From assembly GCA_964291405.2 (NCBI GenBank), contig OZ219926.1, positions 3,328,001 to 3,392,000 on the forward strand: a DNA stretch of 64,000 nucleotides. The letters run 5' to 3'. The DNA comes from Thermodesulfobacteriota bacterium (lineage in GTDB: Bacteria > Desulfobacterota > Binatia > Bin18). The translations under genes were made by a program, and so were the position numbers. The notes below the pieces were generated by a model that saw only the letters and a list, made by a program, of their open reading frames with translations, had not been told where the DNA came from and did no database searches. Shown here piece after piece: positions 1 to 64,000 of the stretch (positions within the stretch are counted from its first letter, which is position 1; each line of letters starts with the position of its first letter).

Positions 1-1
1 G

Positions 2-166
2 GACATCTCCCGGGAGGCGGTTATTATCCCCCTGCGGCCGCAGGGCACCGGCAGCCTCAGGATGCTTGAGAATGGCACCCTCGAAATCGTTGTCCCGGAC
101 GCTATTCCATTTGATGACTGGTACGCCTCGCTTGAAGACGGGATTCAGAAACTGAAGATGGGCTGA
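2..166 (+). CDS. 3' end of a hypothetical protein (truncated by window edge)
   Basis: Open frame from base 2: DISREAVIIPLRPQGTGSLRMLENGTLEIVVPDAIPFDDWYASLEDGIQKLKMG, TGA at 164-166; convergent with next gene. Confidence 0.65.
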   Translation, partial: DISREAVIIPLRPQGTGSLRMLENGTLEIVVPDAIPFDDWYASLEDGIQKLKMG

Positions 167-185
167 GCGACTCCACCTGCCTGAG

Positions 186-1070
186 CTATAGCGGCTGCGG
201 TTCCGAATGGATGGGAGGCTGTGCCGCAGGCGGGTCGGCCGGGCCATCCAGGTGGACATCCTTTTCGACGGTTTTTTCATCCGGGAGTTCCGTGCGTTCC
301 AGCACGAAGGGTTTCCCCCGTCCCGTCGGGTTGGCCACAAACACATCATAGCTGCCGGTCTCCAGGACAAAGCGATGTTCCTGGCCGGGCTCACTGCGGG
401 CAATCTCTTTTTGCGTCCCGGCGGCGTAAATGATGACCTGAGTCAGCGAACTGACATCTTTTCCGGCCAGCCGGGGATGGACCAGGAGCTCGCCACGTAC
501 ACGCTCGCGCAGCGTCAGTTCCCGCAGTCCGCCCCGGAGGAGCTCAATATCGCGCCACCACTGGCTCTGGGGTGGGACGGCGACCTTGACATCGACCAAG
601 CCCGGTTGCGCCAGGATGATCTCTCCGCTCAGGAACTCTCCCAGCAGTTCGTTGGACACGCCGTCATAGACCTCAACGCCGAGGCCGATATCCTGGCCCC
701 TTTTATCCAGGACGTTGACCTGGAGGGCCGCGACTTCGCTGAGGATGACCGTACTGGTCCGACCGGACCGAACCAGCACGCGCTCGCGCGAGACCGTTCC
801 GCCCAGAATGTCGAGTTCAACGCGATAGGACCCGGGCGGCAGCGAGGCGGGTGTGTTCAGGGGTGTTTGGGTGATGAGCGTATCGGGTGTGAGGCTATAG
901 ATTCTGGCCGAGAGCCCACCCGGCTGAGCCTGCTCTCCCGGAGTCTGGATGAGCAGGTTGCCATGGGGTTCGGGCTCGGCCGCAGGCTGCGCGATACAAA
1001 CGTGGCTAAAGAGAAAAAAGCAGCTCAGCAGAACGGCCAGGAGCCACAGCGCTTGTTTATATCCAACCAT
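186..1070 (-). CDS. Exported hypothetical protein, probably repeated beta-sandwich modules
   Basis: 294-aa ORF; N-terminal K + hydrophobic stretch + CIA-Q cleavage-like site; recurring LPPGSYRV / LETGSYDVFV motifs; Pro-rich tail. Confidence 0.7.
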   Translation of the reverse strand: MVGYKQALWLLAVLLSCFFLFSHVCIAQPAAEPEPHGNLLIQTPGEQAQPGGLSARIYSLTPDTLITQTPLNTPASLPPGSYRVELDILGGTVSRERVLVRSGRTSTVILSEVAALQVNVLDKRGQDIGLGVEVYDGVSNELLGEFLSGEIILAQPGLVDVKVAVPPQSQWWRDIELLRGGLRELTLRERVRGELLVHPRLAGKDVSSLTQVIIYAAGTQKEIARSEPGQEHRFVLETGSYDVFVANPTGRGKPFVLERTELPDEKTVEKDVHLDGPADPPAAQPPIHSEPQPL

Positions 1071-1092
1071 ACGAGAAGGACGTCACCAGGGT

Positions 1093-1914
1093 CTATTTTT
1101 CCAGCGGGAGGTCCTCGCGGTTGCCCCATTCGGCCCAGGAGGCATCGTAGTTGCGCACCTTGTCAAAACCGAGTAGCCGAAGGGTGAACAATCCGTGCGC
1201 CGCACGGATACCACCCTGTCAATAGGTGACGACTTCACACTCGGGGCTGACCCCGACCTGCTCAAACATGGGGCGGAGTTCGTCCGCGGATTTGAACTTT
1301 TTTGTCTTGGGATCAACATAGTTGAGCCATTCGAGATGGACCGCGCCAGGAATCCGCCCGCCCCGCTTGGTGCCCCGGTTGTTCTCGCCGGTCCACTCCG
1401 CATCCGAGCGCACATCGAGCAGCACGGTATCTGCGGTAATGGCCCCCTGGACCTGCTCCCAGCGGGCGATCATGTCTTCATTGGCCTGGGGCGTAAAGGT
1501 CGCTTTGGCCGGACGGGACGCGATGTTTGTCACCGGCCGCCCTTCGGCCAGCCAGGCGTCCCAGCCGCCGTTCAATACTCTGACATTGGTATGGCCGTAA
1601 TAGTGCAGCGCCCACCAGAACCGGGTCGCGTACAGTCCGCTGAAGCCATCATAGGCGACCACCGGCGTATCATCCCCAATGCCCATTTCCCCCATTGTCT
1701 GAGCAAACTGGTCCGGGCCCATGATATGCGGCGCGCCTTCTTTTTCCTTGAAATAATGGTGGCCGCGCACGGGAATCGCCCCCGGAATATGGGCGCGGCG
1801 GTAGGCTTCGCGATTATCACAATCGACGACTCGCAGGTTGTCGTCCTGGAGATGCGCCGCGAGCCATTGGGTCTCTGCCAGCATGTCCGGTCGGGTATAG
1901 CCGTGGTCTGTCAT
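1093..1914 (-). CDS. Two-domain rhodanese/sulfurtransferase (SseA/TST family), probable selenoprotein with Sec at TGA 1219-1221
   Basis: Rhodanese motifs [28 protein letters not shown]; reading through VVTY-TGA gives [44 protein letters not shown] (1093-1095), the family C-terminal signature. Confidence 0.9.
1181..1217 (-). promoter_or_regulatory. Putative bacterial SECIS hairpin
   Basis: mRNA after UGA: c-AGGGUG-gu-AUCCGUGC-ggc-GCACGGAU-uguu-CACCCU; 6-bp lower and 8-bp upper stems, G-first apical loop 18 nt after UGA. Confidence 0.75.
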
Positions 1915-1926
1915 TATTCGCCTCCT

Positions 1927-2769
1927 TTACTGTCCCGAGTAGCGGGGCGTCCGTTTTTCCATAAACGCCCGCACCGCTTCTTTGGCATCCTGGGATCGAA
2001 TGCAGACCGCTTGGCTCTTGGCTTCCAGCAGGAGTCCGTCACGGACGGAAAGATATTGGCTGGCGTCAATCGCCCGCTTGGCAGCGCGCACGGCTAGCGG
2101 CGGTTGGCTGGCCAACTGGTCTGCCAGGTCCATCACGGTCGCCTCTAATGCCTCCTCGTCAACGAGCCGTTCGGCCAGACCGATACGATAGGCTTCTTCG
2201 GCCTCAATCTGCTGTGCGGTGAAGATGAGTTCTTTGGCCTTGCCGGTGCCGACCAGACGGGGCAGGCGTTGGGTTCCGCCCAGGTCGGGGATGAGGCCGT
2301 AGCGGTGCTCCAGCAAGCCCAGCCGGCTCCCGCGGGCGACCACCCGGATATCGCAGGCCAGCGCCATCTGCAGGCCCGCGCCTAAAGCATAGCCCCGGAC
2401 CGCGGCAATGGTCGGGTAGGGGGCTTCTTCAAGCCAGGTGAAGGCTTCCTGAAAACCCTGGATAATGGACACCATGGGGTCATCGTCGGCCACCACCTTG
2501 GGTATGGGCTCATGTTCGTGTCCGTTAAAGACCACGCCGCCAAAGGCAGAGGTGTCGATGCCGGTTGAGAAGGCGCGGCCTTCACCAATCACGACAAGCG
2601 CCCGTAGCTGGTTCTCGCGCGCATGTTCTTCGGTGGAAAGCGTGTCGCCGAGTTCCCGTAACGCCTGCCACATCTGGGGCGTCATGGCGTTCAGCTTTTC
2701 CGCCCGGTTGAGCCGCAGCCAACCTATATGTCCGACCTGTTCATAACGTACCGCTTCATCTTGCGTCAT
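1927..2769 (-). CDS. Enoyl-CoA hydratase/isomerase family protein
   Basis: LNRAEKLNA, GRAFSTGID, IAAVRGYALGAG, GLIPDLGGTQRLPRLVG. Confidence 0.92.
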   Translation of the reverse strand: MTQDEAVRYEQVGHIGWLRLNRAEKLNAMTPQMWQALRELGDTLSTEEHARENQLRALVVIGEGRAFSTGIDTSAFGGVVFNGHEHEPIPKVVADDDPMVSIIQGFQEAFTWLEEAPYPTIAAVRGYALGAGLQMALACDIRVVARGSRLGLLEHRYGLIPDLGGTQRLPRLVGTGKAKELIFTAQQIEAEEAYRIGLAERLVDEEALEATVMDLADQLASQPPLAVRAAKRAIDASQYLSVRDGLLLEAKSQAVCIRSQDAKEAVRAFMEKRTPRYSGQ

Positions 2770-2865
2770 ATTTATATCTACATTCCTTCCGAGAAAGTCG
2801 CTTCCAACGTAGCGGTTTCATCCGCTGATTCCAAACCCCTCGACGGAATCAAGCGTCGCGCTCGG

Positions 2866-3930
2866 TTACTGGTTTCTATACGGTCCGATAATCTCTCGGG
2901 CGAACTCCACGATACTTTCTTCCACTAGACTCCACGGAGGGGAGACAACAATCTGGGTGAGTCCGGCGGCTTCAAGCTGATGGAGGCGTTCGAGAATATC
3001 ATCGCGCGAGCCGGTCAGACTCATGGTCTGAATGGCCTCGGGGGTAATGAATTTCTCTTCGCCCGGATGCAGAAAGCGCGAGTGCGTGGCATGAATGTCT
3101 TCCCAGCGGTCATCCAGATAGCGCTGGTACTCTGATGTCAGGAAAGGCTGTAAAAAAGGTGGCACCGTTTTGCCCTGTTTGGCGACTTCATAGGCATAGT
3201 GCAGGGCCACCGCAATGCGCGGGCCGACCCGCGACAGCACGCGCGGACTGTTCACCGCCTCGCCGGGTTGCAGCACACAGGAGACGCCGAGTGTGACCAC
3301 GCTGAAGTCGGAGGGTTTCCCACCGTTTCGGCCCTCCCAGCCCTGTGCGACTGCCGTCAGATTGCGGGTGAGCGACTCGGGCGAGAGCAGGCTCAGGGTC
3401 AACAGGCCGTCGCCTAGCTCACCGGCCAGGGCCTGGGCCTTGGGATGCGAGGCCGCCAGATAGATGGGGATGCGCTCGCGCGTATTAATATAGCCGTGCT
3501 CGACATCCATGAACCGAATTCGGCTCTGCCGTCCACGCTCGTGATAGGGGACAGTCTCACCTCGGAGCAGGCCCTGGCAGACCTCGACCGCGTGCCGGAA
3601 CTCCGCAAGCGAGACCGGCGGCATATCCATGGTCCGCCAAGCCGTATGGCCGGTGCCCAGACCGAGGATCACCCGGCCGGGCGCAAGCTGATTGATGGTG
3701 GCAATCGAGTGCGCAATGACAGGCGGAATGCGCGTCCCGACAATGGTGACGCCGGTCCCGAGGCGGATTGTTTTTGTATACGTGGCAGCCAGGGTCATGC
3801 AGGCATACACGTCCGAGGTGAGCATCTGCGAATCTACGAACCAGGCATGAGTAAACCCCATCTGCTCGGCCAGCAGGGCGTGTTTCCATCCGTTATGAAT
3901 ATGTGACTGAAAGCCAACTCCGAAGTCCAT
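2866..3930 (-). CDS. LLM-class flavin/F420-dependent oxidoreductase
   Basis: AEQMGFTHAWFVDS, IRLGTGVT, APGRVILGLGTG, IPIYLAA, AGELGDG. Confidence 0.9.
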   Translation of the reverse strand: MDFGVGFQSHIHNGWKHALLAEQMGFTHAWFVDSQMLTSDVYACMTLAATYTKTIRLGTGVTIVGTRIPPVIAHSIATINQLAPGRVILGLGTGHTAWRTMDMPPVSLAEFRHAVEVCQGLLRGETVPYHERGRQSRIRFMDVEHGYINTRERIPIYLAASHPKAQALAGELGDGLLTLSLLSPESLTRNLTAVAQGWEGRNGGKPSDFSVVTLGVSCVLQPGEAVNSPRVLSRVGPRIAVALHYAYEVAKQGKTVPPFLQPFLTSEYQRYLDDRWEDIHATHSRFLHPGEEKFITPEAIQTMSLTGSRDDILERLHQLEAAGLTQIVVSPPWSLVEESIVEFAREIIGPYRNQ

Positions 3931-3986
3931 AGGTGCCCTCTAATTTTTCGATACGCTCTATCCAACACCCCTTCACCAAGTTGTCC

Positions 3987-4949
3987 CTACCGTGGCTCCA
4001 GCGGCATGCCTTCGCGTTTACGCACATCGCTCAAATAGGCCAGGATGCCGTCCTCAACCGTATACTTGGGTGTGAAGTCCAGCTCGGTCCGCAGGCGGTC
4101 GGTCTTGACCAGTGAGGTCATGGCTACGGGTTTATCACTGACCGAGATATTGGCGTCGGGCAGCAACTCGCGCAGATAGGCCGTGATCTCGCCCGTCTTG
4201 CGACTGGGGCCGGCCATGTTGAACACGCGGGATTGCGGGTTTTCAATATGATACGCCCGACGAAAGACCTCCGCGGCATCGGCAACGTACAGCCAGTCGG
4301 CAATCTGCTCGTCCTGTGGCATGACGACCGGCTTGCCGAGCAGGGCCAGCTCAGGGGCCACCATAAAATGATCCCCCGCCGCTCCCCGGCGTTGGCCGCG
4401 TCCCTCGCCAAACACCGAGGTCGGCCGGATCGCAATGAAGTCCATGCCATAAGCGTGATTATAGTAGTCTGCAGTATGCTCGTTGAATAATTTGCACGCG
4501 CCGTACAGGCCAGCCTGATTGCTGGTAGACGGAGCGGGCGGGTCGTCTTCGCTCAACTCCGGGGCGGTGCTGGCCGTGCGCTCGGGAAACACCGCGACCG
4601 AGCTCATATACACGACGCGCTTCAGGCCGCTCAGCCGGGCGGCCTCAAAGATGTTGGTGGTGCCGATACAATTCACGTTAATCGACGGCAGCGGATTGCG
4701 GATGCCGCCGGTTCCCAGATAGTAGGCGAGATGAATAATTCCCTCGATTTTGTTGCGCTGGATCACGTCTATGAGCGCGGTCACTTCCATGACATCGCCC
4801 TGCAAGACCTTCACCTGGTCGGCCACGTCCGCGACCGCCTGTCGGTTCGGGACGGTATCGAGAATGACGACGTTCTCTCCCGACTGAACCAGATGTCGTG
4901 TCAAATGTCGGCCCAAAAACCCGGTGCCCCCAGTAATCAGAATCGCCAT
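3987..4949 (-). CDS. NAD-dependent epimerase/dehydratase (extended SDR)
   Basis: ILITGGTGFLG, HLA, SSVAVF, YGACK (YxxxK); start moved to ATG 4949 after GGAGG. Confidence 0.9.
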   Translation of the reverse strand: MAILITGGTGFLGRHLTRHLVQSGENVVILDTVPNRQAVADVADQVKVLQGDVMEVTALIDVIQRNKIEGIIHLAYYLGTGGIRNPLPSINVNCIGTTNIFEAARLSGLKRVVYMSSVAVFPERTASTAPELSEDDPPAPSTSNQAGLYGACKLFNEHTADYYNHAYGMDFIAIRPTSVFGEGRGQRRGAAGDHFMVAPELALLGKPVVMPQDEQIADWLYVADAAEVFRRAYHIENPQSRVFNMAGPSRKTGEITAYLRELLPDANISVSDKPVAMTSLVKTDRLRTELDFTPKYTVEDGILAYLSDVRKREGMPLEPR

Positions 4950-5128
4950 ATGTACAGCCTCCTTAGAGACTGCTGTACGGAATTTATGACAAGGCCGCAA
5001 CTCTCCCGACGCACACGGCGTACCATCCGCCCTTTCTTTCTGTCTCTTTTTGGGACAACCTGAGCGCAGCAATCTGAATGAGGCGAATTGAAAGGCCTCG
5101 TATCGCCAGTCACAAGGGAGGGAGTGCT

Positions 5129-5560
5129 ATGGCACATGCTGCAACCGTGCGCATGGTCGCGGAAGAAGAAGCTACCGGTAAAGTCGCGGAGATCTATGCT
5201 GACATCAAAGCTACAAAGGATATTCCGGCGGTGCCGAATTTCTGGCGAGTACTGGCCAGTCATCCGGACAATCTGGAGATGATTTGGACCCGGTTGAAAG
5301 CGCTCATGCATCCCGAGGCCAGTGGACGGGAGTCGCCCCTTGATCCTCGCACACGCGAGATTATTGCCCTGGCCGTTTCGGCCACCAACGGCTGTGCCTA
5401 CTGTATTAACTCCCACACTGCGGCCCTGCGGAAGCTGGGCTGCGACACCGAAACGCTGGGAGAGGTCATGGCCATTGTGGCGCTGTTCAACAGCACCAAT
5501 GCCCTGGCGGACGGCTACCAGATTACGCCGGACGTATTACCGCCTGTTGATGAGGCGTAG
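5129..5560 (+). CDS. AhpD-like carboxymuconolactone decarboxylase family protein
   Basis: REIIALAVSATNGCAYCINSH (CxxC..H); ATG 5129 after GGAGG. Confidence 0.88.
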   Translation: MAHAATVRMVAEEEATGKVAEIYADIKATKDIPAVPNFWRVLASHPDNLEMIWTRLKALMHPEASGRESPLDPRTREIIALAVSATNGCAYCINSHTAALRKLGCDTETLGEVMAIVALFNSTNALADGYQITPDVLPPVDEA

Positions 5561-5572
5561 CCAAGACCGTGC

Positions 5573-8059
5573 ATGACAGGAGCGACTATGCCGACGGTTT
5601 CACAAACTGCGTCTTTGCTTGCTCTCTTCTTGTGTGTCGCCACCTGTCTCTCGCCGTCCCTAGGTCGTACCGCGGTCGTGCCTCAGACAAGTGTTCAGGA
5701 GGATGGAATGGAAACACTGCGCCTCTCCGGTCTCCACGAGCCGGTCGAAATCCTGACCGACCGCTGGGGTATTGCCCACATCTATGCCAAGAACCAGCAT
5801 GACCTGTTTTTTGCCCAAGGCTATAACGCGGCCCGCGACCGCCTGTTTCAGCTTGAGATCTGGCGCCGGCGCGTCACCGGCACGATGGCCGAGATTCAAG
5901 GTCCCAAAGCCCTGAACCGCGACATCGGTACCCGGCTGCTGCGTTTTCGTGGCGATCTGGATCAGGAGTGTCAGTACTATCACCCGGATGGGAAAGAGAT
6001 CATCACCGCCTTTGTCCAGGGTATTAACGCCTATATTCAGCAGACCCGGGAACGGCCGGACCTGTTGCCCCTTGAGTTCGGTCTGCTGGGCATTACCCCC
6101 CAAGCCTGGACCCTGGACATCGTGCTGGCACGTATCGGTGGAATCTTTCTGAACCTGGAAACCGAGGTTCTGATCGCCCAGGCGCTGCAAACCATGCAGC
6201 CCGAAGCGATCCGGGCGATGCTCCACTTGCACCCCGGAACGCCCGACCTGACCGCAGCCGAAGGACTGGATGTGGCGACCATTCCCGGCGATGTCCTCAA
6301 GTATTATCAAGCCGCGCGCGAAGCGGTCGTCTTTGCGCCCGAAGACGTTGTTGATCCGCGGAATCGTGCCACAGAAACCGCTGACGCAGTGACTCAGTCC
6401 GCTACCCCGGCCTTTACCGGGAAGAGCGTGTCACAAGACGAGGGCAGTAATAATTGGGTGGTGAACGGCACCAAAACGCTCTCTCGGCAGCCGCTCATGG
6501 TCAACGACCCGCACCGTGCGATTACCGCGCCATCGCTGCGTTACTGGGTACATCTGGTCGCGCCCGGCTGGAACGTGATCGGCGGTGGCGAGCCCCACCT
6601 GCCCGGTGTTTCTATCGGACATAACGAGCAGGGGGCCTGGGGGCTGACGATTTTCCCGACCGACTCCGAAGACCTGTATGTATATAAGACCAACCCGGAC
6701 AACCCACATCAGTATTGGTACCGGGGGGAATGGGAGGATATGCGGGTTCTCCACGAGACGATCCCGGTGAAAGGCCAGGACGCCGCCGCAGTCGAACTGA
6801 AATACACCCGACACGGTCCTATCCTGGCCGAAGACCCGGAGCGGCACCTGGCTTTTGGGCTGCGGGCCGCCTGGCTCGATATCGGTGGGGTGCCGTATTT
6901 GGCCAGCCTGCGGATGGACCAGGCCAAAACCTGGCAAGAGTTCCGTGAGGCGTGCGCATATTCCCGCGCCCCGTCAGAGAACATGGTCTGGGCGGACAGA
7001 CAGGGTAATATCGGCTGGCAGGCGGTCGGTGTCGTGCCGCTCCGGCCCAACTGGAACGGTCTGGTACCCGTGCCGGGGGACGGACGCTTTGAGTGGGATG
7101 GCTATCTGCCGATTCGCGAGCTGCCGCACGTCCTGAATCCCTCGGAGGGGTTTATCGCAACGGCAAACCAGGAGAACCTCCCGCCCAGCTACCCCTATCC
7201 GATCAGCTATTACTGGCTGGAGCCCTACCGGTTTGCCCGGATTGAGGAAGTCCTGGCCGCAGGTAGAAACCTGACGGCCCGAGAGATGATGCAACTCCAA
7301 AGCGATGAATACTCGATTCCCGCGCGTTTGCTGGTGCCGTTTCTGCAGGCCTTGGACAAGGATTGGGCGGCAGAAGACCCGCTCGTCCAGGCTGCGCTCA
7401 ACACGCTGCACGCCTGGGACTTCGTGCTGGACAAGGACTCCGTTGCCGCCGGGATCTATGCGGCCTGGCAGCGCCAGTTGTGGGAGCAATTCCGGAACAC
7501 GCACGTCCCAGCCGCTCTCCAGGAATCATTTGCGAGTATTGTTGTCACCCCGCTCATCAACAGCCTCCTTGCTCCTGATGGCAGCTACGGTCCTGATCCA
7601 CTCGCCGGACGAGACCAATTCATACGTGAGAGTTTTAAGGCCGCCGTCCGCTCCCTCGTCACCCGCTTCGGCCCGGATATAAACAATTGGACCTATGGCC
7701 AAACCGCCTATCACCACATCGTCATCAAACACATGCTGAGTGACGCGGTGAACGCCGAACTCCGAGCCCAACTCGACGTTGGTCCCATTCCGCGTGGCGG
7801 GGATAGCTTTACGGTCAATAATACCGGCAGCGAGGACATGCAGACCGTGGGGGCTTCTTTTCGGCTGATTGCCGACCCCAGTAACTGGGACCGGTCATTA
7901 GGTATCAATACGCCTGGACAGGCAGGCGATCCAGCCCAGGCGCATTATCGCGATCTGTCTGGGCTGTGGGCCGAGGGGCAGTATTTCCCCGTTTTGTATT
8001 CTCGAGACAAGATTTTGACGGTAACGGAACACAAGACGCTACTCCAACCGGAGCCATAA
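5573..8059 (+). CDS. Penicillin acylase / Ntn-hydrolase (S45) family, exported
   Basis: Signal peptide; DRWGIAHIYA, AQGY..ARDRLFQLE, GSNNW (beta-chain Ser nucleophile), NDPH, TANQ, PGQAG. Confidence 0.93.
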   Translation: MTGATMPTVSQTASLLALFLCVATCLSPSLGRTAVVPQTSVQEDGMETLRLSGLHEPVEILTDRWGIAHIYAKNQHDLFFAQGYNAARDRLFQLEIWRRRVTGTMAEIQGPKALNRDIGTRLLRFRGDLDQECQYYHPDGKEIITAFVQGINAYIQQTRERPDLLPLEFGLLGITPQAWTLDIVLARIGGIFLNLETEVLIAQALQTMQPEAIRAMLHLHPGTPDLTAAEGLDVATIPGDVLKYYQAAREAVVFAPEDVVDPRNRATETADAVTQSATPAFTGKSVSQDEGSNNWVVNGTKTLSRQPLMVNDPHRAITAPSLRYWVHLVAPGWNVIGGGEPHLPGVSIGHNEQGAWGLTIFPTDSEDLYVYKTNPDNPHQYWYRGEWEDMRVLHETIPVKGQDAAAVELKYTRHGPILAEDPERHLAFGLRAAWLDIGGVPYLASLRMDQAKTWQEFREACAYSRAPSENMVWADRQGNIGWQAVGVVPLRPNWNGLVPVPGDGRFEWDGYLPIRELPHVLNPSEGFIATANQENLPPSYPYPISYYWLEPYRFARIEEVLAAGRNLTAREMMQLQSDEYSIPARLLVPFLQALDKDWAAEDPLVQAALNTLHAWDFVLDKDSVAAGIYAAWQRQLWEQFRNTHVPAALQESFASIVVTPLINSLLAPDGSYGPDPLAGRDQFIRESFKAAVRSLVTRFGPDINNWTYGQTAYHHIVIKHMLSDAVNAELRAQLDVGPIPRGGDSFTVNNTGSEDMQTVGASFRLIADPSNWDRSLGINTPGQAGDPAQAHYRDLSGLWAEGQYFPVLYSRDKILTVTEHKTLLQPEP

Positions 8060-8158
8060 ATCGGGCGACGGTATTCTCACCCGTCAACACAATGCCGTGC
8101 CGGCTTGTCGGGTTTATGTGTTCCTTGGTATGTTTGGCCCGTATTCAGGAGGGACACG

Positions 8159-9427
8159 ATGTCAGCACTAGATTCTCAAGCAGCATCTCCACGTAACGAA
8201 TGGCGCAAGCAGACCCCGGGTCATGCCGACTGGGCGCGGACCGCGCATGCTGGTGACCCGCATAAATACTATATGGTTTCGGTCGATACGCACGGGATCG
8301 AACCGAACGATTATCTGGAAAAGCGCATTGAGAAAAAATATCTCCATCGCATTCCGCGTATGAAGATTGACGAGGACGGCGCGCAGTGGACGATCTGCGA
8401 GGGCATGAAGCCCGTGCTGGTCAAACCGGGCCGCAATTATGAAAAACACCTCCCGGCGCTGGAGTCGTTTGAAGATATCGACATGTTTCAGCCCTACTCA
8501 AAACGCTTTGAGGCCGAAGATGTGCGCCGTAACCATGCCGGCATCGATATCACACAGCGTCTGGCCGACGCGGATGCGGATGGCATTGATGCCGAGATTA
8601 TTTTCCCGAATAAAGGCCTGCTGGCCTTTGGCACGCCTGACCCGGTTTTCCAGGGGGCGATGTTCCGCGCCTGGAACCGCTGGGCGCTTGAGACTTTTGG
8701 CGATCACTGGGCTCGTTTCATGCCCATGGCCATGATTGCAACCGGCGATCTTGAAGGAGCCATGGCCGAAGTGCGGTGGGCTACGGAGCATGGCTTCAAG
8801 GGACTCACCATGCCGAATAAGCCCATCTTTGGTCCGCTCAAAGAGGGCGAACTGCAATACAACGACAAATCGTTTGAGCCCCTCTGGTCGCTGATCGAAG
8901 AAGTGGACCTGCCCATGACCTTCCACGTCTCGACCGGACGCGACCCGCGCGCGGTCGGGGGCAATGGCGGGGCGCTGATTAACTATGTTTCGCACTCGAT
9001 GTCGACCGTCATGGACCCGCTCGTGCACCTGATCTCCTCAGGCGTGTTTGAGCGCCATCCTACCCTTAAAGCCGGCTCTATTGAAGGCGGCATCGGCTGG
9101 GTGCCCTGGATGGTCGAGACCCTCGACTACGCCCATCAAGTCCACCATATGTGGGTGCGTCCGGTCCTGCCCGAACCGCCCAGCTTTTATTATCGGCGTA
9201 ACTGTTTCTCGGCCTTCATGAATGACCGCTCCACACTGCTCCTGGCCGAAGAGTTGAACCTGGTCGAAAATTTCATGTGGTCGAATGACTATCCACACCA
9301 CGAAGGTAGTTGGCCGTACTCGGCCGCCAGCATTGAGCGCCAGATGGATACCTTGTCGGAAGCAAGCCGCGAGAAGATTCTCGGTCTGAACGCTGCCCGT
9401 GTCTTCAAACTGGAAGTGCCAGAGTAA
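8159..9427 (+). CDS. Amidohydrolase_2 family protein
   Basis: VSVDTH, DADGIDAEIIFP, TFH, GVFERHP, EGGIGW, MWSNDYPHHEG; ATG 8159 after AGGAGG. Confidence 0.9.
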   Translation: MSALDSQAASPRNEWRKQTPGHADWARTAHAGDPHKYYMVSVDTHGIEPNDYLEKRIEKKYLHRIPRMKIDEDGAQWTICEGMKPVLVKPGRNYEKHLPALESFEDIDMFQPYSKRFEAEDVRRNHAGIDITQRLADADADGIDAEIIFPNKGLLAFGTPDPVFQGAMFRAWNRWALETFGDHWARFMPMAMIATGDLEGAMAEVRWATEHGFKGLTMPNKPIFGPLKEGELQYNDKSFEPLWSLIEEVDLPMTFHVSTGRDPRAVGGNGGALINYVSHSMSTVMDPLVHLISSGVFERHPTLKAGSIEGGIGWVPWMVETLDYAHQVHHMWVRPVLPEPPSFYYRRNCFSAFMNDRSTLLLAEELNLVENFMWSNDYPHHEGSWPYSAASIERQMDTLSEASREKILGLNAARVFKLEVPE

Positions 9428-9467
9428 GACTGTACCACTCGAGTTGCGGTACAAGAATTGGGCTAGG

Positions 9468-10352
9468 TTACGGGACCAAAAGCTCGGCCAGTAATTGAAA
9501 CTCGTGTGCCCGGGGTGAGGTGGTCCGCCAGACGAGGCCGATGGTCCGGCTTGGTTCGGGTTTCCGAAAGGGCAGAATAACAATATGTGAAAGCTGAGGT
9601 GTCTCCACCTCTAACGAGAGCCGAGGCAGGAGGGTAATCCCGATTCCGCCCGCAACCATTTGGACCAGGGTATTCAGGCTGCTGGCGCGAAAGTCTCCAA
9701 CCTCGCTGGCGCCACTGGTGTGACACACGGCCAGTGCCTGGTCCCGCAAACAATGTCCATCGTTTAATAACAGTACCTGTTCACCGGCGATATCGGCCTC
9801 TGTCACACGTTTCCGCTTGGCGAGTCTGTGTCGTGTCGGAACCGCAAGCACAAAAGGGTCGGTTGTCAGCGCCAGGGTCGATACGTTGCCGAGGTCGGCT
9901 TCGAGCGCCACCAAGAGAAGGTCGAGCTTGCCGTGTGACAGCAGCTCCAGCAACCGGTGGGTCAGGTCTTCGTGCAGCCGAACCTGGAGTTGCGGGTAGC
10001 GCTGGTGCAGGGTCGGTAGCATTTTTGGCAGAAGGTAAGGAGCCACGGTTGGGATCACTCCGAGCCGCAGGATTCCAGAAAGGGGCCGGGTCAGGCTGCG
10101 GGCCAAGTCAACGAATTCGTCGCTTGCCGTGAGAATGCCGCGCGCGAGCGGTAATAAGGTCTCTCCGGCCGGGGTGAGAAGCACCGTGCGCTGGCTGCGT
10201 TCGAACAACTGCACGCCCAACAGTCGTTCGAGATCCTTGAGCTGGGCGCTCAGGCCGGGCTGGGTGACAAAACAATCGTCGGCCGCCTCTCGGAAGCTTA
10301 GCCGTTCGGCTAAGGCCGCAAAATATTCCAGTTGCCGAAGGGACATACTCAT
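9468..10352 (-). CDS. oxyR: LysR-type regulator, OxyR-like (H2O2 sensor)
   Basis: LRQLEYF..FREAADDCFVTQPGLSAQL HTH; GVIPTVAPYLLP; LLLNDGHCLRDQALAVC (two conserved Cys); FRASSLNTLVQMV. Confidence 0.88.
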   Translation of the reverse strand: MSMSLRQLEYFAALAERLSFREAADDCFVTQPGLSAQLKDLERLLGVQLFERSQRTVLLTPAGETLLPLARGILTASDEFVDLARSLTRPLSGILRLGVIPTVAPYLLPKMLPTLHQRYPQLQVRLHEDLTHRLLELLSHGKLDLLLVALEADLGNVSTLALTTDPFVLAVPTRHRLAKRKRVTEADIAGEQVLLLNDGHCLRDQALAVCHTSGASEVGDFRASSLNTLVQMVAGGIGITLLPRLSLEVETPQLSHIVILPFRKPEPSRTIGLVWRTTSPRAHEFQLLAELLVP

Positions 10353-10395
10353 AGACAAAATTTATCATATAAGTGAAAATTATCAATTTTATTAT
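10351..10395. promoter_or_regulatory. AT-rich divergent promoter with OxyR/LysR-type binding site
   Basis: ATAG-acaaaat-TTAT (10351-10365) resembles ATAG-N7-CTAT, followed by a weaker half-site; AT-rich island in GC-rich DNA. Confidence 0.6.
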
Positions 10396-10407
10396 TAAGT
10401 TTTATAG

Positions 10408-10512
10408 GACATTATCGACAAGCAGCTTACGCATTTCGACAAGGCTGATCCTGCCTACGGGAACGGGATACGGAAAGCGCTTGAAGTCGATTGTCACAAG
10501 GTCGCCGCATAG
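10408..10512 (+). pseudogene. C-terminal remnant of a monofunctional heme catalase
   Basis: Translates DIIDKQLTHFDKADPAYGNGIRKALEVDCHKVAA-TAG, resembling the catalase C-terminal helix (QL.HF.KADP.YG.G...AL); in-frame TAG just upstream, no start codon; divergent from oxyR. Confidence 0.75.
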
Positions 10513-10703
10513 CGTTCGTCTGGTGTCCTCGCTCCGTAAAGAGCGAGGACAGCCAGCGTTAAGGGCGCGGGAAACTCTTCTGCCCTGTCTGGTGTCCAAG
10601 TCAGGTTCACGTCAAATAGGGACAGGGCATGCATGACCGAGACGGATGATATAAGAATGGCCTTCGTCACTGTTCCGTGTGCGGGAAAGAGGAGGGCCAT
10701 ACT

Positions 10704-11723
10704 ATGGATCGAAAATACTGGTCGTTTGTGATTCCGGCGCTTGAACCGGATTTTGCCACTGCCGTCAAAAAGCTGGAAGACCGCGGCCTTGCCGGGGTGA
10801 CCGTTCCCCAGGTGTATGGCTCGCCGTTTGCACCGCTGGCGGCCGCGGCGGTCTCGACAACGCGGCTCGAACTCGCCACCGGCATCGCTATCGGCCTGAC
10901 GCGCAGCCCGTTTGAGACCGCAGTAACCTCGCTTGACCTCGACCACCTGTCCAAAGGCCGCTTCATTCTGGGTCTGGGCACCGGCCCTAAACACTGGACC
11001 AACGGTTATTTCGGAATGCCGTACGATAAGCCGGTGTCGCGGCTGCGCGAGGTTGTACAGATTCTGCGGCACGTTGAGGACGGCGCTCGCTCCGGGGAGA
11101 TGCAGCCCTGGGAGGGACAGTTCTATCAACTCAAGTTTGATGCCTATCAACCCACACTCCCGCCGTATCGCGACCGTATTCCCGTCTGGATTGCGGCCCT
11201 GCGCCAGCGCATGTGCGAATTGACGGGCGAAGTGGCTGACGGCTTGATCGGGCATCCGGTCTGGTCGGTCGAATGGGCCCTGGGCCAGGCTCAGGAGTCC
11301 GTGGCCGTCGGCGCGGCGCGCACCGGACGCGATCCCGCTGCGGTTCATTTTCAGCCCTGGGTGACAGTTTCTATTGATGAGGACGAAAAGGTGGCCCTAC
11401 AGGATGCCAAGCCCTGGCTGGCCTTCTACTCGGGCTTCAGCCAGTACTCCCCCTATTTCGAGGCGCACGGCTTCGGAGCCGAGGCACGTAAAATCAGTGA
11501 AGCCTCCAAGACAATGAACTGCGTGCAGGCCGCGCAATACGTGCCGGACGAAATGGTCCGGGCCTTTGGGGCGCACGGCACACCAGACCAGGTCCGGGAG
11601 CGGATTGAGCCCTTGTGGCAACGGGCCAACTCCATGTGTATCGTTCCGCCCAACTGGGGAATGACACCCGAAAAACTGGCGAAAAAGATCCGGATGATTG
11701 CCGATACCTTCTGGCCTCGGTAG
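10704..11723 (+). CDS. LLM-class flavin/F420-dependent oxidoreductase
   Basis: LELATGIAIGLTRSP, LSKGRFILGLG, IPVWIAAL, GEVADG; ATG 10704 after GAGGAGG. Confidence 0.9.
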   Translation: MDRKYWSFVIPALEPDFATAVKKLEDRGLAGVTVPQVYGSPFAPLAAAAVSTTRLELATGIAIGLTRSPFETAVTSLDLDHLSKGRFILGLGTGPKHWTNGYFGMPYDKPVSRLREVVQILRHVEDGARSGEMQPWEGQFYQLKFDAYQPTLPPYRDRIPVWIAALRQRMCELTGEVADGLIGHPVWSVEWALGQAQESVAVGAARTGRDPAAVHFQPWVTVSIDEDEKVALQDAKPWLAFYSGFSQYSPYFEAHGFGAEARKISEASKTMNCVQAAQYVPDEMVRAFGAHGTPDQVRERIEPLWQRANSMCIVPPNWGMTPEKLAKKIRMIADTFWPR

Positions 11724-11756
11724 GAAGGCGTACCGGTCGCTCTCAGGAGGAAGCCC

Positions 11757-12554
11757 ATGGATTTTCGTTATCTGCTGATTGAACACGACCACGGCATCTG
11801 CCGTATTACTCTGAATCGCCCCGAACGCCTGAACGCGATTAACATCCGAGTCGGCCTGGAACTGCTCCAGGCGTTTGAGGCGTGCGATTATGATGACTCG
11901 GTCCGGGCCGTTATCCTGACCGGGGCGGGGCGGGCCTTCTGTGCTGGTGACGATCTCAAGGGCATGGCCGAACCCGACCAACCGGAACGGAGATTCGCAG
12001 ATACGGTCAAGCACTACGTCCAGGGCGAAGGCCGCTGGCCTCTGGTGGTGGCCAAGATGCGTGCCCTGTCCAAGCCGGTCATCGGCATGATTAACGGGCA
12101 CGCGCACGGGGCCGGCTTTAACCTTGCTCTGGGCTGTGACCTGCGCGTCATGGCCGATTCAGCAACTTTGTGTATTCCGTTCGTGAAGCGCGGTATCGCG
12201 ACCGGCACCAGTCTGCTGCAACAGTTCGTGGGTATCGGCAAAGCCCTGGAGTGGGCGCTGCTCGGCACCCAGCTTTCGGCCCAGGAAGCGGAACGCTGGG
12301 GGCTAGCCAACCGTGTGGTGTCACTGGAAAAACTGGAAGAAGCCACCCTGGAACTCGCGAGCGAATTAGCCCAGGGACCGACGCAAACCTACGGCTTTAC
12401 CAAGTCGGCTGTTATTCACGGCTGGGATGCCCCACCCGAACGGGCGTATGAGTATCAGGGTCAGGCCTATCTGTTGTCACACCAAACAGAAGACTTTCAG
12501 GAAGGTCGTCAGGCCTTTCTCGAAAAACGTCCTCCGCGTTTTCAGGGACGGTAA
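11757..12554 (+). CDS. Enoyl-CoA hydratase/isomerase family protein
   Basis: ITLNRPERLNA, GRAFCAGDD, INGHAHGAG, TEDFQEG..AFLEKR. Confidence 0.92.
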   Translation: MDFRYLLIEHDHGICRITLNRPERLNAINIRVGLELLQAFEACDYDDSVRAVILTGAGRAFCAGDDLKGMAEPDQPERRFADTVKHYVQGEGRWPLVVAKMRALSKPVIGMINGHAHGAGFNLALGCDLRVMADSATLCIPFVKRGIATGTSLLQQFVGIGKALEWALLGTQLSAQEAERWGLANRVVSLEKLEEATLELASELAQGPTQTYGFTKSAVIHGWDAPPERAYEYQGQAYLLSHQTEDFQEGRQAFLEKRPPRFQGR

Positions 12555-12589
12555 ACAAGCGGCCCGTATGAGGCTTATACACGCCGAGA

Positions 12590-12694
12590 CCATGAACCCA
12601 CCCCGGCGCTACGCGCCACCCCTCCAAGGAGGGGATAGAGGGACTCCATGACTCAAAGGACCCCACCGGCCTCATCGACTCAACAGACCCAAAT
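12590..12694 (+). repeat. Composite intergenic repeat copy A: double palindrome + 9-mer array
   Basis: ccatgaacccaccccggcgctacgcgccacCCCTCCaaGGAGGGgatag then gactcaaag/gaccccacc/ggcctcatc/gactcaaca/gacccaaat. Confidence 0.85.
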
Positions 12695-12718
12695 TCAGCC
12701 TCACGCCAGGAGCGTTAC

Positions 12719-13699
12719 ATGACGAAACAACACACCATCGTTTTTCTCCACTCCCACGGGTTAGTCCCGCCCGAAGTTATTCACATGGTCAATGAGCAAC
12801 TGCCGGCGGGTTTTCGCATGGATTTTTTGGAGCAAAGCTCTCCAGCCGATACGCGATTGGAAAAAATAGCACACGCAGACTTCATTCTGGCCTATCCGGG
12901 CAATCCCACCGCGGACGAACTGAATGCGGCAAAACAGCTCAAGCTGTTTCAGATGTTGAGTGCGGGCTATGAATGGATCGACCTGGGGCTCTTCCAAAAA
13001 CTCGGAGTGCCGGTTGCCAATAACGGCGGAGCTAACGCGCCAACCGTGGCCGAGCATGCCATCCTCTTAATCTTGGCGGTCTTCAAAAAACTTCCCCTCC
13101 ACCACAACACTCTGCACGAAGGGCAGTGGCTTGGGGCACGAGAAACGCTTCAGATGCGCGAGTTGCGCAACAAGACCGTGGGCATTATTGGCTTCGGCCG
13201 TATCGGCCGGGAGTTTGCGCGGATTGCAAAAGGGTTTCAGGCGAACATTCTCTATTACGACACGATCCGGGCACCAACTGCTATTGAGCAAGAGGTCGGT
13301 GCTGAGCGGCTGGCGCTGGACGATCTTCTGCAACGAGCGGACGTCGTTTCTGTTCATACGCCGCTGACTGCCGAGACCAAAGGACTCATCAACACTCGGA
13401 CGCTCAGCCTGATGAAACCCTCCGCCATTCTGGTCAACACGTCGCGCGGACCGGTAATAGACGAACCCGCACTCATAGAAGCGCTACAAAACAATCGCAT
13501 CGCCGGGGCCGGACTGGATGTTTTTACTGCCGAGCCCCTGGAAACCGATAGCCCGCTGTTAGCGCTGGACAATGTAGTGCTGACCTCACATATTGCCGGA
13601 GTCACGCTGGATACCTGGAGCCGCCGGATTACGTTCGGTTTTGCCAATATCGAACGGGTTGCTGCAGGGCAGTCGCCGGAGTCGGTGATTACGGGGTAG
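12719..13699 (+). CDS. D-isomer-specific 2-hydroxyacid dehydrogenase
   Basis: VAEHA, VGIIGFGRIG, HTPLTAET, VNTSRG, AGLDVF..EP, SHIAG. Confidence 0.93.
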   Translation: MTKQHTIVFLHSHGLVPPEVIHMVNEQLPAGFRMDFLEQSSPADTRLEKIAHADFILAYPGNPTADELNAAKQLKLFQMLSAGYEWIDLGLFQKLGVPVANNGGANAPTVAEHAILLILAVFKKLPLHHNTLHEGQWLGARETLQMRELRNKTVGIIGFGRIGREFARIAKGFQANILYYDTIRAPTAIEQEVGAERLALDDLLQRADVVSVHTPLTAETKGLINTRTLSLMKPSAILVNTSRGPVIDEPALIEALQNNRIAGAGLDVFTAEPLETDSPLLALDNVVLTSHIAGVTLDTWSRRITFGFANIERVAAGQSPESVITG

Positions 13700-13818
13700 G
13701 GGAGTCGTTGAGTCTGTTGGGTCGATTGAGTCGATTGGGTCGGGTGGGTCGGATGAGTCACGCAGTCTCCCTATCCCCTCCTTGGAGGGGTGGCCCGTAG
13801 GGCCGGGGTGGGTCATGG
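13700..13818 (-). repeat. Composite intergenic repeat copy B (inverted relative to A)
   Basis: Reverse complement ccatgacccaccccggccctacgggccacCCCTCCaaGGAGGGgatagggagactgcgt then gactcatcc/gacccaccc/gacccaatc/gactcaatc/gacccaaca/gactcaac. Confidence 0.85.
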
Positions 13819-13826
13819 GATAGGGC

Positions 13827-14522
13827 GTGACAATGTCGTGGTTGTGTCACATATTCGCCATTCGCTTTATCGCTGTCCTCCTCTCAAGCTTCGGACTCAC
13901 CGCATCTACCCTCGTGACTTCTGCGCTCGCAGTCGACCTTGAACAACACGTCCACAGGCTGATCAACGAGCACCGGGTTTCGCAGGGGCTAAAGCCTTTA
14001 GCCTTCAATCCGGAAATTTCTGTCGTTGCTCGCCGTCATAGTCGGGATATGGCGACCGGGCGGGTTGGGTTTGGTCATGGAGGAATTGAAAGGCGCCGAC
14101 AAGAGATAGCCGGATTCATTGCGCGTGCTGGGGTCGGTGAGAATGTCGCCATGGTTCCAGCAGGATCATCCCATGTCGGAGCTGTCGCTGTCTCCAATTG
14201 GTTGGAGAGTCCCGGCCACCGGCGCAATATTGAAGGTTCCTATGATCTCACTGGGGTTGGAATTGCCCAGGGACCAGCCGGTGAGTACTACTTTACTCAA
14301 CTCTTTGTGAGGACGCCGTTCCACCGTCCGGGAACCCCTAGAGGTGACACACCGTACCCTATGCCCGCACCGCGCGATACAAAGAGCGAGTCCCGAGTCG
14401 TCGAAACCCGGCAGCCATCTGATTATAAGCGTCCGCTAAGAAAACCACGCCGCGAAAAAGACCCACGCAAGCGCCCAGGGCGAAAAAGAACGGCCGATGG
14501 ATGGGTTCAGACGCTGGATTAA
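13827..14522 (+). CDS. CAP/SCP domain exported protein with basic Pro-rich tail
   Basis: Signal-like N-terminus; LINEHR, ARRHSRDMA, GENVA, WLESPGHRRNI, TGVG, YFTQLF. Confidence 0.88.
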   Translation: MTMSWLCHIFAIRFIAVLLSSFGLTASTLVTSALAVDLEQHVHRLINEHRVSQGLKPLAFNPEISVVARRHSRDMATGRVGFGHGGIERRRQEIAGFIARAGVGENVAMVPAGSSHVGAVAVSNWLESPGHRRNIEGSYDLTGVGIAQGPAGEYYFTQLFVRTPFHRPGTPRGDTPYPMPAPRDTKSESRVVETRQPSDYKRPLRKPRREKDPRKRPGRKRTADGWVQTLD

Positions 14523-14575
14523 ACCTTGTCAGCGAATCGAAGGTTTGCCCGGTCCACTGACTAATTGCATGACGC

Positions 14576-15718
14576 TCAATAGCCCCGCAGCCGTGCCCAG
14601 CGATCCCGATGCCAGGCGGCATCGCCAAAGGTCATCTCCGCGGCGCGAGCGCGTTTCATATACAGGCCGGCATCGTGCTCGTCGGTCATACCAATACCGC
14701 CGTGCATTTGGACCCCCTCGTTGGTCGCCAGGATAAAGGCATCGGAGCAGCGGGCCTTAGCCAGGGAGACCAGCAGGGCCAGGTCACTCTCACCAGTATC
14801 CGCGGCGTTTGTCGCGGCCATCACGGCTGAGCGACACAGTTCAATCTCCATGAAAACTTTGGCCGCCCGATGTTTGAGGGCCTGAAAGGAGCCGATGACC
14901 ACTCCGAATTGTTCGCGTGTCTTGAGGTAGGCGAGCGTATCGTCAAAAATCTGACTCATCCCGCCCAGCATCTCGGCGCACAGGCCGACCGTGGCGAGAT
15001 CAACAGTATGTGAGAGCGCCTGAAAGCCGTGATCGACTGTCCCGACGACGGACTCGGCACCGATTTTCACTCCATCGAGATTGACCAGCGCCGCGGCACG
15101 ATTATCAACCCGGGTCTGGGGGATGATCGCCACACCGGGCGTATCCGGTACAATTAGAAAGAGGGTGATGCCGTCCTGATCGCTGTCTTCGCCGGCGGTG
15201 CGGACCGAGACAATCAGCGCATCCGCGTTCTGTCCGTCCAGGACCTGAATCTTTTCGCCCGACAGCCTCCAGGCGTCTCCTTCGGCTGTGGCCTGTGTGG
15301 AAACCCGATTCAGGTCATAGCGGCTACGCGCCTCCTGATAGGCAAGCGCAAGAATCTTTTCGCCCGTCGCGACGCCTGGGAGCCAAGTCTGTTTTTGTTC
15401 AGGGCTACCGGCGTGCGCAAGCAATTGACCGCCAAGCAAGACGGTTGAGAGAAAGGGCTCCGGAGCAAGATTACGGCCCACGGCTTCCTGTACAACCGCA
15501 AGATCGGCCAGGCCCATGCCAGCACCGCCATATTCCTCGGGAATCAGAATACCCGCCCATCCGAGCTGGGCCATCTCCTGCCACATATCCCGTGAGAAAC
15601 CCACACTGTCTTGGGCTTCACGCAGCGCGCGCAGCCGGCTGATCGGAGAGTTGGTACGGACGAAATCACGCGCAGTCTGCGCTAAAAGTTCCTGATCTTC
15701 AGTCAGCACAAGTGCCAC
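14576..15718 (-). CDS. Acyl-CoA dehydrogenase (short partner subunit type)
   Basis: LTEDQELL, LGWAGILIPEEYGGAG, YLKTREQFG..IGSFQALKH, VQMHGGIGMT.EH. Confidence 0.92.
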   Translation of the reverse strand: MALVLTEDQELLAQTARDFVRTNSPISRLRALREAQDSVGFSRDMWQEMAQLGWAGILIPEEYGGAGMGLADLAVVQEAVGRNLAPEPFLSTVLLGGQLLAHAGSPEQKQTWLPGVATGEKILALAYQEARSRYDLNRVSTQATAEGDAWRLSGEKIQVLDGQNADALIVSVRTAGEDSDQDGITLFLIVPDTPGVAIIPQTRVDNRAAALVNLDGVKIGAESVVGTVDHGFQALSHTVDLATVGLCAEMLGGMSQIFDDTLAYLKTREQFGVVIGSFQALKHRAAKVFMEIELCRSAVMAATNAADTGESDLALLVSLAKARCSDAFILATNEGVQMHGGIGMTDEHDAGLYMKRARAAEMTFGDAAWHRDRWARLRGY

Positions 15719-15728
15719 AATACCTCTC

Positions 15729-15828
15729 CTCTATCCCCTCCTTGGAGGGAAAGAGGAAACATGTCTTCGACAGAATAGGCCGATGTTGACATGTTTCCTC
15801 TTTGTAGCCCGAAGGGCCGGGGTAGGTC
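15729..15828 (-). repeat. Palindromic repeat copy C, interrupted by a 54-bp insert
   Basis: ctctatcccctccttggaggg (15729-15749) + insert + gtagcccgaagggccggggtaggtc (15804-15828) reconstitutes the copy B sequence. Confidence 0.8.
15750..15803. mobile_element. 54-bp MITE-like insert with perfect 16-bp terminal inverted repeats
   Basis: aaagaggaaacatgtc (15750-15765) ... gacatgtttcctcttt (15788-15803); absent from copies A, B, D. Confidence 0.55.
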
Positions 15829-15846
15829 TCTCCCCCATCCTTTCCC

Positions 15847-17043
15847 TTAATCAGGTAATCCCAGTACACGCTTGGCGATGATATTGAGTTGGATCTCACT
15901 CGTCCCGCCCTCAATCGTATTGCCTCGGGAGCGCAGCCAGTCGCGGGTGAGGGTGAGCTCAACGTCTTCGAAACCCGGTCCTTCCCAGCCCAGGGCGTGC
16001 GGGCCGGCAATCGACACCAACAGTTCAAGACGACGCTGGTTCAGCTCAGTACCGTAGATTTTAAACATCGAGCTTTCCGGCCCTGGGGGCCGACCGGCTT
16101 TGGCCGCATCGCGGGCACGTTCCGTAGTGAGGCGAAAGGCGCGACTGTCCATTTCGTACTGCACCATACGATCCCTGATTGCGGAGTCCGCCACCCGGTC
16201 GCCGTCCAGTCCAAGATGCTCCTTGGCCCAGTCCTGCATGCTTCGACCCTTACCCGCCGTCGTGCCGAAGGCCGAGGCAATCATATTGCGCTCATGATTC
16301 AGTAGAGACTTGGCCACCGTCCAGCCTTTGTCCACCTCAAAGATGACATTCTTGGCCGGGGCATGCACATCGGTCAAAAAGGTCTCGCAGAAAGGTGAGG
16401 CTCCACTAATGAGTTTAATGGGACGGGTTTCCACGCCCGGCGATTCCATGTCTACCAATAGGAAGGTGATGCCTTCCTGTTTTTTAGCCTCCGGGTTAGT
16501 CCGGACGAGCATGAACATCCAGTCCGCCAGATTGGCAAACGACGTCCATACCTTCTGGCCGTTAATCACGTAGTGGTCGCCCTCAAGGACGGCCCGGGTT
16601 TTGAGAGAAGCCAGGTCGCTGCCTGAACCCGGTTCGGAATAGCCCTGACACCAGCGAATCTCGCCCTTGATAATCCCCGGTAGATGTTCGTGTTTTTGTT
16701 CTTCGGTACCGTATTGTAAGAGGGTCGGACCAATCATGGTCAGGCCAAAGCCGATCAACGGTGCCGGCAGTTGCAGGGTATTCATCTCCTGCTGCAACAT
16801 CTTGGCTTCGTCCTTGGAGAGCCCGCCGCCGCCGTACTGGGTTGGCCACTCGGGTGCGGTCCAGCCGCGCTCGGCCATGACATCGAGCCAGACTTTCATA
16901 TCGGGATTCGGGTATCTGGCCTTCCGTCCGCCCCAATTCCCGTCAAGCATGGTATTCCCCACGCCGCGGATCGAAGCCGGGGCGTGGGCGTCCAGCCACT
17001 GATGTGTCTCAGTACGAAACGTTTCGAGATCGGCCATGTCCAC
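15847..17043 (-). CDS. Acyl-CoA dehydrogenase (long partner subunit type)
   Basis: WCQGYSEPGSGSDLASL, INGQKVWTS, KQEGITFLLVDM, TIEGGTSEIQLNIIAKRVLGLP. Confidence 0.93.
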   Translation of the reverse strand: MDMADLETFRTETHQWLDAHAPASIRGVGNTMLDGNWGGRKARYPNPDMKVWLDVMAERGWTAPEWPTQYGGGGLSKDEAKMLQQEMNTLQLPAPLIGFGLTMIGPTLLQYGTEEQKHEHLPGIIKGEIRWCQGYSEPGSGSDLASLKTRAVLEGDHYVINGQKVWTSFANLADWMFMLVRTNPEAKKQEGITFLLVDMESPGVETRPIKLISGASPFCETFLTDVHAPAKNVIFEVDKGWTVAKSLLNHERNMIASAFGTTAGKGRSMQDWAKEHLGLDGDRVADSAIRDRMVQYEMDSRAFRLTTERARDAAKAGRPPGPESSMFKIYGTELNQRRLELLVSIAGPHALGWEGPGFEDVELTLTRDWLRSRGNTIEGGTSEIQLNIIAKRVLGLPD

Positions 17044-17058
17044 TCCTCCTCAATAGAA

Positions 17059-17080
17059 AGGGCGACCGTTGGGTCGCCCT
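17059..17080. repeat. Intergenic hairpin (REP-like or terminator)
   Basis: AGGGCGACC-gttg-GGTCGCCCT perfect 9-bp stem between co-oriented genes. Confidence 0.6.
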
Positions 17081-17128
17081 TATTCGAGCAAGATTCAGCG
17101 CTTTGGACAAGCGCGGGGTGATTGGTGC

Positions 17129-18253
17129 TTACGCTGCGGCCGCAGCGGGCGCCGGCATGTTCAGGGGTTCCGGGTCCTGGAGCGGCTGCGTATCCCACTT
17201 CTTGAGTTCCGGCAGGACATGCTTGGCAAAGCACTTCATGCTGCCCTCGGCCTCGTCGTAGGGCATCCCGGCGTAGCTGAAGTTGCACATAATGGCTTTC
17301 ATGTCGATCGTGTCACGGATGAATTCGAGTTTCCGCAGCACCTGATCGGGTGTCCCCCACGGCATGAGTTTGACAAAGTCTCTGGCGGCTCCGTCCATGC
17401 CATGCTGCTCAATATATTTTCCGACGTTGCTGTAGAACTCATAGCCCTTGTTCTGACCAAAGTGTTTGGCCGTCATCTGATAGTGATTCATGGCCGTGTG
17501 ATAATAGGCTCCGATCCACTTGGTGGCATGCTCTTCGGCCCGCTTGGCATCTTCATCAACATAGAAGAACCCGCCACAGAACGGCTGGGGTGGCTTGGTA
17601 CCGGGATTCTCTTCCTGCCAGACTTTATGGTAGACCTCGAAATCTCCTCTGACGACATCCCACGGTTTTTGCGGAATGACCAGCAGGCCGATACCGAGCC
17701 GGGCCATGATCGGCATGGACTCCGGTGAGACCGCCGCGGCATAGGTGCGGCCCTTAAACGAGTAGGCCGGGTAGGGGCGGATATCGCGGCGGGGCTGCTG
17801 GATCGTCGGGCCGCCCTCCATATAGCCTTTCTCCAGTCCATTGATGATAAGTTCGGCGTATTCAACAAAGCGTTCGCGACCTTCGTTCTGGTCGATTCGA
17901 AAGCCGTCATACTCGACCCGGGCCAGACCTCGACCGAAGCCCAGGATCATCCGCCCACCCGACACATGGTCAAGCAGGGAGATTTGCTCGGCAACCCGAA
18001 CCGGATCGTGCCAGGGAAGGACGATGACCATGGTGCCCAGCTTGGCCTTCTTGGTTCTGCCCGCCATATAGGACAGGAACTGAACCGCGTCAGGACACAT
18101 GGTGTAATCCGTAAAGTGGTGCTCGATAGACCAAATTGAGTCAAACCCAAGGGGTTCGGCCATCTCCGCGATCCGAAGCTCCTCGCGGTAGACTTCGGCA
18201 TCGGAGCGAGCGTTTCCAGGGTTCTGAAATACCGGGGCGTAACCAATATGCAT
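17129..18253 (-). CDS. LLM-class flavin-dependent oxidoreductase
   Basis: AEPLGFDSIWSIEHHF, LPWHDPVRVAEQ, GRMILGFGRG, WGTPDQV; ATG 18253 after AGGAGG. Confidence 0.92.
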   Translation of the reverse strand: MHIGYAPVFQNPGNARSDAEVYREELRIAEMAEPLGFDSIWSIEHHFTDYTMCPDAVQFLSYMAGRTKKAKLGTMVIVLPWHDPVRVAEQISLLDHVSGGRMILGFGRGLARVEYDGFRIDQNEGRERFVEYAELIINGLEKGYMEGGPTIQQPRRDIRPYPAYSFKGRTYAAAVSPESMPIMARLGIGLLVIPQKPWDVVRGDFEVYHKVWQEENPGTKPPQPFCGGFFYVDEDAKRAEEHATKWIGAYYHTAMNHYQMTAKHFGQNKGYEFYSNVGKYIEQHGMDGAARDFVKLMPWGTPDQVLRKLEFIRDTIDMKAIMCNFSYAGMPYDEAEGSMKCFAKHVLPELKKWDTQPLQDPEPLNMPAPAAAAA

Positions 18254-18408
18254 AAGGCCTCCTTTATGATCTTTGCTCTGAAACGATGAAGTCCATACTA
18301 TATACAAGCCGGTTCAGTGCGCATAGTCCCTTGCGGCAGTCTCGTCAGGCTAACGGTACGTCATCTGACTCAGTGTCTATGCGAACAATGTAAAGAAAAT
18401 CGGGGCAA

Positions 18409-18450
18409 ACCCACCCCGGCCTGTGGTCACCCCTCCAAGGAGGGGATAGG
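18409..18450 (+). repeat. Palindromic repeat copy D
   Basis: acccaccccggcctgtggtcacCCCTCCaaGGAGGGgatagg. Confidence 0.85.
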
Positions 18451-18471
18451 AGAAACCCCTGTCGAGGAATC

Positions 18472-18939
18472 TTATCCTGCCTGCAACGCTTCGAGCACTT
18501 TGGCCGGATGGTCGGCGGCTTTGGCGACCCGCCTCCAGTGTTTTTTCACCTTGCCGTTGGGGCCAATCCAGACCGTCGAGCGAATGACGCCCACCGTCTT
18601 TTTGCCGTACATCATCTTCTCGCCCCAGGCGCCGTATTTTGCCATGACCTTTTTGTCCGGGTCGCATAAGAGCGTGAACGGCAGTTGGTATTGCGTGGCA
18701 AACTTCTGGTGTGAGGCGGCGCTGTCCGGGGAAACACCGAGGACAACTGCATCCTGTTTTTGGATGTCCCTCCAGAGATCCCGAAATCCGCAGGCCTCTT
18801 TGGTACAACCGGGCGTATTATCCCTGGGATAGAAATAGACAATCACGTTGTGGCCCCGCAGGTCCTTGAGCGCGACCTTGTTTCCGGCTGCATCTTGTAA
18901 GGTAAACGCGGGCGCTGCTTTTCCTTCTTCAATCGGCAT
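18472..18939 (-). CDS. bcp: Peroxiredoxin BCP/PrxQ
   Basis: APAFTL, YFYPRDNTPGCTKEACGFRD, GVSPD, RST; ATG 18939 after GGAGGAG. Confidence 0.93.
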   Translation of the reverse strand: MPIEEGKAAPAFTLQDAAGNKVALKDLRGHNVIVYFYPRDNTPGCTKEACGFRDLWRDIQKQDAVVLGVSPDSAASHQKFATQYQLPFTLLCDPDKKVMAKYGAWGEKMMYGKKTVGVIRSTVWIGPNGKVKKHWRRVAKAADHPAKVLEALQAG

Positions 18940-19061
18940 AGGCTCCTCCGTACTGCGAACGCGGGTTTCGTGGATTTGACTCGCTCGGCGGTATTTCCTA
19001 AGGTAGCTCGGCTCTTTCGTATCCAAGAATATTATGCGACTCAAGGGAAGGAGAGGCAGAC

Positions 19062-20276
19062 ATGGATTTTGATTTTTCCCCAAAAGTACAGGACCTGAGA
19101 AAAAAGGTTTCTCAATTTATGGAGGACCACGTCCATCCGAACGAACAGACGTTTGAGGACCAACTGAACTCCGGTCCGGATCGCTGGCAGATTCCGCCGA
19201 TTATCGAAGAGCTGAAAGAAAAGGCTAAGGGGGCCGGACTGTGGAACCTGTTTCTGCCGGAGAGCGAGTATGGCTATGGCCTGACCAACCTCGAATACGC
19301 CCCCCTGTCGGAAATCATGGGGCGGGTACATTGGGGTTCGGAAGTCTTTAATTGCTCGGCGCCGGATACCGGCAATATGGAAGTGATCTCTCGCTATGGC
19401 ACACCCGAGCAGCAAAAGGAGTGGCTGGAGCCGCTGCTTGAAGGCAGAATTCGTTCCTGCTTTGCCATGACGGAACCAGCGGTGGCCTCGTCCGATGCCA
19501 CGAATATCGAATCCCGCATCGTGCGCGATGGGGATGAATACGTCATCAACGGCCGTAAGTGGTGGTCGTCGGGCATGGGCGACCCGCGCTGCAAGATTCT
19601 CATCTTCATGGGCAAGACCGATCCTAATAATCCGAACCGCTATCTCCAGCAGTCCCAAATCCTGATCCCGCGCGATACGCCCGGCGTGAAGATCCTGCGG
19701 ATGCTATCCGTGTTCGGCTACGACGATGCCCCCCACGGTCACGCCGAGGTCGAGTTCAAGGACGTGCGGGTGCCGGCCTCGAATATGATTCTGGGTGAGG
19801 GTCGGGGGTTTGAGATCGCCCAAGGCCGTCTTGGTCCTGGTCGTATTCACCACTGCATGCGTTTGATCGGCCAGGCCGAACGCGCGCTGGAGAAAATGTG
19901 CACCCGCGCCAAGTCGCGAACCGCGTTCGGCAAGCTGGTCTCCGAACGGACGGTGACGCTGGAGCGGATCGCCGAGGCCCGGATTCGGATTGAGCAGGCC
20001 CGGCTGCTGACGCTCAAGGCGGCGCATATGATGGACACGGTCGGCAACAAAGCCGCTCGTGCGGAAATTGCCATGATTAAAGTGGCGGCTCCGAATATGG
20101 CGCTGCAAGTGATTGACTGGGCCATGCAGGCCCACGGCGGGGGTGGGGTGGCCGAAGACTTTGGTCTGGCGCGCGCCTATGCCTCGGCGCGGACGCTACG
20201 CTTTGCCGACGGGCCGGACGAAGTCCACCGGAATCAGATTGGCCGCTTGGAGCTGCGCAAATACGATAAAGAGTAA
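19062..20276 (+). CDS. Acyl-CoA dehydrogenase (ACAD10/11-like)
   Basis: [58 protein letters not shown]. Confidence 0.95.
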
Positions 20277-20345
20277 ACGTGTCCAGCATTTCATATCTAT
20301 TGGAGGACACGTTTACTCTTTTAAGCCGAGAGAACTCAGGGAACC

Positions 20346-21398
20346 ATGAAGTTTGGCCTGCACTACCAGCTCCCGTGCACGGGCTCCCAATCGCCTGTGC
20401 AGCGCTATCGGGATACGCTCGATCAGGCGATTCACGCCGAAGCGTTGGGGTTTGAATCGGTCTGGCCGGTTGAGCAGCACTTTAACCCCGAGCTGTCGAT
20501 TCTTCCGTCGCCGTTGCTGCTCCTGTCGGCCCTGGCCGAGCGAACGCAGACCCTCCGACTGGGGATCGCCATCATTCTCCTGCCCCTTTCACATCCCATT
20601 CGCATCGCTGAAGAGATTGCGACCCTGGACGTGCTGAGTAATGGGCGGGTGGAGTTCGGTATTGGGCGCGGTTCTTTGCCCAATCATTTTAGCGGATTCG
20701 GAGTGGATCAGGCCGAAAGCCGGGAGCGGATGCTGGAGGCCCTGGACATGATTCGCCAGGCCTGGACCCGCGAGCGGTTTTCGTTCCAGGGACAATTCTT
20801 TCAGGTTGAGGATATCTCGGTGGTGCCACGGCCAGTCCAGCAGCCTCATCCTCCCATTCGGGTCGCGGCTAATAGTACAGAAACCTTCGAGCTGATGGGC
20901 CGGTTGGGTTATCCCATTTTTGTAGCCTCGCAGGTCAATCCGTTCGCCAAAATGCGGGAATATATTCCGCTCTATCGCGAGACCCGGACCACGGCCGGGC
21001 ACCCGGCCGATGAGGGGGAGGACGTGACCCTGCTCGGTCCGCTGTACGTCGGTCCGAGCCAGGCTCAGATTCGCCGAGAGTTGGAACCGAGCGTCCGTCG
21101 TTTTCTGGAGTCGGTTGCCACCATTGCCGCGTCCCAAGGTTCGGACTTGGGGAAACAGTCGCGTCGCGTGCAGGAAGTATTCGAGCGGGTACGGCGTATG
21201 ACCTATGAGAAGGTGAGCGAGGTGATGGCTATCTTTGAGACGCCGGACGCCTGTGTCGAGCGCCTCAAACAGCTTGAGGAGGAATTCCGCATGGGACGCT
21301 TCGTGTGCTGGTTCAATCCTGGCGGCATGGTCCCCCATACCCAGGTCATGCGCAGCATGGAGTTGTTTGCCGCCAAGGTGATGCCGCATTTTGCGTAA
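20346..21398 (+). CDS. LLM-class flavin-dependent oxidoreductase
   Basis: AEALGFESVWPVEQHF, HPIRIAEEIATLDVLSNGRVEFGIGRG, PVQQPHPP, MELFAAKVMP. Confidence 0.92.
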   Translation: MKFGLHYQLPCTGSQSPVQRYRDTLDQAIHAEALGFESVWPVEQHFNPELSILPSPLLLLSALAERTQTLRLGIAIILLPLSHPIRIAEEIATLDVLSNGRVEFGIGRGSLPNHFSGFGVDQAESRERMLEALDMIRQAWTRERFSFQGQFFQVEDISVVPRPVQQPHPPIRVAANSTETFELMGRLGYPIFVASQVNPFAKMREYIPLYRETRTTAGHPADEGEDVTLLGPLYVGPSQAQIRRELEPSVRRFLESVATIAASQGSDLGKQSRRVQEVFERVRRMTYEKVSEVMAIFETPDACVERLKQLEEEFRMGRFVCWFNPGGMVPHTQVMRSMELFAAKVMPHFA

Positions 21399-21432
21399 GG
21401 GATGGACGGCTTGAGCGAGAAGGAAAAGTGGC

Positions 21433-22158
21433 GTGGACTATAGACGTGAGTTTCTCGACCTCCTGCTTAAAAAAAACGCGCTCAAAATTGCCAGCGACTC
21501 TAGCGCCTTCTTTCAACTCAAAAGCGGGCGCGTCAGCCCGAGCTTTATCTCGCTCGGCTCGCTGACCGACGGCGAAAGCCTGATCACGCTCAAAAAATGC
21601 TATAGCCAAGCGGCCCTGGAAGGCGTAGAGCGGGGCGTTCTGCAGGACTTCGCCTATGTTTTCGGTCCGGCCTATAAAGGCATCACCCTGGGGGCTCTGT
21701 TGTGTGAGGGACTTCAGGAATACGCGAACAAGTCAACCTCTCTCCTCTACGACCGCAAAGAAGAGAAAGCCCACGGAGAGGTGAGCCAGGGCCGTTCGGC
21801 CGAGAAGACCATTGTCGGGGCTGAAAATTTCGTCCCGGCAAGCGGGATTCTGCTGGTTGACGATGTGGTCACCACCGGCAAGGCAAAATACGAAGCGCTC
21901 GAAAAGATGCGCCTGCTTGGTGAGCACCGGATCGCCGGGATGGTCGTTGCGGTTGATCGGCAGGAATTGCTGGGCGACGCTCAGCAGGTCGGTCGATACA
22001 GCGCCATTCAGGCGCTCGAACACAAACTCGGCATCCGCACCTTCGCCATTCTCACCATGCAGGAGATTTTCAGTCTGGTGAAAGACACCCTCTCAGCAGA
22101 AGTTCGACAGGCGTGGATTGACTACTATGAGCGCTATGGGGCCGTCCAACTCGGGTAG
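21433..22158 (+). CDS. pyrE: Orotate phosphoribosyltransferase
   Basis: FQLKSGRVSP, FGPAYKGI, DRKEEKAHGE, LVDDVVTTG (PRPP loop), VDRQE. Confidence 0.9.
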   Translation: MDYRREFLDLLLKKNALKIASDSSAFFQLKSGRVSPSFISLGSLTDGESLITLKKCYSQAALEGVERGVLQDFAYVFGPAYKGITLGALLCEGLQEYANKSTSLLYDRKEEKAHGEVSQGRSAEKTIVGAENFVPASGILLVDDVVTTGKAKYEALEKMRLLGEHRIAGMVVAVDRQELLGDAQQVGRYSAIQALEHKLGIRTFAILTMQEIFSLVKDTLSAEVRQAWIDYYERYGAVQLG

Positions 22159-22200
22159 CGGCTGCGAAGGGCTCTATTCGCTCGCGCTCTTCTCATTTAA

Positions 22201-23994
22201 TCACCCGCCCTGTGCCGCCCGTTGACGTTGGGTGGCTGCGTGGTCAACAGCCATGGTTTGGGGGTCGATGACTACGCCGTAGTCTTTTTCCGCCATCTCA
22301 AGCGTAATGAAATCGTCCAGCACATCGTCCAAAACAAGCTGCGGGTCGCGTTCAAACGGGTCGCCATACGCGCCGCTGTTGGCGGTTTTAATCTGGAGCA
22401 GTTCGTTTTCCTGCATGGGATAGCCGGTGACCTTGCTATACAAGCGCTCCTCTCCCTCAACACCGGGGTTCTTAATCATGGACGCCCGGCTGCCGTTGCC
22501 GCCGTTAAAGATGCCCTTGGGCGCGTCAAAATGGCGTTCCGCCTCCGAGGACAGGAAGCCGGGCACGAGAAAACGATTTTCGCGCACAATCCCGACTCCA
22601 CCGCGCCACTTGCCCGGAGCGATGGGCTCCTCGCGTAATTCGTAGCGTTCGTTGCGCATGGGAAAACGCAGGTCCAGCTCTTCGACGGGATTGTTCCGGG
22701 TGTTTTCAATCAGACAGGCAATCGAGTCGAGCCCGTCTTTGCCGTGACGGCCACCCCAGTTGCCCTCGTTGACCTCCAGATACACCCAGTACTGGCCCTT
22801 TTCTTCCAGAAAGCCGCTATAGCTCAGGAAATGCACATGGGCCGCATTCCCGGCGCACACCTTGTCCGGGACGGCCTGGGCGAGGGCGAGGTTCACGCCG
22901 TCGGCCAGATATTGGACCTGATTGAAGCGGCTGAAGCAGGCGCGGGGAAAACGCGGATTGAAAATCGTTCCTTCCGGCGCAACGACCCGAATGGGCCGAA
23001 AAATTCCCTCGTTCTGTGGCACCGGGTCGGGGTAGGTGGCTTCATCGAGCAGGATGCTGCGCACGATCACGTAGGAGGCGACCAGGGTGCTGCCTTCAAA
23101 CGGCACGTTATAGCCAGTTGGCACCTCAGGGCTTGAGCCGGTCAGGTCGATGGTCAGCTCGCTGCCTTCTACCTTGACTTTGACACACACGGCCAGCGGT
23201 TGTTCTCGGTTGCGACCGTCGTCGTCCAGGTATTGGGTGGGCGCGACATATTCTCCGTCGGGGATTTTTTCGATTTCCTTGCGCAACATCCGCTCGGAGT
23301 AGTCCATTAAATCGTGGGCCGTATCGAGCACGGTAGTCACCCCGTATTTTTCGACCAGATGCAGAAAACGCTCCCGCCCCAGTTGACAGGCGGCGATCAT
23401 GGACTCGATATCGCCGGCGTTCATCTCCGGCGTCCGGACGTTATCCAGAAAGAACTGCCACAGGTCGTCGTTACGGACCCCCTTGTTGTACAGCTTAATG
23501 CCGTTAAACAGGCGGGACTCGGCCCAGACATCGACCACATCAACGTTGAGGCCCGGTGCGGCGCCGCCCATATCGAGCAGGTGGGCGGTGACCGCGGCAA
23601 AACCGATCAACTCGCCCTGCCAGAATACGGGCACGGCAATACCCAGGTCCGGGGTATGGCTGGCGCCCTGAAAGGGATGGTTATGCAGAATCACGTCCCC
23701 CTCGTGAATATTGCCCTGGAGTCGCTTCAGGAAACCCCGGATATAGGCCGGCAGGGAACCCACGTGCATGGGTGAGGTATCGCTCTCGCAGATCTCGTTG
23801 CCCTGGGCGTCGTACAGGCCGGCGCCCAGGTCTTCAGACTCACGGATAATGCTGGAATAGGACATACGGTAGAGGACGTGCGCCATTTCTTTGGCCGCCG
23901 CGGTAAACGCGCCACCCAGGACGCGCAGGGTAATCGGGTCGACCGACCGAGGTGTACCGTTTGGAGTGCCGTGTCCGTTTGGTGAGGTCATCAC
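22201..23994 (-). CDS. Hydantoinase B/oxoprolinase family subunit
   Basis: DPITL, SYSSIIRESED, GDVILHNHPF..ASHTPD, AHLLDMGG, NNPVEELD, GKWRGG, GAYGDPFERD. Confidence 0.92.
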   Translation of the reverse strand: MMTSPNGHGTPNGTPRSVDPITLRVLGGAFTAAAKEMAHVLYRMSYSSIIRESEDLGAGLYDAQGNEICESDTSPMHVGSLPAYIRGFLKRLQGNIHEGDVILHNHPFQGASHTPDLGIAVPVFWQGELIGFAAVTAHLLDMGGAAPGLNVDVVDVWAESRLFNGIKLYNKGVRNDDLWQFFLDNVRTPEMNAGDIESMIAACQLGRERFLHLVEKYGVTTVLDTAHDLMDYSERMLRKEIEKIPDGEYVAPTQYLDDDGRNREQPLAVCVKVKVEGSELTIDLTGSSPEVPTGYNVPFEGSTLVASYVIVRSILLDEATYPDPVPQNEGIFRPIRVVAPEGTIFNPRFPRACFSRFNQVQYLADGVNLALAQAVPDKVCAGNAAHVHFLSYSGFLEEKGQYWVYLEVNEGNWGGRHGKDGLDSIACLIENTRNNPVEELDLRFPMRNERYELREEPIAPGKWRGGVGIVRENRFLVPGFLSSEAERHFDAPKGIFNGGNGSRASMIKNPGVEGEERLYSKVTGYPMQENELLQIKTANSGAYGDPFERDPQLVLDDVLDDFITLEMAEKDYGVVIDPQTMAVDHAATQRQRAAQGG

Positions 23995-24014
23995 GTTCCC
24001 TCCTCTGCGTGTCC

Positions 24015-26090
24015 CTATTCACACGCGATAATCAAAATGCCGTGCCGATCAACCTCCGCGGATAAGCCTGGGTTGACCACCACCGTGCTATCGAGTTGCT
24101 CAATAATGGCCGGGCCGGTGATGATATTCCCGGCTTGTAAGCGCTCTCGATCGTAGAAGTCGGTCGCGAGTTTTTCCGGTGTCCCGTCCCTATTGAATAT
24201 CACATCGAGCGTCGCGATTCGGGCCGCGTCCGGGGACCTGTCCCCGGTCGGAATCTCTTTCAGCCGCAGTTCGGGAATCAGACCCACCCCCTGGACACGA
24301 ATATTGACCAACTGGATATCGCTGTCCGGAAAGCGTCGGACATACTCACGCTCGTGCGCCTGGTGGAACGCCTCTGTCGCCTGTTGCTGCCAATCGGCCG
24401 TGATCTCGCCGGCGGGTAACTCAACCCGCAGCTCATAGCCCTGGCCGATATAGCGGCAATCGGCAATACGGCGGATTAATGACTGGTCGGCCCCGAGATT
24501 GTCGGCCTGGAGCCGTTCGCTGGCCTGGCGTTCCAGGGCGGCAAAGTCCGCGGCCAGCTTGTCGCGATCAAGAGCCGAGAAAAGCTGCATCTCGGTCGTG
24601 ACAAACTCGTACACGATATCCGTTGCCAGCAGCCCGAGCGCCGACGTAATGCCGGGATAGCGGGGAACCAGGACGGTGGGGATGCGCAGCTCTCGGGCGA
24701 TATCACAGGCAAACACGGGTCCGGCTCCGCCGGCGGCAACCAGGACAAAGTCACGTGGATCATAGCCCTTCTGGACACTGCTGATTTCAATACCCTCAAC
24801 CATACTCTGGGTGAGAATCCGAACCGCGCCCAGGGCGGCTTCCTCCACACCCAGGCCCAAGGGCTGGCACAGCTCTCGTTGGACGGCCTCTGCGGCGAGG
24901 CCGGGTTGAATCTGGACTTGGCCGCCGAGAACATTCTCGGCTCGCAGCCTGCCGAGCACCACCAGCGCATCGGTCGCTGTCGGAAGGCTCCCGCCCCTGC
25001 CATAACACGCCGGACCGGGGTCTGCCCCCGCACTTTTGGGACCAACCCGGAACATGCCGCCCGCGTCAAGATAGGCCAGACTCCCCCCGCCCGCGCCAAT
25101 CGCGTCAATCTCGACCATGGGAATCATGGCGTGATAACCGGCCACTTTGGTGTCGAGGAGATGCTTCATCCGCATCTGCCCGTCCGGCGCAACGCCAATG
25201 TCCGCGGAGGTGCCGCCGACATCAAGGGTAATCACGCTGGGCGAGCCCGTGCTCTTGCCGGTCCAAATCCCGCCGATCAGGCCCGCCACCGGTCCGGACA
25301 TGAGCAGGTTGACCGGGCGTTGAGCCGCGCCTTCGGTGGTCGCGACCCCGCCGACCGAGGTCATCAGGTGGAGCCCGCCACGTATGCCTTTGTCCGTGAT
25401 CGTCCGGTCGAGGCGGCGGACGTACTGACTGACCTGAGGACCGACATAGGCATTCAGACAGACCGTGCTGAAGCCTTCGTACTCACGGTATTGGGGCAGG
25501 ACCTCGTGCCGGACGGATAAATAACACTCCGGGTATTCTTCAAGAATGATCTCCTTGGTGCGTTGCTCGTGCTCTGGGTTGAGAAAGGAGAACAGAAAGC
25601 ACACGGCAATGGCTTCCACGCCCTCACGCTTGAGTCGCCGGACGGCCTCCCGCACCTCGTCTTCGTCAAGTGGGGTCAACACCTCGCCCTGAGGGGCAAT
25701 GATGCGCTCGCTGATCGGGCGTCGATAGCGCCGGCGGACCAAGGGATGTTTTTGCCACGGCACATCCTGGTAGAGGCTGAACGATAAGGGTCGCTTGTGG
25801 CGGGCGATATGCAGAATGTCGCGATACCCCCTGGTCGTCAGCATACCGACCTGCGCTCCGGCGTGCTCCAGCACTATATTGGTGGCAATAGTCGTCCCGT
25901 GAAAGAAGTGGTCAATCTGAGCGACCGGAATGCCGACGTGCGCGCACAGCGCCTCCACCCCGTCGAGCGTGGCCTGAGAGGGGTCAGCCGGTGTACTGGG
26001 CAGCTTATAGACCACCACCTCACCCTTGTCCTCATCGACATAGATCAGATCGGTAAACGTTCCACCGACATCGACCCCGACACGTTTCAT
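24015..26090 (-). CDS. Hydantoinase A/oxoprolinase family ATP-binding subunit
   Basis: VGVDVGGTFTD, HGTTIATN, LMSGPVAG, DVGGTSAD, IGAGGGS, SAGADPGPACY; start ATG 26090. Confidence 0.93.
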   Translation of the reverse strand: MKRVGVDVGGTFTDLIYVDEDKGEVVVYKLPSTPADPSQATLDGVEALCAHVGIPVAQIDHFFHGTTIATNIVLEHAGAQVGMLTTRGYRDILHIARHKRPLSFSLYQDVPWQKHPLVRRRYRRPISERIIAPQGEVLTPLDEDEVREAVRRLKREGVEAIAVCFLFSFLNPEHEQRTKEIILEEYPECYLSVRHEVLPQYREYEGFSTVCLNAYVGPQVSQYVRRLDRTITDKGIRGGLHLMTSVGGVATTEGAAQRPVNLLMSGPVAGLIGGIWTGKSTGSPSVITLDVGGTSADIGVAPDGQMRMKHLLDTKVAGYHAMIPMVEIDAIGAGGGSLAYLDAGGMFRVGPKSAGADPGPACYGRGGSLPTATDALVVLGRLRAENVLGGQVQIQPGLAAEAVQRELCQPLGLGVEEAALGAVRILTQSMVEGIEISSVQKGYDPRDFVLVAAGGAGPVFACDIARELRIPTVLVPRYPGITSALGLLATDIVYEFVTTEMQLFSALDRDKLAADFAALERQASERLQADNLGADQSLIRRIADCRYIGQGYELRVELPAGEITADWQQQATEAFHQAHEREYVRRFPDSDIQLVNIRVQGVGLIPELRLKEIPTGDRSPDAARIATLDVIFNRDGTPEKLATDFYDRERLQAGNIITGPAIIEQLDSTVVVNPGLSAEVDRHGILIIACE

Positions 26091-26201
26091 GGCTATGCTG
26101 TTTCCTCGAAGTATGGATTGCAGCCCTTGTACGGCATTCCGGCCTGACTGGTCAAATGCTTGGTCGCACTCACAGGCACGGGGTTGCGGAAACGAGGCAG
26201 T

Positions 26202-27545
26202 ATGCTGAGCACCGTCGAACACCTCAACAATCTCGTCAACGCGGTGGTCTGGGGCCCGCCCCTGATGATCCTCCTGATCGGAACCGGGGTGTATCTCAGC
26301 TTTCGTCTGGGATGGATCCAACTGACGCACTTCCTCTTGATCTGGCGTTCAACCCTGGGTCGCCTCCTCTCCGGGCGAACGGAAGCCGATGCCGGCGAGC
26401 TGAGTGCGTTTCAGGCCGTCAGTTCGGCCATGGCGGCAACGGTCGGAGTCGGGAATATCGTTGGGGTCAGTACGGCCATGTATTGGGGCGGGCCGGGGGC
26501 CTTGTTCTGGATGTGGATAACGGCCGGGGTGGGTATGGCGACCAAGTTCAGCGAGGTCGTGCTGGGCATGAAATACCGTCAGGTCAAGGCGGACAGTGGC
26601 GAGGTTGTCGGCGGTCCGATGTATTATATTGCCGACGGCCTGGGCCGGAAGTGGCTGGCCGGCGTGTATGCCTTTCTGACCGGTGCGGCCGCGCTGGGTA
26701 TCGGCAATATGGTCCAGGCGAATACGGTGGCGGCGAGTCTGTATGAAACCTTCAGCCTGCCCCGACCGATCGCCGGGGGATGCGTGGTTGCTCTGGTGGC
26801 GGTGGTCATCCTGGGCGGGGTACGGCGCATTGGCCGGACCACCTCATATCTGGTGCCCTTTATGGCCGTGCTCTATCTGGCCGGCGGTGTGGTGATTCTC
26901 CTGCGCTACGCCTCGGCCCTGCCGGACGCGTTCGCGACGATCATTACCTCCGCCTTCACGCCCGCCGCCCCGGTTGGAGCCTGGGGAGGAGCGACCGTGA
27001 TGCTGGCCATGCGCTACGGGCTGGCGCGCGGCATCTTTTCCAATGAGGCTGGACTGGGCTCGGCCTCCATTGTGCACGCCCAAGCCAAGAACACGCCGGT
27101 CGGACAGGGCTTTTGGGGTATGTGGGAGGTGTGCGTAGATACCCTGATTGTCGCCAGCGTCACCGGGCTGGTGATTATGGTGACGGGTGTCCTCGGCCAG
27201 GCGGACACCTCTCCGGGGCTCTTGGCCGCGGCAGCCTTTGCCCAGGGTCTGCCCGGTCTGGGAGACTATCTGGTCTTTATCTGTTTGATCCTGTTTGCCT
27301 ATAGCACCATGCTGACGTGGAGTTTTTATGGCGGGCAGGCCTGGGAGTACCTGTTCGGCAAGGTAGCGGTGATCCCGTATCGGATCTTGTTTCTGGCCTT
27401 TCTCTATATCGGCGCAACCGGTGGTTTACGGCTGGTCTGGGACGTCTCTGACACGCTGAACGGCATGATGGCTATCCCGAACCTGATTGCCCTCCTCGTC
27501 CTGGCCAAGGTGGTCGAGCGGGAGAAGCAGACCACCCTCACGTAA
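26202..27545 (+). CDS. Na+:alanine/glycine symporter (AGCS family)
   Basis: AATVGVGNIVGV, GGPGALFWMW, GGPMYYI, RGIFSNEAGLGS, MAIPNL. Confidence 0.93.
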   Translation: MLSTVEHLNNLVNAVVWGPPLMILLIGTGVYLSFRLGWIQLTHFLLIWRSTLGRLLSGRTEADAGELSAFQAVSSAMAATVGVGNIVGVSTAMYWGGPGALFWMWITAGVGMATKFSEVVLGMKYRQVKADSGEVVGGPMYYIADGLGRKWLAGVYAFLTGAAALGIGNMVQANTVAASLYETFSLPRPIAGGCVVALVAVVILGGVRRIGRTTSYLVPFMAVLYLAGGVVILLRYASALPDAFATIITSAFTPAAPVGAWGGATVMLAMRYGLARGIFSNEAGLGSASIVHAQAKNTPVGQGFWGMWEVCVDTLIVASVTGLVIMVTGVLGQADTSPGLLAAAAFAQGLPGLGDYLVFICLILFAYSTMLTWSFYGGQAWEYLFGKVAVIPYRILFLAFLYIGATGGLRLVWDVSDTLNGMMAIPNLIALLVLAKVVEREKQTTLT

Positions 27546-27569
27546 TGGTGCGGCACTCGCTCAACCGGG

Positions 27570-28223
27570 CTAAATCTCGAAGCGCGCCTGCATCCGTTCC
27601 CACCAGCGGGCCAGGGACGGAGCCGCGTCAAACAGCGGCTCATCGCTCACCCGCATCGCGAAGGTGAACGAGCCGAACAGGCATACGTCGGCATAGGTAA
27701 ACACCTCAAACAGATACTCATGGCCCAAGGCGACGGCCTCCAGGTCGGCCAGGACGGATTTGAGACGGGGGCGAAAGTCGTCGCGTCTGGTGGCGAGGTC
27801 TTCCAGTGTTGCGCCGAACCGGGCTTCCCGGTTTTCCCGAAAATAGGTGCGGTCCACCGGCTCGATCTTTTCAAAGATGTCGTACACCACGACCGGAACG
27901 AGCGCCGGATGGAGCGTATTGTCGATATACAGATTAAAAAACCGACAGGCCTCTTTCATCCCCGGACCGGGGAAGAGCTTGGCCTCCGGATAGTGGTCTT
28001 CCAAATACTCGGCAATCTTCCACGAATCGGAGACAACCGTGCCGTTGTCCCTAATGACCGGCACCCGGTCCTGCTTGGAAAAAGCCAGTTTGTCTTTATC
28101 GCAGAAGCGAATCGGGAGCGTGGTATAGTCCAGGCCCTTATAGCGTAAGGCCACCTTGGTCCGCGAACAGAACGGACTAAAGCGCAAACTATCCGCGCCG
28201 GCCAGGTCGTAGACTTCGATCAT
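27570..28223 (-). CDS. Glutathione S-transferase, LigE/beta-etherase-like N-terminus
   Basis: VYDLAG...FSPFCSRTKVALRYKGL, VPVI.D, SDSWKIAEYL, YFRENREARFG. Confidence 0.82.
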   Translation of the reverse strand: MIEVYDLAGADSLRFSPFCSRTKVALRYKGLDYTTLPIRFCDKDKLAFSKQDRVPVIRDNGTVVSDSWKIAEYLEDHYPEAKLFPGPGMKEACRFFNLYIDNTLHPALVPVVVYDIFEKIEPVDRTYFRENREARFGATLEDLATRRDDFRPRLKSVLADLEAVALGHEYLFEVFTYADVCLFGSFTFAMRVSDEPLFDAAPSLARWWERMQARFEI

Positions 28224-28367
28224 GGGATTCTCCTCTCTGAGCGGGTCTTTCGTCATTTCCAATAAAGCGGACAGAAGTCAAGGCACCGGCCCGGTTGGCG
28301 GAAGGGCCTGCCTGGGATAGGCTGGCGTGAACGTCGGACGAGACCAGGAACAAAGGAGGCTATATTC

Positions 28368-29543
28368 ATGCGAGAAGCCGTTATTGTATCATCCGCCCGG
28401 ACCGGCATTGGCAAAGCCTTTCGGGGCAGCCTGAATAAAACCAGCGGTGCGACCCTGGGCGCGCATGTCATTAAAAACGCGGTCGAACGGGCCGGGGTGG
28501 AGCCGGCAGAGGTTGAAGACGTGGTGTTCGGCTGTGGACTGCCGGAAGGTTCAACCGGGCATAATGTGGCGCGAACCTCAGCCGTGAAAGCCGGTCTGCC
28601 CGTCACCACCTCCGGCATGACTATCAACCGCTACTGCTCCTCCGGTCTGCAGGCGATCAGCACCGCGGCCAACCGGATTATCGTCGATGGGGCCGACGTC
28701 ATGGTGGCTGGCGGAGTCGAGTCGATCAGCCTGGTCCAAAACAATCTGAACACCAAGAATTTTGTTGACGGCTGGCTCATGGACAACAAGCCCGAGATCT
28801 ATTTCCCCATGTTGAAGACGGCCGAGATTGTCGCCCAGCGCTATCAGGTCTCGCGCGAGTCGCAAGATGAGTACGCCCTGGCCAGCCAGCAGCGGACCGC
28901 AGCCGGCCAGGCGGACGGCAAATTCGACGACGAGATCGTGCCCATCACCACAGTCATGGATGTGACCAACAAGGAAACGGGCGAGGTCACACAAAAAGAG
29001 GTCACGCTCTCTCGGGATGAGGGCAACCGGCCCACGACCAATATGGAGGGCCTCACCGCGCTCCCGTCGGTGACTGACGGTTCGATTACCGCCGGCAATT
29101 CCAGCCAGTTGTCCGACGGGGCCGCTGCGGTGGTGTTGATGGAAGCCAAAGAGGCCGAGAAGCGCGGCCTGCAACCCCTGGGTCTCTACAAAGGGCTGAT
29201 CGCCACCGGCTGTGAGCCGGATGAAATGGGGATCGGTCCGGTCTTCGCCATTCCGAAGCTGCTTGAGCGCCACGGCCTGACGATGGACGATATTGATCTA
29301 TGGGAACTCAACGAAGCCTTTGCCGTACAAACGGTCTATTGCCGCGACCGACTCGGCATTTCCATGGAGAACTACAATGTGAACGGCGGCTCCATCTCGA
29401 TCGGTCATCCGTACGGCATGACCGGCGCCCGTCAGGTCGGGCACATCTTGCGTGAGGGCAAACGGCGGGGTGCCAAGAACGTGGTGGTGACCATGTGTGT
29501 CGGTGGCGGGATGGGCGTGGCCGGACTGTTTGAGGTGTTGTAG
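28368..29543 (+). CDS. Acetyl-CoA C-acyltransferase (thiolase)
   Basis: [30 protein letters not shown]. Confidence 0.95.
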
Positions 29544-29600
29544 CGCGTCGGGTCTCCGAAGACCCGATCAAAAAAGAGGGGCAGGCAGGCCTGCCCCTAC
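29540..29600. repeat. Pair of hairpins bounded by GTAG...CTAC (REP doublet-like) between convergent genes
   Basis: gtag..TCGGGTCT-ccga-AGACCCGA-tcaaaaaaga-GGGGCAGG-cagg-CCTGCCCC-tac. Confidence 0.55.
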
Positions 29601-29614
29601 GAAACATGCAGGGT

Positions 29615-30130
29615 CTACGCGGCGGCAGCCTTGGCTGCATTCAGGGCTGCGTCATAATCCGGCTCGTTGGCGATCTCCGATACGTATTCAACGTGCCTGA
29701 GCGTTCCGTCTTTTCCCACAACGAACACCGCGCGGGCGGTTATGCCGGCCAGCGGCCCATCCGCGATCAACACGCCGTAGCCTTCGGCAAAGGCCCGGTC
29801 ACGAAAGTCCGACAAGGTTTTTACTTGTTCCACGCCGGCCGCGCCGCACCAGCGCTTCTGAGCGAACGGTAAATCCATACTCACCGTCCAGATTTCGATC
29901 CCCTCGCCGAGCTTGGCGGCTTCTTCGTTAAAACGCCGCGTCTCCGTGTCGCACACCGGCGTGTCAACAGACGGGACCGCACTCAGAATAATTACCTTCC
30001 CCTGGGCCTCGCTCAGCTTGACCGGCTGCAGATCGTTATTGACCACGGTGAAGTCCGGGGCGGCCTGACCAACCGATACTTCCGACCCGCCCAGGCTTAG
30101 AGGATTGCCTTGTAAAGTGACTGATGCCAT
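29615..30130 (-). CDS. tpx: Thiol peroxidase Tpx
   Basis: VTLQGNP, VPSVDTPVC, SMDLPFAQKRWCG, ARAVFVV, EPDY. Confidence 0.95.
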   Translation of the reverse strand: MASVTLQGNPLSLGGSEVSVGQAAPDFTVVNNDLQPVKLSEAQGKVIILSAVPSVDTPVCDTETRRFNEEAAKLGEGIEIWTVSMDLPFAQKRWCGAAGVEQVKTLSDFRDRAFAEGYGVLIADGPLAGITARAVFVVGKDGTLRHVEYVSEIANEPDYDAALNAAKAAAA

Positions 30131-30290
30131 TTCAACCTCCTTGTCTTGCTCTCACATATCGTTCCTGAATAATGGAGAGAGCATTCTACTTGGACGCATT
30201 TGAATTGCAACGTCCCTCGCGCATGGAGCATGATTGAGCCAAAGGGGCTGGCTATTCGAGGAGTATGCAGGGGCAAGGAGGAGGAGACGT

Positions 30291-30953
30291 ATGTGTGGTC
30301 GCTACAGTCTGACGACAGATGAGAAGCAGCTCCAGGCTCGGTTTGTGGCGCGAACCATGCCTCGTACGCAAACCGCGCGGTACAATATCGCGCCGACCCA
30401 GCCGGTGTGGGCGCTAGTCTATGCGCAGGAATCACAGATCGTAGCGTTACGTTGGGGGTTGATCCCGTCCTGGGCCAAGGACAAAGCCATCGGCAACCGG
30501 ATGATTAACGCCCGCGCCGAAGGGGTCGCAGAAAAGCCGAGCTTTCGCCGGGCGATTCGGAAGCGGCGCTGTCTGGTATTGGCCGACGGTTTTTATGAAT
30601 GGAAAAAGACCGGGCCATCCAAAGTGCCGTATTATATCCGGCTGAAATCCGGTGAGCCGTTTGGGTTTGCCGGTTTATGGGAACGCTGGGCTGGATCGTC
30701 CGGAGAAACGATTCATTCGTGCACCATTATCACCACCACACCGAACGAACTCATGGCAGACATCCATCACCGCATGCCGGTGATGGTCCCTCGTGAGGCT
30801 GAAGAGCACTGGCTCGACCCAACGGTCGAAGACCCGCAGAAAGTTCTGCCCCTCCTCCAACCATACCCTGCCGGCGAGATGGAAGCCTACGCGGTCTCAA
30901 CCCTGGTAAATTCTCCACGCAACGATGTGGCGGCCTGTGTTGAGCCAGCGTAG
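30291..30953 (+). CDS. SOS response-associated peptidase (SRAP/YedK/HMCES)
   Basis: Starts MCGRY (catalytic Cys2) after GGAGGAG; RYNIAP, WGLIPSW, INARAE, GFYEW, HHRMP. Confidence 0.95.
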   Translation: MCGRYSLTTDEKQLQARFVARTMPRTQTARYNIAPTQPVWALVYAQESQIVALRWGLIPSWAKDKAIGNRMINARAEGVAEKPSFRRAIRKRRCLVLADGFYEWKKTGPSKVPYYIRLKSGEPFGFAGLWERWAGSSGETIHSCTIITTTPNELMADIHHRMPVMVPREAEEHWLDPTVEDPQKVLPLLQPYPAGEMEAYAVSTLVNSPRNDVAACVEPA

Positions 30954-30970
30954 CATACTCGAAACATGAA

Positions 30971-31516
30971 TTAGCCACCCGTTTCTTTGGCGTCTGGCTC
31001 AAGATCAACCTGGGTCGCCGTGAGGAAACGGACAACCATATTATAGAACGCGGTATTCAAGCTGAGTTCGACGATCTGTTCCTCATTGAGAAAGGCACGG
31101 AGCGCGTCAAAGGTCGTATCCGCAATCTGTACCTGCTCGGTCATCTCGGTTGCGTAGCGAATAACGGTGCGTTCGTGTTCGTTAAAAGCCGGGCTGGTCT
31201 CCCAGTCCGCAAGTTTTTCTACTTGTTCAGAACTCACCCCAACTCGTTGGGCCAAGGCTTTATGGTGGGTATATTCATATTCGCAGTCGGTTAGCCTGCC
31301 GACTGTCATGATAGCGAGTTCCCGCAACCGAGGGTCAAGCGTGGTCCGATTCCGCAGCCCATCGCTGAAGTACAGCATTCGACGTAGGAGCAACGGGCTG
31401 TGCGCCACGATCCGAAAGATATTGCCAATCGAGCCGCGTTGTTTGAGAAGATCATCAAAAATATCGCGCTCAAGTTCAGGCAGGTCATCTCGGTCCAGAT
31501 AGGCTAAACGGGCCAT
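30971..31516 (-). CDS. Carboxymuconolactone decarboxylase family protein
   Basis: NIFRIVAHSP, LDPRLRELAI, CEYEYTHH, QIVEL..FYNMV.RF; ATG 31516. Confidence 0.85.
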   Translation of the reverse strand: MARLAYLDRDDLPELERDIFDDLLKQRGSIGNIFRIVAHSPLLLRRMLYFSDGLRNRTTLDPRLRELAIMTVGRLTDCEYEYTHHKALAQRVGVSSEQVEKLADWETSPAFNEHERTVIRYATEMTEQVQIADTTFDALRAFLNEEQIVELSLNTAFYNMVVRFLTATQVDLEPDAKETGG

Positions 31517-31538
31517 GCTGATTTCCTTTCCGGTGTGA

Positions 31539-32348
31539 TTACTCCGAATTCTTTCCGGATTTTTCTCCAAATTCGGGCGTGCGCTTATCCAGGAAGGCGC
31601 GCATGCCCTCGCGGGCGTCGTCGGACAAAAAGGCCGCTTTCTGGGCTCGGTACTCATAGGCCAGGGCTTGTTCGAGTGACGCGCTAGCGCCGAGGTAGAC
31701 GCCTTCTTTGATCCGAGCCAGGGTCTCGGCCGGACCTGTAGCCAGCGTCCGCACAAAATTGAGCGTGTCTTCCCAAAAACTCTCAAGCGGATAGACATGA
31801 TTCAGCAGGCCCAACCGCAAGGCTTCTTCGGCTCTGATCCGGTCGCCGGTCATCATGAGTTCCATAGCCTTGGCCGTTCCAACCAGGCGGGACAAAAAGA
31901 AGAATCCGCCCCAGTCGGGGACCAGGCCAATCTTCACAAAGCTCTCGGAGAAGAGGGCTTTGTCCGAACCGAGTCGAAAGTCGCAGCTTAATGCCAGATT
32001 GGCGCCCGCGCCGGCTGCGGCGCCGTTCACCGCCGCAATAATGGGCTGGGGCATGCGCCGCAGCAACTGGACGACCTGGCTGCCAAGGGCCATGCGCTGC
32101 TCAAGGACCTCGGTCGTGTTGTCGTCCTGGAGCTTGGCCATGCTGGCGATATCACCGCCGGCGCAGAAGGCTCTGCCCGCTCCGGTAATGATAATGCAGC
32201 GGACGCTCCGATCCGTTGCAAACCGTTCGAGCTGCTTGAGAAGCTGGCCGCGCATGGCGTCAGAGAATGCGTTCATGACCTCAGGCCGATTCAGCGTCAG
32301 TATGCCAATATGATCGCTCACCGCGGTGAGCACTTGGTTTTCGCTCAT
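31539..32348 (-). CDS. Enoyl-CoA hydratase/isomerase (PaaG-like)
   Basis: LNRPEVMNA, AFCAGGD, AVNGAAAGAGANLAL, FVKIGLVPDWGG. Confidence 0.9.
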   Translation of the reverse strand: MSENQVLTAVSDHIGILTLNRPEVMNAFSDAMRGQLLKQLERFATDRSVRCIIITGAGRAFCAGGDIASMAKLQDDNTTEVLEQRMALGSQVVQLLRRMPQPIIAAVNGAAAGAGANLALSCDFRLGSDKALFSESFVKIGLVPDWGGFFFLSRLVGTAKAMELMMTGDRIRAEEALRLGLLNHVYPLESFWEDTLNFVRTLATGPAETLARIKEGVYLGASASLEQALAYEYRAQKAAFLSDDAREGMRAFLDKRTPEFGEKSGKNSE

Positions 32349-32378
32349 GCTGTCCTCCGGGACTGTTCGTTGATGATA

Positions 32379-33737
32379 TCACCCAATCAGCGTCATAAGC
32401 TGGGCAATCTGAGAGGCATCCAGGGTTTCCAGCCGTTCAACAAGCTGAATACATTGCTGTGTGTGCTCTTCGGTCAGGTGGACACCGAGGCAGTCTCGAA
32501 TCTTGACTATATGGTCGTCCCACGCTAGAGGCGGTCGGCCCCAAAAGCCTTGCGGGCCATCACACCGAGCCGTCAGGCGCCGGTCGTCCTGGAGTTCGAC
32601 CGCAACGTCTACCCACATTTCTTCCAACACGCCGGGAATCGTCCCGTCCTGGGTCAGGCGAGTCCGAGACAGGAGGGCTGCCAGAGCGGGCCGCGCGCAA
32701 TAGTCGTCCGAGAAGGTCCGAATCGACACCTCGCCGTCGAGCAGGGCGGCGGCAACCGTATACTGGAAGCTGAATTTCCCGTCCAGACCACTGTGAGGAG
32801 TCGGCCGATCGACATAGGGCATGACCGGGGCGGTAATATGGATGGCCCGAATAGAGTCGGGACTGGCGATTTGCTGGCGGAGTTCCAGCGCGGCCAATAT
32901 TCCGAAATGCGTGCCGTACTGACACGGAAACATCTTCATCACAAAGCCCGGATCGACCATGCGGTACGACTGCCCCAGGCGTAGCAATTCATCATACTGA
33001 AACTGCTCGCCAAAGAAGTGCTCGACATAACCGTTCGGCGCTTCAAAAATCGTTGGGTTGCCGGTAAAGCCGTGGAATGCCAATAAGGCCGCATCCAAAC
33101 CGGATAAGGCCGCCCAGCCACAGTGGGTCGCCTTGGCCATAGTCCCGACATTGGCCATTAACCCACCGGCGCGAGATGCGCTGATCCCCAGGGCGTGCTG
33201 AAGCTGTTCTTGGCTGAGTCCCAGCAGGTGGGCGGCGGCCGCAGCCGCGCCCATGAGGCCGACGCTGCTTGGCGGATGGACGCTAAACTCCGCGGGCGCG
33301 TATTGGTGGGAGGCCAGCCGGATATGTCCCTGGAGCTCGCAGCCTTTGACAAAGGCCGTGATGATTTCCCGACCCGGAGCCTGTCGATCTTCGGCCAAGG
33401 CGAGAATGGCCGGCAGCGTTGGCGATGTGGCGTGGGTGGGAGGACTCCACATCGGCTCATAGTCCAGGACGTGCATGGCAATGCCGTTGGCGTACGCTGC
33501 CAGAACGGGCGAGGTGCGAAAGCCATGACCAATAACAGTCGCCGTTTCTTTTCCGCCTTGACTGTTGACATGGGTGGCGGCAATGGTCGGCCCCGGCTCT
33601 CTGGCTCCAGCCACCGCAACGGCAATGCCGTCGAGAATGACCCGCTTGGCCACCGCAATAATTTCGTCTGGGAGCGACGCAAAAGTCATCCGGGTCAGGG
33701 TATGACAGAGCTCAGCCGTGGCTTGGCGGGTAGGCAT
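32379..33737 (-). CDS. MmgE/PrpD family protein
   Basis: AKRVILD, AAYANGIAMHVLDY, THATS, KATHCG, KMFPC..GTH, KFSFQY. Confidence 0.9.
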   Translation of the reverse strand: MPTRQATAELCHTLTRMTFASLPDEIIAVAKRVILDGIAVAVAGAREPGPTIAATHVNSQGGKETATVIGHGFRTSPVLAAYANGIAMHVLDYEPMWSPPTHATSPTLPAILALAEDRQAPGREIITAFVKGCELQGHIRLASHQYAPAEFSVHPPSSVGLMGAAAAAAHLLGLSQEQLQHALGISASRAGGLMANVGTMAKATHCGWAALSGLDAALLAFHGFTGNPTIFEAPNGYVEHFFGEQFQYDELLRLGQSYRMVDPGFVMKMFPCQYGTHFGILAALELRQQIASPDSIRAIHITAPVMPYVDRPTPHSGLDGKFSFQYTVAAALLDGEVSIRTFSDDYCARPALAALLSRTRLTQDGTIPGVLEEMWVDVAVELQDDRRLTARCDGPQGFWGRPPLAWDDHIVKIRDCLGVHLTEEHTQQCIQLVERLETLDASQIAQLMTLIG

Positions 33738-33778
33738 CCTTCTAGGCTCGTGCTTCCGTTAACTCTCTCTGGATTTGC

Positions 33779-34186
33779 TTACGGGTGGAAAATCCGAAGC
33801 TGGAAGGGGATAAGGTGGCGTATTGTGATGAAGTGGCGATCCGCCGTCAGTAGCAGGGCACCCGTATAGCGAGCTGTCAGGGCGAGGAGAAGATCATTTT
33901 GGAGTCTGGCTAAGCCTATTGCCTCATGGTCCGGGAAAATTTTTGGTAAGAGTCTCCCCGTCTCAACCCAACAGCGTCTCCAGGACGGTGGTTCTAAGGG
34001 AACCAACTGGCCGACAAACCGCTCAATGCTGCGTCGGCCATGATCGGGGACGCCTCGGAGTAACTCGCTGGCGACCACCGGAGATAACCGGACAGGGGCG
34101 TTTCCAATCTCGTACAGGACCATGTCCCAGGTCAAAAGACCGGACAGTAGTGAGATATGGATGTTGGTATCAAAGAAGGCGATCAT
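33779..34186 (-). CDS. PIN-domain (VapC-like) toxin
   Basis: FFDTNI, SPVVASELLRG, NDLLLALTA, LLTADRHF (PIN acidic residues); ATG 34186 overlaps antitoxin 3' end. Confidence 0.88.
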   Translation of the reverse strand: MIAFFDTNIHISLLSGLLTWDMVLYEIGNAPVRLSPVVASELLRGVPDHGRRSIERFVGQLVPLEPPSWRRCWVETGRLLPKIFPDHEAIGLARLQNDLLLALTARYTGALLLTADRHFITIRHLIPFQLRIFHP

Positions 34187-34370
34187 TGATATCAGAGGAT
34201 GAAATGACTCCGACAGTCTCACGTAAGACCTTATGGGAATGAAGCCGCTCTTCTTCTTCAGCCAACAGCGTATTAATTAACTCTGATTGGGTTTTTGCTT
34301 TACGGGCTCGCATGAGTCTCCGAAGCCGGGTCTCAGGAACTCGGACGGTCAGGGCCTTTCGCGTATCCAT
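34170..34370 (-). CDS. Ribbon-helix-helix-like antitoxin
   Basis: 66 aa; LTVRVPE..L..L....TQSELINTLL pattern; AGGA RBS; directly upstream of and overlapping PIN gene. Confidence 0.75.
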   Translation of the reverse strand: MDTRKALTVRVPETRLRRLMRARKAKTQSELINTLLAEEEERLHSHKVLRETVGVISSSDINDRLL

Positions 34371-34381
34371 GGGCGTTCCTC

Positions 34382-34417
34382 TTATGTATGACGAAATATA
34401 ATATTTGTCATACATAA
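34382..34417. promoter_or_regulatory. Toxin-antitoxin operator palindrome
   Basis: TTATGTATGAC-gaaatataatattt-GTCATACATAA, perfect 11-bp arms, 12 nt upstream of antitoxin ATG. Confidence 0.8.
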
Positions 34418-34461
34418 CACGGCGACGCTAGGGATAACAACCCTCTGTGCTCTTTACTCTT

Positions 34462-35385
34462 TCAGAAAACGTTCCGGCGCTTCTGAGGTGAGGGGGGTCT
34501 TTCTTCGTCCTGACCCTTCAGAAACCTGTACTGCAAGGCTTGCGCTTCAGCCAGGCCAATCAGCTCTTCTCGTTCGGCAAAAGAGGCCATGTCCTCCGCC
34601 ATTGCTGCCGTATGGCCGTGGGTACGGATTTCGGCGGCGGCCCGCTGCATGGCCCGAATAGCAGCACGTTGCAGGTCTGACGGAACAATCATGATCCGGT
34701 ACCCGAGGGTAGCGAGCTGCTCGGCCGGAACCAGCGGGGTTTTACCACCCCAGAACATGTTGATCACGAGTGGTGCTTTGACCTCCAGGGCTATCCGCTC
34801 AATCTCATCGATCGATTGCGGCGCTTCCACAAAAATCATGTCCGCCCCTGCCTCAGCATAGGTATTCCCCCGTTCAATCGCCGCGTCCAGCCCAAGAACG
34901 GCCCGAGCGTCGGTCCGGGCGATAATGACCAGTCCGCTGTCGCCACACGCTTCTACCGCGGCCTGGATTTTCTGGACCATCTCCGTGCTAGCGACCACCT
35001 GTTTGCCCTCATAATGGCCGCAGCGTTTGGGTTCGACCTGATCCTCAATATGCAGGGCTGCCGCGCCGGAACGCGCATACGTCCGAATCGTCCGAATGAC
35101 GTTCAGCGCATTCCCATAGCCCGTGTCGGCATCCACAATAAGCGGCAGGGCGGTGACCGCGCGAATCTCTTCCAGCCGCTTTTGCATTTCCGTGAGGGTA
35201 ACCAGGCCAATATCGGGATAGCCCATACTGCGCGCGATAGCGCCACCGCTCACATACAACACCGCCACACCCGCGGCTTCGGCAATCTTGGCTGACAGCC
35301 CATCGTATACGCCCGGAGCCGTGATCAGGTTCTCTTGGGCGAGTAGCGCTCTGAACTGGGTCGGACCTTGGGTCGTTTGCAACAC
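34462..35385 (-). CDS. Isocitrate lyase/PEP mutase family (PrpB/2,3-dimethylmalate lyase-like)
   Basis: PGVYDGLSA, GYPDIGL, DADTGYG, IEDQ..PKRCGH, IIARTDA, FVEA. Confidence 0.92.
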   Translation of the reverse strand: MLQTTQGPTQFRALLAQENLITAPGVYDGLSAKIAEAAGVAVLYVSGGAIARSMGYPDIGLVTLTEMQKRLEEIRAVTALPLIVDADTGYGNALNVIRTIRTYARSGAAALHIEDQVEPKRCGHYEGKQVVASTEMVQKIQAAVEACGDSGLVIIARTDARAVLGLDAAIERGNTYAEAGADMIFVEAPQSIDEIERIALEVKAPLVINMFWGGKTPLVPAEQLATLGYRIMIVPSDLQRAAIRAMQRAAAEIRTHGHTAAMAEDMASFAEREELIGLAEAQALQYRFLKGQDEERPPSPQKRRNVF

Positions 35386-35389
35386 CGCG

Positions 35390-36910
35390 CTATTCTCCTC
35401 GTGCCCAGCGTGCGGCGTGCGTACCGGCTAGCCGGCCGAAAACCGCGCCACGCATCAGCCCGGAGCCGCCCGGATAATTACGATAGAAAAAACCACCGGT
35501 CATTTCGCCGGTTGCGAACAGGCCGGGGATGGGCCGGTCCAAGTGATCGACGACCGCCGCATCGGTGTTGATCCGTAGACCGCCAAAGGTGAAGGTGATC
35601 CCGAGCGAGACCGGATAGGCGTAAAAGGGTGGCTGGTCGAGCCGGGTCGCCCAGTTGGTTTTTTCCGGTCGCAGACCACGCGTCCGCTTGCCATCTTTTC
35701 GGTCAGGGTCGAAGGGGCCGTCTTGAACTGCGTTGTTATAGGCCTCAAGCGTGGACAGGAAAGCATCTCGGCGAAAATCCAAAGCCGCGTAGCGCTCCTC
35801 GATGTGATCTGCCAAATCGGCCAGACTGTCGGCGCTAATGGGTGTACCGGTATTATAGCGCGTCTCCAATAGCGAGACGGTCTGCTGGTCAAAGACCTGA
35901 AAGATGGTTGCGCTACGTTGCTGCAAAATATCCCGCCCCATTCTGGCGTAGGTGTACAAATTAAAATCCTCGCCCTCGTCAACAAAGCGCTCACCGTCCA
36001 GATTGACCATGACCGAGAACGGATAGGATAGCCGGTTGGTCTTATCGGTGAGCCGCAGGTCGCCATAGGTCGGGGCGTCGGCATCAATCGGCGTGGCATG
36101 ACAACCCGCCCATTCGCCATAACTCTGAGCCCCAACCGACAAGGCCGCACGCGTCATCTCGCCGGTATTAAAACGGCTGCCTCTGACCTTGACTACGCTC
36201 CAACTCGGACCGAGATAAGCCGTGCGCATTTCCGGGTTGGCCTGGAATCCACCGCTGGCCAGAACCAGGGCTTGACACTCGACAGTATACAGGCCGCTGG
36301 GCTTACGTATGGCAAGACCGGTCACGCGACCATCCTCGGCCGTGAGAATTTGCTGGGCCTGGGCTTCGTACCAGACTGGAATGCCCGCCTCAGACGCAAG
36401 GCGAAACAGAGTGCTGGACAGCAGGACGCCTTCGCCTTTGGCACGGAGCGCGCCTCCGCGGGCGAGTTTGATCTTTTGAGCGCCGGCAACCCTGACCGGA
36501 CCAACGGCGCGGTTAAACTCCCAGGCCACGCCCAGGTCGGCCATCCAGCACACCGTATCATACGAGCGTGTGATCAAGGTGTGGGTCAACGCCGGGTCGG
36601 CCTGCCCTCCGGTGACGCGGTTGATGTCGTGCTGAAAGTCCTCGGGGGTATAGGGATCAACCATAACATCGCTCGGATCGTCGTTGTCCCTAATCAGCGC
36701 CATCAAATCGTCGATACCGTTATAGGTGCAGCGGAACAGGCCGCCGGTAAAACGTGTATTGCCGCCGCGTAATTTCTGCGTGGCCTTTTCGAGGACAACG
36801 ACCCGGGCGCCTTCAGCCCGAGCGGCCAGCGCGGCAGTAAATGCGGCATTGCCCGCCCCGACAACGATTACGTCAAACGTCTCTGGTGTGTGCTGAGCCG
36901 AGTCTGCCAA
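35390..36910 (-). CDS. FAD-dependent tricarballylate dehydrogenase TcuA-like flavoprotein
   Basis: VIVVGAGNAA, RGGNTRFTGG, LASGGFQAN, GERFVDEG, GITFTFGGL, YPGGSGL..GAVFG. Confidence 0.85.
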   Translation of the reverse strand: MADSAQHTPETFDVIVVGAGNAAFTAALAARAEGARVVVLEKATQKLRGGNTRFTGGLFRCTYNGIDDLMALIRDNDDPSDVMVDPYTPEDFQHDINRVTGGQADPALTHTLITRSYDTVCWMADLGVAWEFNRAVGPVRVAGAQKIKLARGGALRAKGEGVLLSSTLFRLASEAGIPVWYEAQAQQILTAEDGRVTGLAIRKPSGLYTVECQALVLASGGFQANPEMRTAYLGPSWSVVKVRGSRFNTGEMTRAALSVGAQSYGEWAGCHATPIDADAPTYGDLRLTDKTNRLSYPFSVMVNLDGERFVDEGEDFNLYTYARMGRDILQQRSATIFQVFDQQTVSLLETRYNTGTPISADSLADLADHIEERYAALDFRRDAFLSTLEAYNNAVQDGPFDPDRKDGKRTRGLRPEKTNWATRLDQPPFYAYPVSLGITFTFGGLRINTDAAVVDHLDRPIPGLFATGEMTGGFFYRNYPGGSGLMRGAVFGRLAGTHAARWARGE

Positions 36911-37077
36911 TGCCCTCTCCTCTCTGTGGTCGTCACTATAGCGCTTCTGGCCGGAGCGTGAATCCCCTTACTTTTTCGTGGCTGTCTCTTGACCCCAGGA
37001 TTCCTCCTGACATAGACAGGAAGAAAACAACACCGGCTGTGCCGCTCTGCGAGACATAGCCAAAGAGGAGGGATGAT

Positions 37078-37569
37078 ATGAACCCACGTGGGATGTCCCA
37101 TGTCGCGCTGTGCACCAACGATTTTGAGCGCTCCATGCATTTCTATCGGGATTTGCTTGGATTCAAGGTGGCCCAGCAGGGAACCACTGTTGAAGAGGGA
37201 GAATATCAGCAGGGGATTTACAAGAAGAAAAACCAACAGGTGAAGTTTGCCATTCTGCGCCACGGCAAAAAGAAAGCCACCCCGTACGGTCTCAACGAAG
37301 ACGCCCCGGTGATTGCCCTGCTGGCGCCAACGCAGAGCAAAGCGACCGGGAAGCCGATCTTGGTAGACCAGATTGGCATTTCCCACTTCGGGATATGGGT
37401 CAAAGGCTTGAACAGAGTCCACAAAGACCTGGAGAGTAAAGGGGTGGAATTTGTCGCCCCGCCGCACGTCTTGGCCAAGACCAAAGAGGGTACGATTCGC
37501 AGTGCCTTTGTCAAAGACCCGGATGGGATCATTATCCAGTTGGACGAAATGATCCCGGCTCGGGCGTAG
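37078..37569 (+). CDS. VOC/glyoxalase family protein
   Basis: SHVAL...DFERSMHFYRDLLGF, GISHFGI.V, FVKDPDGIIIQL. Confidence 0.88.
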   Translation: MNPRGMSHVALCTNDFERSMHFYRDLLGFKVAQQGTTVEEGEYQQGIYKKKNQQVKFAILRHGKKKATPYGLNEDAPVIALLAPTQSKATGKPILVDQIGISHFGIWVKGLNRVHKDLESKGVEFVAPPHVLAKTKEGTIRSAFVKDPDGIIIQLDEMIPARA

Positions 37570-37579
37570 ACTTTCGTTT

Positions 37580-37613
37580 CCCTCTCCCCCTGGGAGAGGG
37601 CTAGGGGGAGGGC
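37580..37613. repeat. CCCTCTCCC/GGGAGAGGG palindromic intergenic repeat
   Basis: CCCTCTCCC-cct-GGGAGAGGG-ctagggggagggc between convergent genes. Confidence 0.65.
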
Positions 37614-37623
37614 ACCCTCTCCC

Positions 37624-38400
37624 CTAATGCCCGACCTCTGTCGGCTGTGGCTGAGCCTGTTTGGTTCGGATGGTTTTGGCCCGAGCGGCCATCTCTTCAG
37701 CCTCGTCCTCGCGACTGAGCTTTTGCAGCAAATCGACATATTTTTCGAGGACAACGGCCACTGCCGGATGGTCCGTGCCGAGCTTCTCTTCGCGGATCTC
37801 AAGCGCTTGCTGAAAGAGTGGCTCGGCCTCTGCATACTTGCCCTGGGCAATGGCCAACTCGGCCAGTCCGCTGAGGCTGGTCGAGACGGCGGGGTGAGTC
37901 GGCCCAAGTGCCTGCTGTCTGATTGTCAGCGACCGCTGAAAATACGACTCCGCCTCGGTGTAGCGTTCTTGGCTCATATAGACGGCGGCCAGATTGTTGA
38001 GACAATTGGTGATGCGGTAGTGCGTGGGGCCGACCAGGGCCTCGGCGATTTTCAGCGCGCGCTGAAGAAAGGTCTCGGCTTCATCGTAGCGGCCGAGTTC
38101 TCGGTACAGCGAGGCTAGGTTATTCAGACTCTGCGCCACCCATGGATGGTGGGGCCCATAGTGCGCCTCCCGGATAGACAATGCCCGCTCATAATAGCTG
38201 GCGGCTTCAGCTCGTTTGCCCTGATTATGCGATAAGCTCCCCAGGTTGTTCAGGACAACGGCGACGCGGGAGTCCTGGGGACCAAACTTTTCTGCCTCCT
38301 GGAGGGCCGCGCGGAGTTGTTGCTCGGCTTCGATATAATGACCTTTTTGATACAGCCGTGCGCCCGCTTCGTTTGCCGTCTCCCAGGTGGTGTCACTCAT
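37624..38400 (-). CDS. Tetratricopeptide repeat protein (42-aa kinesin-light-chain-like repeats)
   Basis: About five repeats of A..LNNLA.LY..QG.Y.EAE..FQRAL.IRE..LGP.HP. Confidence 0.92.
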   Translation of the reverse strand: MSDTTWETANEAGARLYQKGHYIEAEQQLRAALQEAEKFGPQDSRVAVVLNNLGSLSHNQGKRAEAASYYERALSIREAHYGPHHPWVAQSLNNLASLYRELGRYDEAETFLQRALKIAEALVGPTHYRITNCLNNLAAVYMSQERYTEAESYFQRSLTIRQQALGPTHPAVSTSLSGLAELAIAQGKYAEAEPLFQQALEIREEKLGTDHPAVAVVLEKYVDLLQKLSREDEAEEMAARAKTIRTKQAQPQPTEVGH

Positions 38401-38480
38401 AGCGTCCCCTTTTGCCCAGCGGTCTGAACACGCCCATGTGTAGCAGCCCTTGTAAAAAACTGCGAGACATTGGTGGAGAC

Positions 38481-38966
38481 TTACACTGATAAAACCATCC
38501 CGATGACTGGCAGTAACACGTCGTTCCTGCGGACTGTTGATCGTTCAACCTCGACAAATCCAGCCTTTTTATAGAAGCCCTGAGCATTGAGAGTCGATGC
38601 CAAAGAGACATCTCTTTGAGACCCGGCTCGTGCGGCTGTCAGAGCCCGTTCAAGGAGTAAAATACCAACGCCTTGTTTGGCGTATTCAGGGGCAACATAG
38701 ATGGCGTGAATCTCTCCGGGGATAGCCTGCCCGAAACCGAGGATGGAGAGGCCGTCGGTAGCGACAAACATTTCCCCTCTTCCAATGCCCGGAAGATAGC
38801 CTTGTGGAGAACGATTTTTCAGCCAGCCTGCAAGCTGCTCAGACGAGTAATGTCCTTTGCACAGGATTTTGACCGACTGGGTATGAATTTCATGAATCCG
38901 ACCAGCATCATCGACCGTTGCTTGGCGGATTCCTAATCCCTGCTGCACGAGACTCTCTTGGGACAC
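38481..38966 (-). CDS. GNAT acetyltransferase (YafP-like)
   Basis: IRQAT.DD, YSSEQLAGW, IYVAPEYAKQGVG..LL, ASTLNAQGFY..GF; start (GTG 38966) uncertain. Confidence 0.82.
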   Translation of the reverse strand: MSQESLVQQGLGIRQATVDDAGRIHEIHTQSVKILCKGHYSSEQLAGWLKNRSPQGYLPGIGRGEMFVATDGLSILGFGQAIPGEIHAIYVAPEYAKQGVGILLLERALTAARAGSQRDVSLASTLNAQGFYKKAGFVEVERSTVRRNDVLLPVIGMVLSV

Positions 38967-38973
38967 CTGAGCT

Positions 38974-40308
38974 TTACGCCACTTCCCGAATGACCGGCAT
39001 GCCGTCTGATGGAGCAAACGTAATACTCCGCCGGACAACACGCACGGTATGTCCCGGAACTGGCCGGAGTGCGACCCGAGACAATATCTGGGCCAGGACG
39101 ATTTTCATCTCGTATGTGGCAAAGGCTGCACCCAGACAGTGACGGACTCCTCCGCCAAAAGGAAAAAAAGTATAGGGATCAACGCGTTTCCCAACAAACC
39201 GGTCAGGGTTAAACGTCTCGGGCTCGGGCCACAATTCCGGCCGCCGGTGGGTGAGGTAAATACACGGCGCGGCCACACAGTCCGCAGGTATTTCGTACGC
39301 TCCGATCTGGGTTGGCTGTTCGAGATAGCGGGCCACGACCGGGACAATGGGATTGAGTCGGGCCGTCTCTTTGATGGTCGCATCGAGATACTCAAGCTCG
39401 GAAATGTGCTCGGCTTGTATGGGACTCCCTCCGACCACGCGCTGGAGCTCGGCGCGAACTTTTTCGAGAACGTCCGGATTTTGTAATAGGCGGTGAACGA
39501 CCCAGGACAGCGAAGTAGCAGTGGTCTCATGTCCGGCCAGCAGCATGGTGATCATCTCATCGCGTAGCTCTTGATCGCTCATGGGCTGACCATCTTCGTC
39601 TCGGGCTTCAATGAGCATGGCCATGATATCGGCGCGTCCGTTTTGGGCTGCGGCCTTGCGTTGGGTAATCTGCTCGTACAGTACTGTATCGATTTCGCGA
39701 CTGAGTTGACCGATGCGTTGCCACGCGGTGAGCGGCCCCAGGTTGACTTGCAGCCAACGGATTAAGAGGAGAGGGCTGTTCCCTACGAGCCTGAGAAACT
39801 CAATCAGCAAGGACCGCAGTTTCTGGAGCAGTGCACCTTCGTCCACGCCAAAGACGGTCCGTAGAATGATGTCAAGCGTGATGGCCTGCATACGTTCGTG
39901 AATGGGGAAGGGCTGTTCCACCGGCCAGTTGTCAATCGACCGATCTGCGGCCTTACGCATGATCTCGCCATAGAGGCGCATGCGTTCGCCATGAAACGGC
40001 GGCATGAGCAATTTGCGCTCCCGTTTATGGCGTGCGCCATCAAGCAACAGGATTGAGTTCTCACCTAAAATCGGTTTGAGAACCACATTCCCCCGACCCG
40101 CCAGGGCGCGCTCGGGTGATGCGGTAAAGATCTGTTTAATGGCAACCGGGTTGCTGAAGAACGCGATCGGCGGCGTATTGAGCCAACGCATGGTGAAACA
40201 CTCACCATACTCTTGGACATATTTCCGCATGATGGGTATGGGCCTGCGAACCCAGTTCAGAGTCTGGAACAGCCGCGGGAGCCTCGGACCGGGGGGAAGG
40301 GAGCTCAT
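38974..40308 (-). CDS. Cytochrome P450
   Basis: LPPGP, AGHETTA, ETAR (ExxR), FNPDRF, FPFGGGVRHCLG heme motif. Confidence 0.96.
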   Translation of the reverse strand: MSSLPPGPRLPRLFQTLNWVRRPIPIMRKYVQEYGECFTMRWLNTPPIAFFSNPVAIKQIFTASPERALAGRGNVVLKPILGENSILLLDGARHKRERKLLMPPFHGERMRLYGEIMRKAADRSIDNWPVEQPFPIHERMQAITLDIILRTVFGVDEGALLQKLRSLLIEFLRLVGNSPLLLIRWLQVNLGPLTAWQRIGQLSREIDTVLYEQITQRKAAAQNGRADIMAMLIEARDEDGQPMSDQELRDEMITMLLAGHETTATSLSWVVHRLLQNPDVLEKVRAELQRVVGGSPIQAEHISELEYLDATIKETARLNPIVPVVARYLEQPTQIGAYEIPADCVAAPCIYLTHRRPELWPEPETFNPDRFVGKRVDPYTFFPFGGGVRHCLGAAFATYEMKIVLAQILSRVALRPVPGHTVRVVRRSITFAPSDGMPVIREVA

Positions 40309-40354
40309 AAAAAAAATCTACGAGACTCTGAGGCGAAGGGCAAGCTGTAGAATA

Positions 40355-41550
40355 CTAAATCACCCCGTCCTCTTTGAGTACCTGAATTTCAGCCTCGGAC
40401 AAGCCCAGCAATTTGCTGTACACCAGTTCGTTATGCTCTTCGGACTTGGGGTGTCGTTGGGAGGCTGCTGGTCGTTAAAACGCCAGGGTGCACCGAGCAC
40501 GGTGACAGGACCGGCGGTGGGATGATCGATATCCTTGAGGATGCCGCGTTCGCGCAGGTGGGGGTCGTTGAGGACTTCTTCGACGGTCTGGACCGCCCCA
40601 CAGGTGATATCCGCCTCGCCACACAGGCGCATGATCTCGTGTTTTGGATGACGTGAGGTCCAGGCGCTGACAATCGCATCCACTTCATCCGCGTGTTTGG
40701 AGCGGGCTCTATTGGTCGCGAATTTTTCGTCCCGGGCGATATCCTCACGTCCCATGAGGGTACACAGCGCCTGCCAGCGCTGATTGTCCGAGGTCAACAA
40801 TAAGACGTAGCCGTCACTGGCGGGATAACAATTATACGGAGAGAAGGCGCGGTTCGGCGCCCGGTTGCCGGCGCGCTCATAGCTGCCACCTTGGGCGCGG
40901 TAGGCCGATATCTGGGCGGTCAGCGGTCCGATGGCCGACTCGAACAGCGAGGTTTCTACTTCGAGCCCCTCTCCGGTGCGGTCGCGTTGATGCAGGGCCG
41001 CCAGTATGCCGGCCGCAAAATGGATGCCTGCCATAATGTCCATAATCGGTGGCCCGGCCTTCATCGGTGGGCCGGCCGGATCGCCCGTTGTGCTCATGAT
41101 ACCGGACAGGGCTTGGACAATGGAGTCAAACGCGGGGTAGGCGCTGTACGGGCCGGTCTTGCCATAGCCCGAGCTTGACGCGTAAATGATACGCGGGTTG
41201 AGGCGCTTCAAGTCCTGATAGCCCAGCCCCAACTTGTCCATGGTCCCGGCGGTAAAGTTCTCGACGACAATATCGGCGTGTGTCACAAACTGTTTGAACA
41301 GCTCTTTGCCGCGTTCGGATTTGAGATTGAGCGTGATGCCTTTTTTGTTCGAGTTGAGCATCACAAAGGGATAACTCTGCTTTTCGGTGTCCGGAATGGG
41401 AAAAATGCTGCGCGCGCGCTCACCGTAGGGACGCGGCTCGATCTTAATGACTTCGGCTCCGAGCAGCGCTAACACCTGGGCGGCATAGGGACCGTTAAAG
41501 ACGTGGGTGAGATCAAGAACGCGGATATCATCGAGTGCTCGCATAGACAC
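40355..41550 (-). CDS. CaiB/BaiF class III CoA transferase, frameshifted near the C-terminus
   Basis: IRVLDLT..GP, LGAEVIKIE, NSNKKGITLNLK, VENF, AFDSIVQ; family tail EHNELVYSKLLGLSEAEIQVLKEDGVI-TAG lies in another frame after about 40439. Confidence 0.85.
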
Positions 41551-41666
41551 TTCCCTTCATCAGCGGTCAGCTATCAGTCGATGCAGGGAAAGGCAAGCAA
41601 GAGAGGGGATTTTCTGAGAGGAGAAGAAAGGAGTACAAAGAGGAGGAAACACTCGGGAGGTGGACT

Positions 41667-43103
41667 ATGCTGGATCTCATCATTAGCGGGGGAACTGTTG
41701 TGACGCCCCACACCACGGCGGAACTGGATGTAGGCATTGCCGGGGAGCATATCGTTGCCGTGGGCCAACCGGGAACTCTGAATGCCTCTGCCGGACGGGT
41801 GATCGATGCAACGGGAAAAATCGTCCTGCCGGGCGGGATTGAGCCGCATGCCCATATTGGCATTCCCGTCCCGCCGGACTGGACCGGCCAGCCGGACGTG
41901 ATGACCCAGCCTCCCGAGGCGGCCAGTCGGGCGGCCGCGTTCGGTGGGGTGACGACCATTATCGATTTTGCCGGCGACCTGTCCCGCAAGGCGCTCCGCG
42001 GAGAACGGCGCCGCCCGCTGCTTGAGGTGCTTGAGCGCCGGCGGGCTGTCTTTCGCGACCACTGCTACACGGACTTCGCCTTTCACTACATGCTTGCCGG
42101 GGAATGCGGACACCAGGCCGCGGGCCAGATTGCCGAGGCACTACAAGAGGGCGTAGGCAGCTTCAAGATTTTTACCACCACGGAGGTGCGCATCCCGTAC
42201 GGACATCTGTGGGAGATTTTTGCCGAAGTGGCCAAACACGGCGGTATGATGGCCGTTCACGCGGAAGAGGACGAGATTGTGAATTATATGCTTGAGAAGC
42301 TTAAGCGTGAAGGCCGCGACCAAGCCTATAATATGCACCTCGTCCACAACAATCTGTCCGAAGACTTGGCCTTTCGGACGATCATTCGTCTGGCCGAGCA
42401 CACCGGCACCGGGGTGTATTTCGTCCATACCACGGCCAAAGAAGGCGTGCGTGCCATTGCCGAAGCGCGCCAGTCCGGACAGCCCGTATACGGCGAGGCC
42501 CTGCATCACTATCTGCACTTCACCTGTGAAGATTATAAGAAGCCGGACGGCATGGCGATTCATACCTATCCGGCGCTGAAATTCGCCGACGACCGAGAGG
42601 CTCTGGTGGACGGGTTACTCGACGGACGCCTGTGCACCACGGCCACGGACGAGTATACGACCTATAAAGGCCCCAAACTGTTCAGCGATCGTATCGAATC
42701 CATCTGCGGTGGGCATAACGGCATCGAGACGCGTATTCCGGTGGCGTTCACGAAATGTGTGGTCGAACGGGATATGCCGCTCCAGCGCTTTGCCGACATC
42801 ATCGCTACCAACGCAGCCAAGATTCTGGGTCTGTATCCGCAAAAGGGTGCCATTCAGCCGGGCAGTGATGCGGATATTGTCCTGCTCGACCCTCAGTTGA
42901 TCAAAACGCTGGAGGTAGAGGACCTACACGCCGACTCCGACTACAGCATTTGGGAAGGATTTACCTGCCAGGGTTATCCGGTGATGACGCTCTTGCGTGG
43001 GAAGGTGATTGTCGAAGACGGCAAGCTCGTCGGCCACTCGACGGGCGGGCGCTGGCTGAAGCGCAAGATCGGGGGGGATGTTTTGGTTCGGCCCGCTCTT
43101 TGA
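41667..43103 (+). CDS. Cyclic amidohydrolase (dihydropyrimidinase/hydantoinase-like)
   Basis: IDATGKIVLPGGIEPHAH, AAAFGGVTT, SFKIF, VHAE, FVH, NAAKILGLYPQKGAIQPGSDADIV. Confidence 0.9.
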   Translation: MLDLIISGGTVVTPHTTAELDVGIAGEHIVAVGQPGTLNASAGRVIDATGKIVLPGGIEPHAHIGIPVPPDWTGQPDVMTQPPEAASRAAAFGGVTTIIDFAGDLSRKALRGERRRPLLEVLERRRAVFRDHCYTDFAFHYMLAGECGHQAAGQIAEALQEGVGSFKIFTTTEVRIPYGHLWEIFAEVAKHGGMMAVHAEEDEIVNYMLEKLKREGRDQAYNMHLVHNNLSEDLAFRTIIRLAEHTGTGVYFVHTTAKEGVRAIAEARQSGQPVYGEALHHYLHFTCEDYKKPDGMAIHTYPALKFADDREALVDGLLDGRLCTTATDEYTTYKGPKLFSDRIESICGGHNGIETRIPVAFTKCVVERDMPLQRFADIIATNAAKILGLYPQKGAIQPGSDADIVLLDPQLIKTLEVEDLHADSDYSIWEGFTCQGYPVMTLLRGKVIVEDGKLVGHSTGGRWLKRKIGGDVLVRPAL

Positions 43104-43390
43104 TGCTATTGTCCGTCTAACAGGCCATGACTACGTGGGACCCACAACAATATCAGCGCTTTCAAAAGGAACGCGCCCAGCCGTCGGTCCATGCCTGACT
43201 TTTTGCGGCACCAGCATGTCCTATTATACAGGTGCATCTGAAATATTTGAGGCTTCTCGCACGAGGTCAATTCGTGAGAGTTTGTCTGAAGGAGGAAATC
43301 CTTAACTGGAAAAATAGAGCAATATCGGGTATATACTCCAGAGCTTCTTGCGCGGTTTCACCGAAGCGAGGCTGGCTGCTCTGGGGATAC

Positions 43391-43933
43391 GTGTTGGTAA
43401 AAATAAAAGAATTTTCTGCGGCATTGTATGTACCAGTATTGTTGTCATTGGCCGTGCTTTCGCATCATCTCATTCGAACCTCCCGCTACGATCTTTCGAC
43501 GTGGAAGGGAGGCGGGATGGGGATGTTTTCGACCCAGGATGATCACGACACACGCTTTGTATCGATTTGGCTGGAGACCGAAGCGGGTGAGTTTGTCGCC
43601 GCAAGGAGGAATATCGGGAAGCCCCTAGACCGCTATGTGGCCGAACCCACCGCCTCCAATTTGCAGGCCCTCTGCCGGCATCTCGGCGAGGTCGTCTGGA
43701 TTGACGCAAGACAGAGCAAAACCCCTATTCACACCACCGAAAGCGCCAAGCCGGTTCCAGTGGCTATGGTTCAACGTGTGGCATCCGCCGCAGGTGAGCC
43801 CCTCATTACTCGTCGTATTCGCGTGATTGGTTTTAAGCTCGTTGTGGACGTAGCCAGCGGAGAGCTGCACCACCAAACTCTTGGAACCCTCAGTTGCGAA
43901 GCGAACGCAGCGAGCGGTGATGGACGCGGTTGA
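43391..43933 (+). CDS. Hypothetical membrane-anchored protein (SdpA-like architecture)
   Basis: One N-terminal TM then LSTWKGGGMGMFST and a soluble domain; overlaps next gene; start uncertain (ORF open from 43232). Confidence 0.6.
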   Translation: MLVKIKEFSAALYVPVLLSLAVLSHHLIRTSRYDLSTWKGGGMGMFSTQDDHDTRFVSIWLETEAGEFVAARRNIGKPLDRYVAEPTASNLQALCRHLGEVVWIDARQSKTPIHTTESAKPVPVAMVQRVASAAGEPLITRRIRVIGFKLVVDVASGELHHQTLGTLSCEANAASGDGRG

Positions 43934-44816
43934 TCGTCTTCGCAGCCACCCTGTGGTGGGACAATTGGCCGGCGCGACACCGCGCGATTCTTTTACTGTC
44001 ATCACTTCTCTCACCCTTGGTATTCTTGTCTTTCGCGGCTACCGTCACGACTATTTTGAAATTCCCTTTCAGTTGCTCTTTGTCGCATTCTTGCTTGTTC
44101 CCAGGCTCCGCACCCAGGCCCTCTTCTGGTTTTTGATTGCCTGTTTCAGTGGCGCGGCCTTGTGGCTCGACTGGCGGTCTGCCGACAACCACAAATACCT
44201 GCTGTTCTACTGGCTCGTGACCGTCTTTCTTGTCTGCAAACAGGGCGAACAGGAGCGACCTCTTATGGTCAAAAAGGTCGCCCGCTATCTGCTGTGCTTC
44301 ACCATGACGCTTGCCGTGGCGCAAAAATCTCTCTCACCTGACTATTTGAGTGGTGATTTTTTTCAATTTGTCCTTATGACAGATGAACGCTTTAGCGCCA
44401 TGGCTGCTCTATTCTGTGGCATTGCTCCCGAGGTTCTTGAAGCAAATCGGGTACTGTACCGCCAAGCCTCGGACCCGGTGAACCTGAACGCCACCTTTCC
44501 ACTCCTTTTCAGGAATGAAAAACTGGTATTGCTTGCCGGCGTCATGACGTGGCTCAACTACCTGATCGAGACCGCCATTGCTGTGCTTGTTCTGCTTCCG
44601 CTGTCAGTCCGTTGGTCAATCACCATGCATCTGCTGTTAATCGGCTTTATCACTGCCGTCTATGCTGTGGCTCCGGTCCTTGGCTTCGGCTGGCTGCTGA
44701 TTATTTGGGGCTATTGTCTCGCGCCCAACGAACTTGTCGCACTCCGCCTCAGTTATATTGCCTTATTTTTGCTTCTGTGTGTGTATGAAGCCCCGTGGTT
44801 GAGCTTGTTGGTGTGA
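43920..44816 (+). CDS. Multi-pass membrane protein, HTTM/SdpB/VKGC-like
   Basis: About 8 hydrophobic segments; DNHKYLLFYW, AVAQKSLSPDYLSG, TW..YLIE, MHL..IGF. Confidence 0.65.
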   Translation: MDAVDRLRSHPVVGQLAGATPRDSFTVITSLTLGILVFRGYRHDYFEIPFQLLFVAFLLVPRLRTQALFWFLIACFSGAALWLDWRSADNHKYLLFYWLVTVFLVCKQGEQERPLMVKKVARYLLCFTMTLAVAQKSLSPDYLSGDFFQFVLMTDERFSAMAALFCGIAPEVLEANRVLYRQASDPVNLNATFPLLFRNEKLVLLAGVMTWLNYLIETAIAVLVLLPLSVRWSITMHLLLIGFITAVYAVAPVLGFGWLLIIWGYCLAPNELVALRLSYIALFLLLCVYEAPWLSLLV

Positions 44817-44838
44817 AACTCTCTCATTCAGTGTTTTT

Positions 44839-45630
44839 ATGGCTATGTGGGACCCGCAACAATATCAGCGCTTTCAAAAGGAGCGCGCCCAGCCGTTCTT
44901 TGATTTAGTGAATCGTCTGCCGGATGGCGAGGTAAAAACGGCTGCCGATTTGGGCTGCGGACCGGGCGCGCTCACGGCGACTCTGACCGAACGCTGGCCC
45001 CATGCAACCGTGTGGGGGGTGGATAACTCGCCCCAGATGTTGGCCAAGGCCAGGGCGCTGCCGGCTCAGCCCCGGCTGCATTTTGTGGAAGCGGATATTG
45101 CCGAGTGGTCCCCGCCTCAACGGCTGGACCGCATCATCTCGAACGCGGCTCTGCACTGGGTGCCCGAGCATCAGACCGTTTTACAGCGCCTGGTCGGCCT
45201 GCTAACTCCACGCGGCGTGCTGGCGGTACAGGTGCCGAACAATCATGCGGAGGCCGCCCACCGGATTCTGCGTGAGTCAACGCAGCAAGAGCCGTGGAGG
45301 TCGCCGCTGGCCGGCTCGGAGGAGCGCTTTACGATACAGACCCCCCGCTGGTATGCCCAAACGCTCCACAGCCTCGGGTGTACAGTCCAGGTATGGGAGA
45401 CGATTTATTACCAGCTCTTGTCCGGTGAGAATGCGGTCCTGGAATGGATGAAAGGTACGGCCCTACGACCGACGCTTGAGCGCCTGGGTCAACGCCTCGG
45501 TCAGGATGGGCAGACCGCATTTCTGGATATGTACGGTCAGAAGCTCGCCCAGGCCTATCCGGTCGGTCCGAACGGGACGCTGTTTCCTTTTCGCCGCCTG
45601 TTCTTTATTGCGCAGCACGATGAGCCCTGA
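44839..45630 (+). CDS. tam: Trans-aconitate 2-methyltransferase-like SAM methyltransferase
   Basis: WDPQQY.RF..ER..PFFDL, DLGCGPG, SNAALHWVP.H, LAVQVP.N, W.KGTALRP, FPFRRLF. Confidence 0.85.
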   Translation: MAMWDPQQYQRFQKERAQPFFDLVNRLPDGEVKTAADLGCGPGALTATLTERWPHATVWGVDNSPQMLAKARALPAQPRLHFVEADIAEWSPPQRLDRIISNAALHWVPEHQTVLQRLVGLLTPRGVLAVQVPNNHAEAAHRILRESTQQEPWRSPLAGSEERFTIQTPRWYAQTLHSLGCTVQVWETIYYQLLSGENAVLEWMKGTALRPTLERLGQRLGQDGQTAFLDMYGQKLAQAYPVGPNGTLFPFRRLFFIAQHDEP

Positions 45631-45724
45631 TAACACTCCGGGCCATCTTGCCACTCACGGAGTCGGCTGAGTCTAAAAGCCAATCGAGAGGGCAATCCAC
45701 CACCAGCGGTGTTGAGAGATTGTT

Positions 45725-46954
45725 GTGTCAAACAGCACGCACAAACGCGCGATCTTCATTCTGGCCGGGGCGGTGTTTGCCACCATGCTGGGAAACGGTA
45801 TGGTGATGCCCTTCATTCCCGTGTATGTCGCGCAATTCGGCTTGGGCGGCCTGGGAGCAGGCTTGCTGTTCAGCGTCCATGCCGCCACCCGGACCGTGTT
45901 GTTGCCGTTCATCGGACGCGCGTCCGACCGCTGGGGCAGGCGTGGCTTTCTGCTGGTCGGGGTGCTGTTCTACGCCTTGGCCTCCCTGGCCTATCCCCTG
46001 GCCGACCGGGTCGCGGCCTTTGTCGGCATTATGGCGGTCCACGGCACGGGCATGGCCATCGTTCATCTGGTTTCCATGGCCTATGTCGGCGACTTGGCAC
46101 CCCGGGGTGAGGAGGGCCGCTACAGCGGCTATATGAATACCGCCCTCCTGGGTGGAATTGCCAGCGGACCTGTTTTGGGAGGAGTCATCCGCGACCTCTC
46201 TTCCATGTCGGTCAATTTTCTGGTGATGAGCATCCTGAGCGGGGTATCCCTTTTCTTGCTGGCGGTCCTGCTGCCTCCCGTCGAGTCCATCCGGACCGGA
46301 CCGAAAAACCCCAAGCCAGCTTCTACCACGCCCTGGCAATTACTCTCCTGTCGTCCGGTCGTCGGGGTGGCGAGTTTTCGTCTCGCCTATGCCTGCACGA
46401 ATGCCTTGATCTGGATATTCCTGCCGGTCCTGGCCGCCCAGCTATGGACCTTGTCCACGACGCAGATCGGGGTGCTAATCTCCGTCAACGTGATGGTCAG
46501 CACCGTACTGCAAGCCCCCTGCGGCCGGCTGGCCGACCGGAAGCGAAAGGCCGTGCTGATTGCCCTGGGTGGAGTCGGCAGCGCGCTGGCCCTGGCCGCC
46601 GTTCCGTTTGCGACCGCGTTCTGGCAGGTGCTGGCCCTCAATATCTGTATAGGTGCCTGCTATGGTTTGGCCTTCCCGGCCCATACCGCGGTCGGCATGG
46701 AGAACGCCGGCCCGTACGGCATGGCCACCGTCATGAGCCTGCTGATGATGGCGCACGGTGCCGGCATGATGGTCGGGCCGCTGCTATTCGGCGCCATTGC
46801 GGATCAGCTGAGTCTGGCCTGGGCGTTCTGGGCCGGGGGGCTGATCAACCTCGGCCTGGTCATCGCATGTTGGCTGTTGCTGGTCGGAGCGCCGACCAAG
46901 CTGGAAGTCGAACCACTCCGGCCCGTGAACACCGACCCCGTTGAGGCGGAGTGA
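45725..46954 (+). CDS. MFS transporter (DHA1-like)
   Basis: About 12 TM segments; motif A GRASDRWGRR and GRLADRKRK; GPVLGG. Confidence 0.9.
   Translation: MSNSTHKRAIFILAGAVFATMLGNGMVMPFIPVYVAQFGLGGLGAGLLFSVHAATRTVLLPFIGRASDRWGRRGFLLVGVLFYALASLAYPLADRVAAFVGIMAVHGTGMAIVHLVSMAYVGDLAPRGEEGRYSGYMNTALLGGIASGPVLGGVIRDLSSMSVNFLVMSILSGVSLFLLAVLLPPVESIRTGPKNPKPASTTPWQLLSCRPVVGVASFRLAYACTNALIWIFLPVLAAQLWTLSTTQIGVLISVNVMVSTVLQAPCGRLADRKRKAVLIALGGVGSALALAAVPFATAFWQVLALNICIGACYGLAFPAHTAVGMENAGPYGMATVMSLLMMAHGAGMMVGPLLFGAIADQLSLAWAFWAGGLINLGLVIACWLLLVGAPTKLEVEPLRPVNTDPVEAE
46838..46863 (+). repeat. Direct repeat, left copy (inside MFS 3' end)
   Basis: gggctgatcaacctcggcctggtcat; 25/26 identical to 47892-47917. 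Confidence 0.85.
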
Positions 46955-46989
46955 AGGCTTTCCAGAGGCGTCCTGCGTGGGATTAGAGG

Positions 46990-47372
46990 TTATGGGCACA
47001 GATCGTTGCGAAGAAGGCGTTTATGGGCACTGGTCTGATAAATTTTGCCTCTGACGATTGTCTTGAAGTCGGAGTGCAGATTTTCGTCGTTTGAGACCAG
47101 CAACTTCACTCCAGAAACCTGAGCCAAAGCGATAATATCCGGGTCGTCCGTCTGTTTCCTGCTCAACGGCAGGAAAGGTCCTGAGTTTTCCGGCCCTGCT
47201 GTATTGCTCAAACCGGCTTCTCACATTTGGAGACTTCTCTAATTCGATCTTCATCTTGCCCTGGTGAATAGGCAATCTTACCGCTCTTGTCGTCCACCCA
47301 CTTCCTTACGGGTTTCATGTCTTCATTATTTGGATCAAGAAAGAGGCTATTCGTGTCCAGGATTAAGCACAT
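46990..47372 (-). pseudogene. Frameshifted PIN-like protein
   Basis: Three frames join: MCLILDTNSLFLDPNNEDMKPVRKWV.. / KMKIELEKSPNVRSRFEQYSRAGKL.. / DDPDIIALAQVSGVKLLVSNDENLHSDF.. Confidence 0.7.
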
Positions 47373-47381
47373 GGTTTATCC

Positions 47382-47855
47382 TTAACCAAAACCAAGCAAT
47401 TTGTCGGATTCTCTAAGAAAGAATTCCCTATAGCTGCCCGGCGCACCCAGCAGGTTCGCTTGCTCGTCAAATTGGATATTGTGAACTTTGACACTATTAC
47501 CCGTCGGCTCCAGATAAAGGAGCGAAACATCTTCTGGCGAGATTCTTTTCTTCATGATCTCAATACGAGCACGGCCATGTGGTCGCTGTGTGTTTCATGA
47601 TGCTTCATCTGTCTGGCGAGATGATAGAGATGACAACTTGGATGCAGGTGCTGGCTGGCATTAAAAACGTTACTCTCGGAGGTGCGTTGAACACGCGTAC
47701 CTCACGCCGTAACCTACATCTATCATATTGGCTTTGGTCCTTTGACTTTGATTTGCAGGAAAGGGGTCACCCATCGATCTTCCGAGTCTCCTAACATCGA
47801 TGTCTGCGAATAATCCTGAAGCTACGCCGAATTTGACCAATCTCCCTTTGAGGCC
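47382..47855 (-). pseudogene. Eroded C-terminal part of an ABC/AAA_21-type ATPase (DUF3696-like tail)
   Basis: Fragments in order: LVKFGVASGLFADIDV, NMIDVGYGV (signature), FLM-QP-HLHP (Walker B/D-loop), ETHSDH (H-loop), ISPEDVSLLYLE..YREFFLRESDKLLGFG-TAA. Confidence 0.72.
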
Positions 47856-47891
47856 TTTTCGTTTGCTCTAAACATATTCATAAGGACCATT

Positions 47892-47917
47892 GGGCTGATC
47901 AACCTCGGCCTGATCAT
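47892..47917 (+). repeat. Direct repeat, right copy
   Basis: gggctgatcaacctcggcctgatcat. Confidence 0.85.
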
Positions 47918-48252
47918 AATCGCCTGAAACTATGCGCTATTGCTGGTAGGAGCTGATAAATTCTTTCGTCCTTCGACGCGAGATGGAAGGGCGAACCGCT
48001 CCGCAGCCTGTTCTGAAAAATTGATACCGATCTGCTGTTGAGGCGACCTCGCTACTAGTCGCCTTCTGTGCCTGAACAATGGGTTCAGACCTTTTTCTTT
48101 TTCTGTCAGCGCTTAACCTTTTCCTTCCGTTTCCGGGCTGTCCCCCAATGTGATAATACGGCTCGACGGGGGACACTCGTAAAACGATGGGAGAATTCTT
48201 GCCTGTGCCTCGCCGCCTGCGGTTCATAGGATGGTCTGGGACCGGACTCGGA

Positions 48253-49350
48253 CTAAAAGAACTTGATGACGCTGCGGGCCACGCCACTGCCCTCTTTCAG
48301 CAGATCGTAGGCTTCGTTGACCTGTTCGAGCTGGAAGGTCTTGGAGACCAATTCGTCGATCTTGATCTTTTTATCCATATACATATCGAGCAGGCGGGGC
48401 ATATCGACGCGGGGACGGGTCGAGCCGTAGTACGAGCCCTGAATCCGCTTTTCCATTAAACAGAAAATGTTCGGGTTGAGCGAGATGCGCGAACCGTCGG
48501 GCGACACGCCGACCACCGTACACACGCCCCCGCGGCCCGTCATCTTGAACGCCAGCTCGATCGTCTTGGGCGTGCTGATGACCTCGAAGGCATAGTCGGC
48601 CCCGCGTCCGCCGGTCAGCTCCATAACCGCCTTGAAAGCGTCGTCCTGGCCGGGGTTGATGGTATGGGTCGCGCCAAAGGTCTTGGCAAACTCCAGTTTC
48701 GAGTCGAGCAGATCGACCGCAATAACCTGCCGCGCCCCTGCCAGGGCACAGCCCTGAATGACGTTGAGGCCCACCCCGCCACAGCCGACGACCACGGTCG
48801 ATGAGCCGGGCTGGACGTTGGCGGTGTTGACGGCCGCCCCCACCCCGGTCATGGTTCCGCAGCCCACAAAGCAGGCCCGGTCGAGCGGAATATCTTCCCG
48901 GATTTTGATGGCGCAGCTCTCATGGACAACGGCCTCTTCCGCGAACGAGGCCGTGTACGCGAAGTGGAAAACCTCCTCATTGTTCTTGCGCAGGCGCGTT
49001 GTCCCGTCCAGGAGCGTGCCGAGGGCTCTGGGCCGGGTTTCACACAGATGCGGTTGTCCTTGGGTACAATAGTGGCAGGTGCCACAGACCGGATTGAAAG
49101 ACAACACGACATGGTCGCCCTCTTTGACCGAGGTCACGCCGGCGCCAACCTCGGCCACCACCCCGGCGCCCTCATGACCCAGCACCATGGGCAGCGGCAT
49201 CCGCATATCGCCGGTCATGACGTGCAGATCACTATGGCAGGCACCGTTGGCCGCTACCTTGACCTTGACCTCCCCGGTTTTTGGCGGGTCGATGTGTAAA
49301 TCTTCAATCACGAGTGGTTTGTTCGGCTCATATAACACAGCAGCTTTCAT
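48253..49350 (-). CDS. Zn-dependent alcohol dehydrogenase (class III-like MDR)
   Basis: CHSD, GHEGAG, CGTCHYC..C, GCGTMTGVGA, GCGGVG. Confidence 0.95.
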   Translation of the reverse strand: MKAAVLYEPNKPLVIEDLHIDPPKTGEVKVKVAANGACHSDLHVMTGDMRMPLPMVLGHEGAGVVAEVGAGVTSVKEGDHVVLSFNPVCGTCHYCTQGQPHLCETRPRALGTLLDGTTRLRKNNEEVFHFAYTASFAEEAVVHESCAIKIREDIPLDRACFVGCGTMTGVGAAVNTANVQPGSSTVVVGCGGVGLNVIQGCALAGARQVIAVDLLDSKLEFAKTFGATHTINPGQDDAFKAVMELTGGRGADYAFEVISTPKTIELAFKMTGRGGVCTVVGVSPDGSRISLNPNIFCLMEKRIQGSYYGSTRPRVDMPRLLDMYMDKKIKIDELVSKTFQLEQVNEAYDLLKEGSGVARSVIKFF

Positions 49351-49499
49351 GGACCTTCCCTCCTATTGATACAAAATGCCCTGTAGGAGATTGGAATGAT
49401 AAACGGCTCGGGGAGCGCTGTCCAGGAAGCCTCACTCGGTTCGATGACCTCAAGGGCAAATTAAGAAGGTGTGTGGGCCTTCCATTCTTCTGAGAAAAA

Positions 49500-51749
49500 A
49501 TGAATAACCCTGGTATGAAATTCCAGCGAAGTCGGTGTGGAGGAGTGCTGTCCTGGGTGGTGTTGCTGTGCGCCGCTACGCTGCTGCCGTCTGGCGTGCT
49601 TGCCCAGCCGCAGCACACACTTGAAGACATTACGGTCACCGCTCGCAAGCAGGAGCAGCGCGCGTTCGACGTACCGCTATCGCTGTCCGTACTTCAGGAC
49701 GAGGGGCTCGACCGGTTGCGCTCGTCAGGTATGGACGTGCGTTTTCTGAACAACCGTGTGCCCAGCCTGCAAGCCGAGTCGTCCTTTGGGCGCTTCTTTC
49801 CCCGATTCTATATACGCGGCTTGGGCAATACCGACTTTGATATGAATGCGTCCCAGCCGGTCTCGGTGATGTACGACGGGATTGTGTTGGAAAATTCCCA
49901 ACTCAAGAGCACCCCGGTTTTTGATATCGAGCGTATCGAGGTGTTGCGCGGACCGCAGGGGACGCTCTTTGGGCGTAACACCACCGCCGGTGTCATCAAG
50001 ATCGAGTCGGCCCGTCCGACCTGGGACTGGGAGGGCTATGGCCGGTTGTCCTATGGACGATTCAACAGCGTGAATTTTGAGGGGGCGCTGTCCGGGCCGC
50101 TGATTCCGTCCGTTCTGGCGGCGCGGGCCTCGGTACTGGTCCAGCGTCGGAGCGACTGGGTAGACAATACCCACACTGGCGAGGACGACGCCCTAGGCGG
50201 CTATCGCGATGTGGCCGGGCGGATTCAGTTTTTATTGACGCCGACCGAAAATCTGTCCGGGCGGTTCAAGGTGCATATTCGCGACTTCGGCGGCACGCCC
50301 CGCCTCTTCCGGGCGAATGTGCTGAAGCCGGGCCATGCCGACCTGGTTTCGGGCTTCCGGCGCGACAAAATCGCCCATGACGCCGACAGTGACGCCGGGG
50401 TGAGCGGCCACGGCTTCGCTTCCGAGTTGCACTACACGCTTGGGCCTGTCCGGTTGATCTCGCTGACTGGTGGGGAATGGCTCGACAGCTTCGCAAGGGG
50501 TGATATCGACGGTGGCTATGGTGCGGTCTGGAGTCCGCCCAGCGGGCCGGGCCTGATTCCGTTTCCGGCCGAGACTGAGGACGGGATATCGGCTCTGCGT
50601 CAGTTAAGCCAGGAGGTTCGTGTGGAACACACGGCCTGGCAGCGCCTGGACTGGCGGGTGGGCTTTTTTTACTTTCACGAGGAACTCGACATGTTCGGCC
50701 TCAACTACGATACCCTGGCCGGGAATGTCGTGAATGGCCGTATCCGCCATGAGCAACGGACAGAGGCGTGGGCCGTGTTTGCCGGGGCAACGCTGAGCCT
50801 CACCGACAATCTCGAAGTCGCCGCCGGCGTGCGCGTCTCTGAAGACGACAAGGAATACCGTATCGAACGGCTGCAGTCGCCCATCGGAGCCGGCCCGCTG
50901 GGCCCGCTCCACAAGGCCCCCCGCGACCTGGTGCCGAGTTGGGACCTGAGCCTGCGCTACCAGCTACGGCCCGGCGTCCAGCCCTACGTCCGCGTGGCCA
51001 GCAGCTTTCGGGCACCCAGCATCCAGGGCCGGTTGCTGTTCAGCGACGAGGTGACTGTGGCCGACACTGAAGACATCATCTCGGTCGAGATCGGTCTGAA
51101 GACGCGTCTGTGGCAGCAGCGGCTCCACCTTGATCTGGCGGCCTATCATTTCTGGATGAACGATCAACAACTTACCGCGGTGGGCGGCGATGCCAATGTC
51201 GCCCGCCTGGTGAATGCCGACCGTACCATCGGACGAGGGGTTGAGGCTGAGCTGGCGCTGGTCCTGGCCCGTGGCCTGCGCTTTACCGCCGGTGCAAGTT
51301 ACAATTATACGCGGCTTGACGACTCGGGTCTGTTCATCCCCCCGTGCGGTGCGGACTGCACCGTCCTGGACCCGCCCGGCCCGGTTCCCGGTACAGTATC
51401 GATTGACGGCAACCGGCTATACCAGGCACCACGCTGGATTGTAAATTTCAGTCTGGACTATACCCGCGTGCTTGCCGGTGGCTCGACCCTAGTTATGTCC
51501 ACCGATTGGGCCTACCGCAGCCGTATCAACTTTTTTCTGTACGATTCGCGAGAATTCCGTGACGATCACCGGCTTGAGGGCGGGGCGCGCGTGGCCTGGG
51601 TCTCGCCCTCCGGTGTCCTGGAAGTCGCGGCCTTTGGTCGTAATATTCTGAACGATACCTCTCCCGCCGGCGGCATCGACTTCAACAACCTGACCGCCTA
51701 CATCAACCAACCGTCCTACTGGGGTGTTGAAGGGGTCGTACGTTTCTAA
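49500..51749 (+). CDS. TonB-dependent receptor
   Basis: Signal peptide; TonB box EDITVTARK; FYIRG; ERIEVLRGPQGTLFGRN; C-terminal Phe. Confidence 0.93.
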   Translation: MNNPGMKFQRSRCGGVLSWVVLLCAATLLPSGVLAQPQHTLEDITVTARKQEQRAFDVPLSLSVLQDEGLDRLRSSGMDVRFLNNRVPSLQAESSFGRFFPRFYIRGLGNTDFDMNASQPVSVMYDGIVLENSQLKSTPVFDIERIEVLRGPQGTLFGRNTTAGVIKIESARPTWDWEGYGRLSYGRFNSVNFEGALSGPLIPSVLAARASVLVQRRSDWVDNTHTGEDDALGGYRDVAGRIQFLLTPTENLSGRFKVHIRDFGGTPRLFRANVLKPGHADLVSGFRRDKIAHDADSDAGVSGHGFASELHYTLGPVRLISLTGGEWLDSFARGDIDGGYGAVWSPPSGPGLIPFPAETEDGISALRQLSQEVRVEHTAWQRLDWRVGFFYFHEELDMFGLNYDTLAGNVVNGRIRHEQRTEAWAVFAGATLSLTDNLEVAAGVRVSEDDKEYRIERLQSPIGAGPLGPLHKAPRDLVPSWDLSLRYQLRPGVQPYVRVASSFRAPSIQGRLLFSDEVTVADTEDIISVEIGLKTRLWQQRLHLDLAAYHFWMNDQQLTAVGGDANVARLVNADRTIGRGVEAELALVLARGLRFTAGASYNYTRLDDSGLFIPPCGADCTVLDPPGPVPGTVSIDGNRLYQAPRWIVNFSLDYTRVLAGGSTLVMSTDWAYRSRINFFLYDSREFRDDHRLEGGARVAWVSPSGVLEVAAFGRNILNDTSPAGGIDFNNLTAYINQPSYWGVEGVVRF

Positions 51750-51783
51750 CGACAGATGAGAATCGGACCGGAGCCGCGGCACC

Positions 51784-54091
51784 ATGAGAGAGAATACGAT
51801 GCCACTGCGCGACTCTACCTGGAACCTCGCGTCACTGATGATCAGATCGGCGGTGACAGACTGCGCGCGCCGGCTTGGCGGGTGGGTCGTGGCAGTATGG
51901 GCTGTGTTGCTGCCGTCTCCCGTGTTCGCTCAGCCGCAGCACGCGCTCGAAGATATTACGGTCACCGCCCGCAAGCAGGAACAACGCGCCTTTGACGTGC
52001 CGTTGTCGCTGTCTGTGCTCCAGGGCGAGGGGCTCGACCGGCTACGTGCCTCGGGTATGGATGTACGTTTTCTGACCAATCGAACGCCCAGCCTCCAGGT
52101 CATGTCAGGCTTCGGACGTATCTATCCATATTTCTTTATCCGTGGTCTGGGCAATACGGACTTCGACATGAATGCCTCCCAGCCGGTGTCGATCATGCAC
52201 GACGGCATTGTGCTGGAAAACCCGTGGCTCAAGGGTCATCCCATCTTTGATGTTGAGCGGGTTGAGGTGCTGCGCGGCCCGCAGGGCACGCTGTTTGGGC
52301 GGAATACGCCGGCCGGCATTGTGAAGGTCGAATCGGCCCGGCCGACCTGGGAGTGGGAGGGCTACGGTCGGCTGTCCTACGGACGGTTCGACAGTGTCAA
52401 TTTCGAGGGGGCGCTGTCTGGTCCGCTGATCCCGTCCGTCCTGGCGGCGCGCGCCTCTCTGTTGGTACAGCGCCGGAGCGACTGGATAGACAACACCTAT
52501 ACCGGCAAGACCCATACCCGTAAGAGTAAGGCCCTGGGTGGCTACGATGATATTGCCGGGCGCGTCCAGTTTGTGTGGACACCGGTGGAGAATTTTTCCG
52601 GGCGGTTCAAGGTTCATGTCCGGGACTTTGACAGCAATGCCCGGGTCTTCCGGGCGAATATATTCAGGCCGGGCCGCACCGGTCTACGCCCAGGGCTACG
52701 GCGCGACAAAACTGCCCAGGACGCTGGCAATCCGCAGTACCTGGCGAGCCACGGGTTTGCCACCGAGCTGCACTATACTCTGGGTGAGTTCCGCCTGATC
52801 TCGCTGACCGGTGGGGACTGGCTGGACGGCCGGTCGCGCGGCGACGTGGACGGTGGCTTTGGCGCGGTCTGGAGTCCGCCCAGCGGGCCGGGTCTGATTC
52901 CGTTTCCAACCGAGACGGCCGACGGCCTCTCGGCTCTGCGCCAGTTGAGCCAGGAGTTTCGTCTGGAACACACGGCTTGGCAGCGCCTGGACTGGCGGGT
53001 GGGCTTCTTTTACTTCCACGAGGAACTCGACATCGAGGGTTTCAGCTATGACACCCTGGCCGGGAGTGTACTGAACGGCCGCATCCGCCAGGATCAACGC
53101 ACCGAAGCCTGGGCCGTGTTTGCCGCCGCTATCTTTACCTTAACCGAGAACATCGAAATCGCCGCCGGTGTGCGTGTCTCCGAGGATGACAAGGAATACG
53201 CGAGCGAGCGTCTTCAGTCGCCCATCGGTGCCGGTCCACTTGGCCCGATCCATAGGACTCCCCGCGACCTGGTACCGAGCTGGGACCTGAGCCTGCGTTA
53301 CCAGGCGATGCCCGGCGTTCAGCCCTATGTGCGGGTGGCCAGCAGCTTTCGGGCGCCCAGCATCCAGGGCCGGTTGCTGTTCGGCGACGAGGTAACCGTG
53401 GCCGACACCGAGGACATCATCTCGGTCGAGCTTGGTCTGAAGCTGCGTGTGTGGCAGCAGCGTGTCCATTTGGACCTGGCGGCCTATCATTTCTGGATGC
53501 ACGATCAGCAGCTTACCGCGGGGAGCGGTGTGGACAATGCCAACCGGCTGCTGAACGCCGACCGCACCATCGGACGGGGCATCGAGGCGGAGGGGACCGT
53601 GGCCTTGGGCTATGGGCTGCGCCTGACGGCCGGCCTGAGCTATAACTACACCCGGCTCGATGACTCAGGTCTGTTCGTTCAGCCGTGCGGTTCGGACTGT
53701 ACGGTCCTTGACCCGCCCGGCCCGGTTCCAGGTACGGTCTCCATTGACGGCAACCGCCTGCCTCAAGCCCCCCGCTGGATCGCCAACCTGAACCTGAGCT
53801 ATACGCGCGTGTTACCCGGCGGCGCGGCCTTGATCCTGGCGACCGACTGGGCGTATCGCAGCCGCATCAATTTTTTTCTGTACGAGTCGCGCGAGTTTCG
53901 CGACAATCATCTGCTTGAGGGCGGCCTGCGCCTGTCCTGGCTGTCGGCCTCAGGCGGTCTGGAAGTGGCCGCCTTTGGCCGCAACATCTCTGAACAACAT
54001 CTCGCCCACCGGCGGTCTCGACTTCAACAATCTGGCCGGTTTCGTCAACGCGCCACCGGTGTGGGGCATCGAAGCGGCAGTGCGCTTGTGA
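51784..54091 (+). CDS. TonB-dependent receptor paralog with a +1 frameshift near the C-terminus (pseudogene or sequence error)
   Basis: Colinear with upstream paralog; removing one base at about 53989 restores LNNISPTGGLDFNNLAGFVNAPPVWGIEAAVRL-TGA (54089-54091). Confidence 0.85.
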
Positions 54092-54182
54092 CGGGCGGTT
54101 GGCCTGGCATTTGCGGTGTTGCCAAACGGTTCGGGCTCAGGCAAAACGGAGCATATCTTACGGAAGGAAAAGGAGGCAAAGC

Positions 54183-54464
54183 ATGATTGCATTGGTCGCA
54201 AAGCTGACGGTTCGCGAAGGCAAGGAGCAGGATTTTATTGATGCCATGAAGGATGTCGTCCCGGCCGTGCGTGAAGAGCCCGGCAACAGCGCCTACGTGA
54301 TGAACCGTTCAAAAGAAAATCCGAGCATGTTTGTGTTCTACGAAGAGTATACGGACCAGGCCGCTTTTGATGCCCATCGTAAGCATCTCGGCGAACTCGG
54401 GGTGGACCTGAGGGCCATCCTCGCCGGCGCGCCGACGCTCGAATTCTATGAGAAGATATACTAG
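54183..54464 (+). CDS. ABM/putative quinol monooxygenase family protein
   Basis: AGGAGG RBS; V.EGKEQDF, REEPG, FVFYEEY.D.AAFDAH. Confidence 0.88.
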   Translation: MIALVAKLTVREGKEQDFIDAMKDVVPAVREEPGNSAYVMNRSKENPSMFVFYEEYTDQAAFDAHRKHLGELGVDLRAILAGAPTLEFYEKIY

Positions 54465-54497
54465 GGTGCGTTTCCCGTTGAAGTAGCCTAACTATCG

Positions 54498-54531
54498 AAG
54501 AGGGACACGGCATATCGTGTCCCTCTTTTTG
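54498..54531 (+). terminator. Intrinsic terminator
   Basis: AAGAGGGACACG-gcatat-CGTGTCCCTCTT followed by a T tract. Confidence 0.7.
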
Positions 54532-54596
54532 TTTGCGCGTATGGGAATGCTTGCGTAGTGTTGAGGTGAAAAGTCACACTCAGAACGAGGACCCTC

Positions 54597-55052
54597 ATGA
54601 TGCTCGAAATTGACCCGGAGGCTAAACAAGGCGTCCAACTCGGTCCGGTGACGGTGACCGCCGAGGATATTCAATCCTTTGCCGAGGCAATGGGCGACCT
54701 GAACCCGCTGTATACAGACGTTGAGGCGGCGCGCGCCGCCGGCTACCCGGACGTTATTGCCCCCCCGATGTTTTGTATGCGGATGCGCGGCGGCAGATTG
54801 CTGCCCGAGGTCCCGCTCCCGTCCGGCTTTATGAGCCTGCACGCAGGACAGGAAATCGAATTCCACGACGAGATTATTGCCGGGCAGACGTATACCATTA
54901 CCTCACGTGTGGCCAATGTGTATGAAAAAACAGGCCGGAGCGGTCCCATGGAGATCATTGTCCGGGAGTCGACGATTACGAATGCCGAGGGGCGAACCAT
55001 TGTGACGATCCGCGAGCGCCAAATCGTGCGCTCCCCGGAAAAGAAAATCTAG
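54597..55052 (+). CDS. MaoC-like dehydratase N-terminal (hotdog) protein
   Basis: IQSFAEAMGDLNPLY.D..AA..AGY...IAPP, LHAGQEIEF, EK.GRSG. Confidence 0.88.
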   Translation: MMLEIDPEAKQGVQLGPVTVTAEDIQSFAEAMGDLNPLYTDVEAARAAGYPDVIAPPMFCMRMRGGRLLPEVPLPSGFMSLHAGQEIEFHDEIIAGQTYTITSRVANVYEKTGRSGPMEIIVRESTITNAEGRTIVTIRERQIVRSPEKKI

Positions 55053-55065
55053 GCACAGAGGACCA

Positions 55066-56040
55066 ATGCGTATCAGTCTGGATCCCTGGGGGGGCGATTA
55101 CGGCAGCCAGATTTCGACGCCACAGGCGGTCGATGCAGAACAGCTCTCCGCGCAAGTGACGGGTCAGCAGGTTGAGGCTGGTCCGTGGCAGCCCCGGACA
55201 CCAGCTCCCGAGCAGATGCCGAACATGACCGCGGTGATTGACGGCGTCATGCGGGTCGATGCGCCTGCGGTCCTAAGTGACGACGACACGCGCTTTCTGG
55301 CCCTGTTCGGGTCGTACGCGGCTGGGGCGGTCGTTATTGACCGCCGGGTTGAGATTATCGAGGAACAGCTCGACCGCCTCTTTATTGTTGGCGGGGGGCA
55401 ATCCGGACAGGATGTGCTGGTCGCGGCCGGAACGGGTGGAAAGATTCCCATGCGCTACCGGAGCATGAGCGTGTCGGACCTCACCCCGGATTCCTTACGT
55501 GAAAGCCTCTTGACTGCAATGCGGCAGGCCGAGGTTGATTTGGCCCGAAAGCTGTCTGGGAACGAACGTCTCATACTTGCGGACGGTAATCTGACCTTTT
55601 TAGGCGATAGCTCCTCAGTTGTTGGGGTCATCAAGACGATTCAACGTATGTACCTTGCGCCCAAAGAGGCAAAAATTCTCGAACAGCTTCAACCGGGGGA
55701 ACGAACACCGCTGTTCCAATTCTCTGGCAGTAGCAGGCGAAAAAGTTTTGAGGTGTTCACCTGTTATCTACGTCTGGCGAATCCGCGACCGATCGAGCAT
55801 CCATTTACCGGACTGGTGCGCTTAGAAGTGAAGCTTGGACTTGGTATTCAGCAGGCGGTCATACTGTTAGATCAAGCCGCACGCGCTGTTTCGGCTCTGG
55901 CCTCCCGCGCGCCAAAAGACCCCCGCGCCCCTCAAAACTTGATTCCCATCGGCGGACTAGAGCGACGGCTGCGGCACCGGCTGGGTGACCCCAAGCTGGT
56001 CCGGCGGTGTATTGAGAAGGCCCTCCTGAACCAGGTATAG
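55066..56040 (+). CDS. nurA: NurA-family 5'-3' nuclease
   Basis: LDPW, AVIDG, SYAAGAV, MRQAE, ILADG, GVIKT, GERTPLF, YLRL, DPRAPQNLIPIGGLE..LRHRLG; adjacent to herA. Confidence 0.85.
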   Translation: MRISLDPWGGDYGSQISTPQAVDAEQLSAQVTGQQVEAGPWQPRTPAPEQMPNMTAVIDGVMRVDAPAVLSDDDTRFLALFGSYAAGAVVIDRRVEIIEEQLDRLFIVGGGQSGQDVLVAAGTGGKIPMRYRSMSVSDLTPDSLRESLLTAMRQAEVDLARKLSGNERLILADGNLTFLGDSSSVVGVIKTIQRMYLAPKEAKILEQLQPGERTPLFQFSGSSRRKSFEVFTCYLRLANPRPIEHPFTGLVRLEVKLGLGIQQAVILLDQAARAVSALASRAPKDPRAPQNLIPIGGLERRLRHRLGDPKLVRRCIEKALLNQV

Positions 56041-56060
56041 CCAAACGGAAAGGAGAACGC

Positions 56061-57755
56061 ATGGGGAGAGTCATCGGCACGCAAGACGCCACCCCGCTCG
56101 AATTCTGGGTGTGGCTCGAAGAAGGCGAAGCGATCCAGGTTGATGATGCCATCGTGGTTGAGACCGACTCGCCAAACGGACCGCTGAAATTATTCGGCAT
56201 GGTCGATATCGTCCGGGCACGCCATCAGGGCTCGACGTTTGACTCCGACGTGGTTGAGGCGGAACGCGGTCTGCCCGTTGAACTCTCTATCGCCGCGCAC
56301 GTTAAAGTGACTCGTTTGATGCCGGAGTATTATTATCCGCCGATGCCGGGTGACCAGGTCCGTACGGTCGAGGATGAAGAATTCGCGCAAGCCCTGTTCA
56401 TGGACAAGATGGAGCGCAAGTTCCCGATCGGCCTGTCCCTGTCCGGCAAGGATGTTGTGTACGGCAACCTGGATTTTCTGAACGGCCGCAAGGGCGCGCA
56501 TATGAATATCAGCGGCGTGTCCGGTATTGCCACCAAGACGACCTACTCCACCTTCCTGCTCCACAGCCTGCTGCACTGCGGGCATCTGACGGACGCGAAA
56601 AACACGCACGCGATTATTTTTAATGTCAAAGGCGAAGACCTGCTGTTCCTGGACAAGGCCAGTAACGTCATGCCCGTAGAAGAAGAAGCCCTCTACGCTC
56701 AACTGGGCTTGCCGGCGGAGCCGTTTGATTCGGTTCAATTCTACGTCCCGCCCACGGAAAACGCGCGCGGTCCGATCATGCCTAAGGTCAGCTCCCGCAA
56801 GGCAGATGAGGTTACGCCATACTTTTGGACGGTCCGGGATTTTTGTCGGCAACGCCTGCTGCGCTACCTGTTTTCTGAAGGCGGGGAAGACGCCTCTTTG
56901 CTGTCAGCCCTGACCTATCAGGTGGAACGCAAACTCCTTGAAGCAGCCGAAGACGCCGAGAAAGATGGTCCGGGTCCGGGTGTGTTGCTCCCCTTGGGAG
57001 AGGATCTGGCAGAGGACGACAGTTCAGCCCCTCCGACCGAGGTTCGCGATTTTCCGACCCTCCTCCGAGCGATGGAGGCCATTGCCAGTAATACCAACCA
57101 TTCGCCCGGTACGGTCGGCGCGTTTATGCGTCGTCTGTACAGCGCGGAAGACAAGGTCGCGTATCTTATCCGTGACCCTGCGGACTCCGACGCGGCCCGG
57201 CACGCGATCAGCTGGCGCAACAAGCAGGTAACCGTGGTCAGCCTGAGCGGACTGTACGAAGTTGGAAAGAGCTTTGTGGTGGGATCGGTGTTGCAACAGA
57301 TTCAGGAAGAAAAAGAAGCGACCGGATCGGCGGAACCCCTGTGTTTTATCGTTGTGGACGAACTGAACCGCTACGCGCCCCGTGACGGCTGGTCTCCGAT
57401 TCGAGAGCGGCTGCTTGAGATTGCCGAGCGGGGGCGATCCAGCGGCACGATTCTGATTGGTGCGCAGCAGACCGCTTCCGAAGTGGAGCGGCGGATTGTT
57501 GCCAATCCTGCCTTTCGGATCGTCGGCCGGCTGGATGCCGCCGAAGCCGAACGGGCCGAATATGGTTTTCTACCGCCAACCCTGCGCAAGCGGGCCGCCA
57601 TTTTAACGTCAGGGCGGATGATTGTGTCTCAACCCGACATCCCCACTCCGGTCCCGATTAAGTTTCCCATGCCGGCCTGGGCGACCCGGGCGGACGAACA
57701 GAAATTGCCGCCACCTGCTTTGAAGCTGTCCCGAGTCCGAGAAAGCGAGTATTAA
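56061..57755 (+). CDS. herA: HerA-family ATPase/helicase
   Basis: N-terminal HAS-barrel-like GRVIGT..ATP.EF; variant Walker A HMNISGVSGIATKT; IFNVKGEDL; Walker B IVVDELN; RGRS.G; AQQ. Confidence 0.88.
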   Translation: MGRVIGTQDATPLEFWVWLEEGEAIQVDDAIVVETDSPNGPLKLFGMVDIVRARHQGSTFDSDVVEAERGLPVELSIAAHVKVTRLMPEYYYPPMPGDQVRTVEDEEFAQALFMDKMERKFPIGLSLSGKDVVYGNLDFLNGRKGAHMNISGVSGIATKTTYSTFLLHSLLHCGHLTDAKNTHAIIFNVKGEDLLFLDKASNVMPVEEEALYAQLGLPAEPFDSVQFYVPPTENARGPIMPKVSSRKADEVTPYFWTVRDFCRQRLLRYLFSEGGEDASLLSALTYQVERKLLEAAEDAEKDGPGPGVLLPLGEDLAEDDSSAPPTEVRDFPTLLRAMEAIASNTNHSPGTVGAFMRRLYSAEDKVAYLIRDPADSDAARHAISWRNKQVTVVSLSGLYEVGKSFVVGSVLQQIQEEKEATGSAEPLCFIVVDELNRYAPRDGWSPIRERLLEIAERGRSSGTILIGAQQTASEVERRIVANPAFRIVGRLDAAEAERAEYGFLPPTLRKRAAILTSGRMIVSQPDIPTPVPIKFPMPAWATRADEQKLPPPALKLSRVRESEY

Positions 57756-57765
57756 GGATACGGGC

Positions 57766-58944
57766 ATGAGGTTCCTTCACACCTCGGACTGGCACGTGGG
57801 CCGGACTATCCGTAATCGCTCGCGGATGGATGAGCACCGGGCGGTCTTTGCAGAGATTGTTGATATCGCTAAGCGCGAGCAAGTTGATGCTGTCCTGGTG
57901 ACCGGTGACGTCTTTCACGAGCGACGCCCGCCGCTTGCTGCCGAGGAACTGGTGGCGCAAACCCTGGCGCAACTCGCCCGTGACAATATCGTCTCTGTCG
58001 TCATTCCCGGTAACCACGATGACGCCGCCCGCCTGCGCACCCTGAAACCGCTGGGCGATTTGCTCCAAGTGCATATGGTGACGGATATGAGTGAAACCCC
58101 GTCGGACCTCATCGTTTCCATTCCCCAGCGAACCGGAGGAGAGCGGGCGCTAGTGAGTTGTCTGCCCTATCTGCATCCTCACCGCGTCCTGACTGCGGCA
58201 GAAGGAACCGACAAAAGCGAGAACGAACGTCTGAGTGCGTATCAGAGCATGGTGCAGGACTATCTCCGTGCCCTGGAAGAGTCGATGCTGCAAATGGACC
58301 CCAACGCGGTGTCTATCCTGCTCGCTCACGCTCATGTTTCCGGGACGGAGTTTGGAGGGGGCGAATGGCGCTCAAGCGTCTTTCCTGTCGATCCGGGGAT
58401 ATTTCCCAGTCAGGTACACTATGTAGCCCTGGGGCATATGCATCAGCCCCAAAAGGTGGGCGGGACACGGGCGCAGGCTTACTACGCCGGATCGATCTTA
58501 CAGATGGATTTTGGTGAGCGGGACCAACAAAAAAGCGTGTATCTGATTGAGGCGCATCCGGGGAAACCGGCGGAAGTCTCACTGATTGCGCTGACCGCAG
58601 GCAAAGCCCTGCTGCGCCGGACGGGAAGCGCCGAAGAAATACTGTTGCAGGCGGAAGAATTCACCAATGCGTGGGGTGAGGTCGTCTTAAAGCCGGAAGG
58701 CCAAACGTCTGAGATGATCGAACAAATCCGAGCGTTGCCGGGCATAGTCTCGCTCCGGTTTGAAGAGACGCAGGTCAGCGATTCCAGCGGCGAAACGGCC
58801 CACAATCCAAAGGAGCGACCCGCGGCGGAACTTTTCACCGACTACTACAAGTCAAAACGTGGCGCGGCTCCCGAGCCTCAGCTTGTAGCCCTGTTTGAGC
58901 GGCTGTATCAGGAGGTCAGCACCGCGCGTGACGAGCCCGTATAA
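57766..58944 (+). CDS. sbcD: SbcD/Mre11 nuclease
   Basis: HTSDWH, GDVF, GNHD, LAH, YVALGHMH, YAGS...DFGE. Confidence 0.95.
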   Translation: MRFLHTSDWHVGRTIRNRSRMDEHRAVFAEIVDIAKREQVDAVLVTGDVFHERRPPLAAEELVAQTLAQLARDNIVSVVIPGNHDDAARLRTLKPLGDLLQVHMVTDMSETPSDLIVSIPQRTGGERALVSCLPYLHPHRVLTAAEGTDKSENERLSAYQSMVQDYLRALEESMLQMDPNAVSILLAHAHVSGTEFGGGEWRSSVFPVDPGIFPSQVHYVALGHMHQPQKVGGTRAQAYYAGSILQMDFGERDQQKSVYLIEAHPGKPAEVSLIALTAGKALLRRTGSAEEILLQAEEFTNAWGEVVLKPEGQTSEMIEQIRALPGIVSLRFEETQVSDSSGETAHNPKERPAAELFTDYYKSKRGAAPEPQLVALFERLYQEVSTARDEPV

Positions 58945-58991
58945 GTATTCGCCTAGCTCCAACCCCGAACCCCAAGTCCCCCATTAACGCC

Positions 58992-61900
58992 ATGCGCCCA
59001 CAAAAACTCAGCCTCAAGAATTTCATGCCCTTTCGGGCGACAGGTGATCAGGAGCACGAAGTCGACTTTTCGCAACTCGACCTGTTCTCCATTACCGGCC
59101 CGATGGCCAGCGGCAAGTCAGCGCTCATCGACGCTATGGTCTGGTGCCTGTATGGCCGCACCGCACGCTACGGTACGGATTCAAAAGGGGTGATCTCGAC
59201 CGGTGAGCAGACGTGTGAGGTCGCGCTCGACTTTACGCTTGGATCGCGCTGGTTTCGGGCCGTAAGACGAACGGGGAAAATCACAGACTCCGGTCTCAGC
59301 GAACGCGAAGGGGAAGAGTGGATACAGGATGCCTCCGGGTCTGCGCGGCTTACCAGACGGATTGAAGAGCTCCTGGGCCTCGATTTTGACAGCTTCACCA
59401 AAACCGTCATCCTTCCCCAAGGCCGGTATGCCGAATTTCTCACCAGCGAGCCAAAAAAACGGCGCGAGTTACTGGCAAAAATCCTGGAGCTTGGCGTGTA
59501 TTCTCGGGTGGCCGACCGGGCCAAACTTGTGGCTGACCGGGAAAAAACTCGGGCGGAAACGCTGCGTGAAACTCTGGCTCAATACGCCGGTTTGAGTCAG
59601 GAGCATATTGCGCTTCAGAAAGAAGAACTTTCCAAGCTCAGCCAGCGCATTGAACAGGTTTCTCAGCAGGAGCAACGCTTGCGCGATGTGGCCCAACACG
59701 CCGATCAAATAGCAGGCTTGCGAAGTCGCGTGACCGAGCTTCAGACCGAAGTGCAGACGCGTACTCGGGAGAAAGGGCTGGCGCAAAAAAAAGCCGATGA
59801 GGCGATCGCCCAGGTTGCCAGTCTGACCGGTGAATTGGCAAAGATTGGTCAGGAGCGAGAAGCGCTGGGATACGACGCGGCACGCCACGAAGTCGTCAAA
59901 CGTGCGGCTGTCCACCTCAAAGAATGGGCGAGCGTCCGCGAGGAAGCAGAACGGAAAAAGATAGAACGGACCGCTATCCAGGGAGAAGTTGATGCTCTTG
60001 TACAACAGATCGCAGACCACACACAGCAGGTCGAGCAGGCGCAGTCTCAATATCAGACCCACACCTCCACGTTTGAGCAGCTTATTGCCGAAGCAGGCGA
60101 CGTGGCTGCGCTGACGGAAAAGCTCAGTGCAGCAAGACGCTGGAAGGAGCTGCAACAGGAACAACAGCGACTAACCTTTCGGATAGAGACTCTGCGCCGG
60201 GACCACACCGCGACCCAACACCGTCTGGATGACCTGAAGCGACAAGACGCGAGTCATGAGCAGAACGTCCGAGAACTAAAAGACAAGCTCGAAGGAGCAA
60301 AAGAAGATGAGCGGCAGAAGCGCCAGTTGATGGCTGAAGCCGAACGCCTGGGCCGAGAATTGCAAGAGGCGGCTGAGGCGGAAGAACGAGTCAGAGCTGA
60401 ACTTGAGACTGCCCGTGCTGAGCTGACCAGGGCCGTTAACGCCGCCCAGCAGGCTCAGCAGGAGTTCGCTCAAGCCGAAGAGCAGGAGCACGCGGCCCGC
60501 ACCGCGCTTGAAGACAAGCAACGCCAGCACGAAGCCGCCCACCTGCGGGCTACGCTTCACGTTGGCGACCCCTGTCCCGTATGTCAGACTACCGTCAGCC
60601 AGATCCCCGTTGCTCAAGAAGCTGGGGACGACCTCAAGATGCTTCAGACTCAAATGGAACACGTCATACAGGCCGCTCAACAAAAACGCACAGAAGCGCA
60701 GGAAGCAAACACCACGGTGGCCACACGCCGGGCGAGACTTGATGCTGCGGAGCAGGGGTTGAAGGAACGCGAACGCCTCAGACAAGAAGTCCGGAACAGC
60801 TTTGTGTCACGGTTCCCCGGTTATGCGTCTCCTTCCGAAGCTCTTCAGGCTATACGGACCCAGCAAGAAGAGATGAGCGCAGCGCTCAGAGACATGGAAG
60901 CTCAGGTCGTATCCGCCGAGCAGGAAAAAGCGAGACTGTCAGGCCAACGTGAAGCCGCGCAACAAGGAGAGGCAACGCTGGGTGGAGAGTTGCGCGTGAC
61001 AACCGAAAGGCTGGAGGTCGATACACGCGAATTAGGAGTGCTCGGACGTGGGCTTGCTGCATTTTTCGCTACTAATGGCGACCCTGAGCAGAGTGTGGCA
61101 CAACGCCGGACTACGGTGATACAGGCTGAGCAACGGATGAAAGAGGCGGAGAAAGCCTTGCGTCAACTCGAATCGGTGCTCAACTCGTTGAAAACAACCC
61201 AGGTCCAAAAGGATGGCGACCTCAAATTGTTCGCCTCCGAGTACAAAGGCGCATTGCTTCGAGCCGAGCGCGAAGCACAGGCCGTGCGTACCTGCCTTGG
61301 TCTGGCGGAAGACGCGGTGCTGCCACAGACTGAAGACGTAGAAAATGAACTCAACGCGCTGTCGGACAAGCAAACCCGGTACGCCGACTTGTTGCAGCGT
61401 GAAGAAAACGCACGAGCGAGGCGAGAACAGGCTGAACGCCAAGCCACCGAGTCACAGGCCGACCTTCAAGCCCGAACGCATATGCTGGAGGAGTCACACA
61501 AGAAGCGGCAACAGGCATCCAACACGATTGCAGAGGAGCGGGAAAAGCTTCGTGGGCTGATCGAGCAACACAACCTCACCGACGCAGGCGAAGACGGAGA
61601 GCAGATCAAACCCCAACTTGAAACGGTTCGGGGACAGATGATGTCTCTCCAAGAACAACGCGGGCGTTTAGAGGCCGAACATGCCGAAGCCAAACGTCGT
61701 TGGCAGGAGAAAGAGCAAGAAGAAGAAAAGCTGCACGCCGCACAGAGTGAAGAACGTCTGGCCTCGGACCTGCGTAAGCTCCTGGGTTCGGAATTTACCG
61801 ATTTCTTGTCGCGGGGAGCCATAGAGGCTCTGATGCGCGATGCGTCCGCTCACCTGCAACGCCTCACCCACGGGCGGTATGCGTTTGATATTGCGTATCG

Positions 61901-62273
61901 GGGGCGGGCGATCACACTCCAAATTGTCGACCACGAAGATCAGCGCCGTGCCCGGCCTACCCATTCGCTGTCGGGCGGAGAAACGTTTTTAGCCTCGCTC
62001 GCTATTGCGCTCGCGCTCTCACAAGGATTTCGGACCGTGGCGACCGGTCGGGCGGCACAGACCTCAACCGAATGCCTGATTCTGGATGAGGGGTTCGGGA
62101 CGCTGGACCGGGAAGGGGTACAGATGGTCACGGAAACCCTGCAAGAGTTGCGGGGCGAAGAAGGTCGGATGGTAGGCATTATTACCCATGTCGAAGAAGT
62201 CGCTGCGGCCATGCCCATGCGCATAGAAGTACGCAAAGGTGGCAGGACGAGCGAGATTACGGTATCAGGCTAA
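58992..62273 (+). CDS. sbcC: SbcC/Rad50 SMC-like ATPase
   Basis: Walker A GPMASGKS, Q-loop LPQG, long coiled coil with CPVC hook, LSGGE, LDEGFGTLD, IITH. Confidence 0.95.
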   Translation: MRPQKLSLKNFMPFRATGDQEHEVDFSQLDLFSITGPMASGKSALIDAMVWCLYGRTARYGTDSKGVISTGEQTCEVALDFTLGSRWFRAVRRTGKITDSGLSEREGEEWIQDASGSARLTRRIEELLGLDFDSFTKTVILPQGRYAEFLTSEPKKRRELLAKILELGVYSRVADRAKLVADREKTRAETLRETLAQYAGLSQEHIALQKEELSKLSQRIEQVSQQEQRLRDVAQHADQIAGLRSRVTELQTEVQTRTREKGLAQKKADEAIAQVASLTGELAKIGQEREALGYDAARHEVVKRAAVHLKEWASVREEAERKKIERTAIQGEVDALVQQIADHTQQVEQAQSQYQTHTSTFEQLIAEAGDVAALTEKLSAARRWKELQQEQQRLTFRIETLRRDHTATQHRLDDLKRQDASHEQNVRELKDKLEGAKEDERQKRQLMAEAERLGRELQEAAEAEERVRAELETARAELTRAVNAAQQAQQEFAQAEEQEHAARTALEDKQRQHEAAHLRATLHVGDPCPVCQTTVSQIPVAQEAGDDLKMLQTQMEHVIQAAQQKRTEAQEANTTVATRRARLDAAEQGLKERERLRQEVRNSFVSRFPGYASPSEALQAIRTQQEEMSAALRDMEAQVVSAEQEKARLSGQREAAQQGEATLGGELRVTTERLEVDTRELGVLGRGLAAFFATNGDPEQSVAQRRTTVIQAEQRMKEAEKALRQLESVLNSLKTTQVQKDGDLKLFASEYKGALLRAEREAQAVRTCLGLAEDAVLPQTEDVENELNALSDKQTRYADLLQREENARARREQAERQATESQADLQARTHMLEESHKKRQQASNTIAEEREKLRGLIEQHNLTDAGEDGEQIKPQLETVRGQMMSLQEQRGRLEAEHAEAKRRWQEKEQEEEKLHAAQSEERLASDLRKLLGSEFTDFLSRGAIEALMRDASAHLQRLTHGRYAFDIAYRGRAITLQIVDHEDQRRARPTHSLSGGETFLASLAIALALSQGFRTVATGRAAQTSTECLILDEGFGTLDREGVQMVTETLQELRGEEGRMVGIITHVEEVAAAMPMRIEVRKGGRTSEITVSG

Positions 62274-62313
62274 GGCATTCACTCTCTGGAAGAGACCGTT
62301 AAGGAGGAGGGTC

Positions 62314-63183
62314 ATGGCACTGCATTCAGCAACAGTCGGCTCTGTTGGACAACCGTTTGTCAGCGAAATCGATGCGCGTTGGGTCATGTCGTACGCGGCC
62401 GGACTCGACGATTATTTACCCTGTTATATGGACACCTGCCGACCGGACGGGATCGTTGCTCACCCGCTCTTTCCGGTCTGTATTGAGTGGCCGGTCATGC
62501 TCGCCATGCGAGACAGTGCCCTGAAACGGAAAGAGGCTCTGCGGGGCGTTCATGCCACACACGATCTGGTGATTCACCGTCTTATCCGGGCGGGCGAAAA
62601 GCTGACAACGCAGGCCACGGTGGCCGGTGTTGAACAGCGCAAGCCGGGGGCCTATCAGACCGTCCGTTTTGATACTCGGGACGCCAATGGCCAGCCGGTC
62701 TGTTCGACCTGGTACGGAACGCTCTTTCGTGGGGTTGACGTCGAGGGGGAGAACATCCCGGTCTCCGACCTGCCGACCCCATTGGAACCGCTCGATGCAG
62801 CAACAGGAGCGGAAGCGGAAATCCCGGTGACGATTTCGGCCGGCGCGGCCCATGTCTACACCGAGTGCGCGCGTATCTGGAACCCAATTCATACCGATCC
62901 GGCGGTGGCCGAGCAGTATGGATTACCGGGGCTGATCCTGCACGGTACCGCAACGCTGGCGCAGGGTATCTCCTGTGTCGTTGCCCAGGAAACCAGCGGC
63001 CATCCGGAACGGGTCAAACGGATCACCGGTCGTTTTGGCGCCATGGTGTTCATGCCTTCGCGCCTGACCGTACGGATCGTGTCGCGGGAGGCGAGCGCGG
63101 AGGGCGACGTGGTGCGGTTTGAGATACGGACTGAGGAGGGCAAGCCCGCGGTGCGGGATGGGGCCATTATTTTGGGAGAATAG
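62314..63183 (+). CDS. Double-hotdog MaoC-family (R)-enoyl-CoA hydratase-like protein
   Basis: AGGAGG RBS; YAAG, VAHPLF, GVHA, WNPIHTD..VA...GLPGLILHG. Confidence 0.85.
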   Translation: MALHSATVGSVGQPFVSEIDARWVMSYAAGLDDYLPCYMDTCRPDGIVAHPLFPVCIEWPVMLAMRDSALKRKEALRGVHATHDLVIHRLIRAGEKLTTQATVAGVEQRKPGAYQTVRFDTRDANGQPVCSTWYGTLFRGVDVEGENIPVSDLPTPLEPLDAATGAEAEIPVTISAGAAHVYTECARIWNPIHTDPAVAEQYGLPGLILHGTATLAQGISCVVAQETSGHPERVKRITGRFGAMVFMPSRLTVRIVSREASAEGDVVRFEIRTEEGKPAVRDGAIILGE

Positions 63184-63240
63184 AGTTGTGGGTAAATAAG
63201 AGTTTAGCCAATAAGGGCACGGAGAAGGAGAGATAGGTGT

Positions 63241-64000
63241 ATGCAACGTGGACTGATTTTTCCCGGAGGTGGCATGTCGCAGCGCGACATGATGGTTGTG
63301 GCCAAAGAAGCCGAAGCGGCCGGTTTTGATTCTCTGTATGTCACCGAAGCCTGGCGTAGCGCCTTCGTGCCGTTGACCGCGCTTGCCCTGGCAACCGAAC
63401 GGATCCGGATTGGTTCCTACGTGCTGAACGCCTACGGCCGCAGCCCTTTTATTGCGGGTATGAGTGCGGTCGATGTGGATGAGCTTTCCGGTGGACGGCT
63501 GCTGCTCGGGGTTGGCAGCGGCAACCGGCATATTAACGCCGAGTGGCAGGGTGTTCCGCATGAGAAACCCTACCAGAAAATGACCGAGTATATTGAAAAC
63601 CTCAAACAAATCGTCCAGACTCCAGCCGGCTCGCGCGTCTCATACCAGGGCGAAATTCATACCATGGACTGGGTGCCGGCGGTGACGCCTGTTCGCGAGA
63701 GCATTCCCATATACATCTCTGCCATTTTCCCCCGTATGGTCCGCGTCGCCGGCCGGGTCGCGGACGGTATAGCCATGGGCGCGATATTATCCGCACCGTA
63801 CGCGCGCGAGGTGATTCAACCTGCGGCCCGAAAATCTGCGGAAGAGGCTGATCGCGACCCGCGCGCCCTCGGTTTTCTGATGGGCTCGTTTGTCTCGGTG
63901 CATGAGGAGCGTGAAGTTGCCCGCCAGGCCGCGCGTGAAGCGATCTGTCGTCTCTTCTCTCCGCTGCCGCATCCGTACTACGAGTATATGCTGCGGGAGC
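63241..64000 (+). CDS. LLM-class (F420-type) oxidoreductase, truncated by window end; absent from ORF track
   Basis: ATG 63241: MQRGLIFPGG..AKEAEAAGFDSLYVTEAWRSAFVPLTALALATERIRIGS..LSGGRLLLGVGSG; open to window end. Confidence 0.88.
   Translation, partial: MQRGLIFPGGGMSQRDMMVVAKEAEAAGFDSLYVTEAWRSAFVPLTALALATERIRIGSYVLNAYGRSPFIAGMSAVDVDELSGGRLLLGVGSGNRHINAEWQGVPHEKPYQKMTEYIENLKQIVQTPAGSRVSYQGEIHTMDWVPAVTPVRESIPIYISAIFPRMVRVAGRVADGIAMGAILSAPYAREVIQPAARKSAEEADRDPRALGFLMGSFVSVHEEREVARQAAREAICRLFSPLPHPYYEYMLRE

Follow-up and report, generated by a model that had tools for sequence, protein, structure and literature searches.

Does a rhodanese gene that meets a TGA codon exactly where its catalytic cysteine is expected end at that codon, or is the TGA read as selenocysteine (Sec)? 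The question is raised by a locus near one end of a window of 64,000 nt (the whole stretch of DNA that was analysed) of contig OZ219926.1 (GCA_964291405.2), from a Thermodesulfobacteriota bacterium of the Binatia lineage. The called minus-strand ORF (1914..1219) has 231 aa and a C-terminal VVTY, and is followed by TGA at 1221-1219. We consider it highly probable (roughly 0.9) that this is a selenoprotein gene for a cytoplasmic two-domain (SseA/COG2897-like) rhodanese, in which the UGA at 1221-1219 codes for a catalytic Sec; from the evidence presented below we infer the actual insertion of selenium, the chemistry, the donor and the acceptor. The locus would represent a well-supported instance, found throughout a genus, of a sulfurtransferase in which selenocysteine takes the place of the catalytic cysteine.

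A Sec form of the COG2897 sulfurtransferase was already predicted 20 years ago. Of the 15 new selenoprotein families in the Sargasso Sea selenoproteome (Zhang, Fomenko, Gladyshev 2005, PMC1088965), one is the 'Rhodanese-related sulfurtransferase' (COG2897), represented by 3 sequences, and the SECIS of the COG2897 Sec sulfurtransferase is figured in the same paper. The corresponding entry of the GOS study is 'Sulfurtransferase COG2897', with 1 sequence (PMC2398784). A 2026 review distinguishes five Sec forms of rhodanese-domain proteins, of which 'form 4', with the motif UxxG, is taken from the Sargasso paper (PMC13188914). The remark in the original prediction that Sec rhodaneses had been reported from metagenomes is borne out by these Sargasso (PMC1088965) and GOS (PMC2398784) entries. 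As far as the entries describe them, the Sargasso and GOS proteins resemble that of the window in combining PF00581 with Sec in U-x-x-G (here U-Q-G-G), in having a small hairpin of bacterial type just 3' of the UGA, and in that Cys homologs are far commoner. They differ in that the two reports comprise 3 and 1 metagenome sequences from unknown organisms, whereas here the Sec form is fixed across a genus of Candidatus Binatia represented by near-complete genomes. The window's protein fits the 'form 4' UxxG COG2897 entry, and from motif and domain we infer that it belongs to the same lineage. No biochemical study of a Sec rhodanese was found among the titles returned by a literature search on rhodanese selenoproteins. 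What is new in the present analysis, judged from sequence, is a predicted Sec rhodanese fixed across a Candidatus Binatia genus, together with an apparently repeated switching between Sec and Cys.

Gene structure and rhodanese fold

The coordinates of the locus are collected in Table 1. The original prediction had described a 41-residue extension of the frame beyond the TGA, up to a TAG at 1093 that lies 22 nt before the next gene, and these positions were confirmed: the next ATG is at 1070, which leaves a gap of 22 nt after the rhodanese TAG.

Table 1. Features of the predicted Sec rhodanese locus and candidate loci elsewhere in the genome. Positions are those of the window, except where contig C3 is named.
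Feature	Position	Strand	Remarks
Putative exported protein gene	186..1070	(-)	Downstream, 22 nt after the TAG; N-terminal hydrophobic helix, all-beta body
Predicted Sec rhodanese gene	1093..1914	(-)	Two-domain rhodanese-type sulfurtransferase, 273 residues, U at 232, TAG stop 1095-1093
41 codons 3' of the UGA	1096..1218	(-)	Active-site loop, helix 236-247, strand 253-256, helix 259-263 (model secondary structure)
Whole two-stem hairpin	1181..1217	(-)	Lowest-energy fold; lower stem weakly supported
Conserved putative SECIS core	1192..1208	(-)	7-bp stem, 3-nt loop GGC, motif TCCGTGCGGCGCACGGA
UGA, residue 232	1219..1221	(-)	Heads the active-site loop U-Q-G-G-I-R; column of the catalytic Cys of homologs
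Ribosome-binding site AGGAGG	1921..1926	(-)	6 nt 5' of the ATG at 1914; read off the sequence directly
Crotonase/enoyl-CoA hydratase gene	1927..2769	(-)	Upstream; stop 12 nt before the rhodanese ATG; ECH_1 E 8e-48
TGA-spanning candidate loci (examples, L146-L161)	contig C3: 687626-688168, 1888270-1888815, 3630387-3630920, 2513010-2513555		
TGA-spanning candidate loci (examples, L146-L161), continued	contig C3: 4182361-4182903, 4664532-4665137, 1785835-1786443, 4698367-4700070		

The protein obtained by reading through the TGA is matched by Pfam PF00581 (Rhodanese) in two stretches (E 3.7e-38), and both of the tandem rhodanese homology domains are present (PF00581 twice; TM 0.92 over 276 columns to 1uar). 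Its alignment with two-domain sulfurtransferases of known structure extends over the whole length (1uar, E 1e-48; 3hzu, E 3.5e-43). In both of these the TGA column is the catalytic Cys, and no gap falls across the active-site loop, so that the loop has the same length. The claim that the called ORF ends, with VVTY-TGA, at the catalytic Cys position of two-domain rhodaneses thus agrees with the aligned 1uar, 3hzu and Cys homologs, and the proposed active loop U-QGGIR is likewise supported, U232 sharing its column with the catalytic Cys of the homologs. The N-terminal domain has no catalytic Cys, its equivalent stretch being A-Y-D-G-F-S-G.

The structure model, which was built on 11 aligned sequences, reached a pLDDT of 91.9 and contains a strand at 227-231, then U232, the loop and a helix at 236-247. 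Because U232 lies between this strand and this helix, a product of 231 residues would be devoid of the active-site loop and of the last helix-strand-helix. The top structural match of the model is the T. thermophilus rhodanese 1uar (TM 0.92). The same two-domain fold is present in this Thermus thermophilus protein and in M. tuberculosis SseA/CysA (3hzu, 3aax, 3hwi), with TM 0.87-0.92 and E 1e-48 to 2e-36; rhodaneses of the 1uar/3hzu type carry the loop C-R-I-A/G-E-R, with Cys, whereas the loop of the predicted Sec rhodanese is U-Q-G-G-I-R. The model of E. coli SseA (NCBIfam NF008557; PDB 1urh) is matched over its full length (residues 12-272 against positions 6-278 of 281). Every NCBIfam match to the rhodanese was below its cut-off, including this best one, the 3-mercaptopyruvate sulfurtransferase model NF008557 (147.1 bits vs a cut-off of 250). 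The protein is therefore not an equivalog of that family, and the donor specificity of SseA is not transferable to it.

The original prediction had also anticipated that standard annotation would truncate the protein. This is what the databases contain: 64 of the best 70 matches are short forms of 200-262 aa (nearly all of 230-235 aa), whose coverage of the protein is 83-85%. Those that were checked terminate at V-[VI]-T-Y, and two of the short forms are called 'sulfurtransferase' by NCBI. Public protein sets would then mostly carry the enzyme as an inactive-looking fragment of 231-232 aa, a systematic annotation error that the present reading corrects.

Conservation of the TGA codon and of the downstream frame

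The search for orthologs took in 40 relatives. An ortholog with exactly one TGA was present in every same-genus genome (24/24) and in 1 genome of the same order, with identity down to 67-68%, and the paralogs found in the searched relatives at ~40% identity had no in-frame stop. In a set of 25 orthologous sequences, among them that of the window, the TGA column is identical, the terminal stop is common to all, and the 41 residues after the TGA are 85-100% identical. Their variable nucleotide sites after the TGA fall mainly in third codon positions (32, compared with 8 in first and 4 in second positions), which is the pattern of a translated region 3' of the TGA. The homolog check suggested with the original prediction had the outcome foreseen there: the catalytic column has TGA in close homologs and Cys in others.

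A sequencing or assembly error was ruled out as the source of the codon, since the TGA occurs in 25 related genomes and in 50 public loci and no difference is listed at 1219-1221. Contigs from two DNA runs and one RNA-library run were aligned with this region, and none of the differences listed for them falls at these three positions; the listing leaves out 8 differences. The possibility raised earlier that reads might show TGC or TGT was thus examined through these contigs, which have no listed difference at the codon, and through independent assemblies, which have TGA.

The hairpin downstream of the UGA

The fold of lowest energy was computed for 81 nt around the TGA. It places a two-stem hairpin with a G-first apical loop exactly at 1181-1217, where the original prediction had put it, although the lower stem is poorly kept among relatives. 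The lower stem pairs 1217-1211 with 1187-1181, and the upper stem pairs 1209-1202 with 1198-1191 (8 pairs) below an apical loop GGC at 1201-1199. Many orthologs have lost the outermost A-U pair of the upper stem, which leaves a core of 7 pairs (1208-1202 with 1198-1192). This core stem begins 11 nt after the UGA, and its loop begins 20 nt after the U of UGA. The bacterial SECIS criterion, in the wording of the definitions given in PMC1088965 and PMC9312934, is a stem-loop that directly follows the UGA and whose small apical loop includes a G; the rhodanese has a 7-bp stem and a GGC loop starting at the distance just given. The folding energy is modest (z = -2.0), and 6/200 shuffles fold as well.

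When 43 distinct Sec-form sequences were compared, 99.7% of the cells of the 7-bp upper stem were paired. The core has two compensatory changes, from C-G to A-U and from C-G to G-C (L108, L111), and apart from these one G-C pair has become G-U. The lower helix is paired in 84.7% of cells, and one of its pairs is broken in 21/43 sequences. For the hairpin as a whole, the covariation score is the same as the mean of the shuffles (0.074 vs 0.074; 197/500 shuffles reach the score) and only 3 pairs change on both sides; covariation is thin because the hairpin is nearly invariant. As the score does not exceed that of the shuffles, the case for the hairpin rests on the invariance of synonymous sites and on the contrast with the Cys forms. 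In the 25 orthologs, synonymous third positions are invariant in 6/6 codons of the core vs 1/33 outside it (Fisher p = 2e-6, a value that is overstated because related sequences are not independent). The same I-R-A-A peptide is encoded by other codons in four Cys forms, which do not form the hairpin, and the hairpin was absent from all 9 Cys forms that were folded. The hairpin overlies codons for conserved active-site residues, so part of the nucleotide conservation reflects constraint on the protein. With regard to the conservation of the hairpin that had been put forward as a check, the core is kept across Sec forms and absent from Cys forms. The Binatia Sec rhodanese and the Chloroflexota forms described below have this hairpin in common, which is new here.

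Selenocysteine machinery and other candidate selenoproteins

The genome of the window (4.95 Mb, 3 contigs, 97.5% complete) contains selB (393 bits, cut-off 242), selA (598 bits) and selD (308 bits), all above their curated cut-offs. A tRNA-Sec that adjoins selA was detected with 69 bits, above cut-off, and ARAGORN assigned it the anticodon tca. All four genes selA, selB, selC and selD, whose presence the original prediction had made a test, were therefore found. Furthermore, selB was above cut-off in 24/25 relatives that bear the TGA form, the exception being a genome that is 65% complete. TGA terminates 1036/2851 long open frames in the genome; it is an ordinary stop there, which rules out a recoded genetic code with TGA as a sense codon throughout as the explanation. 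As a separate observation, SelD forms the C-terminal part of a 755-residue ORF (C3:38325-40592) whose N-terminal 317 residues match Pyr_redox_2, that is, a fused SelD.

We also scanned the genome for an in-frame TGA located between two coding-like segments and followed by a hairpin. The scan gave 157 candidates, which were ranked by hairpin energy, and the rhodanese came at rank 2. When TGA was read as U, Pfam found a domain running across the TGA in 15/20 of the other candidates examined (examples in Table 1): 8 belong to the UGSC family (PF24696), 6 are CMD/AhpD-like (PF02627) with CxxU, and 1 is a Rv2258c-like methyltransferase. In 14/15 of these domain-spanning genes the distance from the U of UGA to the start of the hairpin loop is 17-23 nt, and the corresponding distance in the rhodanese is 20. 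From these candidates, we consider that the host genome uses selenocysteine widely and is, by prediction, selenoprotein-rich. A single search of the full-text literature for Binatota and selenocysteine yielded one paper, which concerns methane cycling in sponges, and none on selenoprotein richness in the lineage. Two candidates of the scan, L142 and L143, belong to no family and are probably false; L148 and L153 had no Pfam match. GrdB-like UxxC candidates are present in the genome as well, and in one of them (L156) the GRDB match stops 3 residues short of the U.

A Sec-type formate dehydrogenase, sought as a positive control for the use of Sec, was not found, as no TIGR01553 match in the genome reaches the cut-off or contains a stop. 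Apparently, formate dehydrogenase, the commonest bacterial selenoprotein, is not in Sec form in this selenoprotein-rich genome. Three molybdopterin oxidoreductases without in-frame stop (C3:2874969-2877074, 1757475-1759520 and 3818423-3820444) match the formate dehydrogenase alpha model. The genome also encodes two Cys-type two-domain rhodanese paralogs (C3:4095325-4096146 and C3:2652629-2653477), with 38-39% identity and no stops.

Sec and Cys forms across lineages

A scan of public genomes, limited to one genome per species, provided 79 loci, and the record titles put the close ones in Candidatus Binatia. At the catalytic column, 50 of them have TGA, 26 a Cys codon, and 3 a codon for Gly or Ser. 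Of the TGA loci, 42 are of Binatia type, 7 carry the label Chloroflexota or Dehalococcoidia (45-57% identity) and 1 is labelled Planctomycetota. TGC occupies the same column in four Dehalococcoidia/Chloroflexota relatives of the Sec forms, and among the entries of the protein database there are full-length Cys forms that are 73-74% identical. Sec and Cys forms that are 74% identical thus coexist in nature, and they offer a natural test of the effect of selenium on sulfur-transfer chemistry. In a phylum-wide draw of 401 genomes, six more TGA forms were found (L051-L056) in genomes of another family of the phylum; they have 32-33% identity and the TGA in the same column. The hairpin of this distant TGA lineage is not the same but is similarly spaced from the UGA, and it shows a compensatory change of its own; a sister genome carries a Cys form (L059). 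A separate SECIS, as predicted there, would fit a separate origin of Sec in that lineage.

The tree was a quick maximum-likelihood one of 94 rows with many long branches, and it was used for the interleaving of Sec and Cys forms only, not for direction or donor. Both forms are interleaved on it, with at least 9 changes, 5 of which are forced by well-supported branches. A clade of 60 rows with 99% support unites Binatia and Chloroflexota forms, and includes Sec as well as Cys. Binatia-type copies (70-83% identity) are also present in MAG records titled 'uncultured Enterobacteriaceae', 'Methylomirabilota' and 'Deltaproteobacteria' (L078, L082, L085, L086, L091, L093, L097 and L099); since these copies fall inside the Binatia clade of the tree, the record labels look like placeholders or mislabels.

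Decoding of the UGA and proposed function

How the TGA is decoded has to be weighed against two simpler accounts. If it were a true stop, the locus would yield a 231-residue product or be a decaying pseudogene, and the downstream frame would be chance or a leftover. Gene callers do end there, as 64 of the best 70 database matches do, and TGA is a normal stop in the genome; nevertheless, a frame left over by chance is hardly compatible with 41 downstream codons that are conserved as protein at 85-100% in 25 orthologs, vary at third positions and lead to a common terminal stop. Moreover, Cys homologs read through the same column, and a protein ending at residue 231 would be deprived of the active-site loop along with three elements of secondary structure. 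We regard this account as extremely improbable. Slightly less so, but still very unlikely, is a read-through of the UGA without Sec, by a near-cognate tRNA or with Cys when selenium is scarce, which would give in effect a Cys or Trp rhodanese. The residue inserted is not distinguishable computationally, and close homologs carry a working Cys at this column; what speaks against such a read-through is the complete Sec system of the genome, a hairpin that is fixed at synonymous sites and lost in Cys forms, and the existence of at least 15 other TGA-spanning genes, most of them in known selenoprotein families (8 UGSC, 6 CMD with CxxU). The Sec system, the constraint on the hairpin and the other TGA-spanning genes together point to SelB-dependent decoding.

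A further alternative accepts the selenoprotein and assigns it to selenium trafficking instead of sulfur, as an Se-Se carrier that feeds selenophosphate synthesis for a large selenoproteome. Cys rhodaneses are able to bind selenium in vitro. The many selenoproteins of the genome, the unusual SelD with its fused pyridine nucleotide-disulphide oxidoreductase domain, and the two ordinary Cys rhodanese paralogs, which could cover sulfur transfer, would be in agreement with this role. The genes selD, selA and selB are however unlinked to the rhodanese, 0.3 to 3.3 Mb off on the same contig, its neighbours include no selenium-related gene, and there are relatives of the same class with selB and no Sec rhodanese; all in all, we see this role as unlikely. 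A bolder version, to which we would give a similarly small chance, is that of a dedicated Se (or mixed Se-S) carrier supplying the fused SelD of these sponge-associated Binatia, rich in predicted selenoproteins, the gene and its hairpin having moved between Binatia and Chloroflexota as a Sec cassette.

Under the preferred reading of a Sec sulfurtransferase, decoding would follow the usual bacterial pathway, in which SelB with Sec-tRNA(Sec) binds a hairpin 3' of the UGA and delivers selenocysteine. SelB carrying Sec-tRNA(Sec) would bind the core at 1208-1192 (loop GGC) as the ribosome decodes UGA-232, selenocysteine would be inserted at 232, and translation would run on for 41 further codons to the TAG. 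Since the active-site loop and the remainder of the catalytic domain are made up of these 41 residues, a product ending at 231 would have no activity. The selenolate would most likely take a sulfane sulfur from thiosulfate, a persulfide or 3-mercaptopyruvate, and the resulting Se-S intermediate would hand the sulfur to a thiophilic acceptor, as the persulfide of a Cys rhodanese does. By analogy with the Cys enzymes, sulfane-sulfur transfer via an Se-S intermediate is the most likely chemistry. Considering that two Cys-type paralogs are kept in the genome, a specialised role is probable for the Sec form.

Genomic context and representation in public runs

On one side of the rhodanese there are genes for the crotonase, an LLM-class oxidoreductase, an epimerase, a penicillin amidase and an amidohydrolase; on the other side, inositol monophosphatase, deoxyhypusine synthase-like, TPR, acyl-CoA dehydrogenase and GidA-family genes. 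No sulfur or selenium gene was found among the annotated neighbours. Co-transcription of crotonase, rhodanese and exported protein is plausible from the sequence, as the genes are separated by 12 and 22 nt and neither interval has a terminator-like site on the minus strand; among the RNA-library contigs, which are short, none bridges a boundary between the rhodanese and its neighbouring genes. The crotonase adjoins the rhodanese in the closest relatives only. Of all neighbours, it is the gene of the downstream exported protein that is retained most often; it lies beside the TGA form in 32/42 Binatia-type loci, down to 67% rhodanese identity. This protein belongs to no Pfam or NCBIfam family, and its nearest Atlas clusters are hypothetical and commonest in Binatota among the members with known phylum. 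Its model (pLDDT 83.7) matched only generic tandem beta-sandwich proteins when compared with the PDB, with TM of 0.3 or less, so that no function was drawn from it.

The public runs that contain the stretch are mostly labelled as sponge or marine metagenomes. A 324-nt contig from a metatranscriptome library corresponds to 1099-1418 with zero differences and spans both the TGA and the hairpin; as RNA libraries may contain DNA, it is taken as evidence of presence and not as proof of transcription. Finally, in metagenome contigs the summed depth rises sharply over positions 1143-1229 of the window, the part with the active site and the hairpin (169.7 vs 37.3 elsewhere in run X4). Many short contigs of 90-95% likeness match only this interval, and rhodanese genes of other members of these communities may account for them.
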